Shown here piece by piece: positions 1 through 64,000 of a stretch of DNA of 64,000 bases; position 1 is the stretch's first letter, and every line of letters begins with the position of its first letter. Location of the stretch: positions 75,392,001-75,456,000 of the forward strand of contig OX597816.1 of assembly GCA_951406725.2 (NCBI GenBank), written 5' to 3'. Both the position numbers and the translations under genes were made by a program. The stretch comes from Octopus vulgaris. Its lineage: Eukaryota. A model generated the notes under the pieces. That model was not told the DNA's origin, did no database searches, and saw only the letters and a list, made by a program, of their open reading frames with translations.

Positions 1-1060
1 TCAAATTCCAATGTCTGCTTTGGTATGGTTTCTACAGCTAGATGCCCTTCCTAACACCAGTCACTTTACAGAGTGTACTGGGGGCTTTTTACAGGGTACC
101 AGCACTAGTGAGGTCACCAAGTGACTCACAAGACAAGCTCCCTCCTTCAACTGAAGGAAAGAGTAGTATTCAGGGAGGTGGCATTATACCAGGTGATGAG
201 GGACTAAAGTAAGTGAGAGGCACAGGAACAAGTGTCTTGCTGTAGGGAGATATACAGTTAATTCAGTTGAAAAAGAAAAGAGATAATGGTGGTGATGTGT
301 CAGGGCACCTCCTCAAATTGCAGGAAGACAAAGTGGATTGGATGGGTAAGTAAGTATATGGGATTGTGATGGATAGGGATGAGGGTTTAGGGAAACACAG
401 TGAGTGGTGGACATGGTGGAAGTTCTTGGTCAATCATAAATTTCAGTTCAAGGAAGTAAACGGGGTTAATAGATGGCTACAAAGATCATGTGATGTGTGT
501 GTCGGATGCAAGAGAGATACAGAGTACTAGGGGTGCAGCAAGGTAATGGGCAGAGGATTGCCATTGGCAAAACGAGGGGGTATATAGGGGAATGGGGAGA
601 TGGAAGGTGCATTCAGTGGGAAATAATGTGCTGTGGGAAGATACTGAGAATACATGAGAAAAAGGAAGTGGTTTCAGGAAGGGTAAATAGTGGTGGGGAT
701 GAAATATGTGCTGTTTCACACACATATATTACATGATTGACCAGACTATCGGATATTGTTATACATTGCTGGTCAGAATGCACTTTGCATCATTTTAGCT
801 TTTGAATGATGCCACCCCGCTGCCTAGGTGAGCAAGCCAATATTCTCCATTATTGGAAGGTTAGTCACAAGGCTACCCATTTACAGCTGAATGGACTGTA
901 GCAACATGAAATGAAGTGTTTTGCTCAAGAATACAATGGGAATCGAAATGAAGATTGTGAGTGCTTCACACCTAACCACTAACTCCTCCCCCACATATAT
1001 ACATATGTATATGTATGCACACACACACACACATATACATGTATATATATATATATACAC

Positions 1061-1120
<60 letters not shown>

Positions 1121-1217
1121 CAATATAAGGGTAGCAAAAAATTCAATAGAAATTTTTTCGCCACCAGCGGTCTAGTGAGAAAGAAAAAATAGTCAACAGA
1201 CTATATAATGTACATTC

Positions 1218-1269
1218 AACAATAATATTAAGGAATGGCCTATTAAGGCCATTCCTTAATATTATTGTT
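1218..1269. repeat. Perfect 24-bp-arm palindrome
   Basis: aacaataatattaaggaatggcct-atta-aggccattccttaatattattgtt. Confidence 0.9.
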
Positions 1270-1285
1270 ATATATATATATAATG

Positions 1286-1545
1286 ATGGTGCATGGCTCA
1301 GTGGTTAAGGTAGTGCACTCACAATTGCGAGATCATGGGTTTAATTCCCAGACCGGGCATTGCGTTGTGTTCTTAATCAAAGTACTTCATTTCACATTGC
1401 TCTGCAATCATTTTGTCATCTGACATTTGGCACCCATTGCAGCTGTTCAGGTAATACTGATTTGATGGAGGGAGTGAGCTTATGTGTACACAAACATTTG
1501 ATCACTATAAACAAATCATCTGTGTGGTTGTTTGGTTTTATTTGG
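1286..1545 (+). mobile_element. tRNA-derived SINE (relative at about 27070-27345)
   Basis: tggctcagtggtta A box, ggtttaattcc B-box-like; body shared with the 27070 copy. Confidence 0.75.
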
Positions 1546-2074
1546 CACTGTTTTTACAATCCTGTGAATAATGATAATGGTATTTTTATATAAGCTTAAA
1601 GCTTAAGGTGATCACCATGCAATGACTAAGGAAAATAGTCTAATAAAGAGGCATATAAGCCCTCAACAGAAAAAAGAAGGCTTTCCTATCCAACACATCT
1701 ATTGATAATAAGAAGAATGAAGAATTTGAACATTTAAACTTTATGTTTAATTACAGCTGGTTTATTCATAATAATTGTCCAACACGTGTTTCCATTATAT
1801 TAATTGCATATTTATATGTAGCAATTTATGCATCATTAATCAGTTGTTTGTCTGAATTAGGCTTGGTAGTAGTAAACTAGGATGTTCAGCAACAAGCCAT
1901 TTTTCATAACTGATTGTTTAGGTAAAATTCTACCTGAATATTATATCCCACCTTTTACTATAGCATATCTATGTATATGACATAGCAAAACTGCAAAATG
2001 ACCTGCATGCAATATACAAATAGGCTGATGAAAATAACATGCAGTTCAATGCTGATAAGTTTCAAGCACTTCTT

Positions 2075-2800
2075 TATCGGTCCACAAAAAAGACTACAAT
2101 CGGAATACATAGGACCAGAGTTAGAATCGGTGCATGACCTGGGAATACACATGAGTAGTGATGCAACATTCCATGTGCATATTGCCAGGATGGCAACACT
2201 GTGAAGGTGAGTAGTTGGATGTATCCCTAGATCATTCAGAACCAGAAGTAAGGATACCTTGCTACTCTTATGGAGGACATTTGTCCTCAGTCATCTGGAT
2301 TACTGCTCCAAACTGTGTTTGCCACAGAGTGTCAAATTGGTGGCTGAACTTGTGGCAATCCAAAGACTGACTCAGTGAAACAGATGAACTACTGAAAGAG
2401 GCTACAAGAACTGAAACTTTACTCCCTGGAGAGAAAGCGAGAAAGGTATGCAGTAATATACATATGGAAGATCCTGACAGATCCAGCTCCCAACTTTGGA
2501 ATTAAAAACTATAACAACCACTGAATTGGATGGCGCTGGATAATACCAAAGATACTGTCTTCTTCATCACATATAAGGACCCAGTATTGCAACAGCTTAG
2601 GTTTCAGGGGAATGCAATTGTTTAACATCCTGCCAAGGAACCCAAGTGATCTGCAAGGTGTAGATGTGGAATGTTCAAAAAGCATCTTGACAAATTTCTA
2701 TCTGAAATCCCAGATGCGCCCACATCAAAGCAGGAGGCATAAAGAAGAGCAGCTTTATACAACTCGCATCTTCACTAAAAACAGTACCAAAAGGAGACTC
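2075..2800 (+). mobile_element. CR1-like LINE RT C-terminal remnant
   Basis: DLGIHMSSDATFHVHI, TFVLSHLDYCS, RLQELKLYSLERKRERYAVIYIWKIL, LFNILP. Confidence 0.8.
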
Positions 2801-2878
2801 AAAAACACTGAATGGTGGTGCTCCAGCATGGCTCCAACGTCTGGCTGAAAACTAGTAAAAGAAATGATGATGATGATG

Positions 2879-2881
<3 letters not shown>

Positions 2882-2952
<71 letters not shown>
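2882..2952. repeat. (TA)n microsatellite (others at about 995-1120, 11691-11730, 12273-12303, 13870-13909, 30898-30950, 40576-40606, 41101-41135, 45450-45486, 45888-45924)
   Basis: Directly visible dinucleotide runs. Confidence 0.97.
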
Positions 2953-2956
<4 letters not shown>

Positions 2957-5879
2957 AAAAAGTCTGTTCTGCTCTGGCCCTTTCTCTTATACTTTTACCC
3001 TTCATGTCCAATCTCTTGGGATTCATAGTCTTACAAGCTGCATGACAAACTCGTTACTGTTGGTGGCACAAAAATGCACCCAGTACATGGTATAAAATGG
3101 TTGCATTAGGAAGGCATCCAGCTGTAGAAACCATGCCTGTGTGACATTGCAACATGGTATGGTCCTTTCATTTCTTGGCTCCTGTTAAATCATCTAACCT
3201 ATGCCAGCATGGAACCTGGACACTGAATGGGACTGATGGTGTTATGTTAATATCTGTGAGTGTGTGTGTTTTATCATTGTTATCATCATCATCATTGTTT
3301 ATAATGTCCATGTTTCATGGTGGTATGAGTTGTATCATTTGACATGAGCCAATGAGCCAGGAAACGTGACAAGTTCTACTCCTGCTTTTGCATGGTTTCT
3401 GCAACTTGGTGCCCTTCCTAACATAACTATTTCATAAAGTGTACTGTGTGCTTTTTACATCACTAGTAAAGTCACCTAATAACTTGTAAGATGAAGCACT
3501 ACTACTGAGTGGCTATGAAGTATTGAGGGAAGTGGCTTTGTGCTAGGTGATGAGATGTTAACATTTGGTAGAGGGACAGGAACAGGTGTATTGCTGTAGA
3601 GATGTTACATGACTACCCCAGTTGGAAAGAGATATGGTGGTGATGAGATGCTAGGGAATATCCCTATGTTACCGGAAAATGAATATAAGAGAGGTGGAAG
3701 AGAGGAGCAGACAAGGTGAGTGGATAGGTAAGTTTGTGAGAATGTGAAAGGTGAGATGGGGATGAAGGTGAATGCAGTGAATGATGCTCATGGATGAACA
3801 CAAGGTCTGTGGTGAATATCAGTTTGGTGGATGAGGTGGAGGAAATAGGAGTGGGTGAAGGAGGTAATAGGTGGTAGCACAGCCAGTGTGAAGTATGTGT
3901 GTGTGGAGGTGAGGTAAGTTGTATAATGCCAGGGACAATGTTAAAGGTAAATTGTGGAAATAGTAAGTGATGGACAGAAGTGGTGGGGGGCTGGCATTGG
4001 TAGAGTGAGTTGATGTACAGGTGAAAAAGGGAAGAGAAAAGCACATTCAGAGGAAAATAAGGGGATAATGGATGATATTGAGGATGCTGGTGACAAAGAA
4101 AATGATAACAGGTAGTATAAAGGTGGGGATGAAATATATGCAGTTCTGCTCTCTTTTAATTACAGCAGCTGAATGAATAGTAATTGAAAGAATGATCAAG
4201 GGGTAGGTTTTAGAAAGATGAATTGCTGGGGAGAGACTCATCAAGGAAGTTAGTTGTAGGGAGTATAAATATAGATATTGTGCTTTAAAGGCCTCATATT
4301 TATTGTGATAATGGATCTTCTTAGGTACAACAAATTGCCAATCATCTTGGTCCTTTGTCTTCTCCTCCATGAAGCTTAACATTCCGAGTTTGGTTTTTCA
4401 CTACTTAATTCCATGTCTTCCTGGTCTTTCTCTCCCTAGGTTCCATCCACATTTATTGATTAGCACTTCTTTATGCAGCTGTCCTCATCCATCCACATCA
4501 CATAACTATACCAGTGCAGCCTTCTTTCTTGCACACCACATCGGATGTCTTTTATACCCAATTTTTCCCACAATACATTTGCATGTTGTTTGGCACCTTG
4601 GGCAAGTGTCTTCAACTATACCTTCGGGCCAACCAAAGCTTTGTGAGTGGAGTTGGTAGGTGGAAACTGAAAGAAGCATGTCATATATATAGATATATAT
4701 GTATATGCATATATCTGTGTGTGTGTATGTCTGTGTTTGTCCTCTACAACCACTTGGCTACAAGTATTGGTGTATTTATGTGCCGTAACTTAGCAGTTCG
4801 GCAAAAGAGACCAATATAATAAGTACCAGGCTTTAAAAAAAATAAGTCCTGGGGTCAACTTGTTTGACTAAAAAACCATTCAAGGCAGTACCCCCAGCAT
4901 GGCTGCAACCAATTGTCCGAAATAAGTAAAAGGAAAGATACTGACACTTTACTCATCCAGTGGAGCATGCTAGCCTCATTTCTTTCTAGCCTTCACCTGT
5001 CTTCTGGATTCATAGCCCACATTTCACAACCATGTAACATTGCTGTTCATGTACAAGTATCATACATTCTGCCCTTTGCTCACTGAGGGAGAGGCCATTT
5101 GTTACCAACAGAGATAATATTTCTCTGAACTTTATCCAGCTGGTTTTTATTCTAGCGACTATATGCCTTCATTGCTAATCATGTTACCTAGGTAACAGAG
5201 ACTATCTGTATCAGGTGTCCAAATCTCACATTTTTTACGCTCAAAAACTATAGTAACCTAACAAAATAATGCTAGCTAAACTATATACACTCAGTTCGCT
5301 TCAGACCATGTCAGTGGATGGACCTTGAATAAAGTTGCTTAGACTAATAACCAGTTGAAAGTAACTGGATACAAGTACAATTGCTAGATGTCTTATTCAC
5401 AGAAATGTGCATCAGACACATTTAAATCAAATATGCTGTATAAATGATTAGAAATATAAAAAATGTGCTGATGTACTAATCTCCATATTCATTGTAATTA
5501 TCTTGGATATACACTTGGTAAAATATTTACAATCCAGTTAAGTGAACTCAAGATTTTCCCACCAGCTGAAATATATTGGGATTGTTTATCATAGGTAATC
5601 CTAGGTGCTCCTTACAATGCAATGCAGTTAACCATAACTTAGATTATAACCAAGTACTTGCATGGTACCTGCCTGGATAATTTATTCCTCTGTGTGAATG
5701 TGGGTGTGTAGCAAATTCTCAGAGTTAAGCAAGTATCTTCCATTATATCCCTAATGTTATGGATAAAAATCTACTGGCATTCAGATATCTCACTTTGAGT
5801 TCTTTATTCTTAATGACCTGACCATTTTTCTATGAACTAGCCAACCCCAGGTATTTGTGTGTGTGTGTAAAATATCATG

Positions 5880-6880
5880 TTGAAGAGAAGTGTGATGTCA
5901 GTTATATTTAGCAAGAGAAGAGACAGAAAAAGAAGTTTCCACATGTTCACCAACATCAGGATTAGAGGTAATGCTACTCAGCATTTCTAAACATGTACTA
6001 GAAAGAGTGAATAATCATTAGGGCAAATTGTATATGGAATGATAACAGTGCATTTGCTCTCACTGATACTGAAAAGAAAGGGGCATAGAATTGCTACTGT
6101 GAGATGCTGTTCAATGCTGGAGAATGCATAGGAGAGAGTCTAATCCAAGAAAACCCAACAGAAGTACCAGCCATTAAAGTTGATGACAGTATAAGAGCTG
6201 AAGTGGTTAAAGATATAAAGGCAAAGAAAGCAGCTGATCCATTGGTGACAGCTGCTGAAATGTTTAAAATAGCTGGTGAAGTAGGGTATAGGCTAGTCAC
6301 TTGAATAGTTTATTACGTAATATAGGAAAGTGTTGTACCCAAAGACTGGCAAAGCAACAACAATATTAAACCGTTACAGAGACAAAGGTGATGCACTAAA
6401 GAAAGCAGACTACAGAGGCATCAAAATTTGGATCAAGTTATGAAAGTTATAGTAAGAGTTATTCGAAAATTTATTAGCAAGATTTACCTGAATGAGATAG
6501 TTTAGTTTTGTACTAGTAAAAGGTACAACTGATTCCATCTTCCCAGTGAAACAACTGAAAAAGTACCTAGCTAGGAGCATGCTTTTGTACTCAGCATTTG
6601 TTGACCTAGAGAAGGCCTTTGTCAGAGTCCTTTGCACCATCATCTGGAAACTGCGAAAGAAACCGGGAGTTGATAACGTGTTTGTAGAAGCCGTGTACAG
6701 AGATGCAATGAATTTAGCATGCAGACAGTATTCTTAGGCCATAACAGAGGAGTTTAAGGCTAACAGGAACTTCCCTGTGCTGATGACCTTGTTCTTATTT
6801 CAAAATCAGTGAAAGAATTGAAGACATGAAAACAAAATCTGGAAATGAATGGTTTTTAAAGTAAAGTTAGCAAAAAAGTT
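5880..6880 (+). mobile_element. Decayed RTE reverse-transcriptase fragment (another at about 4950-5200, - strand)
   Basis: AEMFKIAGEVG, KGDALKKADYRGIK, AFVDLEKAF, ADDLVL in broken frames. Confidence 0.8.
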
Positions 6881-7179
6881 CTGCTCAGTAGAAAAGAAGT
6901 GAAGTAATTGTTTATAAAAAGTTCAGGAAGCTTTTGTTATTTCTAGTTTCATCATCATCATCATTTAATGGCAGTTTTCCATGCTGGCACAAATTGGACA
7001 GTTTGACAGGTGCTGGCATGCTGGAGAGCTGCACAAGGCTACAGTCATTTGTTTTGGTGTGGTTTGTATGGTTGGATGCTCCTCATGTTCATCAACAAAG
7101 ATTTCAATCCTACCTGTGGTTTTCTAAACCTACGTAAAAAGTATTAGAAGAGGAATCTCTAACTTGTTAAATAAAGTTT

Positions 7180-7720
7180 ACAGAAAATCATCTAGTTCAA
7201 TCAAACTTTCTCATTAAACATGCAATCCAACATAGTTAAACATTTCTTAGGTGTAAAAAACAATTATTTTCAAATAACCTTTGTTATAAGAAATTATTCA
7301 ATAGAAATAATTTGAAACTAAACTATAGTCATACATCAAACAAAAAAATATAATTATAAGAAACCAATCCAAACCAGTTGAAACAAAGATTCATGTTCTC
7401 CCTATCAGTTATGCAATATGGAAACAATAATCAATGATGCCAAGGCCATCTTCACAAAACAAAACTTAGATACTGAAAACTAACATACTGGAATGACATG
7501 ATAAATTCAAATACTGCTATTTGAATTACACCTCTTCATCCAAAAATATGATGAACTAAATTCTTCAACTATATTTAGAAATTGAAAATATATTGAACTA
7601 AATTAAAATTCAAGTGAGAAATTCTTAAATAGTATGTCATACTCAAGCAGTACAAAACTCCAAAATTTATACCATTCTCAAAAGAATTTCATTCATATGA
7701 ATGTCAACAAATGCAGATAT
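7180..7720 (+). mobile_element. Decayed Penelope-like retroelement fragment (RT-linker and GIY-YIG endonuclease)
   Basis: Broken frames give KII*FNQTFSLNMQSNIVKHFL, KKLFNRNNLKLNYSHTSN and HTGMT..KFKYCYLNYTSS, resembling PLE motifs IIWFNPPFS..TNIG..FL, KIFNRN.VK.SYSC and YIGMT..FK.R..NH.SS. Confidence 0.7.
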
Positions 7721-8102
7721 TTCTGGATATTCCTTTGAGCTTCCAAGAAAAACACAAGATCACCAGACTAAGCCATTTAACACACCCCACTAATTGTAAA
7801 GACTTAGAGAAACATAGTTTATTTAAACTTTTTAGGACTTGACAAAATTCAAAACTGAAGTATCTAATTTATGGTAGTTAAGTGACATTAAAGAAACAAA
7901 GCGTTATGCTCCCTTTTGAAGTAGTTTCAAGGAAATGTACTAAGAAAAAGAGAATATATATTTAAGTACAAAGTAAACCTGTCTACTTTTTTATCACACT
8001 ACCTGAAAATAACAAAGGCAAGTGAGACATGGTGAGCATATTTACTTACAACTTTTTCTTCCTTTAATAAAACATAAATGAAATGATCAATTGGCCGGAA
8101 TT

Positions 8103-9254
8103 CATCATCATCGTTTAACGTCCGTTTTCCGCGCTAGCACGGGTTGGACGGTTCGACCGAGGTCTGGGGAGCCAGGGGCTGCTCCAGGCTCCAGTCTGAT
8201 CTGGCAGTGTTTCTACAGCTGGATGCCCTTCTTAATGCCAACCACTCCGCGAGTGTAGTGGGTGCTTTTTACGTGCCACCTGCACAGGTGCCAGAGGGGT
8301 CTGGCATCGGCCACGTTCGGATGGTGCTTTTTATGTGCCACCGGCACAGAAGCCATTCGAGGCAGGGTTGGCATCGGTCACGTTTGGATGGTGCTTTTTA
8401 TGTGCCACCGGCACAGAAGCCAGTGAAGGCTGCACTGGCAACGGCCACGTTCGGATGGTGCTTTTTATGTGTCACCGGCACAGGTATCACAACTACTGTT
8501 TCCATTGATATTTGGTTTGATGTACATGTACATGCACTTGACTCAACAGGTCTCCTCAAGCACAGCAAGATGTTCTGGGATCCCATGATCGGTTGGTGCT
8601 TTTTATGTGCCACCGGCACAGAAGCCAGTCGAGGTGGTGCTGGCGTCGGCCACGCTCGGATGGTGTTTTTTACGTGCCACCGGGACAGAAGCCAGTCGGG
8701 GCGGTGCTGGCATCGGCCACGTTCGGATGGTGCTTTTTATGTGCCACCGGCACAGAAGCCATTCGAGGCAGGGTTGGCATCGGTCATGTTCGGATGGTGC
8801 TTTTTATGTGCCACCGGCACAGGTATCACAACTACTGTTTCCATTGATATTTGGTTCGATGTTCATGTGTCACCGGCACAGAAGCCATTCGAGGCAGGGT
8901 TGGCATCGGTCATGTTCGGATGGTGCTTTTTATGTGTCACCGGCACAGGTATCACAACTACTGTTACGTTCGGATGGTGCTTTTTATGTGCCACCGGCAC
9001 AGGTATCACAGCTACTGTTTCCATTGATATTTGGTTCGATGTTCATGTATATGCACTTGACTCAACAGGTCTCCTCAAGCACAGCGAGATGTTCCGGGAT
9101 CCAAGGTACTTTGGATGTGCAGGGGGTATGCGGAACTGGTGCCGGAAGCATCCCGGGTCTTAGTAGTCACAGCACATCTCCAGAGATCTCAGTCCTTCGC
9201 CATTGCCTCAGTGAGGCCCAACGCTCTGAGGTCATGCTTGACTACCTCATCCCA
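8103..9254 (-). mobile_element. RTE LINE 3' end with expanded tandem 3'-UTR array
   Basis: WDEVVKHDLRALGLTEAMAKD, about 11 repeat units, shared 3' end and (GAT)n tail. Confidence 0.9.
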
Positions 9255-11687
9255 ATTATGCCACAAAAAAGTGTTGGTGAAGGGAGATAAGCAATTACAC
9301 AAGCCTTTTAAAACTAAATAAACGTTTTTAAGATTGCTTTTCTTCTTATATTTTTCTAAAATTTTAACTTTGATGTAGTGTAATGAAAAATGTATGAATA
9401 TGTTATGTGAGTAACAAATTATGTCCATTTTGCTGAATATTTAGTCTTTCAAACTTTTGTGTGTTCTGACTTTTACGACATTTAAAATTCAACTTTTTCA
9501 TGTTCATCTTTCTTTTGTTTGGCTTTATGACCCAAACTGTTATGGGAGAATCCTGAACACCCCACATGACTGAAGGTGGACTAACTGATTACAATAAATA
9601 AGAACTGAGTGAACTGTCAGGTGGGGAGTTGACGGAGTTAGTTCAACCGTGTTGGTTTACCATGTTAGTCTGATGTGTATTGGTTTAACAGTCATTAGTT
9701 GAACAGTATCGTACCGACCCTCGAGTAGTACAGAGTGCATTCTGTGTTAACATATATTTCTGTAATAGGTTATTTTTAGATAACCACAACCAACTGTTTA
9801 TTTGTGTAATACTATATACACCAGACATGTATACCCACTTCATAACACAAACCCATATAATATGCATGTTTTTGCTACAAACAAAAGCTTACTCCATACA
9901 CGATGTAGAGTTTATATTTATTCAGAGTTAATCGATGATTCACTTTGTTTTATACAACTTGCACTCAGTCAAGCAACACTGAGATGAATGGGTTGTGTTG
10001 ACAAAACACTGAAATGGCTGATTCTCATTGCCCTGGCTGCAGCATGTGTCACACGATTGCAGATTATATTGTAGCTGTTAATTTGTTCTGCTGTTATATA
10101 GGGAAGAACACTCAGATTTGACTGCACCTATCAAGGGTAGCTATCCTGCTTTGATTTGGACATGTAGATTTTGATGCATATGCAAATCTAGAAACTTCTC
10201 CAGATAGATGGAATTTTTCCAGAAGAAATTGTAGACAATGGCAGTAGATGATATCTCAGGTCTTTTGTTTAAAAATATCACTGATTATTTCAGGATTTGG
10301 AATTTCCCAGTCAGCACCCCTACTACCAGTAGTTGGTTTATTACACCTGTTAAGATGAATCTTCCAAAACTGACTTTGCAACCTCCCTCAATATGCCAGT
10401 TTTTTCAATCAAACCTAATCTATAATATCCAACTCTTTTATAGCATAGGATAGCTCTACCTACGATATTATAAGTTATAGAAACCTATTCAGTTCCATGG
10501 TCCCTTTGCTTGCAAACAAACTGGTTTAGAATGGTGTAGTTCTTTCCATCAACTGATCTGAATGAATGTATATTTTAATTACATTGATTCTTAAGGGAAT
10601 TGAGTTCATTAGAATTTTTCTCAATACTATCAGCTGGTTATATGGTTGCTCTATATATCACTGCTTTAGAGTCTCTAAGTAGACATTTGTGAGGTTACTG
10701 TAGTTATAAATTGGATGTAGGGATAATTTGCTTGATTGGTTATCTTAGGTTATAAAGTGAAATATGAGGAGTATATTGTGGTCCAGACCACAGTAGCTGA
10801 CTTTAATATTATTGCTATTAAAAAAATTTATGATATATATATCCTTAGTTGGAAAGTGGAATCTTATTAGATATAGAAATGTCCTGGTTCTGTTGGTAAT
10901 TACCCATAAGAATTAACTCAATTGATATCTTACTATACAATCAGTTCATTTCAATGCTAACAGAATACTGCAAATGGCAGAAAACTATGAGGAGCTGCTG
11001 ATTTCTAACATATGCATGTGTGCACATACACACACACATGTAAAGATTCTGTGCAGCTGTTCACATGTTGGCATCACAGTTATGTGTAGTTGTTTATATA
11101 TTATGCTTTGGTTGAGATATAGACAGATTAAAGTTCGATTCTCAGGTGTCACGAAGTATGTAATGGTTATGGTTTGAAGTATTCCATGAAATAAATGACA
11201 AAAGAAAATAATAGTTGAAATGGCCTTTATTTTACTGTTACAATGTAAAAGACAACTGCTTCTAGTTGTTGTATAAAGATTAGTTGAAGTGCTACTGTCC
11301 ATTTCATAGATAGTTGAATTTATCCTTTTTTAATTTCTAGAAGGAAGCAGGAGAGGGAAAGAGTAGCAGAATTGACCTCTCTGGATTGATGAGGAGAGAT
11401 GGTGAAAGTTGTAAAGTCGCTTTGTGACATGCCAGAGGTGCTCCTTTCACCAGGTGAAAGTAGAATTGAATTTGGGTTCTGTATTTATAATATTTTCCTA
11501 CTTAAACAAAGGATTTTTTATGTTATCTCATCTGAACTATATTTAACAAAGAATTTTCAGGAAAAACTATAGAACTGTTGACTCTCATAAATTTCTTAGA
11601 GCTAATGCATAAAACAGTAAGAAGGGACTCATAGAAAAATCTTGACTGGGTTTCGAATCCTGGCTAAGATTCCAGGAAGCAATTTGC

Positions 11688-11733
<46 letters not shown>

Positions 11734-12268
11734 TACACATACATACTAAGTAAAATTGTGGTTGTCCTTGAATACAGACAAGTCCCCAGTTTCCTTCTTC
11801 TACTGAACATTTCTAATTTTGTGGGCTCATGGGTGCTGGTACCATATAAACAGTACCCATACCTGTGCTACATAAAAGCACACAGTACCCTTTGTAAAGT
11901 GGCTGGCATTAGGAATGGCATCCACCCATAGAAACCATGCCAAACCAAACATAGAACCTGAGCAGCTCTTCAGCTGGCCAGCCCCTGTTAGACTGTCCAA
12001 CCCATGCCAGCATGGAAAATGGACATTAAATGATGATGAGGAGGATATAAATCATTTTCGTTTGGAGCTTGCTTGTTTTTTAAAGAAAATAACTTTGATT
12101 ACTTCTTTGTATCTTTCTACATTCACTAAAATCATTTCCAGATGATGAGACTTTGGAAATTGTTCCAAAGAAAACATACAGGTATTAGTAAGAAGTAGTA
12201 AAAGTCATTTTCAAAAAATAAAAAAAGGAAAACAAAAACTGGGGTACTGTTAAATTTGTTTTCATTAA

Positions 12269-12305
<37 letters not shown>

Positions 12306-12418
12306 CAAAAGAGAGGGTGGTGTTTCCATGCAGGAAAAAATATAGGAAAGTGTGTTGTTGAAAATGCACCTAAATTTCAAAAACACGTAAATGTTTAAAA
12401 TACATCTATTTACATATA

Positions 12419-12460
12419 TACCAAACTAGTTTCAACAATATTTTTTGTTTATCAATGGTA
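12419..12460 (-). ncRNA. Minimal hammerhead ribozyme-like motif, U3-A8 core variant, downstream of PLE remnant
   Basis: - strand: TACCA TTGATAA ACAA AAAATA TTGT T GAAA CTAG T T TGGTA. Confidence 0.5.
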
Positions 12461-12689
12461 AAAGTTTAAAATTAGAAAAAACATCTTTAAAAGTTTCAAT
12501 ATTGACAAATTAAAATGTTTCAATGTTGATAAATTAACATGTTCAAAACAGGTGTAAGTTTGAATGTTCGTAGCAGTCAATAAAATTAAAACTGTATATC
12601 AATTTGTTTGAATGTACAAAGTTCATTAATTTTAGTGATGGCCAACAAGTCATACTGAAAAAAACAAGTGTGAAATGAAAATAGTAAAC

Positions 12690-12920
12690 AAATGGGAATT
12701 CGGTTTACAGTTTTTCTGATCCTCTTCTAAGAGATGCTTTCGCTTGTTGTGGTATGTTTTGGGATCAGATGAATTTATAATTTTTTTCCGTGAGTGGATC
12801 TGATTTTTGATTCATTAAAATTCTGGTGACATTTTTTTCCCATAGTCAAGCTTGTCGTTCTGTTTGGTTAGTTTCCTTGTGGATACAATCATAAGTCGTT
12901 CCAGTTGGTTGGTTCTCTTC
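12690..12920 (-). mobile_element. Decayed Penelope-like element 3' end
   Basis: - strand LTEK/KIINSSDPKTYHNKRK...NCK resembles the PLE C-terminus (L.EK..I....LNKR...C.H); hammerhead-like motif about 250 nt downstream. Confidence 0.45.
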
Positions 12921-13634
12921 CAACGTTTGGAAGCCTGTATTATGCTACTTTCTTGTTACAAAAATGACTCATTTCTTAATCAAATTGTAACATGTGATGA
13001 GAAATGGATCCAGTACAACAACTGTAAACATTCAGCACATTGGTTGGACAAAGACGAACCACTAAAACACAGTCCAAAAAGCAAAATTCATCAAAAGAAA
13101 CTGATGGTGTGTGCTTGGTGGTCTGGCACAGGTGTGATCCATTATGATTTCATTAAACCTGGTTCATCAATTATGGCTGAAGTATACTGCAACCAACTGG
13201 ACCAAATGATGCAGAAACTTACAAAAAACAGCCTAGATTAGTCAACAGATCCACTCCTATTTTATTGCAAGATAATGCCAAACCACACATTACAAAAATG
13301 ACATTGGTGAAACTACAGGAGTTGGAAGTTCTCCATCATCCATTATGCTCACCTGATCTTGTCCCTTCTGACTACCACTTCTTCCAGAATTTGGATAACT
13401 TTTTGATAGGAAAAAAATTTAATTCTGATGATCCTGTAAAACAGGCCTTCTAAGACTTTATTGATTCTAGATTGCCAGGCTTTTACAGTTCTGGGCAGGA
13501 CAAGCTGCTGCTGAAATAGTAAAAGTGTATTGACAATATGGGTGCATACTTTGATGAATAAAACTATTCCTTGTATTTGTAAAACATTAGCAAACTTTTT
13601 TTCTATTCTACAAATTTCATACTTAATGACCTAA
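12921..13634 (+). mobile_element. Mariner transposon 3' half, transposase pseudogene with right TIR
   Basis: IVTCDEKWI, QDNAKPH and CSPDLVPSDYHFF (DD34D) with frameshift/stops; ends tttcatacttaatgacctaa|ta. Confidence 0.9.
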
Positions 13635-13866
13635 TAGATACACACACACAAGTGTGTTTATATAATAAAAAATAATTTAAAACAGATGAATAAGGTTTCA
13701 AGTGTTGCTACAATTATTTCATTTGGAGCTTTTATTTTGATGTGAGCATTATACAATTATTTAAATTGCACAATACATTATATCACTCTGAAGTTCATCA
13801 GGCAACAATGTGAGCAAGTGAACCATGGCTTGTTGAGTAATCCAAAGGAGTATCAACAAGAGTTTG

Positions 13867-13914
<48 letters not shown>

Positions 13915-14037
13915 CACACCCACCCACATATATATATATATAGATAGATGCATGCACACATAAACATGTGTATATATATATAATGTTTATACTAGTTTAG
14001 TCAGAATATATCTCATGGGATACAATTATCATTTCAG

Positions 14038-14232
14038 GTATTAAAACTTGATGCTGACAATGGCTTTGCCATGGCTCATTTAGGATTTATTATCAAGGTT
14101 AGCGATAACAATCCAGCAAAAGCTATTCCATACTTGAAGTCTGGTATTGAAAGTGGAGATAAGAGTGCAGTTGATGCAAGATTCTACTTTCATCTTGGAG
14201 ATGCCTACCAGCGTATTGGAGATACAAAAAAG
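14038..14232 (+). CDS. ASPH: ASPH exon (VLKLDADNGF...RIGDTKK)
   Basis: tttcag|GTA ... AAG|gtaatt; 195 nt, phase 0/0. Confidence 0.95.
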
Positions 14233-17200
14233 GTAATTAAAATTTCTTTAATTATGTTTCTTTATTATTTATGAGACAGCAGCTGTGCCCAGGTGAAATG
14301 GACACTACAATATCTGTAGTTTTATCCTAACTTCAGCATTGTTCTGAGTCTATAGTTAAAACATTCAAGTCTGACCGGTTTAGTCTACCTAACTGAAAGT
14401 TGTTACTTTTTAACTTTGATCAAAGCTTTATTGAGCAGACCCTTAATCAAAGGCCTTTCAGCTATCACGTTGCTGACTTGCAGTTTGTTTGCAACAATAA
14501 AGTTCTTAAATGTATCATCAATGTTTATAAACTTTCATAGTCCCATCTTCAGGATGATGTGACGATAGCAGATATTTCTGCCAGTATATGTATGTATGTT
14601 CTTCCCTTTCTCTTTTGACTAGCCACCTGCTTGGTAGCAAAGTTGTAAATGAAAACATCTTTAATTATCAGCCTTTAAATCTTAAGATCTTACAGATTTT
14701 TATTGTCCCAGATATCTTGATCATTTGTAGCATATGAATTGAGGATTTGCATTCTCTCCCCATGTGTTGGTATATATCATGTTGATACAATAATAATAGG
14801 TATGAAACTGAAAGTGTATCTTATTGTACTGGATTTGCAAACTTCTTATCAATGGCTCATAGATGTCCTCTTTCTCTTGTATTTTTCTAACCATGTTGGT
14901 GACCTGAAGGCAGCTGATTTCTTTGTGGACCTACACAACAATATCTGGCTGGTTGTGTTTTAACTTGATGGCTGTTTTAGTTTTAAAGTTCTACCAATAT
15001 TCTTTTGACCTATTAATCTCGATATGGTCAACTTTGTGCATGCACATGTGTGTATATAGATTTTGTCTGTGTGTATATGAATGTATAATATTTTTTTATC
15101 TACAGGCTAAAGAAGTTTACGATGATGGAGCTGCCAAAAAGCTATTCCTCTCCAGAGACCAGCGCTCTTTATATAATGTTGAAAGACTTACAGCCAAACC
15201 ATGGTGGGATCCTGAAGAATTACCTTATCAAAATGCAATTGAGGTTTGTTAATTTTCAATGTGATTTCATTGCTCATCATATTTTAACTTCCTGAATGAT
15301 ATTCTAAACAGTCACCAATATTTTTCCAACATACTCCATAATCTTGCTTATACATATTCACTTGGCCTGCTAGAAATTGCAGTCAAATCTCCCTTAGATC
15401 ACGTTCTACAGTCTTAAAAAATGTAATTCTAGATACATGATGTTTAAAAGGAAGACAGAGTGATTGAGGTTGGAATGTCTTTGACTATAGGTTTGTCGGA
15501 TCATTGCTAACTTTGGGCTAATCAACATCAACAATACCACTACCATCCTCATCATGTGAGCCATTGAGAAACTACTAGGAAGTCCTCAACTAGCTAGAAA
15601 TAATGTCCAAAATCTCCCTCACATCACACAATAAAGAATGATTAAATAGTGTATTTCTAGATAATTTACATCTGAAAGAAATAGGATGGTCACAATCAGA
15701 ACACTTTTGATTAGAAGTTTGGTGATTAGTAAACTCCGTTAAAGACACTCAAGTGAACGTGAAAATAGGTGATGGATTAAGTCTACTATCTGATAACAGA
15801 TGCAGTCTGCCCAAAAATATTTGGGAGTTTCTGTTTACTCAATTTTACTCATTGGGATTAGATCGAGTTAAGGTTCTGAAAGATGTGTATCCAACATATT
15901 GTGAAATGGGATCAAACCTGATCCTACATGAACACTGGTTAAAAATAAGCATTAGCATTGCTAATTAGGGACAAGTATGTAAGTTCATTTTCAGTATGAG
16001 CAAATATGAATAAGATATTATCAGACAGCAAACAAAGAGTAAAGTAATATTTTAGAAAAAAACAAAGGAAGTTATGTCAACAGTTCAAAATATTATTCCA
16101 TCATTATTTATGACACGTTTCAAGAATTGAATTTCTGGCACAAATTAACAGGTAGGAATTAAAAAGAAAAATTAGACTTCTCACAACCTATTACATACTT
16201 TTCTAATGGTTTTTAAGAAAACAAAGACCAGAAAGACCTTGTTAATTCAATGCCCAAACAGATATACCTCTGGATTTTTTCTGAGCTGAGTTCATACTGA
16301 TATCTGTTTTACAAAACTATTTCTTCATTTTAGATGTGTTTTTAACATAATGTTTTGATTGTTATTCATACTCAGTTAGCTTCAAGTGATTAACTGTGCT
16401 AGGTCAGGGATTGAAGCTAGAAAATTTATTGTACCAACTGATTCGAATATTCAAGATTCATACCATGACCTAGTTCAGAAATAATCACTTGAAGATGTTT
16501 GAAGAAAGAACCAGTTGAAACATCATGTAGATAATATATCCAAAATGAAGAAAATAATACGAAAAAGAAGTCCCAGTCACATGATGTATGTTTTCGTTGT
16601 TATTCATTATTTTTGGTAAGTTCTGACATCATCATAGTATCAAATATAAATAAAGAGTATATTGTATATTTAGATTTAAATAAATTGTGAAAGTTATCTG
16701 TCATATGTCACAAAAATCAATTGGAATGTAACCAGATTATTAAAACATGCAATTTTTAAAAATGAATTATTACTTTTATATGTTTTCAATATATTATTAT
16801 AAAAGTTTTAATATACTTTAATGCAGGAAATTGGTATAAGAATATTAATGTTTTTGTTGTTTAGCCTGAAGTCAACCTTGACTAAACAGACTTATGATCA
16901 AAAACATTCCATTTATGTTTGTTCTTTGAATATCTGGCATTACATTGTTTAATGTGTTTTTCATTTTTAAGACATTACGGTGTGATTTGATGGAGATTTA
17001 GCTGTTATTTCTAGCCAAATGAAATTCCTCAGTTCATGATGATGATGATGATGATGATAGAATATTAATTGTAAGCGGGGCTGTCTATTTTCACATAGAT
17101 ATATACATACTAAACTCTACTTGTGAAGACCTGTTGAGGCAAGTGAAAATCGAAATCGATCAACATCAATGGAAATTGCAGCTGTGATACCAGTGCTGGT

Positions 17201-20200
17201 GGTACGTAAGAGAGCCATCCGAATGTGGCCTCGTGTCGGTGGCACGTAAAAAGCACCATCCGATTGTGGCTGTTGCCAGCCTCGCTTGGCCCCCGTGCCA
17301 GTGGCACGTAAAAAGCACCATCCGATCGTGGCCGTTCGCCAGCCTCGTCTGGCACCTGTGCCAGTGGCACGTAAAAAGCACCCACTACATTCACGGAGTG
17401 GTTGGCGTTAGGAAGGACATCCAGCTGTAGAAACATTGCCAGATCAGACTGGGCCTGGTGCAGCCTTCTGGCTTCCCAGACCCCAGTTGAACTGTCCAAC
17501 CCATGCTAACATGGAAAGCGGACGCTAAACGAAGATGATGATGACATAATAGTACAAAAAACATAAGAGTAATATAATATACTTGTGATATAAATGCAGG
17601 GCTTAAAAATTTGTTTTTAAAACATTTATTTGTGTGTAGCCTAACTTAAACCATTTATACATTTTTTCTTCAACTTTTCTATCTTATTAGACTCTCCAAA
17701 ATAACTGGGAAATGATTCGAGATGAGGTCCTGGACTATTTTGGCAGATCTGGTACAGATTTTATTAATGAAGCAGAGAACCTTCTGGATAGAGGAATGTG
17801 GAGACAGATGACACTCTACCAAAGAGGTAATCTATAGTGATTAATTGGTGGTGGTGTTGGTGGAGGAGGAATTTTTAAGTACCTTATCTTCTGTTCTTAA
17901 TTCTTTATAACATTTTAATAAAATTTATATGTATTTCTACAAGATTTAATTTTGTCCTAGGCAGTGGATTGGTAGAATCATTAGAGCCTTCTATGAAATG
18001 TCTGCTGTATTTAGTTACAACCCTTTGCAACCTCTGTGTTCAAAGTCTTTCAAAGTCAACTTTGCTCTTCATCTTTCCGGTGTCGTTAAAATTAAGCATT
18101 AATTTAACACTGGGGTCAATTCTTATAATGCTTCCTAGATGTGAATGGTGTTGTAATAGAAGAAAATCTTTTCTCTGTGACCCAGAGTTCTGAGATTTGA
18201 CCTTGCTATTTCTTCCCACAACTTCAGAAGTTATAGAGGTTGAGGGTATGTGGTGCATGCAGACTTGATGAGACCCCTTAAGACCCATCCCCCTCAGTAA
18301 AAATTAAGTCCAAAAAGCATATCGTTTATGTCAATACTTCTGCACACAATCTGTTCCTGTCAAGCTTTTTCATAACTCCCTTCTTTCTATCACATTTCTA
18401 ACTACAGCACTATTTACTCAGCTGCTGTAATTGTATGAGAACAGAACTATACACATTTCACTCCTCCTTCCTTTTCATGCTATTAATTCTCCTAGCCTTT
18501 GGAACCACTTCCCTTGCTACCCGTTTTGCATTTTCAGTATCACCCCTTATTCCTTTGTTTCCAACTGAATAACTTTCCATATCTGCCAGAAATAGTCCCC
18601 TTCCACCTTCAGTTGTCATTTACTAAACCACTCCTACATATCTAACCTCCACCTCTGTCACTGTGTATCCCTTTCTCTCCACCTCAACATTATCTCCCTA
18701 GTTCTCTCTCTCTCTCTCTCTATGGTTTTATTATACTGTTGCTTTCCCCCAACCTACTCTTATGTACTACCATTCATCACCTCCTCATCCTGGATCCACC
18801 ATTGTCCACATATCTACTTATGTTCACCATTTTCTGTATTCCCTGCTATCTCATCTCAAACCATCTACCACTCTCCTTTCACACTTTTGCAAACCTACCC
18901 ATTCAGCCATCTTCATTTCTTTGTTCTTATTCTCTCTTATATCCACCCTCTTGTACTTAAATGGTATACCCTGACACCTCATCACTACTGGCGTTTCTCC
19001 CTTTTCAGTTCTGGTAGCCATGTATCTCCTCCACTGCAAAACACTCGTTCCTGTTCTTCAATCATACTTTAGCCTTTCAATACTTTGTATAAAGCCAACA
19101 ACTCAATACTGCTCCCCAACTCCTTCAAGATGACTTTCTTTGTGATTTACTTGATCTGTCTAACATTGGTGCCACTAAAAAGCTCTCAGTTCACTATTGG
19201 CATTAGGAAGGGTATCATCAAGTGAAAATAAGCATGCCAAAGCATACATTAGAGCTCAATGCAGTCCTCTAGCTCTTCTCATCCTGTTGAACCATCTGTC
19301 CAACCCAATGCCTTCAAAAAACAAGGACTTTAAATGATAATGATGATGATGATGGAAGTATATGTAGTTATGTATGATTGTGTATATGTGACTTCCCCCA
19401 TCCCTCTCTCCAATGTATTTCAATTAGAAATGTAAACATCAGGGAGGAGAAAACTGAGAAATTGTTGCTTTCAAACAAAAATAATGTATGGTATTTATTT
19501 TATTCAAATTTCACTGATGCTTTGTCACTCTAGCCATCATGAATGCATAGAAGCAGTGACTGGCTCATTATTAATCAGGTCAATGACACTATTGCTCACA
19601 AAATATGATGTTCATTTTTTAAAAATCAGTAAGTGAGCCTCATGGATGAGTTTAATTTAGTATTGAGACAAGAATGACACACCATACAACAGACTCATCC
19701 AACTGATATCATTATGGAAAAACAATTATAATAGAGGCATCACCATCACCATCATCATTTTTTATCTTTATTATTTTATTATTATTAAGGTGGTGAGCTA
19801 GTAGAATCATTAGCATGTTGGATGAAATGCTGAGTGGCATTTTGTTTGTTCTGAGTTCAAATTCTGCTGCAGTCAACTTTGCCTTTCAATTCTTTTAAGG
19901 TCAGTAAGATAAGTACCAGTCAAGCACTGGTGTTAATCTAACCAACTGGCCCCTTCTTACAAAATTTCAGGCCTTGTGCCTATAGTAGAGATGATTATTT
20001 TTATTATTGACTCAGACTCGTTCTTATACCTGGTAGAATTTATGTGGGTAGCAGGTAATCTTAGCTATCCACAAGCTTTCAATAGTCTTTCAAGTGCTTA
20101 AGACCCTCCTGTCCTTAAAAGGTAAACTTTCCTAGAAGCTCTACAGATGCATTTTATTCCAATTTCATTCAACCATTTGTCTATTTCTTTACTTACAGTT

Positions 20201-23200
20201 CCCAATATACCCATTATTATAAGCACAACTTTTACAGTTTTCCTAGTCCAAATTCTTTTAATTTCAAATTTTAAAGGATTATATTTTTTGTTTGTTTTTC
20301 ATCTTCTTTCTTAACAATCCTGTAATCAAACAGGCATGATAGATCAATTAGTAAGCAGCTTTGTTTTATTATTATATAATTGTTCAACATTTGGTAGTTT
20401 GAGGCAAATTTCTACTGCCTCACTTGCTACATCTCCATGTTGCTGGAGTGTGTGCAGCATTGTGTTCTTTTCTGTTGTTGGGAGTGTGCAAACTCTTCCC
20501 GGTATTGTATTGCATTAGTTTTTTTCTCTTGAGGTGTGGTGCAGTCTTTTGTTGTATTACTGCTTGTATTGTGTGTTGAGTGTGTAATGTGTTGGTTACC
20601 TGGATTGCTGGTGGAAGTTTATTTCAGTGGATAATTGCTGTATAGAGGGTGTCTTTTGTTTGTGGGTTGTTTTGTTTAAGTTGTATTATTCAATTGATAG
20701 TATCTTGTGTAGATTATTATTATTATTACCAATTAGTATTTGACTGGCAAGTTTATGATTATTGTTTTCTATCTACAGGAGAACGAAATAAAAAAGGTTG
20801 TTTAAATGTCCTTAAAACTTGTGCATTACTTAATAATTTACAAGATGCTACCAACTGTAGGAGAGGACAGGTAGGAATATCTTTTTATCAGTATATATGT
20901 GAATGTCTTGTTGTTACATCTTAGGTTCAGGGCATGACTTTAAACTGCATCCATTAGTGGGACTCTGGTTTAGGAATCCCAAGACTTTGAGGAGTGTGGA
21001 ACCATCTCTTAGCCACTATTGTTCCCAAGTCTTCTTTGACCCAGATTAGTAGCACCTGTCAGAGTCCCAGTTATGGGTTAACTAGCATATGTGATGGTAT
21101 TCCATCTGTGTGTAGAGGCACAGAAATACCCTTGGTTGGTGTCAGGATGTGGAGTAAAATCTCTAATGTAAATTTTATCTATTTACAAACAATCTATTTG
21201 CCAGAAATTTATAATTTCCATACTCAAATTAATATTACTTCTTTTAATTGAATGAGAGTCTTTTTAATCATTTTATGCTTCATCAAACTTTATAGTAAAA
21301 TTATTCTGAATCTTCTAAATTATCTCTAATGACTCTGGGCTTTAAAACTACTATTGTGCATGACAACTGAATTTGATTCATTTAACCATCTAATGCTTTA
21401 CTAATTACCATATTTTCTGGAATACAAGTTGAATTTTTCAGAACAACATATACAGCCAAAATATTTAGGTCAACTTATACACAAACAAGACTTTAGAGGA
21501 CCAAAAATTCCATGTGAAATACAGTAAGATTTGGAAAGATTGTGGCAATATTTGAGTGTTTACACTATATATACTATGTTGTCTTGTATGCCAGAAAATA
21601 CAGTATATCATAATTATTACATTAATAAAACAAAATAAAAAGTATTTGTGAAGTATCAAACTTCAAAGATGAACTGAGATGGGGGTCAAGTCTCACAGAA
21701 TGTCTTACTCCAGATTTTTTTAAAACCTTGCTACAATGGAAGAATGCATATTAATATGTTCATAACATAGGTTTATGTGTAACTATTTTTTTCTTCTATG
21801 TGGCAGGTAAAATTCTCCATCATGAAACCAGGTAGTCATGTATGGCCACATTGTGGTCCAACAAATTGCCGTTTAAGAGCCCATCTTGGCTTAGTAATTC
21901 CTGAAGGTGTTAAAATAAGAGTTGGCAATGAAACAAGGTAATGTTTGTTAACTTTGTTTTTTTTTTTTTTAGATATTTCAGTAAATTGTTTGATATTTGT
22001 TTCATGAATCAAGTGATATAAAGTGCATTCTTCTTCCATGGCTTGGCATGTTTTTATATCAACATTGTCAGAAAATTGGAAATGAACAACACCACTTGTG
22101 ACAGTGGTGCTCATTTACAACTACCACAATGTTAAGACAAGGAAATACAAACACACCCATTCACTACTTGACACACTGTTGGTTTATGTCCCCGTAACTT
22201 AGTACTTCAGTAAAAGTTGGCAAGGATGTTTGAACCAACAAAGAAACTTCTAATGGGGCAATTTGACCTGCTAAAAATAGAAACCAAATTTTCTTTAAAT
22301 CACACCCTAATACCTTTAAAAAGAGGGACAAACTGGATAATTTAGTTACACAATACTCGAGAAAATGACAGGAATGTCATAGTTGAAAGGCTTCTAAACA
22401 TAGGTCTGTTCAGTCATAATTGACCTGGAGCTAAACAATAATGTACAATTACTTGGGATTGTTATACATCAGTGCAGGCATGGCTGTGTGGTTAAAAAGT
22501 TCATTTCACAACCACAGTTTCAGGTTCAGTCCTACTGTGTTGCACCTTGGGCATACATCTGCTATAGCTCTGGACTGACCAAAGTAATGTGAGTAGATTT
22601 AGTAGACAGAAACTGGAAGCCTATTGTATATGTGTGTGTGCCTTTGGATTTCCATGTCTGGCCCTGTCATTGCCTCACCGAGGCAATGACTAGTGACCGA
22701 GACCTTTGGAGATATGCTGTGCTTAAGAAGACCCAACAAACCAAGTGAGACCATAACCCATGGCCTATGCCAGTGGTGTATTACCAGCCGACTTGAGTAC
22801 CCTTCATTCATTGGATAATAAACTTTGTTTATGAACACTTGTTGAGGCAAGTGAAATCAAAATCGCTGACGTGGCATGTAAAAAAGCACCATTCGAGCAT
22901 GATTGTAGCCAGTGTTGCTTAACTGGCACATGATAAACAACATTCAAGTGTGGTTGTTGCCAGTGCTGTGTGACTGGCTCCCGTGCAGTTGGCACATAAA
23001 AAACACCTTTTGAGCATGGTTGTGGCCAGTACCACCTGACTGGCCCTCATGCTGGTGGCACGTAAAAGCACCCACTACACTCTTGGAGTGGTTGGCATTA
23101 GGAAGGGCATCCAGCTGTAGAAACTTTGCCAGATCAGATTGGACCCTGGTGCAGCCTTCTGGCTTGCCAGTCCTCAGTCAAACCATCCAACCTATGCCAG

Positions 23201-23620
23201 CATGGAAAGCAGACGTTAAACAACGATGATGATGACGATAATGTTGTACATACATTAAATCTATAGTGTGATAGCAGCTTTTGTCTACAAGCAGCTAACA
23301 TCATTTGAAATAAATTGCATATTTTCACAAGTAGGAAAATAAAGATTTAACTTTGCTTTACTTAAAATTTCAGACACTGTCTACAGTTCTGGATAGGCAA
23401 AGAAATATTTAATAATAAATATAAATTAACTAAATTAAAATATCTTATGTTTTCTTTTTATTCTCTCAGGCATTGGAAAGAAGGGGAATTTTTAATATTT
23501 GATGATTCTTTTGAACATGAAGTCTGGCATCAAGGAAATGAAAACCGAATTGTATTGATTGTTGATTTTTGGCATCCAGAACTGACGGAACATGAAAAAT
23601 CTGCACTATCACCAATTTAG
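14038..23620 (+). CDS. ASPH: Aspartyl/asparaginyl beta-hydroxylase, 3' part (6 coding exons: 14038-14232, 15106-15243, 17691-17826, 20779-20870, 21807-21937, 23470-23620); 5' exons upstream of window
   Basis: Spliced 843 nt translate without stops: TPR end (GFAMAHLGFIIK..IPYLKSGIESGD..DARFYFHLGDAYQR), QRSLYNV..AKPWW, CRRGQVKFSIMKPGSHVWPHCGPTNCRLRAHLGL, FDDSFEHEVW..IVDFWHPEL..LSPI*. These match the ASPH 2-oxoglutarate oxygenase domain with both Fe-binding His. All junctions are GT-AG and in phase. Confidence 0.97.
14514..14558 (-). ncRNA. Hammerhead ribozyme-like motif with canonical CUGAAGA core (probably decayed)
   Basis: - strand: ATCATC CTGAAGA TGGGACTAT GAAA GTTTATAAACA T T GATGAT; 6-bp stem I, palindromic stem III with a bulge, weak stem II. 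Confidence 0.4.
15106..15243 (+). CDS. ASPH: ASPH exon (AKEVYDDG...YQNAIE)
   Basis: ctacag|GCT ... GAG|gtttgt; 138 nt; QRSLYNV and PWW motifs. Confidence 0.95.
16855..17015 (+). repeat. Abundant unclassified interspersed repeat of about 160 bp (also about 15365-15530 -, 22260-22440 -, 24885-25060, 43820-44170 -, 44960-45140 -, 50180-50300, 55500-55680 -, 61140-61305)
   Basis: Recurrent ttgtttag..ggtca..cagac.tatgatcaaa..attcc..ttaagac..gatttg..ggagattt.gctgttatttctagc. Confidence 0.7.
17112..17543 (+). mobile_element. RTE LINE 3' UTR copy
   Basis: Same 3' end (aaaaagcacccactacac..ttaggaagg..ccaacccatgcta..gatgatg). Confidence 0.88.
17691..17826 (+). CDS. ASPH: ASPH exon (TLQNNWEMIRDE...TLYQRG)
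   Basis: tattag|ACT ... AGAG|gtaatc; 136 nt. Confidence 0.95.
18190..19355 (+). mobile_element. Older non-autonomous element (about 1.1 kb) with pyrimidine-rich body and RTE-like 3' tail; relatives at about 1-720 (-), 3290-4380 (-), 27690-27945 (-), 50790-51650 (+)
   Basis: Shared blocks ggtagccatgtatctcctc..caagacac and cagctgctgtaatt, ending ttaggaaggg..ccaaccca..(GAT)n. Confidence 0.6.
20030..20340 (-). mobile_element. R4/Dong-like LINE restriction-like endonuclease remnant
   Basis: ACLFDYRIVKKEDEK..KYNPLKFEIKRIW..VKVVLIIMGILGTV resembles the D-ACP-D..K..KY..L..EI..LW..VPIVIGALG RLE motif. Confidence 0.7.
20779..20870 (+). CDS. ASPH: ASPH exon (ERNKKGC...NCRRGQ)
   Basis: ctacag|GA ... 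CAG|gtagga; 92 nt. Confidence 0.95.
21807..21937 (+). CDS. ASPH: ASPH exon (VKFSIMKPGSHVWPHCGPTNCRLR...NETR)
   Basis: tggcag|GTA ... AG|gtaatg; 131 nt; first Fe-ligand His. Confidence 0.96.
22472..22640 (+). mobile_element. tRNA-derived SINE family; relatives at about 4580-4930, 31740-31925 (-), 33380-33500 (-), 49755-49900, 56286-56720, 59220-59400 (-), 60340-60460 (-)
   Basis: ggcatggctgtgtggtt..ggttcagtcc..caccttgggc..gtagacagaaactg followed by (TG)n. Confidence 0.75.
22666..23240 (+). mobile_element. RTE LINE 3' end copy
   Basis: gaggcaatgactagtgaccgagacctttgg ORF end, repeat units, (GAT)n tail. Confidence 0.88.
23470..23620 (+). CDS. ASPH: ASPH terminal coding exon (HWKEGEFLIFDDSFEHEVW...LSPI*)
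   Basis: tctcag|G CAT ... ATT TAG; 151 nt; second Fe-ligand His. Confidence 0.96.
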
Positions 23621-25266
23621 AATTTTAGCTTTTTTATATTATTATTTTTCTTTTTTCTTTCTTTCTTTTTTTTTTTAGGATTCTAAATAATTGACAATGA
23701 CTTGCCAAAATATTATTGAAATTAATTCTTCATCTTAGTTTTGGACAGAGATATTAAGTTTACTATTCATATTATTCATATTTGTTGTGGTGCATCTGAG
23801 CACTGTATACAATAATTTCATTATATATTTTGCTTTTCCATTCATATCCTTTCTACATTTTAAACCCCATGATATATTTTTTTTTCTGTAAGGAAAAGAA
23901 TTATCTTTCAACTTTTTTTCATGTTTTTCAAGCATGGAAAATAACTTTAAAAAGAAAACTGGTTATACAAATAGTATATTAGATCTAAGCATATCACATG
24001 TAAAGAACAAATCTAAGGTTTATGTACATTATGTATGTGGTGTATATATACATGTATGTATATAATGTGTATTTTCATGCATTGTTATATGCATGTATAT
24101 GTGGCAACCCAGATTTCACATCCAAACCTAAAGTTTTTGTGCAAATGGTTTTGTTTGGCTGACTGTACTCATCAGTGGGCTGTAAATTGTGTGTGTATAT
24201 GAGTATACACACATGCACGCATGCTCAAACAGACATACACACTAAAGGTGCTAACTAAATTTAGAAAACAATTTTTCCTTGTCTATGAAAACCATGACAC
24301 AGGCTTAATGAACGTTTAATTTTTTTTTTCCTCAACACAGTCGTCATTTTTTATCTTTTTTTTAATATAAATTTCAATCAAAATCTCAGATTTTATACTT
24401 TTTGTTACATACTTCTCACTCCTGGATATTGCAAATAACAAATACTATACACACTTAACAAATATAAAATGATACTTTAAATATTAATTGTGATACATAA
24501 GTGTAAGAATGTGAGATGACACCATCTAAAGTGAGAATGTTAGAAGAGACTTGAGAATAGAAGGAAATCATTTACAAGGTATTTTACCTCACATTCCACA
24601 TTTAGTTGAAGTTATAATAGATTAATTATACTAACTAAAATCAGTAACATCTTATAGCATTGGTATACTGGACAGTTACCTAAGGACCCCATAGGTTCCT
24701 GGGCAACTGCCCACTGTTCTTATGCTGTCAAAAAGTATTATAGGACCCAGTACAATGGTCTTCCCAGGGGCCTATAATGCTGTTAAGATGTCCCTTACTA
24801 AAATATAGTTTTACTTAAGCCCTCTTATCAACATCACCAGTTTTGACAAAAAAAAAAATAGATAGCAACAGTTATTATTATTGTTGTTTAACTCTAAGTC
24901 TGTTGTGATAAAACAAACCTATGATCAAATACATTCTAGCCATGACTATCAAATTTTCTTTTCCAGACACACGTAAGATTGCATTATCTAATAACTCCTT
25001 CCACATTTTAAGACAATAGAGTATAATTTGTTGGAGATTTAACTGTTATTTCTAGCAAGTCGAACAACACTATAAATTCCTTTGTTGGTTAAAGGTGGAG
25101 TTTGATTTCTCTTCATTTTTTTTTTATCAGATATACTTCTGGAACATTTTGTTAACACCAGATCAGCTCCTTTTTTATTTCAAATTTCTGGATAAGGACC
25201 TGAAATTGCCTACATTTTGCTATTTCATTTTAAAAACAGTAATAAATTTAAAACTACATAATCATC

Positions 25267-25450
25267 TTTTGTTGTGTCTAGGGAGAATCATCATACCAAA
25301 ATAATTAACACACACACTCGTTCAATTCCACTTGTTTATTAAAATATCTGATGGGGGGGGGGGGGGTCAAATAAAATATTTAATAAATGAGTGGAATTGA
25401 ATCAGTGTGTGTGTTAATTATATTGGTATGACTCTCCCTAGACAACAAAA
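25267..25450. repeat. Fold-back element: about 80-bp imperfect inverted arms around CTGAT-poly(G) spacer
   Basis: ttttgttg..tctagggaga..tcataccaa..aattaacacacacact..ttcaattccact..tttattaaa is mirrored by its reverse complement. Confidence 0.9.
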
Positions 25451-25673
25451 TTTGTTTCAACACACAAATTCATATAAAGAATCTTGCAAACCAGATACAA
25501 AAATGAAGTATATAATCATCTATTTTAGAAATTAAAAAGTCTTAAAATAAGGATTTCTTTTTTGTTTAGATAGGGATCTAACCAAAATTATGATATGGAA
25601 GTGTCATAATCATTTGAACCAGCCTTAGTATATTCTACATTTTAATTCCAGTTGCCAGGAAAGTATCTAATAT

Positions 25674-25910
25674 TAAACAATTGAAGCGTGGAAGGTGTTT
25701 ATAAACCATTTAAGAAACACACAAAAACCGTTAGATTCACTTCAACATTTAAATTTAATTTGTCAAAATATTTTCATCGCTTTGAGACCGCGACCTGTTC
25801 ACTGACAAAATTCCGTGCTGACAAATTAAATTTAAATGTTGAAGTGAATCTAAAGGTTTTTGTGTGTTTCTTAAATGGCTTATAAATACCTTCCACGCTG
25901 CAATTGTTTA
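25674..25910. repeat. Fold-back element: 92-bp inverted arms (4 mismatches) around a 53-nt spacer
   Basis: 25674-25765 is the reverse complement of 25819-25910. Confidence 0.95.
25759..25809 (-). ncRNA. Minimal type-I hammerhead ribozyme-like motif, G3-C8 core variant
   Basis: - strand: TTTGTCA GTGAACA G GTCGC GGTCTCAAA GCGAT GAAA ATAT T T TGACAAA = 7-bp stem I, GUGAACA core, 5-bp stem II, GAAA, palindromic stem III, UH. Confidence 0.6.
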
Positions 25911-28508
25911 TTATTAAAAATTGGTATATCCAATTATGTTACACTGCTAAATTCAGTGGCTGTTTAAGCAATGCTTGGGATGGTTTAATGGTTTGGATCT
26001 AGTGCTGAAGGAGCATTAATTCCTGAAATATGCACACACACCCATTACCTATTTTTCTATCTTCGATTGCATTGTTTGCAGACACATTTATATATGAAAT
26101 GTCATAACTCTCAATGCTGGCACTAATTTCTATAGAAAATCTCTAATGATAATTTTAAAGTGATTCTACATTTTATACATTAAAATACTGTTGTATAAAA
26201 ATAATACTCTGCTATTTCAAATATTTTGAATATTCAGCAGACTTGTAAAAATTCTATGCTAAATCATGCAAAATAGCAGGCATCAATCCTACTTTTCCCA
26301 ACTTGAAAGTATTTAATATTGCTTAAGTATTTGTTACATTCTTAATATTTTATTTCCACTGCAATTAGTTTGGATTATTTAATTTCTGTTTTCAAGTGGT
26401 CACATTTAAATTTTGGCTTTTCTCCACAATTATAACTCTCTGTTTTAATTATGAAGACATAATCAAAACCCAATGTACATTCAAAATATTAGATATATTT
26501 TCTAAATCCTACAGTACATCAACTCATAAGAAAATTACAAATTGCCATTATCCCTAACCATGACATCTTTTCCCTCCATTCAGATGAGTCTGTTTCACAA
26601 AAATATTTTTTGTTTTTGTTGGTTTTTTTATCAGAATATATTTACAATTGAAAAAAAAAAAAAAAAAAATGACAAGTAGAACAATTTTTCTATCATAAAT
26701 TCAGTATATTGAATTTATTTCTTCGGTTGCTTTTATAAATTTCTATAAAAATTTATTGTTTGTTGATTAATTTACTTTAATTTTTTTTTTCATTTTCTTC
26801 ATATACCTTAACTAAACGCACATGTTGAAAATGGAGTGCTTTTAACATAATGTGCAACTTAATCTTCTTAATTCGATATCTGGAAAACAGATATTAGTAA
26901 GAAAGGCAATTATGCTAAAACTTTTACTATAATTTATAAATGAAATTACTCATTTATTTCTTCACCTCTTAATAATTTACTTAAATGCATTTAATATTAC
27001 TCTTCAAATTTTGAAACTGGAACCTGCACATTTCATTTCTTATAAATATATATATGTATATATCATCAAGGGCACATGGCTTGGTGGTTAGGGTGTTGCA
27101 TTCATGATCTAGTGATTGTGATTCCTAGACTGGGTGGTGCATTTTTTCTTGAGCAAAATACTTCACTTCGTGTTGCTCTGTGATCACTTTGACACTTGTG
27201 CACCTGTTCGGACAATGTCGATTTGATGGAGAGAGTGAGCTAATGTGCAGCATGGACATTTGATCACTATAAACAAATCATATGTGCAGGTCGTTCAGCA
27301 AAAGCTGAATGCTCATACATCATCTTCAACAGGAGAGTCCATCATATATATCATCACCATCATCATTTAACATCCATATCCCATGCTAGCATAGGTTGAA
27401 CAGTTCAGCATGATCTGTCTAACCAGAGGGCACCAACGTCCTCACTGACAAGGTGTCTTCAGCTAGGTGCCTTTCCTAGTGCTGTCACAGGAGAAGCACC
27501 CAGTACACTCAGTACAATGGTTGACCAGCCGTAGAAACTATGCCAAAGCAAATATTGGACACCTAGTGACACCAGCAGCATAAAAATTTAATAGGAAAAT
27601 GAAAACTATCATCATTCATTCATGTAGTAAACCAATAAATTTTAATTAATCAAAATCATAGCTTCAATAATCACATCATAATATCACCGTTTAAAGTCTG
27701 TTTTCCATGCTGGCATGGTTGGATGGATCAACAGGAGCTGACAAGCTAGAGGAATGTGCCAAACCCCAATATCTGCTTTGGCATGGTTTCTATGGCTGAT
27801 ACCCTTCCTGATAACAATCACTTAACAGAGTACATCAGGTGCTTTCTACATGACACTGGTACCAGTGAGGTCACAAGTAACTTGCAAGACAAGACTCAAC
27901 TGAGGGGTGTAACAGATGTCTTGCTGTAGAGGAAATACATGGTTAAGAAGAATTATTTTCTATATGGTTAATTTTAGAAGGCTATTTTAATGAACTGGTA
28001 CTTATTTTATGAACCCCAGTATGTGTTTATACTCAGAACAAGTAGGGATGTAACTAGGTACCCCACAGGCATTTTGTCTGTAGTTCTACCGATTCTGCCA
28101 AATAATAATTTACTATCATTTCAACATGATTTTAACATCTTTTTTCATACTCCATGGGTCATACAGAATTTCTTGACAGATTTTCTGTAACCTGATGCCC
28201 TGCCTATCACCAACCCTCACATGTTTCCATGTAGGGTAATATTTCTCCATGACTAGACACGTTTTCATGGAATACTGGAAATGAAAGATACTAACTGCAT
28301 GAGGGTGACACTTATCTACAGCTATTATGCAAAGTCAATACATGTAGACAGAAACACATACACACATATATACAATGGTCTTCTCTCAGTTTCCATCTAT
28401 CAAATCTACTCACAAGGTTTTGGTAGGTCAGTGATTGCAGAAGTAGACACTTGCCCAAAGAGTAAAAAAAGAAAAAAGAAACATGTTTTTACTACAAAAT
28501 GTTTAAAA

Positions 28509-28514
28509 TTTATT
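28509..28514 (-). terminator. Probable RFC1 polyadenylation signal AATAAA
   Basis: AATAAA on - strand about 155 nt after the stop codon, followed by a U-rich tract. Confidence 0.55.
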
Positions 28515-28667
28515 CAAATTATCCTCAATGAGGAGGGAAAAAAAAAAGAAAAAGAAGCAAAATTAATGTCAAATCAATGACAGCTTCAAAATGGAGCAAA
28601 CACATTTTGTTGCTGAAAACAATGTTCATGATTCAATAATCAAAAAGAATTAATTGAAAGGAGTCTG

Positions 28668-28763
28668 CTACAATGAGCTTTTAGACTGCCCTTTTCCTTT
28701 CCCTTTTCCTTTTCCCTTTCCTTTACTAACATCCGTCTTCTCAGAACTTTTGTTTGCAGACTT
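28668..28763 (-). CDS. RFC1: RFC1 terminal coding exon (KSANKSSEKTDVSKGKGKGKGKGKGQSKSSL*)
   Basis: ttgcag|AAG ... TTG TAG; 96 nt; KG-rich tail as in RFC1 C-termini. Confidence 0.9.
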   Translation of the reverse strand, partial: KSANKSSEKTDVSKGKGKGKGKGKGQSKSSL

Positions 28764-30894
28764 CTGCAAAAAGGAAAAAAAGAGATGAAAAATATCATTT
28801 TTAAGCTTCTCTCAGTCAATATCAATATATTTCAAATGTGGTAAATTGGCTGATCTAAGACAAAGAGCACAATTATACAATAGTCATCACTGCTTATGTT
28901 CTGATTCCACCCCACCCACACATTGTCAACTAATTTTCATTCCAACTAATTTGGCATAAATACTGGGGTTGATTCACTCAACTACATCCCACTCCTACAA
29001 GGAAATTTGTGCTCCAATTCTAATGTGAACATTTATTTATCAGTTCTCCACAGCAAACAGAATTTCTCTATCATAGCTATTTATAGTTTAGTAGATTGGA
29101 ACCAGCAATGGGTAAGTGTAATGGTCATCTACAAATGGGCATACTATAAACTTAGCTGACCAAAACTCTTGGAATCTTAGCATTAAAGAAAACTAGTTTA
29201 AAACATGAAAATAGGTTGGAAGGCAGGAAAAATAGGAGCAATGACGGCTAAATGGTCAAGGTGCAAGACTACTGATAATGATGTTATGAGTTCAAACTCT
29301 TAACCATTGATGGTATTTTGTCCTCATGTACTGTGTTACAATCTCTTTTATGATTCCATACAATACAGATAGGTATAACTTTAATAATTTGGCAATCATA
29401 ATACTAATCATGTTAAGAAATACTAATGTATTCATGTCAAAATGTTGAAACCAGCATAAATGTATTGTTAAACACATAACCACACCTGTGCCCAAATTGG
29501 ATACATGAAAATGAAACTCTAATGATTACCAGAAAATTACAATGAAGGTTACAATTCTCTTTGTTTCAACTTTCTGATATGAATAATTCAATAAGAGAGA
29601 GTGTAACACACTTAATTCTTATTCTCATATTAAATTAAATATTTTATCATCCAGAAGCAAGAAAACAGTCACTGCAAAGACAACTATGACTATTTTTACC
29701 TTTAGTAAGCTTAGTAGAAGTAAACATTCCTACCAAATCAGAATGTTAAGCTCTAACCACAAACAATATTTGCTGCAAGATTAAAAATGTTTATATATAT
29801 ACAACAGACTAGATCAACTGTTGTGAGCTAAAATTTTGCCTTTTTCTAATATTTTCAAAGGTGCCTAATCTAAATTAGATAAAATCGAATTCAACGTTTG
29901 TAAAGTATCTAAGCTTAAATTGAAGGGCATAATATCACTTAATATAATCATGGGTGTTTATCTGTGCCCAAATTGCACAGATACTTCCTTTCCAAAGGAT
30001 ATGCAACAAATAAGTATTTGGCTCATTGGAAACCTGTAACCAATGACATTATTTATTTTTGTATTTTGGGAATAATAATTATCCAAAAACAATGCTCATA
30101 ACAAAACTAATATATTTAAATATTTACATTCAATAGATTACATCACAAGTTCTAGGGCCAAAGAAATAATTATAATGTGATAGCAAAAGAGTTGAACTCT
30201 TTTTGATACCAACCCTTCTGAGATTGATCCTAATTCTATGTAATATTCCTCCTATCTAAATTAACCCTTTAGAATTCAGATTACTCAATCAAATGTAATA
30301 TTTATTCTTATTGTTTTGAGATTTCAATGATGTGATTGTTTATTTTTAGAATGACATAATAGGGTAGGTGTGGGAAGCCAAATCTGGCCAGTTTGAAAAT
30401 AAAGCAGGTAGAATATTTAGACCGGATATGGTTGCTTTAAATGCTAAAGGATTAAAACCTTCCTTCAAAATGTAATGTTAATTTATTTTCCAAAGACCAG
30501 CTTAATATCAACAAAGTTACTTTACTAAATTCTTCATTAATTTCAAAATGTATCTGAAACAAATGCAGTGTATTTCAACAGAAAAGATTAAAACAACACC
30601 AAGAACAAAAGTGGATTACCTTAATCATAGTATCTTTAGTAACATCACCATCAGAATCAGCATCTTCTCTGTCAGATGTTTGGTCTATTGTGCTTCCATC
30701 ACCAAATACATCATCACCTGCTGATTCAGCTTTGGCACGCTTCTTTGACACTGTTCCAGTAGCATATGGGGTCAGATGAGATTCTTTGTTATAACTCCGT
30801 GTGAATGCCGCCTTGGTCTAGTATGGTAAAAAGACAACATATTTTATTTGTATACATAGTCACAGAGTATAAAAATATCAGTATGAATTTGTGC

Positions 30895-30956
<62 letters not shown>

Positions 30957-33900
30957 ATAGATAAACATACATAATTATATATATATATACCCACCTCTCT
31001 CTCTCTACACACACACAGACGTATATATCAGGGTGTTCAAAAGTTCCTGGCTTTATGGGTATTGTGAAAGGCCTGGTTGGGGGCCCAAACTTCCAAGTTC
31101 TTTTACAGGACTTAGAAAACAGCGTAATAAGCATGTGAATTTGAGAAAGGAATACATTCAATAAAATCATAATTAACTGATCCTCCTGTATTTTCTTTTA
31201 CCCAAAGCCAGGAACTTTTCAGCACCCCAATGTATGGCTCCTGGTATACCTTCAGCCCAAAGAAAAATAATCACTGAATGCTGATTTGCTTTGGAACAAA
31301 AGGGGAGTGAAGGAGATTTGGTTAAAGTGATAATAATAATGACATAAATGACATTTCAGGTTTCAACCTACACTCTTGTAGCTGAACCATGTCAAGTGAT
31401 ATGCATTTTCATCATCATCATTTAAAGTCCTCTTTTCCGTGCTTGCATGGGTCAGATGGAATTTGTTGAGGTAGATGCCTTTCCTGTTGACAACTCTCAC
31501 CTGTTTCCAGGCAAGGTAATATTTCCCATGGCCAGGTATGTTTTACGTAAAAGACTGGAACTGAACAACCTCGCTTGCATTACTAAAGACTTGTGAGTAG
31601 ATTTGGTAGACAGAAACTGAAAGAATCCCATCATGTATGTGTATGTCTTCTGACCACCACTTGAAACTAGTGGTGGGCTGTTTACTTGTTGACAACTATC
31701 CCATGATGTCAAGACCAGAGGACACACAAGTATACACACACACACACACAAAAGACACAATAGGCTTCTTCCAGTTTCTGTCAACCAAATCCACTCACAA
31801 AGTTTTGATTAGCTTGGAACTAGAGTAGAAGACACTTGCCCAAGGTGCCTCAAAGTGGGAGTGAACCCAAAACCAAATGGTTAAAAAAGCAAGCTTCTTA
31901 TCCACACATCTACGCCAGTGCCTGTGCATACAACAGATTTTCTCATCAACACAAATATACATTATATATTTCAGGTAATTAATTATCTCCCTGCCATACA
32001 TTCACACACAAATGCATACTTCCATAAACCAAAGATGTAGACTTAGAATTTTAAATTAAGCCTTTCTATGGTAACTTTATTACCATGACTAAGTCCATCA
32101 AAATCTCATGTTACTCAATATAAACATTATCAAAAAGTTAACCATCTTCTCTTGCTCTGTCTCTTTCTTTCTCTCATATAAAAAGATGATCTCTCTTACA
32201 TTATTTACTTGATTTTGGCATCTACTGAACACACACACAAACTAATGTTTATAATCACATATGAACTGACATCCCACCCACTATTATCACCACTAGTGAA
32301 CTCCTGCAAAACCACACAACCAGCAAGAAACAGCAGTCAAGTCATTCCCAACCAACTTAAAGATACATATTAGCTAATCAGGTCAGAAGCACACTTTGCC
32401 ACAAAAAATGGAAAATGGTCGTGGCTAGTGTGTCCTTGATCATAGGTCGGCTCCATTAAGCTTGTCCAAATGTTTAACAACAATAATAACAATAATTATG
32501 ATAAGGCAAGAATACTTACAGCAGTAGTGAGGCTTTTGGTGTAATCCTTAGAATTAGGCCACTTGGTAATGTCCATTATATTGTCATAGTCTTCCTTAAG
32601 TAAATCATATTTGTCCATCAATGCAATGACTTCAGGTACACCCTCCTTTTGTTGCTCTTGTAGAGGTTTCACAAGGTGTTGCTGAAGACATGGTAGATAA
32701 TCCAGGTTGAGACCTCTTAAGTCTGCTGAAATACTGAATGGAAGAAACGGCAAAATATTAGGAGAATTATGCAGGCTCTGGGACAGACACTCTTTTATTC
32801 ATTTTTCTATGCTTGCCTGTTTACATGTATATATTATCAAGGCATAAGGCAGTGAGCTGGCAGACACATTAGCACGCCGGGTGAAATGCTTAACAGTATT
32901 TTGTCTGTCTTTATGTTCTGAGTTCAAATTCCACCGAAGTCGACTTTGCCTTTCATCCTTTCGAGGTCGATAAATTAAGTACCAGTTATGTACTGAGGTC
33001 GATCTAATCGACTGGCCTCTTCCCCAAAAATTTCAGGCCTTGTGCCTAGAGTAGAAAAGAATATTATCAAGGCATTGTTTTAGAGCCAGGTACCTTTCCT
33101 GCCACAATCTCTTATTTCACATAGCTTTGATGGCAAGAAGTGAACAAATGATTTGTTGACAGAAGTGACAATGACAACATTGTGTATTTGCAGACATTTG
33201 CACTCTACATAAGTCATGAGGTAAAGTGCAAATGTATATAAATACACAAACTCATAAACATACATACATACACACATATATTTTACTTATTTCAGTCATT
33301 GGACTGAGGTCACACTGGGAAAACCAACACTGGTTGTTAACTGGTGTTGGGAAACAAGCACAATCACACACACACACAAGCTTCTTTCAGTTTCCATCTA
33401 CCAAATCCACTTGCAATGTGCTGGTTGACCCAGGGCTATAGAAGAAAACACCTGGTCAAGGTGTCATACAGCAAGACTCAATCTGGAACCATATGATCAA
33501 GAGTAATATAATAGAAGGCATAGCAACATGTGTGAAAAAGTGTCACTGGCAGTAAAGTGATGGAGAGCACCCTATATTTAACCAAACGTCAGTCCAGGGT
33601 CACATATAATCAAAGAAAAGCTTCCTTCATCATCATCATCATCGTTTAACGTCCGCTTTCCATGCTAGCATGGGTTGGACGGTTCAACTGGGGTCTGGCA
33701 AGCCCGAAGGCTGCACCAGGCCAGTCAGATCTGGCAGTGTTTCTACAGCTGGATGCCCTTCCTAACGCCAACCACTCCGAGAGTTTTATGTTTTATTCTC
33801 CTTGAGGCCAACTAAGATGGACTATGTAGGACAAAAGAAACATTGACTTTAATATGCTTTCTAAACATCAACTAAGCATCATTCTTACTAGTCTGGAAAA

Positions 33901-36900
33901 GTTCTTGGTAGTGTTTCCACTACATTAAATATTTTTTAAAAATTTAGATATTGTTGAATATTCTTTTACTCACTTTAGTTTCATGTGACCTCCAAGTTCC
34001 TGTAAGATACGTTGGTTTTTGTTCTGAGATGAGTATTTCCCAAGCCAACTTGGGAAAGACACCATATAGTTAACACTGCCTCTCATATATTCACCGGGCA
34101 AAACACTAGCGTATACAGCCTACAAGTAAAAAATATATAAACTTATATACACACACACACACACATACATATATATAGGCATATAACACAGACAAAAATA
34201 AACAATTGCAGTAATTCAAACATCACATTAATGCTACATCACTGGGGTCAATATAATCAACTGTAACCTTCCCTAGCTCAGTTGCTTTCTAAATGTCATT
34301 CTTCAACATATTTTTTAAATGTTTTATGGTTACAATAGTTGGTTTTAGATAATACTACTTGATTAGGTGCAGCTATTTGAATACTAGCAATTTGGTATGG
34401 CTGACTGGACATTGAACCTGTTTTAACAACAGTACTTGTTGGCACTGGAAGCAAACACACACACACAGTATGTGTGTAGAAATATACACATACAGATAGA
34501 GAGAGAGATAAGCACGGCAATCTATTAACTGAACACAATTGACACAAGCACTTTTCCTCTCCTCATTCAGATAAAGAGAAATATACTCACATATAAACAG
34601 AGAGGAGGTAGAGAACAAGAGAAACTTGGAAACATCTAATGTCAAATAAGTCAGCATCAAATCAGTGAAGCCACAGAGACAAAGTGAAAAGAGTTGTGCC
34701 AAAATGTCTCATACCCTCAGTTCCATTTCAGTGAAGACAATCAACCATTCTAAAACTCAAGCGACTTTATAGCTAATTTGCACTCAGTTTATTGAATTGC
34801 ATTCTAAGCGAGGAATGGCAAAGTTATTAACAATAACAGAGTGAGAAGACACAGACATTGTGAAACACTTGAAAATAAGTTAGGATAACATTAATGTTGG
34901 TTGTGGTGATTTTACTAATGAATGAACAGGAGTAGAGGAAATATCTGTAGTGTTAAGGGAGGAAGAGTTGATTGTGGTGGCGGAACAGGAAAGTGTTAAA
35001 TTGGTAATAGCGGGAGAAATAGTAGCAGGAGAGGAGATTGAGTTGGTGTTAATGTAGCGAATAGTAGTATTGTTAGAGGAGCATGGTGGTGATGGTGGTA
35101 GGGAAGGTGAGCAAAATACTAACATAATAAAAAAAAAAAGTGGGGGAAAGAGTAGAATTAAATACTACAAACCAGAATTATTTATTCCAAAGGAAGTACT
35201 AAGTAATAAGAGGGAATATCCTGTACTTACCTCTACCGGAAGTAGAGTCCAGTTCTGTCTTTGGCGTATGAGCTTTTCAACAATATCTCCATCACAGATA
35301 CTGTTGGCTGCATGTGCTAACAGAGACAAATGTTTCGCTGTGTTTCCTCTATAACAACAAAAATAAAAGAAATCTGTAGGCATTTTTATTTTGATGTATC
35401 AAGTGTCAATTATAGCCCACTTAAAAAGTTTCATATACATTTTATTGTTAATAAATATAAAAATAAATGTTATATGTCTAAAGGTTCAGTGGTATGATAC
35501 TTAAAAAGGATATACACTGAGAGTTTAAAATACATGCCATCATTATATGCAATTCATTATTAATAAAAGAAATGATAATATTGATTATAAGTACAATTAT
35601 TAAGTTAAGGTCAGTTGTCTTTAATGGGTTGGTTGAGGTTGATGTAATCAACTAACACCAACCTGCTAAAATTTCTGGTCTTCTGCCTAAAATTTGAAAC
35701 CATTATAATCATTCTTCTTTTTATTATAATTATTATTATTACACTCTGAGTTGAAATTCCACCAATGCCGATTTTGCCTTTCATCCTATTTGGGGTCAAT
35801 GAAATAAGTACCAGTTGAGTACTGGGTCAATATAATCAACTATCCCCCTCTTCCAAATTTCAGGCCTTGTGCCTATAGTAGAAAGGATAATTAGAGTGTT
35901 GAACAATGTCTTGTTGCATTTGTTCCAGATTTTTATGTTCTAAGTTCAAATCCTACTGATGCCAACTTTGCCTTTCATCCTTACTGGGCCAATGGAATCA
36001 ATTTAATAAAACTGGCTCTCAACAGCCAAACTTGTATTCTTGTACTTATGTTTGAAATTATTATTATTATTATTATTATTAAGTAGTAGTAGTTGTAGTA
36101 AATTGGAAGAAAATGGATGGTATCAAAAGGGTTGACGTAATTTTCCTGAGCTAAGTTAGTGTAATACAATATATGACAAGGCTCTACCTTTGAATGAAGG
36201 TACAACCCAACCAATGAGCTTTCAGTTTCCACCTACCCAATTTCACTCCCAAAGCATGCATCAACCCAAAGCCAAGTAAAGACCTTTGCTTAACCCATTG
36301 CCTACCATGAGCCCCATTTGGGGATCTGCTAAAAAGAGTCTCACTGCCAGTTGTTCATTGTATTTAAAGTGAATTGCTTATGTACAGTGCACTTGCAGAG
36401 GTGTGTTTAATAAAATTTAGTAGTTAAAGTTTGTCATTATTAGCTCTGGTTAATTCTAGAGGACATTTTATGTTATAAATTGCAAGTTTTGAACTACAAA
36501 AATATTGACTGTTTTGAAAACGTTTTTTTTTCTTTTTGCATTTCCCATCTATATCATTCATTGATATTTCATACACATTCACATTTGATATTATAGTTTA
36601 AAAAAAAACTAAAATATTCATTATCACAATTGAATAGAAATGGGTGAATATGCTTTTTTTTCAGCGATCCCCATTTGAGACTTCTGGAAAAATTTATAAT
36701 TTTCAAAATAATTCACATATGAAGATTTAAATGCTATATATTATTTTAACTCCTAAGACACCTGGCAAAGCCAAAAAATATGAATAAAAAATTTGGCAGT
36801 TAATAGAATCAAACACAGATTCAAATTCTTAGCCATTCAGCCATGTTTGCATTCAGTTATCAGATTAGTTTCATTATGCTTGAAGTTATGGTGATAACTA

Positions 36901-39900
36901 AATATGTTGTATTTTCTGAGCAAACTACTTTAACTAAGACTGCATACTAAATTAAAATCCCAACCCCTGACTGCCTATGCTATGATTGGGTGGAAATGAA
37001 ACAGTCAAGTAGATACAGTACTTGACTTCTAGCTCCGAAGTCTTCAGTTCAGATCAACTGCAGGCATTGTGTAATGTATTCAAGTAGAATGTTCAATTCT
37101 ATATGCTTCAGTTCACTTAGCTGTTTCAAACAGGTAACAGATCATCAACCCTTTAGCATTCAGATTATTCTGTCAAATGAAATGCATATTTATTCACATT
37201 GTTTTGAATTGTTCATGAATTATCCCATAGCTTTGAGATTTCGATCAGGTGGTTGTTTATTTTAAAAATAGCATTGTAGGGTAGGTGTGAGAGGTCAGGA
37301 CTTTCTGATCTGACGACAAATCAGGTAGAATATTTTGGCCAGATATGGCCGGTTTAAATGCTAAAGGGTTAATGAATTTTATGTGATACTGCCAAGTGTC
37401 CTAGCCAAGGAATTCTGTCACATTGCATGCTAAAAATCATGAATCTAAAGCTAAATGTCATTCTGGCATTGTCAGTTACAACAAGGGTTCCAGTTGATCC
37501 AATCAATGGAACAGCCTGCTTGTGAAATTAATGTGCAAGTGGCAGAGCACTCCACAGATATGCATAACCTCAATGCGGTTCTCAGGAAAGTTCAGTGAGA
37601 TTCAGAATTTAAATTGCAGATACAATTCATTTTTGCCAGCTGAGTAGACTGGAGCAACACAAAAGAAAGTGTTTTGCTTGAGGACACAACATGCCACTGG
37701 GTATCGAACTCATGACCTTACGATCGTTTGCTGAATACCATAACCACTAAGCCACATACCATCACTAAATGCCATTCTGTTAAGTCACTCAAGCGTTCTC
37801 AATACATTTATACTACCTACTACTCTAATTGTGGAGGTGCAATGGCCCAGTGGTTAGGGCAGCGGACTCGCAGTCGGAGGATCACGGTTTCAATTCCCAG
37901 ACCGGGCATTGTGTGTGTTTATTGAGCAAAAACACCTAAAAGCTCCATAAGGCTCCGGCAGGGGGTGGTGTCGACCCCTGTTGTACTCTTTCGCCACAAC
38001 TTTCTCTTACTCTCTCTTCCTGTTTCTTGAGTAATGGTGCCATGGACTGGCATCTCGTCCAGCTGGGGGAACACATACGCCACAGAAACCTGGAAACCAG
38101 GCCCATGAGCCTGGCTAGGCTTGAAAAGGGCGACAAAAAAAAAAAAAAAGCTACTCTAATTGGATTTTGAGCTTGACTATCAAATTTTTTTCTATACAGG
38201 TCATTTATTGTCTTTATTAAAAAGGTAATAAATAAATTATTTCACATGGTCTTACCTTCCTGCAAACGGCTCAACAGATGCATAGTTTTCTTGCACAAAC
38301 AAAGGTGCTAGTTGATAATTATGGAAAAATAAATCTGACTTGTCTATAAAGGACATTTTCTTCTCACCACCAGCAAAGACTTGCCGACACACATCAAAAG
38401 GATTCTAGAAAAAAGATAATTTTCAGAAACATAAAATATTCAGAGAATAAGCCAACAAGGGTGCCTCTACATGGTTGCTCAACCTGCTTGAAACAGCAGC
38501 CACATCTCCCTCCAATTCCATGCAACATCTTCAAAAGGAAATCAACATTGAATAATGTAGACCTACCGACATTATGTTTGGGAAAATAAAATAGGATGTT
38601 CACAAATGAAACATTTATGCTTATAGGCTAACTTGACCAGGAATGACCAAGGTTAAAAACAACTCACTGAAGTAAAATACTGTTGCTATCCTTCACAGAT
38701 ATTTGATTCTTTGGGGAGGTTCGGGGAGGAGGACAGGAAGATGACCTTTTACTGATTTAGATCAAAATATATACTTTTTTTAACTAAGAACATACAACTG
38801 TTCTCTGAAACAGGCACTGATGAATTTAGTATTACCTAACATGAACAGATTAAATATATCAAATATTATTTAACAATAGTTCAATACAATATAAATGTTG
38901 GTGGTGGCTGAGGTGGTAGAGCATAAATTCCCAATGGCCCAGTTCATTTACTATGAAGAAATATAAAATTCTATATTGTACACAGCTACAGTCACTCTTT
39001 AATACATAAATATTTCATTACCATGCAAAGCTAAGTTCAAATTCAACCAGCTATTAAGAGAAGGCTGTTTAAAATCACTATAAGAGTATATTCTTCAAAA
39101 GGAAATCAACATTGGACAATGTAGACCTACCAACATTATGTTTGGGAAAATAAAATAGGATATTCATAAATGAAACATTTATGCTTATAGGCTTACTTAA
39201 CCTCATATCACTTGCCGGTGGCACATAATAGGCACCAACCGATCGTGGCCGCTGCCAGCCTCCCCTGGCACGTAAAAAGCACCCACTACACTCACGGAGT
39301 GGTTGGTGTTAGGAAAGGCATCCAGTTATTGAAACACTGCCAGATCAGACTGGAGCCTGGTGCAGCCTCCTGGCTTCCCAGACCCCGGTTGAATCGTCCA
39401 ACCCATGCTAGCATGAAAAACGGACGTTAAACAATAATGATGATGAAACACAAATCATAATCATCATCATTTAATGTCCATGCTCCATACTGGCATGGGT
39501 TGGATGGTTTGACAAGATCCAATGGATCTAAGGACTGTATTGTGCTCCAATGTCTATTTTGGCATGGTTTCTAGAGCTGGATGCCCTTCATAATGCCAAC
39601 CACTTTACAGCATGTACTGGGGACTTTTCCATGCCACCAGCACTTTTGAGGTTGCCATGCAGCTCACAGGAGTATGAACCCTGGGTTAGGTGTGTGTGTG
39701 TGTGCATGTTTGGTGGGGTCAGTTTCGTGTTAGGTGGCAAAGAGGTGGAACTATGAGGTGGAGGAGGGAGGGAGCAGGTTCTTGTAGAGGATCTGTATGG
39801 ACACATTTGGTAGGGGAAGGGGAGAGAGGAAAAGAGAAAATGATCAGTAGGAGGTTTAAGAGATAGATAATAGCATGAGGTGTCCAGGTAGCCCCTCAAG

Positions 39901-40573
39901 GCACAAGGCGAGTAGAAGTGGGTGGGTAACTGGGTGATTTGCAAGTGTATGGGAAGGATAGGAAGACTGCCAAAACTCATACTTACAAGTTTTATATCCT
40001 TCTTAGCCATTTCTGCATTGCTTTTGGCATCTTCATATGATATATTCTTATTAGATGAACTCCACATGAACAAATTATGGATGACCTGTTCAAAATAAAT
40101 TCAATGGTAGAAGTAATCAGAACAAAATAAAAAATAAATATAAGGGGGAAATGAATCAAAAGAAAGAAAAACAGTTTTAAAACACATATAAAGCTTTTAA
40201 CTTACCTGTCGAATATCATGATTAGAAGCTGAAATTATCTCATTTAATGCACCTGGGTTAATCTGAAGGCCTTCTTTGTATGCAATAGTCATCATGGCAG
40301 CCTATTAGATTGAAAAAAATTATTATTATTATTATTATTATTACACACACACACACCTTAAACCTTTTAGCATCCATATTAGTTAATGGGTGTAGTTTTC
40401 AACTAATAATAACCGTGTTTCAAATAACCCTTATTACCTACAGTACTACTTAATGGGTGTTAGATATGTCAATCTATTTATTTAAAAAGGATGTAATGAT
40501 TAACAGCAATATTAAATAGGAAATAGGATTTTCTACTGATTTTGGAAAGTGTTCTGCTACTAAATAATTTATC

Positions 40574-40608
<35 letters not shown>

Positions 40609-41098
40609 AATCAAACCAAATCAAAATAGACGAACATCAATGGAATTTGTATCCTTGTGGTACCAGTGCCGGTGGCACATAAGAAAACCATCCGAACATG
40701 ACCGTAGCCAGTACCGCATCGACTGGCCTCCGTGCTGAGGGCACGTAACAAACACCATCCGAGCGTGGCCGTTTGCCAGCCTCGTCCGGCACCTGTGTCG
40801 GTGACACATAAGAAAACACCATCCGAGCGTGGCCGTCTGCCAGCCTCGTCTGACACCTGTGTCGGTGGCACATAAAAAACACCATCCGAGCGTGGCCGTC
40901 TGCCAGCCTCGTCTGGCACCTGTGTCGGTGGCACATAAAATCACCCACTACACTCTCGGAGTGGTTGGCGTTAGGAAGGGCATCCAGCTGTAGAAACACT
41001 GCCAGATCTGACTGGCCTGGTGCAGCCTTCGGGCTTGCCAGACCCCAGTTGAACCGTCCAACCCATGGAAAGCGGACGTTAAACGATGATGATGATGA

Positions 41099-41147
<49 letters not shown>

Positions 41148-44100
41148 AATACAAATGGTGTGAAAATGTGAATGCTGATGAGTATCAATACATTTTGGAT
41201 GAATGCAATAAAGTAGAGCAAGAAGTTCTCATCAACTCATGAGCCAACTCTATGCCAGGGGTTCTCAACCATTTTTTATCTATGGGGTCTGCCTCTTCCA
41301 CAGGTTCCCTCAACCGCTAGGGTATGGCACTTTTTCACAACTATCTTCATCCATTCTGGTATGGTCATGTGGCGAGAATGGATGAAGATAGTTGTGTGAA
41401 AAAGTGCAATACCCTAGCGGTTGAGGGAACCTGTGGAAGAGGCAGACCCAGGAAAACCTGGGACGAAGTGGTGAAGCACGACCTTCGAACTTTAGGTCTC
41501 ACTGAGGAAATGACTAGAGACCGAGACCTTTGGAAGTGTGCTGTGCGTGAGACCATAACCCGGGATGTGCCAGTCCACTTATGCATACCTTTCCTTCTGG
41601 GGACACAAAACTCTACTTGTGAAGACCTGTTGAGGCAAGTGAGAATTGAAATCAATCAACATCAATGGAAATTGCAGCTGTGATACCAGTGCCGGTGGCA
41701 CTTAAGAGAACCGTCCGAATGTGGCCATTGCCAGCGCCGCCCCGACTGGCCTCGTGCCTGTGGCACGTAAAAAGCACCATCCATTCGTGACCGTTGCCAG
41801 CCTCGCCTGGCCCCTGTGCTGGTGGCATGTAAAAGCACCATCCGATCGTGGCCGTTTGCCAGCCTCATCTGGCACCTGTGCCGGTGGCACGTAAAAAGCA
41901 CCCACTACACTCACAGAGTGGTTGGTGTTAGGAAGGGCATCCAGCCGTAGAAACATTGCCAGATCAGACTGGGCCTGGTGTAGCCTTCTGGCTTCCCAGA
42001 CCCCAGTTGAACCGTCCAACCCATGCTAGCATGGAAAGCGGACGCTAAACGACGATGATGATGATGATAATCCCTTTGATTATTATTTTATTCTGGAGGA
42101 CCTCCATAGCCATTCAATGTTTAAAAACTAGTTTTTCAAAATTCCTGCTTTGATTTTTCGCAATTAACTTATGTAAGTTGAACTATGTAAAATGTTAGAG
42201 AAAGAAACTTGGCTGTTTCTTGCAACATTTACCAATTCATATATCTAAAGCAAAATTTTCTCAGGGCCACTTCAAATTCTATTGTGGATCTCTAATTTAC
42301 TATTTTCTAACATGGACCCCCAAAAATCTTATATGAACCTTCAGGGGCCATATGGACCTGAGTTCAGAACCACTGCACTACACAATTGCTCAATCAGCTA
42401 AAAACGGCATTTTCCATGCTTGCTGTATTTAAAAAGATGGTTTCCAAGTAATCAATTTATTTTTTCAGTTGAACATTTTTCCTATTATAAACTATTCCAT
42501 CTTAAAATAAGAGTGGAACCTAGCTATTGTCAGTCAAATGGAAATGAGTAGAGCCAGGCATTTTACTTAGAAACATGAATGCAATGGCTGTCATAAGAAT
42601 CAACTAAAACCATGTAGTCAGTAATGTAAAAACTTAACTTCACAGTCATTTGTGTCTCTTACTTTGTCATCATCATCATCATCCAGTAGATCCAGCCACC
42701 CCCAAACTCAAGCACTCTCCTCAGAAAATGCTCAATACATGCCCATACCCCCGCACTCCATTCAGCCTTGCAAACCGTTCCACTGATTCCTCCAACCCCA
42801 GCATCCCCATCAAATCCTCAGTCCTCCTCTTATCAAACAACTTCACTCCACACATTTCTCTCGCCATGTTCTCACCATCACCTTTATGGTACATATATAT
42901 AACATCATCATCATCATCATTTAGCATCTATTTTCCATGCTGTCATGGGTTTGATGGGTCGACTGGAACTGGTAAGCCAGAGACCTGCACTAGGCTCCAG
43001 TCTGATTTGGTTTGATTTCTACAGCTGGATGACCTTCTTCACACCAGCCACTCCAAGATCATAGTGAGTGGCTCTTACATATCACTGGCACCAGTGCTGG
43101 CCACAATTACGATTTCATTTGGCTCGATGTATCTTCTCAAGCACAGTGAATCACCAAAGGTCTTGATCACATGTCATTGCCTCTGTGAGACCCAACATCT
43201 GAAGATCATGCTTCACCACCTTGTCCCTGGGTCAATGAAAGTCATTTAAATAAAAATTAAAAAATTAATCTTACCTTTATTTGTGCCATATGTGGACGCT
43301 GGAATCTCAAATCAAAACAGTGATTTGCAAGGGAACGGATTTTCTGGTGTTGTCTATCATTACATATACATATAATTGGTATTTTGGTAGTTTTCACCAA
43401 TTGGATCAATTCCTGGGGAAAAAAAGTAATCCATATAATTATTGATCTCTCATGAACATCATCATCATCAGTTTAACATCCACTGTTCCATGAACAAAGT
43501 AATATTTTCCCTAGTTTTTTTTTAACAATGAACAGCTAAATTGTCAGCAAGAAACTCTCAACATGATCAATCATTCTGCTATAAACAGTAACCACCTTAA
43601 ACTGCTATAAACTACTTAAACTGCTTTAAACAGTAACCAACTTACCACCTTAAAGAAAATATCATTGAATAATATAATCTTTGATAAACTATTTCAAAGA
43701 AAGATGTAGTAATAAGTAGAAAACCTTCAGTCTTAAATCTGACCAATAAGGTACATCCTAGGGTTAAACAACATCACTGTTTTGTGCAAATGAATGTACC
43801 TCTACATAATTGCGCAAACTACTAGAAATAACAACCAAATATTCCTCAAATCACACTATCACCTAAGAGAAAAAGAAACAGGACATTGGATAATTTAGTG
43901 TTAGATACACCATGTCTAATAAAAAGATGGAATTAAGGTTTATTTGGTCTGAGCACACCTGAAGTTAATGAAGAACATCATAAGCCAATGAAAGAAACTA
44001 TACAAGGACTTGATTTGCTAGTAATAGTAGCTAAATCTTCAATTCACAGTTTTGAAAAGAAAGATACATTGGATAATGTAGTCCTAGATACATTAACCCT

Positions 44101-45443
44101 GAAAACAATATGGAGTGGAACACCTGATCATAGATTGGCCAGATTATGATCAACTGGTACTAAGCAACATCAACATCATCAATGGCTTCTTTTAGTTCCA
44201 TTATTATAGTCATCATGTCTGGGAACATGCTAGAACATTACCTCAACATCAACTAAATCTACTGAATATTTGTAAATTGATGCTTCAAAATCTCCAGATT
44301 AATACAAGCAGTATTAATGGTGAAACTGATTTCATTTTTTAAAGTTATTCATTTCTTCATGACAGCTTAAATCTCATGGCAAAATCTGTTTAAAAGTTGC
44401 AGGAACAATCCAAACTTAGAAAAATGATGTGAAGTATTTAAGATCTCCACAGGTAAATTAAATTATAATTTAGTATAAACACATAACTTTTAGCAGGAGG
44501 AAGATCTTGCACAGTTAAGATTACTCTGGTATTTATGTTTGACCTTGAAGACAAATACAGAGTAAAAGAGGCTCTTAGACACCTTGGCATAATAAGACGC
44601 ATCCATTCCATGTTGCACATAACAGCGAATGTGATTTTCTCTGCTGCTGTGTATATCAGATGACAACAGACTGCAACAAATGATCAAACACTATCAAACA
44701 AACCATGCTAGTATGTAAAAGAGAAATATGACAATGAAGATGAAAATTTTAGTCTGCAGTCTCCCAATTCTTCTATCCATCCTTTCTTTATTTAACAAAA
44801 ACAAAAGAAAATATTTCAAGCCAACAGCAGTGGTGGTGCTGGTGTGATGGTTGTAAGTCCTATAACAACACTGAAGTTTTTGCAGAATAGGTGAGTTTAA
44901 GATAGTTCAACCCTATTCAACTTTTACCCACTGTTAGTAAGTTATGAGTATGGCCATTCGATTTGCTTGAAATAACAGCCAAATCACCCTCAAATCCCAC
45001 CCTGCCATCTAAGAAATAGAAAGATGCATTAAACAGTATGGTTTTAGATAGATGAAAGAAAAACAATGTAATCATAAATGGAATATCTTTGACCATAGGT
45101 CTGCTTGATTAAAGTTGACTTGGAGTGAAAAAAACAACAGTGATGTTCATATTCGAAAATAATTAAAGAATGGTAGTTACCGCAACACCTCCACGATCTT
45201 CATTACCAGCCATTCCATCAACTTCATCCATTATCACACAATGTTTAAAGCCATTTGAGGATGATCTCTCAGTTCCTGTTAATGATAATAATAAAAGTAA
45301 TGATAATCATTACTAACATAAACAGAAAACCACATTAATGATGATTATTCCCAGGCTGTGTGATGAAGAGGTTTGTTTCCCAACCACACAGTTTCAGATT
45401 CAGCCCCACTGCATAACATATAGACAGTCACACACGCACACAT

Positions 45444-45488
<45 letters not shown>

Positions 45489-45883
45489 TCATCATTTAAC
45501 GTCCGCTTTCCATGCTAGCATGGGTTGGACGATTTGACTGAGGACTGGCAAACCAGATGGCTGCGCCAGGCTCCAATCTGATCTGGCAGAGTTTCTACAG
45601 CTGGATGCCCTTCCTAACACCAACCACTCCGAGAGTGTAGTGGGTGCTTTTACGTGCCAGTCTGGCGATACTGGCAACGGCCACATTTGAAATGGTGTTT
45701 TTTACGTGCCACCAGCACAGGAGTCAGTCCAGCGGTACTGGTAACCTCGCTCAAATGTTTTGTTCACGTGCCAATAAGGTAACACTGGTAATGACCACGC
45801 TCAAATGGTGCTTTTTACATGCCACCGGCACGGAAGCCAGACAGCTGTTTTGGCAGTGATCCTGCTCAGCTGGAGCTGTTAGC

Positions 45884-45927
<44 letters not shown>

Positions 45928-48900
45928 ATCATTACAGTCTAAGACATCTACTAGGAGCTGCTGCTTCCATCAACTGATGCTCATATTTTGACTTAGTTCT
46001 ATGGCTGAATGCTCTTCCTGTTACCAGTGTACAGGTTAAATTTTTCATGGTACCAACCCTAGAGAAATTGAATAAAGATACATTAGGAGTCCTCTGCGTT
46101 CTTGGCTCAGTTTGTCAACCACTTTACAGGATATACTGAACACATTCTGCAGCATCAGCACTAGAGAGATTGTCTTGCTCACTCTTCACTTCGAGGAAGA
46201 GCAAATTATCAGGAAGGGTTTGTGTCTTGTACACGGGACAATGTAATGAGTGTTTAGAGCTCAGTCATGTAAAAATCAATGTTACCATACTAGTATAAGC
46301 AGGGTAAGTTTCCAGAATTTCAGGTATTTGCATACTACTGAAGTAATTGTTTTTGAAGGTGGATGCTCTGATATGGGCCAAAAAAGTAGAGCTTATTGTT
46401 AACTAAGAATACTGAGGCACACAGAATCTCCTACTTTGTCTCAACCGGTGAGACTCAAAATATAAATACTATTTTTTAAACAAACAAGTACGCGTTTTTT
46501 CTGCAATGATTTGAGAAACAGTGACAAGTGGCAATTCTGTAAATAATAACATTTATTTGCTTAAAGCTTATAAGCGATCACCATGTACTGTCTAAAGAAA
46601 ATAGTCCAATATTGAGGTATATAAGCCCTCAATGGAAAAATGTGGGTTTTCTGTACATATGGGAAAACTCACCTTTTTCCGTCATGGGCTTATATACCCC
46701 AATATTAGACTATTTTCTTTAGTCAATACATGGTGACTGCTTATAAGCTTTAACCTCAGAATATATATATGTATATATAATCAGATTGAGTAAAAAGTAA
46801 GCAACGTTTTGAACCATGAAGAATTTGTACTGGATTTTTGCAGAGTTTTGAATTTTTTTTAAACATTTTTGTGCAACTGTCTGATAATACAGATATAGAC
46901 TTGCCCAAATGCATCAATAAATTAACATTGATATTTTTTCCACTATTGTTACAATCATCATCATCGTTTAACGTCCGCTTTCCATGCTTAGCATGGGTTG
47001 GATGATTTTGACTGAGGGCTGGTGAACCAGATGGCTGTACCAGGCTCCAATCTTGATCTGGCAGAGTTTCTACAGCTGGTTGCCCTTCCTAACACCAACC
47101 ACTCCGAGAGTGTAGTGGGTGCTTTTTACGTGCCTCTAGCATGGGTGCTAGTCAGGCGGTACTGGCAACAACCTCGCTCGAATCTTTTTACACGTGCCAC
47201 TGGCACAGGTGCCAGTGAAGCGACGTTGGTAACGATCATGCTCGAATGGTGCCCTTCTACATGCCACGGGTACGGAAGCCAGTTGGCTGCTCTGGCAACG
47301 ATCACGCTCGGATTAGCACCCTACTAGCACATGCACAAATGCCAGTAAGGCGACGCTGGTAACGATCATACTCGAATGGTACCCTTTTATGTGCCACTGG
47401 CACGGAAGTCAGTTAGCCGCTCTGTCAGCGATCACAGTTGTATGGTGCTCTTTGCACCCCGCTAGCACGGATGCCAGTCGTTGAATTTGATTTTGATTTT
47501 GATTTCACTTGCCTCAACAGGTCTTCACAAGCAGAGTTTAGTGACCAAAAAAGGAAAAGGTATGCATAAGCGGGCTGGTTACGCTCCTGGCATAGGCCAC
47601 GGGTTATGGTCTCATTTGGCTTGCCGGGTCTTCTCAAGCACAGCATATTTCCAAAAGTCTCGGTCGCTAGTCATTTTCTTGGTGAGGCCTAATGTTCGAA
47701 GGTCGTGATTCACCACTTCATCCCAGGTCTTCCTGGGTCTACCTTTTCCACAGGTTCCCTCAACCGCTAGGGTGTGGCACTTTTTCACACAGCTATCCAA
47801 TCCATTCTCACCACATGACCATACCAGCGCAGTTGTCTCTCTTGCACACCACATCTAATGCTTCTTAGGTCCAACTTTTCTCTCAAGGTACTTAGACTCA
47901 GTCGAGTATGAACACTGACATTACACATCAATCGGAGCATACTGACTTCATTTCTTGCGAGCTTATGCATATCCTCAGCAGTCACGGTCCATGTTTCACT
48001 GCCATGTAGCATGGCTGTTCGTACACATACGTTATACAGTCTGCCTTTTACTCTGAGCGAGAGGCCCTTTGTAACCAGCAGAGGTAAGAGCTCTCTGAAC
48101 TTTGCCCAAGCTATTCTTATTCTAGGAGCTACACTTTCAGCGCACACTCCTCCACTACTGACTTGGTCCCTAGGTAATGGAAGCTATCAACTACTTCTAG
48201 TTTTTCTCCCTGGAATGTGGCAGAAGTTGGTCTCTGCACATTTTCGGTGTTTATCGCTCCCGAGCATCTGCCACATACAAAAACTATCTACTGAAATGGA
48301 ACTGTCAAAGTATGACATTCGAGCAATTTTGCTATTCAACTTCAAAAAAGGACATAAAGCAGCTGAAACTGCTTGCAATATCAACGAAACATTTGGTGAG
48401 GAAATGACCAATGAATGGTCAGCTCGAAAATGGTTTAAACGATTTTGCAGTAGAGACCTGAGCCTTGAAGATCATGAGCATAGTGGACGCCCATCTGTCA
48501 TCGATGACAGTCAATTAAAGACCATCACTGAGAAAGATCCATGTAAAACCACTCAAGAACTGGCAAAAGAACTTCAAGTTAGCCAGAAAACTGCTTGCAA
48601 CCATTTGCATGCAACTGGAATATCAAAAAAGCTCGACAAATGGTTACCACATGATTTGAATGAAAATCAGAAAATGGGCAGATATGAAATTTGCTCGTCG
48701 CATCTTCTCCGTAACCAGACTAATCCATTTCTCGACTGTGTTGTAACTTGTGATGAAAAGTGGATTCTGTACAATAATAAAAAATTTTCTTCGCAGTGGT
48801 TAAACCAAAATGAAGCAATGAAAACCTTCCCTAAAGCCGAGTTCTTCAAAAAGAAGATTATGGTAACTGTTTGGTGTACTGCTGGACTCATCCACTATAA

Positions 48901-51900
48901 CTTCTTAAAACCTGGGAAACCATTACTGCAGAAACATATTGCCATGAAATTACCAAAATGAATGAAAAACTGCTACTCCTCTGTTCCAGACTGGTCAACA
49001 GAAGAGGGCTAATCATTCTTCATGATAATGCTCAACTACACGTTTCACTAATGACACTCCAGAAGTTGAGGGAACTTGAGTACAAAGTTCTTCCCCACTC
49101 AGCTTATTCCCCAGACCTTTCTCCTACCAACTACCACATTTTCAAGCACCTTGATGGTTTTCTGCGAGAGAGGGAGTTCAAAAATCAAACAGATGCTGAA
49201 AGTACATTCAAAGAGTTCATCAGTTCCAGAACTCCAGATTTTTATGTTACCGGAATAAACAAACTTGTAACTTGTTGGTAAAAATGTATTGATTGTAATG
49301 GAACTTACTTTGATGACTAAAATTTCCACATTGTTGAAATATACTGTGATGAACTTCATGTTTCAAAACATTGCTTACTTTTTACTCAGCCTAATATATA
49401 TATACATTTATATTATATATATATATATATAAAAACACACACACACACACACATACACATAAGCAAAAAGTACATATTTACCACAATAATCAACTAAGGA
49501 TGTATTCTTCAGTAAAGTTGCTAGTTCTTCACTGAGAGAAGATTTGTTCCGTGTGTCTGATGCATTCATTTCAACAAGTGAAAAACCAGCTTCCTACAAA
49601 AATTAAGTTAAAAAAAAAAAAGAAAGAAAATTAATGTCACTGATTTGATAGGCATCAGAGTTAACAATATTAACAAAGAGAATTGACTTGACTTGGTGTA
49701 TATGTGAAGGTTGAGTAAAGTCAAGTCTCATTTGTACTAAGATGGGTCAGGTACAGGCATGACTTCAAAGCACATGGTTTCAGGATCAGTCCCACTGTGT
49801 AACACCTTGAGAAGGTGCATTCTACTATAGCACTGGGCTGACCAAAGCCATGCAAGCAGATTTTGGGAGAGAGAAACTGAAAGCAGACTGCCATAAGTGT
49901 GTGCGTGTGTGTATGTATTTGTTTACAAATATATTACATGTGTATCTGTATTTGTTTACACCTGCATTCACTTGTACAATAGTTACAACAGGCGGTGGTG
50001 ATGTTATCAGTTCTCTTGTCAACAAATCACCTGGTCATTTTGTGCTTTCTAAACCATAAGAAATCCCTTGCAAACATAGAAAAACAAACATAAAAGAAAT
50101 GACTGAATGAGGACACATTGAAAAATCCAGGATTAACATAACAATCAAAATAGTGGCGATGAATATTTAGTAATACTGTTTAGACCCAGGTCAGCTTTCA
50201 TTGAACAGATGTATGATGAAAGAAGTTGCAGTCATAATAATCCAAATATTTTTTTAAGACAGTAGAGAGAGATTCAAGGAAGATAAGACATTTCTAGCAG
50301 CTCTAGAGATCATATAGACTTCCATAGTGATAATATTTGTGATGATACTAACGGCAACAAAATAATAAAATTTTCTTATCATCCACAAAACAGGTCTTCT
50401 ACATTACAAAAATGGAACTTACTGAATAGAATTTTTAAAAATAAAGCAGAAAGAAAAAAATATTTATTTTTTTACCTTACAGACAACATGAGCAGTTGTT
50501 GTCTTGCCAATGCCAGGTGGACCAGAGAGAAGGGCTGCCTTTGAACCTGCACCATTATCATTTCCACGATAGAATCGATCTAAACAAACATAAATTATAT
50601 AAGTGATAAGGAACATAGAATTGCTAAAAAAACAATGATGAAATGTGTGTATACATTTTAGAATGTAATATAGATTCTCTTGAACTAGTGATTCTGAGAT
50701 TATGGTACTGAAATACTCATATGGTAAATAGCTCAAACATGGTCACAATAACTGCCTAAAGGTCAGTGAGCTACTTTGTCATGGTTGCAGTAATTGCCCT
50801 AAGAAGTTTGAACAAAGTAAATCTTATATAGCATGCCAAACACTTTATGTGGTTAGAAGTGGTGACAGCTGACCTCAAGTCCCTGAGTTTCATAGAGGAG
50901 ACAAGAACTGGGATGTGAGGCAATATGAGATTTTCAAAAAGACCCATCCTTCTCAATGAAAAACTGAGTTACAGGGTGTGCTATGTATATAGTGCTCTCC
51001 ACCCATACATTACAGTGATTCACTTCCCCCCACCCACTGAACCAAGTTATCTTCCATTATGCACGACACTGCCAACCTACCTATCCCACCCCACTCCTGC
51101 AGACTACCCAACCATGCCATCTTTCTCTCTAGTCCTTCCCCTGTCAACTCTATCATCATTACTATCCTGCTGTTCTCTTCTGTATTCCTCTATCTTCAAC
51201 TTACGGCTCACTGATCATCCGCCTGTCAACCCAACCCAATTATTACAGTTGCCATCTGTCTCCCCATGCAATCTAGCAAACCACCCACCCACTTCTACTC
51301 ACCTTGTACCTTTAAGGGCCATCTGGGCATCTCATTGCCACTATTTCTTTGCAGTTCCTTCTCATCATCTCTACCTCTCCTACTAAATATGAGTAACCAT
51401 GTGGCTCTTCTACAAGAACCTACTCTGATCCTGAGGTTGATAGTCTTGAAAACTATATGACAACCATAGTGGTGGTGGTGGCAAAAAAGTATCCAGGGCA
51501 CAGTAAAGTAGTTGGTATTAGGAAGAGCATCCAGCTGTAGAAACAACACTAAGCAGACACTGGAGCATATACAGTCCTTGGAGCCAACAAATCCTGTTAA
51601 ACCATCCAACTCATACCAGCATAGAACACTGACGTTAACTGATCATGATGGTGTGTGTGTGTGCGCACGCACATGCATGCACACATACAAACATCTTCTA
51701 CCTCATTTCTATCTAGCAAATTCTACTCTTAAAGTATGAACCAATGATGTAGCTATGATAGAAGATACACTGCCAAGAAACAGTATGATGGAATCAAACA
51801 GAAAGACAAAGTAGCAAAGCAAATTTCTAGACCATAGAGCTACACCGGCACTTAATATGCAGGTATTTCCTTACCAGAAAGCTATAGGATTTAACACTGG

Positions 51901-54900
51901 TATAAAGCCACTAATTTGCAGAGGTGTGCTATAATTGACTGAGTCAATTACAAGTACATGACAAATCATGGTAATTTCATCACCATCATCATTTAATATT
52001 CATTGTCCATGCTGGCATGGCATGGGTTGGACAGTTTAACCAGAGCTGGCAAACTGGGGAGCTGCACGAGACACCAGTCTGATTTGAAGTGGTTCCTACA
52101 ACTGGATGCCCTTCCTAACACCAATTTCTTTTTATTAACTCCAGAAGGGTAAAAGGCAAAGCCAATCCTGGCAGGATTTAAATATCACAAAATGTTATGA
52201 GCCTAATATTTCCACATGGGCAACAATTTTGGAAAGGATGGATACAGATCACTGAAATGATTACTGCAAGACAGGTACTTATTTTAAAGAACTCACAAAA
52301 ACAAAAGCACAGCCTGCCAGTACCACCTGACTGGCCCTCGTGCCGGAGGCACGTAAAAGCACCCACTACACTCTTGGAGTGGTTGGCAATAGGAAGGGCA
52401 TCCAGCTGTAGAAACTCTGCCAGATCAGATTGGAGTCTGGTGCAGCCATCTGGTTTGCCAGACCTGTCAAATCGTCCAACCCATGCTAGCATGGAAAGCA
52501 GACGTTAAACGATGATGATGAAGTCAAGTGGAGTTTCAACACAGAACACAGAATTATGAAACTAAATATTGTACGGTATTTAGACAGACGCTCTAACATT
52601 TCTGGTGGTCACTTGAACCTGCTAGAAGCAGCAACCCAAAATTATCTAATTCATACCTCATCATCTTGAATGGTAAATGCTACACTGAACAATGTAGACT
52701 CTGATATACAAAAAAAATAGAAAAGAAAAACAAGAAAAAACGAAATGGTCATGACTGGAACAACTTCGTTCATAGGTCCACTTGATTAGATGACATACAA
52801 ATATATACAAACACTGAACAAGGATTATCTTAGAATTCAAACTGAATACATTACTTGGTTGAGGTTTGATTCCTGCCGCACGGTTTGCATGCCAGTTACT
52901 GATCCAATTGAAAAGTTTCTTTGCATTGCTTTTGTCACCATTTTGACCAATTATCTGTTTTAACGTGCTAGGTTTGTACTTGTCCACCCAAAGGAGTGAT
53001 GTATCTGAAGGAGTTTTGGGAATATTTGTTGTGTCTGGCTTTGTTTCTTTGGCAGAATCTGAGGTAGAAGGCACACAACTGGCTTTTAATGGGCTTTTAA
53101 CATTACGTTTCACACCACTAACATTACTTTCTTTTTCGTTTTTCTTTGCTTCCAAGTTTTCCTAAATAACAAATAAATGATAAAAATAATAAGAAAAATA
53201 GATATGTAACAACAACAACAGATTAATAATTCTTTCTATTATAGACACAAAACCTGGAATTTTGGAGAAGGAATGTGGTCAATTATATCAACCTCAGTGC
53301 TCAACTGGTACTTATTTTCTCAACCCTGATAGGATGAAAGGCAAAGCTAATCTCAGTAGAATTTGAACTCAGAATCTAAAAATAGATTAAATGCCATCAT
53401 CATCATATAACGTCCATTGTCCATGCTGGAAGGCTGCACCAGACTCCAGTCTGATTTAGCATGGTTTTCTACTGCTGAATGCCCTTCCACTAAGCATTTT
53501 ATCCAGTGTGCTAACGATGCTGCTAGTTTGTAACCTTAATAGATGTAGAGTAATGAGGATGACAATTTCTTACATTATGCATTTGAAAAAGAAAAGTCTA
53601 TTTAACTGAAATTAGTCCATTAAATATATGGTATTCAACCCCCAACACCACTATCTTTTAACATTTGTCTTTTGTGCTGGCATAAAGTGGATGGTTCAAC
53701 AGAATCCAACAGGACTGCATGATGCTCCAATGTTTGCTTTGGTACAGTTTCTATGGCTGGCTGCCCTAATGTCAACCACTTTACACAGTGTACTGGGTGC
53801 ATTTTTCATGGCACCAGCACTAGTGAGGTTACATGTAGTTCATAAGATTGAGACCCCCTTTGACTTTGAACTCTACTGCTCTAGGCCATCTTCCCTATAC
53901 CTTCCCAGTGTATTATAAGAGCTAGAAACAAATGATGTGTACAAGAACATGCACTAACTTTTTTCACTGTTTTTTCTGCATCGATAAGGAATTTAGATTT
54001 TTTGCCTGGTTTACTGCGGATTAGATCAAGCAAACCGTCTTCATCAATCTGTGGTGTTTTCAAGCTGCTTGCTTTCTGTATTTTAGTTTGACCAGGTTCT
54101 CGACCAACAATCAAATAATTTGTCTTGCGGCTCAGTGAAAGTGTTACTCTACCACCATACCGCTCAATTAAAGATTTTGCCTCATCTCTTTCAATTGAGT
54201 CTAAAACTCCAGTGATTACAAACGTTAAGCCCTCCAAACAGTTCTCAGCTCCCTGTACAATAGAAAAAGAGAAAGAAGAAAATTCAAAATAATTTCGATT
54301 ATTTTCAATGAAAGTTGACTATTATCACATTTAATGTTTGTCTGAAAAAAATACTCCATCATCAACGTTCATGTTCCATGTGGGTATGACTGGAGGTTTG
54401 ACAGGATCCAGCAAATCACAAGGCTGTGTTGAGCTCTAATGTCAACTTTGACAAGGTTTCTACCCTTCCTAATATCAACCACTTTACAGCAATTAATTTC
54501 ATCTTTCATGTTTTGTAAAAATTACATTTTTAACAGTTTTATTTATTCCTATTGGTATTGTCTAGCACTTGTGTCAGCAACAATCAAATAGAAATATGAT
54601 TGAAGTGTTCTAGATGTAACCATCTTTTTATTATAGATACAACGTGTCGTTTGTTTTGAGACAGAAGGATGTAAATTAAAGACTTCTAGCTGCTATTTCT
54701 AGCAGGTCAAATGACAACATATACATCTTGTTGTTAACTTGTTTTATCTTTGTCATTTGATGTCTAATTTATTATTTCTATGCACAAGTGCTGACATGTC
54801 ACTACTTCATACAAGCTTCCAATGGCACTAGGCCAGTGACTAAGACCACAAACAATTCCCTACCTTGGTCGGCACATCTATCTCCTGGAAACTGTTCAGC

Positions 54901-57900
54901 AATGCGCAACCAGACGAATACTTGCCATAAGGCATCTACCATACTCTGAACGTTTTGCTTCCCTGAGCATGGAGACATTAAAGCTCCAATCTCTGACAAC
55001 TGACTTGGTAGACACCTACAAGATTATCTACCATCTTTCTAAAAACCTTGGGCACATTTTTGAATTCCATGTCTAACACTCATGGACAAGCTTACAAAAT
55101 CAAAAACACAACACAGAACCCATGATTTTCAGAAACATTTTTCCATGCTTAGAATTGCTGAAGCAGGGAATAAACTACCTGCATCAGTTGTCGGCTGTCA
55201 AGACACTACATCTTTCAAAACTTCCATGCTTCCTGAAATTCGTCAATAGTACACCTGACACCCTCACACGTTTTTTTTTTAAACTTTTTCACTGTTCACT
55301 TCCTGTGCATATTCTACAGTTCATGCAATTTTGGCTATTTTTTTCTAATGAGTTGTAGTGTACCTGAGTACTGTATACAATAAGTTCATTATATTATATT
55401 GGATGTACTACAGGAAAAAAGAATGAAAACTGTTGGACCTTTAACAAAAAGAAGGTTTCAATTACGTAACATGACATTTAAAAGAGCCTCTTGTCAGTAA
55501 CATGACCTGTTGGAAATAACAGCCAAATCTCCATAAAAATCAGAGACTAATGTCTTGAAACGAAATGAAGGGCACATTAGATAAAGTAGTCTAAGATAAC
55601 CCTAAAAAAACAGAATGGTCGGTCATAACTGGAAAATATATCTGCTTGATTAGTGTTGGCTTGTTAAAGGGGTTAAAGAACATCTCTAGTTTAGTCAAAT
55701 ATTAAATTGATTCTTCAAATAAAATCCCTCATCTTAACATAGTTCCAGTCAATGCCAAATACAAAAATACAGCAGTTGCTCTCTGTCTCTCATTCTTTAT
55801 TTCTCTTTGTCTTAGTCTTTCTTTGTTTCACTCTCTCTCTCTCATTCTTTATTTCTCTTTGTCTTGTCTTTTTTTGTTTCCCTCTCTCTCTCTTTTACTC
55901 TTTCTCTTTCATACAGAATTTCTGCTTACCGTTGGAATTTCTTTAGATCCAAGATGCTGAGGCCCTTCTCTGTTCAGATATGACAGGTATGAGGTTTTCC
56001 TGTCTGCAGGCTACAAGTAGATATTATTTGCATAATGAATACAGTTGAAATCCTATGGTTAGATACAAATGAGTAAAATCAGTGCCTGTCACTCAGAGCA
56101 TTCATAAGGATTTGTAAATTACTGTCTCTCACCACTGAAAGAATGAACATGCTTTTAGTGATCAAGCAATAGCCAAACAAAACAAGCTGAGCTGTTCTTT
56201 GGTTTGTTTGATAAAACAGATGGAATCCTGTTTTACACCAGGCTCTATTTGCCCAACAAGGCTAGATTGATGTTTATTTATCATAGGCAGAAGTGTAATC
56301 ATGTGGTAAGAAGCTTACTCCCAAACCACATGGCTTCAGGTTCAGTTTCAATGCATGACACCTTGGGGAAGTGTCTTCACCAACAAAAGCCTTCTGAGTG
56401 GATTTGGTAGGCAGAAACTGGAAGAAGTCCACTGTGTGTGTGTGTGTATATATATATATATCTGTGTCTAGCTACTGCCACCACTGCCACCGCCACTCCT
56501 TGTTTTGACATTGTGTGATAGTTGTAAATGAGTGTCACTGTCTTGCAAGCGATATCATTTACTTCCAATATTCTGTGATAACATGTCAGGCCACGCAGAA
56601 ATACTACCTTATTTGGAAACAGGTGAGAGTTGGCGATAGGAAAGGCATCCTGCCACAGAAAATCTGCCTCAAATAAACACTGTCTGACCCTTGCAAGAAT
56701 GGAAAAGTGAGTTTTAAATGATGATACAAGAAAGCAGAGGTTTAATACATAAAATAGAATGTATATATGATTTACAAGAAGTAAGCTTCATAACTTGATG
56801 TTGTAATTCAATAAGTTTCAGCTTATGATGATAATAGTTATAATGGTTTCAAATTTTGCCACAAGGGCAGTGATTTTGGGGGAGGGGATGAATCAATTAC
56901 ATCGACCCCAGTGTTTCAATGGTACTTATTTTATTGATCTCGAAAGGATGAAAGGTAAAGTCAACCTCGGTGGAAGTTCAAATCAGAACGTAGCAACGGG
57001 TGAAATACTGTTAAGCATTTCAGTGTGCTCATAATTCTGCCAGGTTTCTAAGTTAGGCACAAGGCTGAAAATTTTGAGTGGCAATTAGATGATACTATTG
57101 ACCCCAGTACTTGACTGGTACTTTATTTTATTGACCCCAAAAGAATGAAAAGCAAAGTGGAAGTCAACAGGATTTGAACTTAGAACATAATGAGCCACAA
57201 AGTATTTTTTTCTAATGTTCTAATGATTCTGCTTGTTTACATAGAAAATACATCATGGTTTCTTTTTTTTTTTAATCAATATGTATATTCTGTACATCCT
57301 TTTCCAAGACATGGACATGTTTCTATTAGAAATGTGTAAATAAAATTATATATTTTATACACTTCACCCTTATCACTAAGTGAAAGAGCAACCAGTGTGA
57401 GACTGCAACTGGATTTTATACATGTTGGCCTTGCCATTAGTTTTAAAAGCACTGGAATTTACCAAGACCAACTGAAAATTCAAGAAAGCTCAAATATCAT
57501 TGCTCTATGTGTAAAATATAAATATTCGAAAGTGCTCAGTTTTCAGAATCAAATATTAAAAATACAATTCACAAATGCAAGCAGGAAGAAGAAGATCAAA
57601 GTCTTACATTTGGTGTGGGTGTTTCTGGAATGTTAACTTTAGGTTTTTGACTGGGAGTCTGAAAGAAGATAACAACATACTTTAGTACAATGCAAAGCAA
57701 CAATATTCTGTAGGATGTTATCATTGAATTACACAAGAAAAATAAAAAACTTAATAGTGCAGATGTTGAAGTTAACAGGATGACAGAAAAATCAACAGAA
57801 AAGCCAGCAGTTCACATTCTGTCATTATCATTCCATTTTATCCATGACTTCACCCTTTAACATTCAGGTTACCCTGTGAAATATAATACTTATTTGTTGA

Positions 57901-60900
57901 CTATGTTTTGAATTAATTATGCATTATTTCATAGTTTCAGGATTTTGATGAAGTGATTGTTTATTTTTACAATGGCATTATAGGGTGTGAGAGGCCAGGT
58001 CTGGTTAGTTTGAGCATAAAACAGGCGGAACATTTTGGCCAGATAGGGCCAGTTTAAATGCTAAAAGGTTAAATTACTTAATTCTCACTGACTCAATCTC
58101 TAAACCAGTGATTTACAAAGTGTGAGCAGCAAATGGTATTTAGGTGTACCATGGATTTTTCAAAAATATAATTTAAGGATTTAAAAAATTCATTCTTAGC
58201 ATCTTGAGAAAGGTTTTTTTGTTTTTGACATATTTTGTTATTTCCTTTTAACTTTTAATCAGGAAGAAAGACAGTAAACTTTCACAGGGTCTTCAAGACT
58301 AGATAGGAAGGTATCATCAACTGGAGACATGTCAATGAAGTCAACTCCACTAAAGGCACCCAAGCTACAAAATGGTAGTATTAAACTGGATGATGGATTT
58401 TGATTAAATCTGCCATCCAAGCAAGTCATGGGAGGATTTGAACTCAGAATGTAAAGACCTGGAAGACAAATACAAGGCATTCTAATAATCAGCACTCTAA
58501 CGACTCTGCCAGTTAGCTGCTATATTCATTAACTTTGTTGTGATTAAAACAAAGCAAGGTAAGTAATAATTTTTTCGTAATTTTAAAGAATTTTTTAATG
58601 TTAAAACAGTTTTTAAAAGTTTTAGCAGACATGGAAGAGTCTATTAAAATATGGAGAGGGCCAGGGTAAGAAATCTACAGGATAACAATATTGTGTGATA
58701 GCAGAACTTTAGCTCATGAAGTGCCCTGTGAGAGCATCTCTTGAGTAAAAGCCAAAGAGGAGTCTAGGTGAGGCAGATCTCTCATGACTTGGTTGAAGAT
58801 TGTAAAAGAGAGCCTGGCAGATATGGCTGAGCACTGAGAGCAGGCTCACGACATGGTCTGCAGCTATGCTGGGAGATTTCTCATTGCCCAGTGCACCATG
58901 GGAAACTAAGACTAAGAATAATTTGCTATTTCAAAATACACAGATTGAACCAGTAAGATACCTTGTCATAATACACAAAGCTGCAGAAACCAAATACCTG
59001 TTTCATTTCTTATACTTGTTTCATTTGTAGGAGTGCAGCCATGCTAGGGCACTACTTGAAGGACTTAATAAAATAAATCAACCCCAGCACTTCTTTTTCT
59101 CAGTCCAGGATTTATGCTACAAGCCATTATTTTTTTTTTTTTGCTGAACTGCCAAGTTATGGTCATATAAACAAACACAGGTTGGTCAAGCAGTGTGGTG
59201 GGAAACAAATACTAAAACACACACACACATGTACACATGACAGGCTTCTTTCAGTTTCTACCTCCCAAATTCACTCACAAGGAATTGGTTGGCTTGGGGC
59301 TATAGTAGAAGGCACCTGCCCAAGGTGCCACACAGTAGAACTGAACCTAAAATCACATTGTTGCAGAGTGAGCTTCTTAAACTACCCAGCCATGCATACA
59401 CCTTATGAAATATACAAGAATTTTGTGACAGGATGAATGTGTTTCAACTTGTTTAGAAAGTAGAATATTTCAAAATTATCTAATACTGTGGTTATTACTT
59501 TGGTTGGTGTTTTTGGTGAGGCTCTGACTGGTTCTTCTTTCTTTTCTTTCATTTTGGCAGCCAATTTACTAGTAAGACTGTTGCCTGTAAAAATATAAAT
59601 ACCAAAACAAAATAAAAAAAATAAAATTCAAGGATGTTGTAAAATTCACAGCTGTCACTTGCAAACAAGTTTTAGCTTCTAGTAATTGTTTTAGGTACCT
59701 ATGTAGCTGCAAGCTAAGTTACCCTCTTGACACTCCAAACCATTAACTCAGCAGGCCACTGAAGATGTAACAGGTGAAAGGAGAGATGGCTGCACTAGCA
59801 TTAAGCTGATACTTATTTTCAGCCAAATAGATTGGAGCAACAAAAAATGAAGTACTTCAGTCAGTGACACAATAAGCCACTTGGTCCAGGAATCAAATTT
59901 CTGAGTCCAACATCACTGAGCCATGTGCCTTTATTTCCAGCCTATTGTAAGATGTGACTAAAAGGTTTGTTGTCAAGGCTCTCTAACCGTAAAACCCTGC
60001 CTTAAAAAAACCCTATCCAACCCATACCAGCATGGAAAAGCAGATTTAAAAATGACAGCAATAATATCATTGTCATCATTTAAGTAGCCTCTTTTCTAAG
60101 TTCACATGGGTTGGATGAAATTTGCAGAAGTGGATTTTCTACAACAAGATGCCCTTTCCATCACCAACCCATATGTTTCTAAGTAAGGTGATATTTCCCC
60201 ATGACCAGACATATTTTCAAGGAAGACTGGAAATGACAGCTTCCACTTACATGACAGTGATACTTGTTTACAACTATTATGTGATCTCAAGGCAAGAAGA
60301 CAGTAATACACACACACACACACACATATATATACATATATAACTGACTTTCAGTTTCCACCTACCAAATCCAATCACAAAGTTTTGGTCAGACTAGGAT
60401 TATAGGTGCCATGCCGTGGGAGTGAGCTGAATCCAAAACTATGTCTAGACATCCATGCTTAAGCCTACTAAGGTCTTATTTTATTGCTATCATGTTATTT
60501 ACATTGCCTTGTGAAATGTGACACACCTCACTTCCATATAAGAAAGGAGTGGTAAGAGAAACTGAGATAGGAGAGAAATAAAAAGGTGAAATATAGACAA
60601 TAAGAAATTTAAACCCTTTAGCATTCACATTATTCTGTCAAAAATGCTTCGTTATTCACATTGTTTTGAATTAATCATGCATTATTTTGTAACATTGAGA
60701 TTCTGATGAGGTAACTCTTAATTTCTAGAATGATATTGTAGGACCTGGCCAGCTTGAACATAAAACAGGCAGAATATTTTGGCTGGATATGACAAGTTTC
60801 AATACTAAAGGGTTAAGGATGTGAAAAAAGAGAACCCTGCACTTACCAGGACTACTTGAAGAAGTGGCTGATTTAGAAGGAGTAAGTTGTTTGGAAGTTC

Positions 60901-63900
60901 TTTCAGGAGTATCTTTGCAATATGTAACTGTCATTTCTGGTGTTCCTCGTCTTGGTGTGAGTCTTTTTTCTGGTGTCACTTTACTGAGTGTAACACTTTT
61001 CTTTGGAGTGACAGAACAGCTAGAAGTTATTTTCTCAGGTGTGTGTTTCTGAGGTGTAACTGCTTTTTTCTCAGGTGTTTTGCCTTTAGCCTAATATATG
61101 TATTAAAAAAAAAAAGAGTGTAATCAATAATAGTAGATGATGTTTAGTTCCAGGTCATCTTTGATTGAGCAGATCTACAATCAAAGACATTCTAGTTATG
61201 ACCATCCCATCTCTTTTGTATGTATATAACTGCATTATCCAATATGTCCTCCCTTTTTTAAAGTAATAGGTTATAATTCAAGAGACATTTGGCTGTTATT
61301 TCTAATTGAACATGGACAGAAAACAAAAGGTAAGGGACACCTCATTGGCTCATTTGGAGAAGAGTTAGAAAGGTGTAAATATGGTCACTAAGAATAAACA
61401 TCAGCTGAAGAATTCTTTTATTTTTTTATTTTGAGGATTGAATACTGGAGCTGGTGCATTACTATGCTAGCTCCCACAATTCTAGTAATGAACATTAACT
61501 ATGTTTTAATGAAAAATAATTATTCAGTGAGGAAATGATATTAGCACCGACGTCTGGCAGCTGACTTGGCAGACATCCATAAAATTATTAACCATCTTAC
61601 AAACAATAACTTTGAGCACCTTTTCAAACTCCACCTGTCTAACACCTGTGGACATGTTTACAAAGTCAGAAAACAGCACAGCGCCCATGACTTTCGGAAA
61701 CATTTTTTCATGCTAAGAGTTGCTGAAGTATGGAACAAACTGCCAGCATCAGTTGTTAGTTGTCGGAGCACTGCATCCTTCAAAACTTCCATGCTTCCTG
61801 AGATTTGCCAACACTACACCTGATTTTTTCTCCCCTCCATACACACACAAGCATGTATCTGACTCATACACTGTTCACTATCCAGACATTTGTACATTAC
61901 TGCATATGCTTTATATGCACTTTTGACAAGTTGTGGTGCACCTGAGCACTGTATACAATAATTTCATTATTATTATTATTATTATTATACTTTTATTAAA
62001 AGTGAGTCATTGCACTGCCACCACCCATACACCCATATTATCACACTGCCTAGCAATGAAAATAAAAGTATAGAATTTTAGTCATAAAAATAGGTATGTC
62101 CTTTTTTAAAAGATTGAAAACCAATGTTGTCAATATCACAGCAAATCAGCCATGTGTTACAAGCACATGAAGTTTAAATAGCTTAAAATAGATGACCTAA
62201 TTAATCAATCTGACATCTTGAAAAACAAAGGTAAAAAACATTCAATACACAAAATCATTATCTGTTTTGAATTCCTTCAATATATTTGTTTCCATGCTAC
62301 CAACAAAGATATCTGAATTTCTTACTGCAGTTATCATCATCAACATTAGCATCACCACCACTCCAACACAGACAACACAAACTGATACCACAATGAGCAC
62401 TATCATACAAAATTGGATTTGTCTACCTTTTTGTTAACAGGAATTTCTTCATCAAGCTGAGCCAAGGTTGCCAGGAAATCATCATCATCATGAAATTCGT
62501 CTTCAAAAGATTCATCCACCTTGTAAAAGATCAAAAAGAAGAAAGATGTTAGAATTTATTTGAAACAATATTACTGAAATATGGAGAATACTAGACTACC
62601 CATGACCCGTTGGGTCACCAATAGTTCAAGGTACCTGAAAAAACTGTGTATCTCAGGAATCAGTGGTCCGATTTACATGAAACTTGTGTTATTCTGTTCA
62701 TATTTATATTTCAATAGTACCTTATTTTCAAAGCATTTTCCCCATTATATGCTGGTTTGGCTATTTATAAAGGTATCCAAAAAAAACACGTATCTCTGAA
62801 ATCCATAGTCTGTTTTATACAAAATTTGTTTTATTCTGTTTGTATTCGCATGAGCATCTGATTCATGATGTCTCCTGCTTTTGTCTCTTCCCTTGTCTTG
62901 CTGGGAAACTCCAAGGTCCCCACCGTCCCTCCACCCCTTTCTTTTCTGGAAAAACAGTGGCTCTGGCAGGTTTGGAGGTGAGATACATTGAATCCATAAG
63001 AAAAAAACCTGTGGAAAAAAATTATTTCACACTGAGGTACAAATGGGTCCTTTAAGAAATATTTACCCTTGAAAATAATTTTTAAAAATATTAAAATTTT
63101 GTCTGTTTAAAGAAAGCTAAAATATAAATACTTACTGTACTTGTATTTTTTGAAATCACATTCACTTAAAAATATTTCTAAATGATTAAAATAGAAACAT
63201 TTACTGTAAAAATAACTTGTATTTTTTCATTGAGATGTTAAAGTCACTAAGACTTTTGACCAGGTCATGAAGTTTGTCTTCAAATACAGAAGACATTGAT
63301 CATGTATCTAATCAAAAGTTTTCCTACATTTCAGGGTTATGTTATTTTGGGGTATTTTCCCATTATGTACCATTTTGGGCATTTATGAATACTCCCAAAG
63401 CTGCTTAGTTTCCTGAGAATATCCAACTCATACTTAATATTTGTGTGGATGTGTGTATATATTAAGTCATACACACCACGTACATACATACCTACATACA
63501 CACAAACACACACACACACACATACAAATAGATTGATTATGAGAATGAAGTGGATAAATCATCATCATCATCATCATCGTTTAACGACCGTTTTCCATGC
63601 TGGCATGGGTTGGACGGTTCGACTGAGATCTGGGAAGCCAGAAGGCTGCACCAGGTCCCAATCTGATCTGGCAGAGTTTCTACAGCTGGGTGCCCTTCCT
63701 AACGCCAACCACTCCAAGAGTGTAGTGAGTGCTTTTTACATGCCACCGGCAATACCCTTAAAACCAGGAACTTTTCAGCAATCCTTCGTAGATGTGGGCA
63801 TCAGTAACTGAACACAAAAGTTGCGAAAGCATTTCTGGATATTAGTAAAAGACATATTTCCTTTGTCATTCAGTAAAAGATCAATAACTTATTTAAGACA

Positions 63901-64000
63901 TGTTTACAAGTAGAAAATCAACAAACAATAAATAACTTACTTCATTCTTTTCCTTAATAGTTACTTTCCTTTCTGTTCTTTCAACTACAGAAGAACCAAA
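28668..64000 (-). CDS. RFC1: Replication factor C subunit 1 (clamp loader large subunit), 20 coding exons, 5'-truncated by window end
   Basis: Spliced 2781 nt are open: HDDDDFLATLAQLD, YLNREGPQHLGSKEIP, BRCT (GAENCLEGLTFVITGVLDSIERDEAK), LLWVDKYKP, Walker A (LLSGPPGIGKTT), EMNASDTR, Walker B (IMDEVDGMAGNEDRGG), PIICICND, DIRQ, FPSWLGK, KAAFTRSYNKE, basic C-terminus. All junctions are GT-AG and in phase. Confidence 0.98.
30620..30817 (-). CDS. RFC1: RFC1 exon (TKAAFTRSYNKESHLTPY...DTMIK)
   Basis: tactag|ACC ... AAG|gtaatc; 198 nt. Confidence 0.96.
31027..31232 (+). mobile_element. Mariner-derived MITE (internal deletion); lone matching TIR at about 63758-63790
   Basis: TIRs gggtgttcaaaagttcctggcttt / aaagccaggaacttttcagcaccc; retains transposase C-terminus (RNKHVNLRKEYIQ*). 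Confidence 0.8.
32520..32733 (-). CDS. RFC1: RFC1 exon (ISADLRGLNLDYL...KSLTTA)
   Basis: attcag|T ... GCT|gtaagt; 214 nt. Confidence 0.95.
32846..33060 (+). mobile_element. SINE with 15-bp TSD; relatives at about 17960-18120, 19790-19995, 35745-35890, 53230-53395 (-), 56845-57230 (-), 58320-58520 (-)
   Basis: TSD atattatcaaggcat at 32831-32845 and 33061-33075; gagttcaaattcc B box; conserved ctttgcctttcatcc..aagtaccag core. Confidence 0.88.
33627..33783 (-). mobile_element. RTE 3'-terminal fragment
   Basis: (CAT)n cgtttaacgtccgctttccatgctagcatgggttggac... Confidence 0.85.
33974..34119 (-). CDS. RFC1: RFC1 exon (AVYASVLPGEYMRG...FPSWLGK...HMKL)
   Basis: ttgtag|GCT ... AA|gtgagt; 146 nt. Confidence 0.96.
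35231..35348 (-). CDS. RFC1: RFC1 exon (GNTAKHLSLLAHAANSICDGD...LLPVE)
   Basis: ttatag|A ... GAG|gtaagt; 118 nt. Confidence 0.96.
37149..37368. mobile_element. piggyBac-type MITE of about 200 bp; copies at 30265-30451, 57853-58068, 60614-60812
   Basis: TIRs ccctttagcatt / aatgctaaaggg followed by TTAA; four mutually similar copies. Confidence 0.8.
37832..38150 (+). mobile_element. Young tRNA-derived SINE with poly(A) tail and 12-bp TSD
   Basis: A box TGGCCCAGTGG, B-box-like GGTTTCAATTCC, A-tail, TSD ctactctaattg at 37820-37831 and 38151-38162. Confidence 0.9.
38256..38404 (-). CDS. RFC1: RFC1 exon (NPFDVCRQVF...LFVQENY...AGR)
   Basis: ttctag|AAT ... AG|gtaaga; 149 nt. Confidence 0.96.
38528..39202 (+). 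repeat. Local direct duplication of about 110 bp (38528-38638 and 39092-39202)
   Basis: Near-identical tcttcaaaaggaaatcaacattg..aatgtagacctacc..ataggc.acttgacc at a 564-bp offset. Confidence 0.9.
39212..39445 (+). mobile_element. RTE 3'-terminal fragment, tail-to-tail with an older related copy at about 39460-39960 (-)
   Basis: Shared 3'-end consensus. Confidence 0.82.
39987..40085 (-). CDS. RFC1: RFC1 exon (VIHNLFMW...AKKDIKL)
   Basis: gaacag|GTC ... CTT|gtaagt; 99 nt. Confidence 0.95.
40206..40301 (-). CDS. RFC1: RFC1 exon (AAMMTIAYKEG...NHDIRQ)
   Basis: taatag|GCT ... CAG|gtaagt; 96 nt. Confidence 0.96.
40607..41100 (+). mobile_element. RTE 3' UTR copy inserted in a (TA)n tract
   Basis: Tandem units of about 62 nt plus consensus 3' end, flanked by (TA)n on both sides. 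Confidence 0.88.
41256..42375. mobile_element. hAT-type MITE split by the RTE insertion
   Basis: TIRs caggggttctcaacc ... gagttcagaaccactg; subterminal (t)ggaccc-like repeats. Confidence 0.65.
41285..42068 (+). mobile_element. RTE 3' end with 5' inverted duplication
   Basis: WYGHVARMDEDSCVKKC..GRGRPRKTWDEVVKHDL; 41285-41357 is the inverse of 41375-41449. Confidence 0.9.
42903..43228 (-). mobile_element. Diverged RTE 3' end; further RTE ORF fragment at about 42680-42880 (-)
   Basis: Consensus tail plus MCGVKLFDKRRTEDL..GYGHVL. Confidence 0.75.
43275..43412 (-). CDS. RFC1: RFC1 exon (ELIQLVKTTKIPIICICNDR...AQIK)
   Basis: ccccag|GAA ... AAG|gtaaga; 138 nt. Confidence 0.96.
45181..45275 (-). 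CDS. RFC1: RFC1 exon, Walker B
   Basis: taacag|GA ... GCG|gtaact; 95 nt; MDEVDGMAGNEDRGG. Confidence 0.96.
45486..45885 (-). mobile_element. RTE 3' UTR copy inserted in (TA)n
   Basis: Consensus tail and repeat units between TA tracts. Confidence 0.85.
46561..46753. repeat. Fold-back element, about 92-bp arms; related single arm at about 1596-1686
   Basis: ttaaagcttataagc..caccatgta..ctaaagaaaatagtc..aatattg..gtatataagccc mirrored by its reverse complement; the same string occurs once at 1596. Confidence 0.9.
46954..48289 (-). mobile_element. RTE-clade LINE, 5'-truncated, inserted in the mariner 5' UTR
   Basis: FVCGRC..GEKLEVVDSFHYLG, RIRIAWAKFRELLPLL, MLHGSETW, LRWYGHV, GRPRKTWDEVV, then tandem-repeat 3' UTR and (GAT)n tail. 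Confidence 0.92.
48296..49320 (+). pseudogene. Mariner transposase pseudogene
   Basis: MELSKYDIRAILLFNFKKG HTH, WLPHDL, VTCDEKW, HDNA, YSPDLSPTNYHIF; one frameshift near 48915 and an in-frame TAA at 49279. Confidence 0.92.
49482..49593 (-). CDS. RFC1: RFC1 exon (EAGFSLVEMNASDTRNK...DYC)
   Basis: ttgtag|GAA ... TGTG|gtaaat; 112 nt. Confidence 0.95.
50476..50579 (-). CDS. RFC1: RFC1 exon, Walker A
   Basis: gtttag|AT ... AAG|gtaaaa; 104 nt; GPPGIGKTT. Confidence 0.96.
52313..52520 (+). mobile_element. RTE 3'-terminal fragment
   Basis: Consensus 3' end with (GAT)n. Confidence 0.85.
52855..53161 (-). CDS. RFC1: RFC1 exon (ENLEAKK...LLWVDKYKP...IKPQP)
   Basis: atttag|GAA ... CCAA|gtaatg; 307 nt. 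Confidence 0.95.
53959..54252 (-). CDS. RFC1: RFC1 exon, BRCT domain
   Basis: gtacag|GGA ... AAA|gttagt; 294 nt. Confidence 0.96.
54806..55395 (+). mobile_element. CR1-like LINE 3' end
   Basis: Homologous to 61540-61988; LVDTYKII; shared 3' UTR ..cacctgagcactgtatacaataa-like end. Confidence 0.75.
55930..56010 (-). CDS. RFC1: RFC1 exon (PADRKTSYLSYLNREGPQHLGSKEIPT)
   Basis: ttgtag|CCT ... ACG|gtaagc; 81 nt. Confidence 0.94.
57608..57658 (-). CDS. RFC1: RFC1 exon (TPSQKPKVNIPETPTPN)
   Basis: tttcag|ACT ... AAT|gtaaga; 51 nt. Confidence 0.82.
59499..59584 (-). CDS. RFC1: RFC1 exon (NSLTSKLAAK...SPKTPTK)
   Basis: ttacag|GC ... AAA|gtaata; 86 nt. Confidence 0.85.
60847..61090 (-). CDS. RFC1: RFC1 exon, TP-repeat-rich (AKGKTPEKK...SSSPG)
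   Basis: tattag|GCT ... CCTG|gtaagt; 244 nt, open and in phase with neighbours. Confidence 0.88.
61540..61988 (+). mobile_element. CR1-like LINE 3' end with (ATT)n tail
   Basis: GHVYKVRKQHSAHDFRKHFFMLRVAEVWNKLPASVV. Confidence 0.82.
62427..62519 (-). CDS. RFC1: RFC1 exon (VDESFEDEFHDDDDFLATLAQLD...NKK)
   Basis: tacaag|GTG ... AAG|gtagac; 93 nt. Confidence 0.9.
63559..63751 (-). mobile_element. RTE 3'-terminal fragment
   Basis: Consensus 3' end with (CAT)n. Confidence 0.85.
63941..64000 (-). CDS. RFC1: RFC1 exon, partial (FGSSVVERTERKVTIKEKNE)
   Basis: Ends GAA|gtaagt; resembles the FG-SVQR segment of RFC1; cut by window edge. Confidence 0.8.

What the first reader, a model, noticed from the sequence alone, without database searches (positions are those of the whole stretch)
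25674..25910. Fold-back element enclosing a minimal hammerhead ribozyme with a swapped G3-C8 core
Seen: on the - strand, 25809-25759 reads TTTGTCA|GTGAACA|G|GTCGC-GGTCTCAAA-GCGAT|GAAA|ATAT|T|T|TGACAAA. That gives a perfect 7-bp stem I, a core GUGAACA, a 5-bp stem II after one extra G, GAAA, a self-complementary stem III (AAAATATTTT) and a UH site, all inside two 92-bp inverted arms with 4 mismatches. Established: the hammerhead core is C3UGANG8A, C3-G8 is a base pair that tolerates compensatory swaps, and Penelope-like elements carry minimal hammerheads with palindromic stem III that cleave as dimers. A search for CUGANGA would miss this motif. The 3' strand of stem I is also the end of one long arm, so the ribozyme fold and the long hairpin are mutually exclusive. 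Inference: a young, non-coding, ribozyme-carrying PLE derivative with a built-in conformational switch.
Basis: partly seen in the sequence, partly recalled or inferred. Interest (0 to 1): 0.85.

Follow-up and report, generated by a model that had tools for sequence, protein, structure and literature searches.

The report
Swapped-core hammerhead in a Penelope retrotransposon
This hairpin is two head-to-head scraps of the front end of a Penelope-like retrotransposon, present thousands of times in the genome, and it carries a likely hammerhead ribozyme whose central base pair is flipped (G3-C8) in the whole family; the fold-back is likely a by-product of insertion, not a switch.

Summary
The motif and the 92-bp arms are real. 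The G3-C8 core is the family state, not decay: 1,114 exact copies of the core; 122 of 141 copies not chosen on the core. The ~207-nt unit is not a non-coding derivative. It is the 5' UTR plus the first codons of an autonomous RT + GIY-YIG Penelope-like element of Neptune type. The fold-back is the known PLE insertion anatomy: two independently 5'-truncated copies head to head, with a junction that varies by copy and a ~57-nt tail on one arm (43 of 51 pairs); 34 of 89 loci have no fold-back. So the 'built-in switch' is not supported. Four related lineages in this genome carry the motif at the same place before the ATG, with G3-C8, G3-C8, C3-G8 or U3-A8 and compensatory stem pairs, which favours a selected hammerhead. 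Cleavage is untested: copies show no pile-up at the cut site, and pair-broken G3-G8 copies also spread. My searches found G3-C8 only as an engineered partial rescue; one key paper could not be read. New variant of a known kind.

The parts
25675..25820 (-). Copy 1: 5'-truncated piece of the element's 5' end (unit positions 9-153): 5' UTR with the hammerhead, then the first 11-12 codons; ends at the short (tail-less) 3' end
   Evidence: 95.9% to the family majority over 146 nt; the same sequence continues into the ORF in L346, L368, L373
25819..25909 (+). Copy 2: inverted, more truncated copy (unit positions 64-153), joined head to head with copy 1 through a 2-nt overlap; also ends at the short 3' end
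   Evidence: 96.7% over 91 nt; the junction position varies among other insertions
25759..25809 (-). Predicted type I minimal hammerhead: stem I 7 bp, stem II 5 bp (first pair G.U in this copy, G-C in the family), palindromic stem III region; predicted cut between 25766 and 25765
   Evidence: sequence; positions and shuffle control; cross-lineage covariation
25796..25802 (-). Core GUGAACA: G3 (25802) and C8 (25797) in place of C3 and G8
   Evidence: G3-C8 in 122 of 141 copies not chosen on the core; 1,114 exact genomic matches of a 35-mer holding it, 0 for the reversed control
25707..25709 (-). Inferred start codon of the element's ORF in copy 1, 93 nt after position 3 of the core
   Evidence: in L346 the same ATG opens a frame 39% identical over 122 aa to the N-terminus of a sister family's 1,309-aa ORF, E 9e-26
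25875..25877 (+). The same ATG in the inverted copy 2
   Evidence: 10 of 11 residues match the N-terminus of L346
25668..25675 (.). Possible left target-site duplication (8 nt, one mismatch to 25909-25916); weak in this copy
   Evidence: read from the sequence; in other insertions duplications of >= 8 nt flank 25 of 32 non-microsatellite pairs against 21 of 600 mismatched flank pairs
25909..25916 (.). Possible right target-site duplication
   Evidence: as above

Best explanation
The locus is a short insertion of two head-to-head, 5'-truncated copies of the 5' end of an autonomous Penelope-like retrotransposon (RT + GIY-YIG, likely Neptune clade), whose 5' UTR holds a predicted minimal hammerhead ribozyme with a family-wide G3-C8 core. 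Shown: the unit's continuity with the ORF, its two fixed 3' ends about 57 nt apart inside the first 30 codons, the variable head-to-head junction, target-site duplications and (TA)n neighbours, the G3-C8 majority, and the three different 3-8 pairs in four related lineages. Inferred mechanism, by analogy with the anole element PAc (PMC11167929): the element's protein binds its RNA near the start of the ORF, nicks both strands of AT-rich DNA and starts reverse transcription inside the RNA at two sites, one per strand. When the RNA begins in the same pLTR, only ~150-210 nt lie upstream, so each cDNA is short; the two cDNAs join at their truncated ends, often by microhomology, and give the fold-back with a tail on one arm. 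The ribozyme would be a slow, dimer- or protein-assisted cutter acting on long tandem transcripts, and is likely not needed for insertion. The hairpin has no role of its own.
For: Continuity with the ORF: L346 reads pLTR-ORF-pLTR and the unit runs on in frame (this copy carries a stop and a frameshift); other copies do the same, including the window's subfamily (L368, L373). L336 holds a 1,025-aa open frame with GIY-YIG above Pfam's cut-off, a C-x3-C-x2-C motif before it and a YSRYVDD motif; its best database hit is named as reverse-transcriptase-domain-containing. Anatomy in 89 loci picked on an arm pattern: 51 head-to-head pairs (43 long+short, 2 short+short, 6 other), 34 single copies, 4 complex; 3' ends cluster at 147-155 and 201-210. 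A sister family ends at the same two codon positions. Duplications of >= 8 nt in 25 of 32 non-microsatellite pairs versus 21 of 600 controls; 33 of 85 insertions touch a microsatellite. PMC8557442 describes the inverted 5'-truncated copy and a tail at either end; PMC11167929 maps the tail to two internal RT starts; there the first start lies about 85-92 nt after the cut site (my arithmetic), here 90 nt. Selection on the fold: non-consensus letters at non-CpG sites are 2.9% in the core, 2.3% in stem III, about 5% in stems I and II, 12.3% in loop II and 18.0% in the 5' flank; a younger subfamily replaced loop II and kept the rest; the commonest stem I variant turns A-U into G.U (29 of 141). Across lineages: lineage B has C3-G8 and double changes in stems I, II and III; lineage C has U3-A8 in 4 of the 5 copies parsed; lineage D has G3 in 10 of 14 and C8 in 8 of 14 decayed copies picked without regard to the core, none C3-G8.
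Against: No cleavage was measured. Only 3 of 146 copy 5' ends lie at the predicted cut site, all at or beside the 7-nt stem I microhomology, while 86 of 146 keep the whole core: cDNA was made on uncut RNA. Pair-broken cores spread: 74 G3-G8 places among 3,026 (hand count of the listing), with G8 in both arms of L185 and L187 and in ORF-linked copies L360 and L363. Within the family there is no real 3-8 covariation: 0 of 38 non-G3 places are C3-G8, and the 3 C3-G8 copies seen can be secondary (in L162 the other arm is G3-C8). Lineage B has C where the conserved A9 should be, so the lineage tolerates core drift. Stem I is not predicted to dominate in longer contexts (probability 0 in L368, 0.27-0.42 in L233). 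The cross-lineage comparison is four lineages aligned by hand on anchors, not a statistical covariation test. Pfam RVT_1 did not hit the ORF, and no tree against reference clades was built.
Confidence: 0.8

Rival explanations
1. Same origin, but the G3-C8 motif is a vestigial or nearly dead hammerhead: it is kept as an RNA structure for protein binding or translation control, or simply inherited from an ancestor in which the swap happened.
For: G3-G8 copies were mobilised; no 5'-end pile-up at the cut site; A9 is lost in lineage B; in PAc ribozyme mutants did not affect insertion and no RNA ends mapped to the cut site (PMC11167929); the engineered C3G/G8C rescue is only partial.
Against: Three different Watson-Crick states at 3-8 in four lineages, with U4 G5 A6, GAAA and UH kept while loop II and N7 vary, is what selection on the catalytic fold predicts; G3-C8 lasted through the split of lineages A and D.
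Confidence: 0.3
2. One reading: a non-autonomous, non-coding element whose RNA is the fold-back and switches between hairpin and ribozyme.
For: In this copy the two folds exclude each other. Short copies far outnumber ORF-bearing ones: a 99-aa N-terminal query gave 215 candidates in all families against 3,026 core places. Some short copies could be re-transcribed and re-mobilised.
Against: The junction differs from copy to copy and 34 of 89 loci are single; the tail sits on either arm; duplications flank each pair as one event; the unit holds the ORF start. The only repeated junction seen belongs to one copy carried inside a larger amplified repeat with shared flanks.
Confidence: 0.04
3. A non-LTR retrozyme: tandem monomers cut by the ribozyme, circularised and reverse-transcribed from the circle.
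For: Type I minimal hammerhead; some tandem arrays (L077-L082); retrozymes are proposed to derive from PLE pLTRs (bioRxiv 10.64898/2026.07.22.740005).
Against: Tandem units are separated by (TA)n of varying length, with no fixed 3'-to-5' junction; upstream of the unit lies either the flank or a long intron-like pLTR leading back to the ORF end.
Confidence: 0.04
4. A MITE or fold-back DNA transposon, or a microRNA precursor, with a chance hammerhead look-alike.
For: Long near-perfect inverted repeat; MIR2646 match at E 2e-19.
Against: The two ends are unequal and the centre varies; the MIR2646 score of 90 bits is far below the gathering score of 245 and reflects any long AT-rich hairpin; the link to an RT + GIY-YIG ORF.
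Confidence: 0.01

Closest known systems
Minimal type I hammerheads of metazoan Penelope-like elements (Cervera and de la Pena 2014, PMC4209133)
   Same: [quoted passage not shown]
   Different: G3-C8 core. In the parts read, the only natural 3-8 swap is U3-A8 (S. mansoni). Stem I is 7 bp here against 4-5 bp in the S. mansoni motifs.
PAc, Poseidon element of Anolis carolinensis (Frangieh et al. 2024, PMC11167929)
   Same: Hammerhead at the pLTR-ORF junction; two internal RT starts in the early ORF that define the tail; AT-rich targets; uncut RNA as the main template. C3G/G8C partly rescues cleavage there.
   Different: PAc is Poseidon clade with a natural C3-G8 core and its ATG at stem II. Here the ATG lies 92-93 nt after position 3, the tail is ~57 nt rather than 30-40, and G3-C8 is the natural state.
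Neptune / Nematis EN+ PLEs (as described in Craig et al. 2021, PMC8557442)
   Same: Single ORF, C-terminal GIY-YIG with a CX2-5CxxC linker, partial tandems, inverted 5'-truncated copy, tail at one end, microsatellite bias, probable 5' UTR intron (here).
   Different: Clade placement rests on motifs, not a tree. That paper's core search strings were cuganga and gaaa, plus relaxed descriptors; the exact string would miss this core.
Natural core variants of hammerheads (Perreault et al. 2011, PMC3088659)
   Same: Positions 3 and 8 form a pair that covaries in nature.
   Different: The passages read report U3-A8 only.
Animal non-LTR retrozymes (bioRxiv 10.64898/2026.07.22.740005)
   Same: Short, hammerhead-bearing, pLTR-related, high copy number.
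   Different: Retrozymes are tandem monomers without coding sequence; these units are dispersed, inverted pairs or singles, and include the ORF start.

Membership tests
EN+ Penelope-like element | Single ORF with RT and C-terminal GIY-YIG endonuclease, linked to the repeat | tested here: met
   L336 1,025-aa frame, PF01541 25.4 bits against cut-off 22.6; unit downstream of the ORF end and upstream of the ORF start. The RT is supported by the YSRYVDD motif and a database name, not by Pfam.
EN+ Penelope-like element | pLTR formed by a partial tandem | tested here: met
   L346: 1,118-nt direct repeat at 98% on both sides of the ORF
EN+ Penelope-like element | Inverted 5'-truncated copy at the 5' end | tested here: met
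   51 of 89 loci; also in long copies L336, L345-L348
EN+ Penelope-like element | Tail at one end only | tested here: met
   43 of 51 pairs have one long and one short end, ~57 nt apart; the window copy is of the rare tail-less type (2 of 51)
Neptune clade | CX2-5CxxC linker before GIY-YIG (shared with Nematis) | tested here: met
   C-x3-C-x2-C in L336 and L320; definition from PMC8557442
Neptune clade | RT phylogeny with reference Neptune elements | not testable with these tools
   no reference PLE set was on hand; no tree built
Type I minimal hammerhead ribozyme | Core C3 U4 G5 A6 N7 G8 A9 as written | tested here: not met
   G3 and C8; the 3-8 Watson-Crick pair is kept. Filed as a variant, not as a canonical member.
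Type I minimal hammerhead ribozyme | G12 A13 A14 A15.1 and U16.1 H17 | tested here: met
   window; whole core, GAAA and UH intact in 100 of 141 copies
Type I minimal hammerhead ribozyme | Stems I and II with compensatory variation | tested here: met
   double changes between lineages A, B and D; loop II and N7 vary. Hand-anchored comparison of four lineages, no significance test.
Type I minimal hammerhead ribozyme | Extra nucleotide after A9, G10.1-C11.1, palindromic stem III (PLE type) | tested here: met
   family majority; the window copy has G.U at 10.1-11.1; the 8-nt stem III palindrome pairs with itself as a duplex but not as a hairpin
Type I minimal hammerhead ribozyme | Match to an Rfam hammerhead model | tested here: not met
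   none among 12 matches at E <= 10
Type I minimal hammerhead ribozyme | Site-specific self-cleavage | not testable with these tools
   needs a bench assay; the indirect test (5' ends of copies at the cut site) was negative; only contigs, no raw reads, could be laid
Non-LTR retrozyme | Tandem monomers with a fixed junction, no coding sequence | tested here: not met
MITE / fold-back DNA transposon | Equal terminal inverted repeats around a fixed centre | tested here: not met
   unequal ends and a variable junction

The most novel reading that the evidence does not exclude
G3-C8 is a natural, active hammerhead core, so far described only as an engineered rescue. It is fixed in two Penelope-like lineages of this genome, thousands of copies strong, beside sister lineages with C3-G8 and U3-A8: three pair states evolved at one homologous site. 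CUGANGA-based surveys would have missed this class, so some PLE clades reported as lacking hammerheads may carry swapped cores.
Probability: 0.4. Interest if true: 0.62.

Novelty: new variant of a known kind. Interest (0 to 1): 0.45.

Why it matters
It would add a third natural state to the hammerhead's 3-8 pair and give a homologous series (G-C, C-G, U-A, plus mobilised G-G) for asking how much cleavage a Penelope-like element needs, which is an open question. It shows a blind spot of CUGANGA searches. The genomic copies also give support outside the Poseidon clade for the two-site internal-initiation model: two families end at the same codon positions. The fold-back itself is ordinary.

Tried and rejected
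Phage collection, blastn: no match. Rfam: only below-threshold microRNA hairpin matches. Three pairs of core matches 2.7-6.4 kb apart held no element ORF; two were duplications of a larger repeat. A first PLE family found through an ORF scrap near one copy (954-aa frame, L128) was not the partner: no similarity to the unit and no hammerhead under my descriptor. Test for cleavage through copy 5' ends: negative, and the cut site is confounded by stem I microhomology; the many junctions at 64 among L001-L030 come from selecting on likeness to the window. Search for a C3-G8 subfamily inside the family: 1 exact place of 3,026, 3 by a looser pattern; rejected as covariation. Sequencing runs: no RNA holder listed on record; the four runs laid were contigs, showing no ends and no splice joint among the rows shown, which says nothing on expression. 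The 5' splice donor was not found; whether the 5' limit is a splice junction or a start site is open. The MAFFT alignment had two rows cut at wrong places and was not used. Earlier findings of the scan: none. Lunse et al. (RNA Biol 14:1499, PMC5785218) is not held; file 1 of the PMC4209133 supplement was not searchable.

Full report
Observation. The motif and arms are as described. A descriptor for a minimal hammerhead with any Watson-Crick 3-8 pair finds this one site in the window and 2 sites in 1,000 locally shuffled windows (relaxed after to admit the G.U that this copy has at 10.1-11.1). In the 237-nt RNA the long hairpin dominates and stem I has probability 0; in copy 1 alone stem I pairs at 0.55-1.0. 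Rfam gave no hammerhead match.

A repeat family. The genome G000 is 2.8 Gb in 227 contigs. A DNA search gave 2,206 candidates, of which 40 were scored. A 35-mer holding the G3-C8 core matches exactly at 1,114 places, the reversed control at 0; 3,026 places lie within two mismatches of a canonical-core version. In 141 copies from 111 of 141 loci chosen on sequence outside the core (9 duplicate or same-cluster loci dropped first), positions 3/8 are G-C in 122, and the whole core with GAAA and UH is intact in 100; median non-CpG divergence is 3.7%. Runs of four organisms hold the unit, and loose-end consensus lines from runs X16 and X18 show the G3-C8 core. The host is probably an octopus: the best named protein hit is from Octopus vulgaris.

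The fold-back is insertion anatomy. I took 90 loci around the first 100 of 633 exact matches to an arm pattern and dropped one duplicate. Of 89, 51 are head-to-head pairs, 34 single copies and 4 complex. The 3' ends fall in two clusters, near unit positions 153 and 210; 43 of 51 pairs have one of each, and the more complete arm is the tailed one in 25 and the untailed one in 24. The 5' ends and junctions vary. Duplications of >= 8 nt flank 25 of 32 pairs and 6 of 20 singles away from microsatellites, against 21 of 600 mismatched flank pairs; 33 of 85 touch a microsatellite. PMC8557442 (passages) describes an inverted 5'-truncated copy and a 30-40 bp tail at either end as typical of PLEs. The window copy is of the rare type without a tail on either arm (2 of 51). 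A switch encoded in the element cannot rest on a junction that is made anew at each insertion.

The autonomous parent. Short copies stop at a sharp 5' limit (49 of 146 copy ends at positions 2-7). At 1,153 places this limit is preceded by a branch-point-like motif, a pyrimidine tract and AG, and further upstream by about 1 kb of microsatellite-rich sequence that leads to the end of an ORF with a GIY-YIG domain. L346 is pLTR-ORF-pLTR with a 1,118-nt direct repeat; there the unit continues past the long end in frame from an ATG inside the unit (the copy is broken by a stop and a frameshift). Copies of the window's own subfamily do the same (L368, L373). L336 has a 1,025-aa open frame with PF01541 above cut-off, C-x3-C-x2-C before it and YSRYVDD, which points to the Neptune/Nematis type; no tree was built. 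The N-terminus is 39% identical over 122 aa to that of a sister family, whose copies end at the same two codon positions. So the window holds 5' UTR plus 11-12 codons, twice. Whether the 5' limit is a splice junction or a start site is not settled: among 77 distinct junctions without the acceptor, 21 read GAG before the unit and the base before that is random, which fits a capped start or a very short first exon; no donor was found.

Mechanism. PMC11167929 (parts 1-2 of 4 and passages) showed in vitro that the anole element cuts both strands of AT-rich DNA and starts reverse transcription at two sites inside the early ORF, the tail being the stretch between them; that its hammerhead needs the protein to cleave; that C3G or G8C kills cleavage and the double mutant partly restores it; and that ribozyme mutants still insert. 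The geometry here matches: the first end lies 90 nt after the predicted cut. I infer that RNAs starting in the pLTR give short cDNAs from both sites, which join head to head. This step is inferred, not shown.

Is it a ribozyme? For: variation avoids the core (2.9% non-consensus at non-CpG sites) and stem III (2.3%) and gathers in loop II (12.3%) and the 5' flank (18.0%); stems I and II are near 5% and the 3' UTR 6.6% (these counts mix subfamily variants with neutral decay and are not independent events). A younger subfamily has a new loop II on the same stem. Four lineages carry the motif 92-135 nt before the ATG. B has C3-G8, with double changes against A in stem I, stem II and at 15.2-16.2, but C at position 9. 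C has U3-A8 in 4 of 5 copies parsed, the fifth being a separate subfamily with C3. D, old and decayed, has G3 in 10, C8 in 8 and both in 6 of 14 copies picked on the 3' half only, none C3-G8. Against: only 3 of 146 copy ends sit at the cut site, all at or beside the stem I microhomology, and 86 keep the whole core. Of the 90 places within one mismatch of the canonical core, 74 are G3-G8, 13 C3-C8, 2 A/U3-G8 and 1 C3-G8 (hand count). G8 stands in both arms of L185 and L187 and in ORF-linked L360 and L363, so a broken pair does not stop mobilisation. Inside the family there is no 3-8 covariation (0 of 38). Stem I is weak in longer contexts. I put the chance of measurable site-specific cleavage at about 0.65-0.7, and expect it to be slow.

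What is in print. PMC4209133 (parts 1-2 of 4, supplement file 2 part 1 and a term search) defines the PLE minimal hammerhead, with the extra nucleotide, G10.1-C11.1 and palindromic stem III seen here, and reports U3-A8 as the natural swap. PMC3088659 (passages) reports U3-A8. PMC3884650 (passages) and PMC11167929 mention G3-C8 only as engineered. PMC6765202 (passages) and bioRxiv 10.64898/2026.07.22.740005 (part 1 of 5) gave background. Six searches (one search failed) listed no paper that I saw report a natural G3-C8 core or octopus PLE hammerheads; most listed papers were seen only as listings. Lunse et al. (PMC5785218), the largest survey of PLE hammerhead variants, could not be read and may hold such cores; so may supplement file 1 of PMC4209133. 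Hammerhead numbering and the splice-signal motifs are from my own knowledge.

Verdict. An ordinary truncated, inverted PLE insertion, and a real, lineage-wide G3-C8 variant of the PLE hammerhead with good comparative but no biochemical support. New variant of a known kind; interest 0.45.

Noticed in passing
window 25267-25514: A second fold-back 160 nt away (arms about 25275-25343 and 25379-25444) has the same anatomy but comes from an older related PLE lineage: 87-89% to L395, ATG at 25428, one arm running about 60 nt further (tail), hammerhead part lost.
   Followed up: partly
L338-L343, L351, L352, L383, L386-L389: A sister PLE family with many intact ORFs of about 1,310 aa; its hammerhead-like motif has C3-G8 but C at the normally conserved A9.
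   Followed up: partly
L393, L401, L403, L405: An old lineage whose homologous motif has U3-A8 and only a short stem I.
   Followed up: partly
L033, L040-L042, L049, L052-L055, L057-L062, L064 (contig C1): One fold-back insertion amplified passively inside a larger repeat with shared flanks; it inflates exact-match counts on C1.
   Followed up: partly
L288-L317, unit 5' limit: Textbook 3' splice signal right at the 5' limit of short copies; 1,153 places keep the upstream intron-like sequence. Donor not found; a start site there is the alternative.
   Followed up: partly
L128-L139: Another abundant PLE family (954-aa frame with an asparagine-rich insert, 316-nt repeat) showed no hammerhead under my descriptor.
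   Followed up: no
L056 / L209: The inverted repeat runs about 50 nt into the flanking DNA instead of giving a direct duplication, which suggests an unusual repair of the target.
   Followed up: no
L162: The two arms of one insertion differ at both core positions: C3-G8 in one, G3-C8 in the other.
   Followed up: partly
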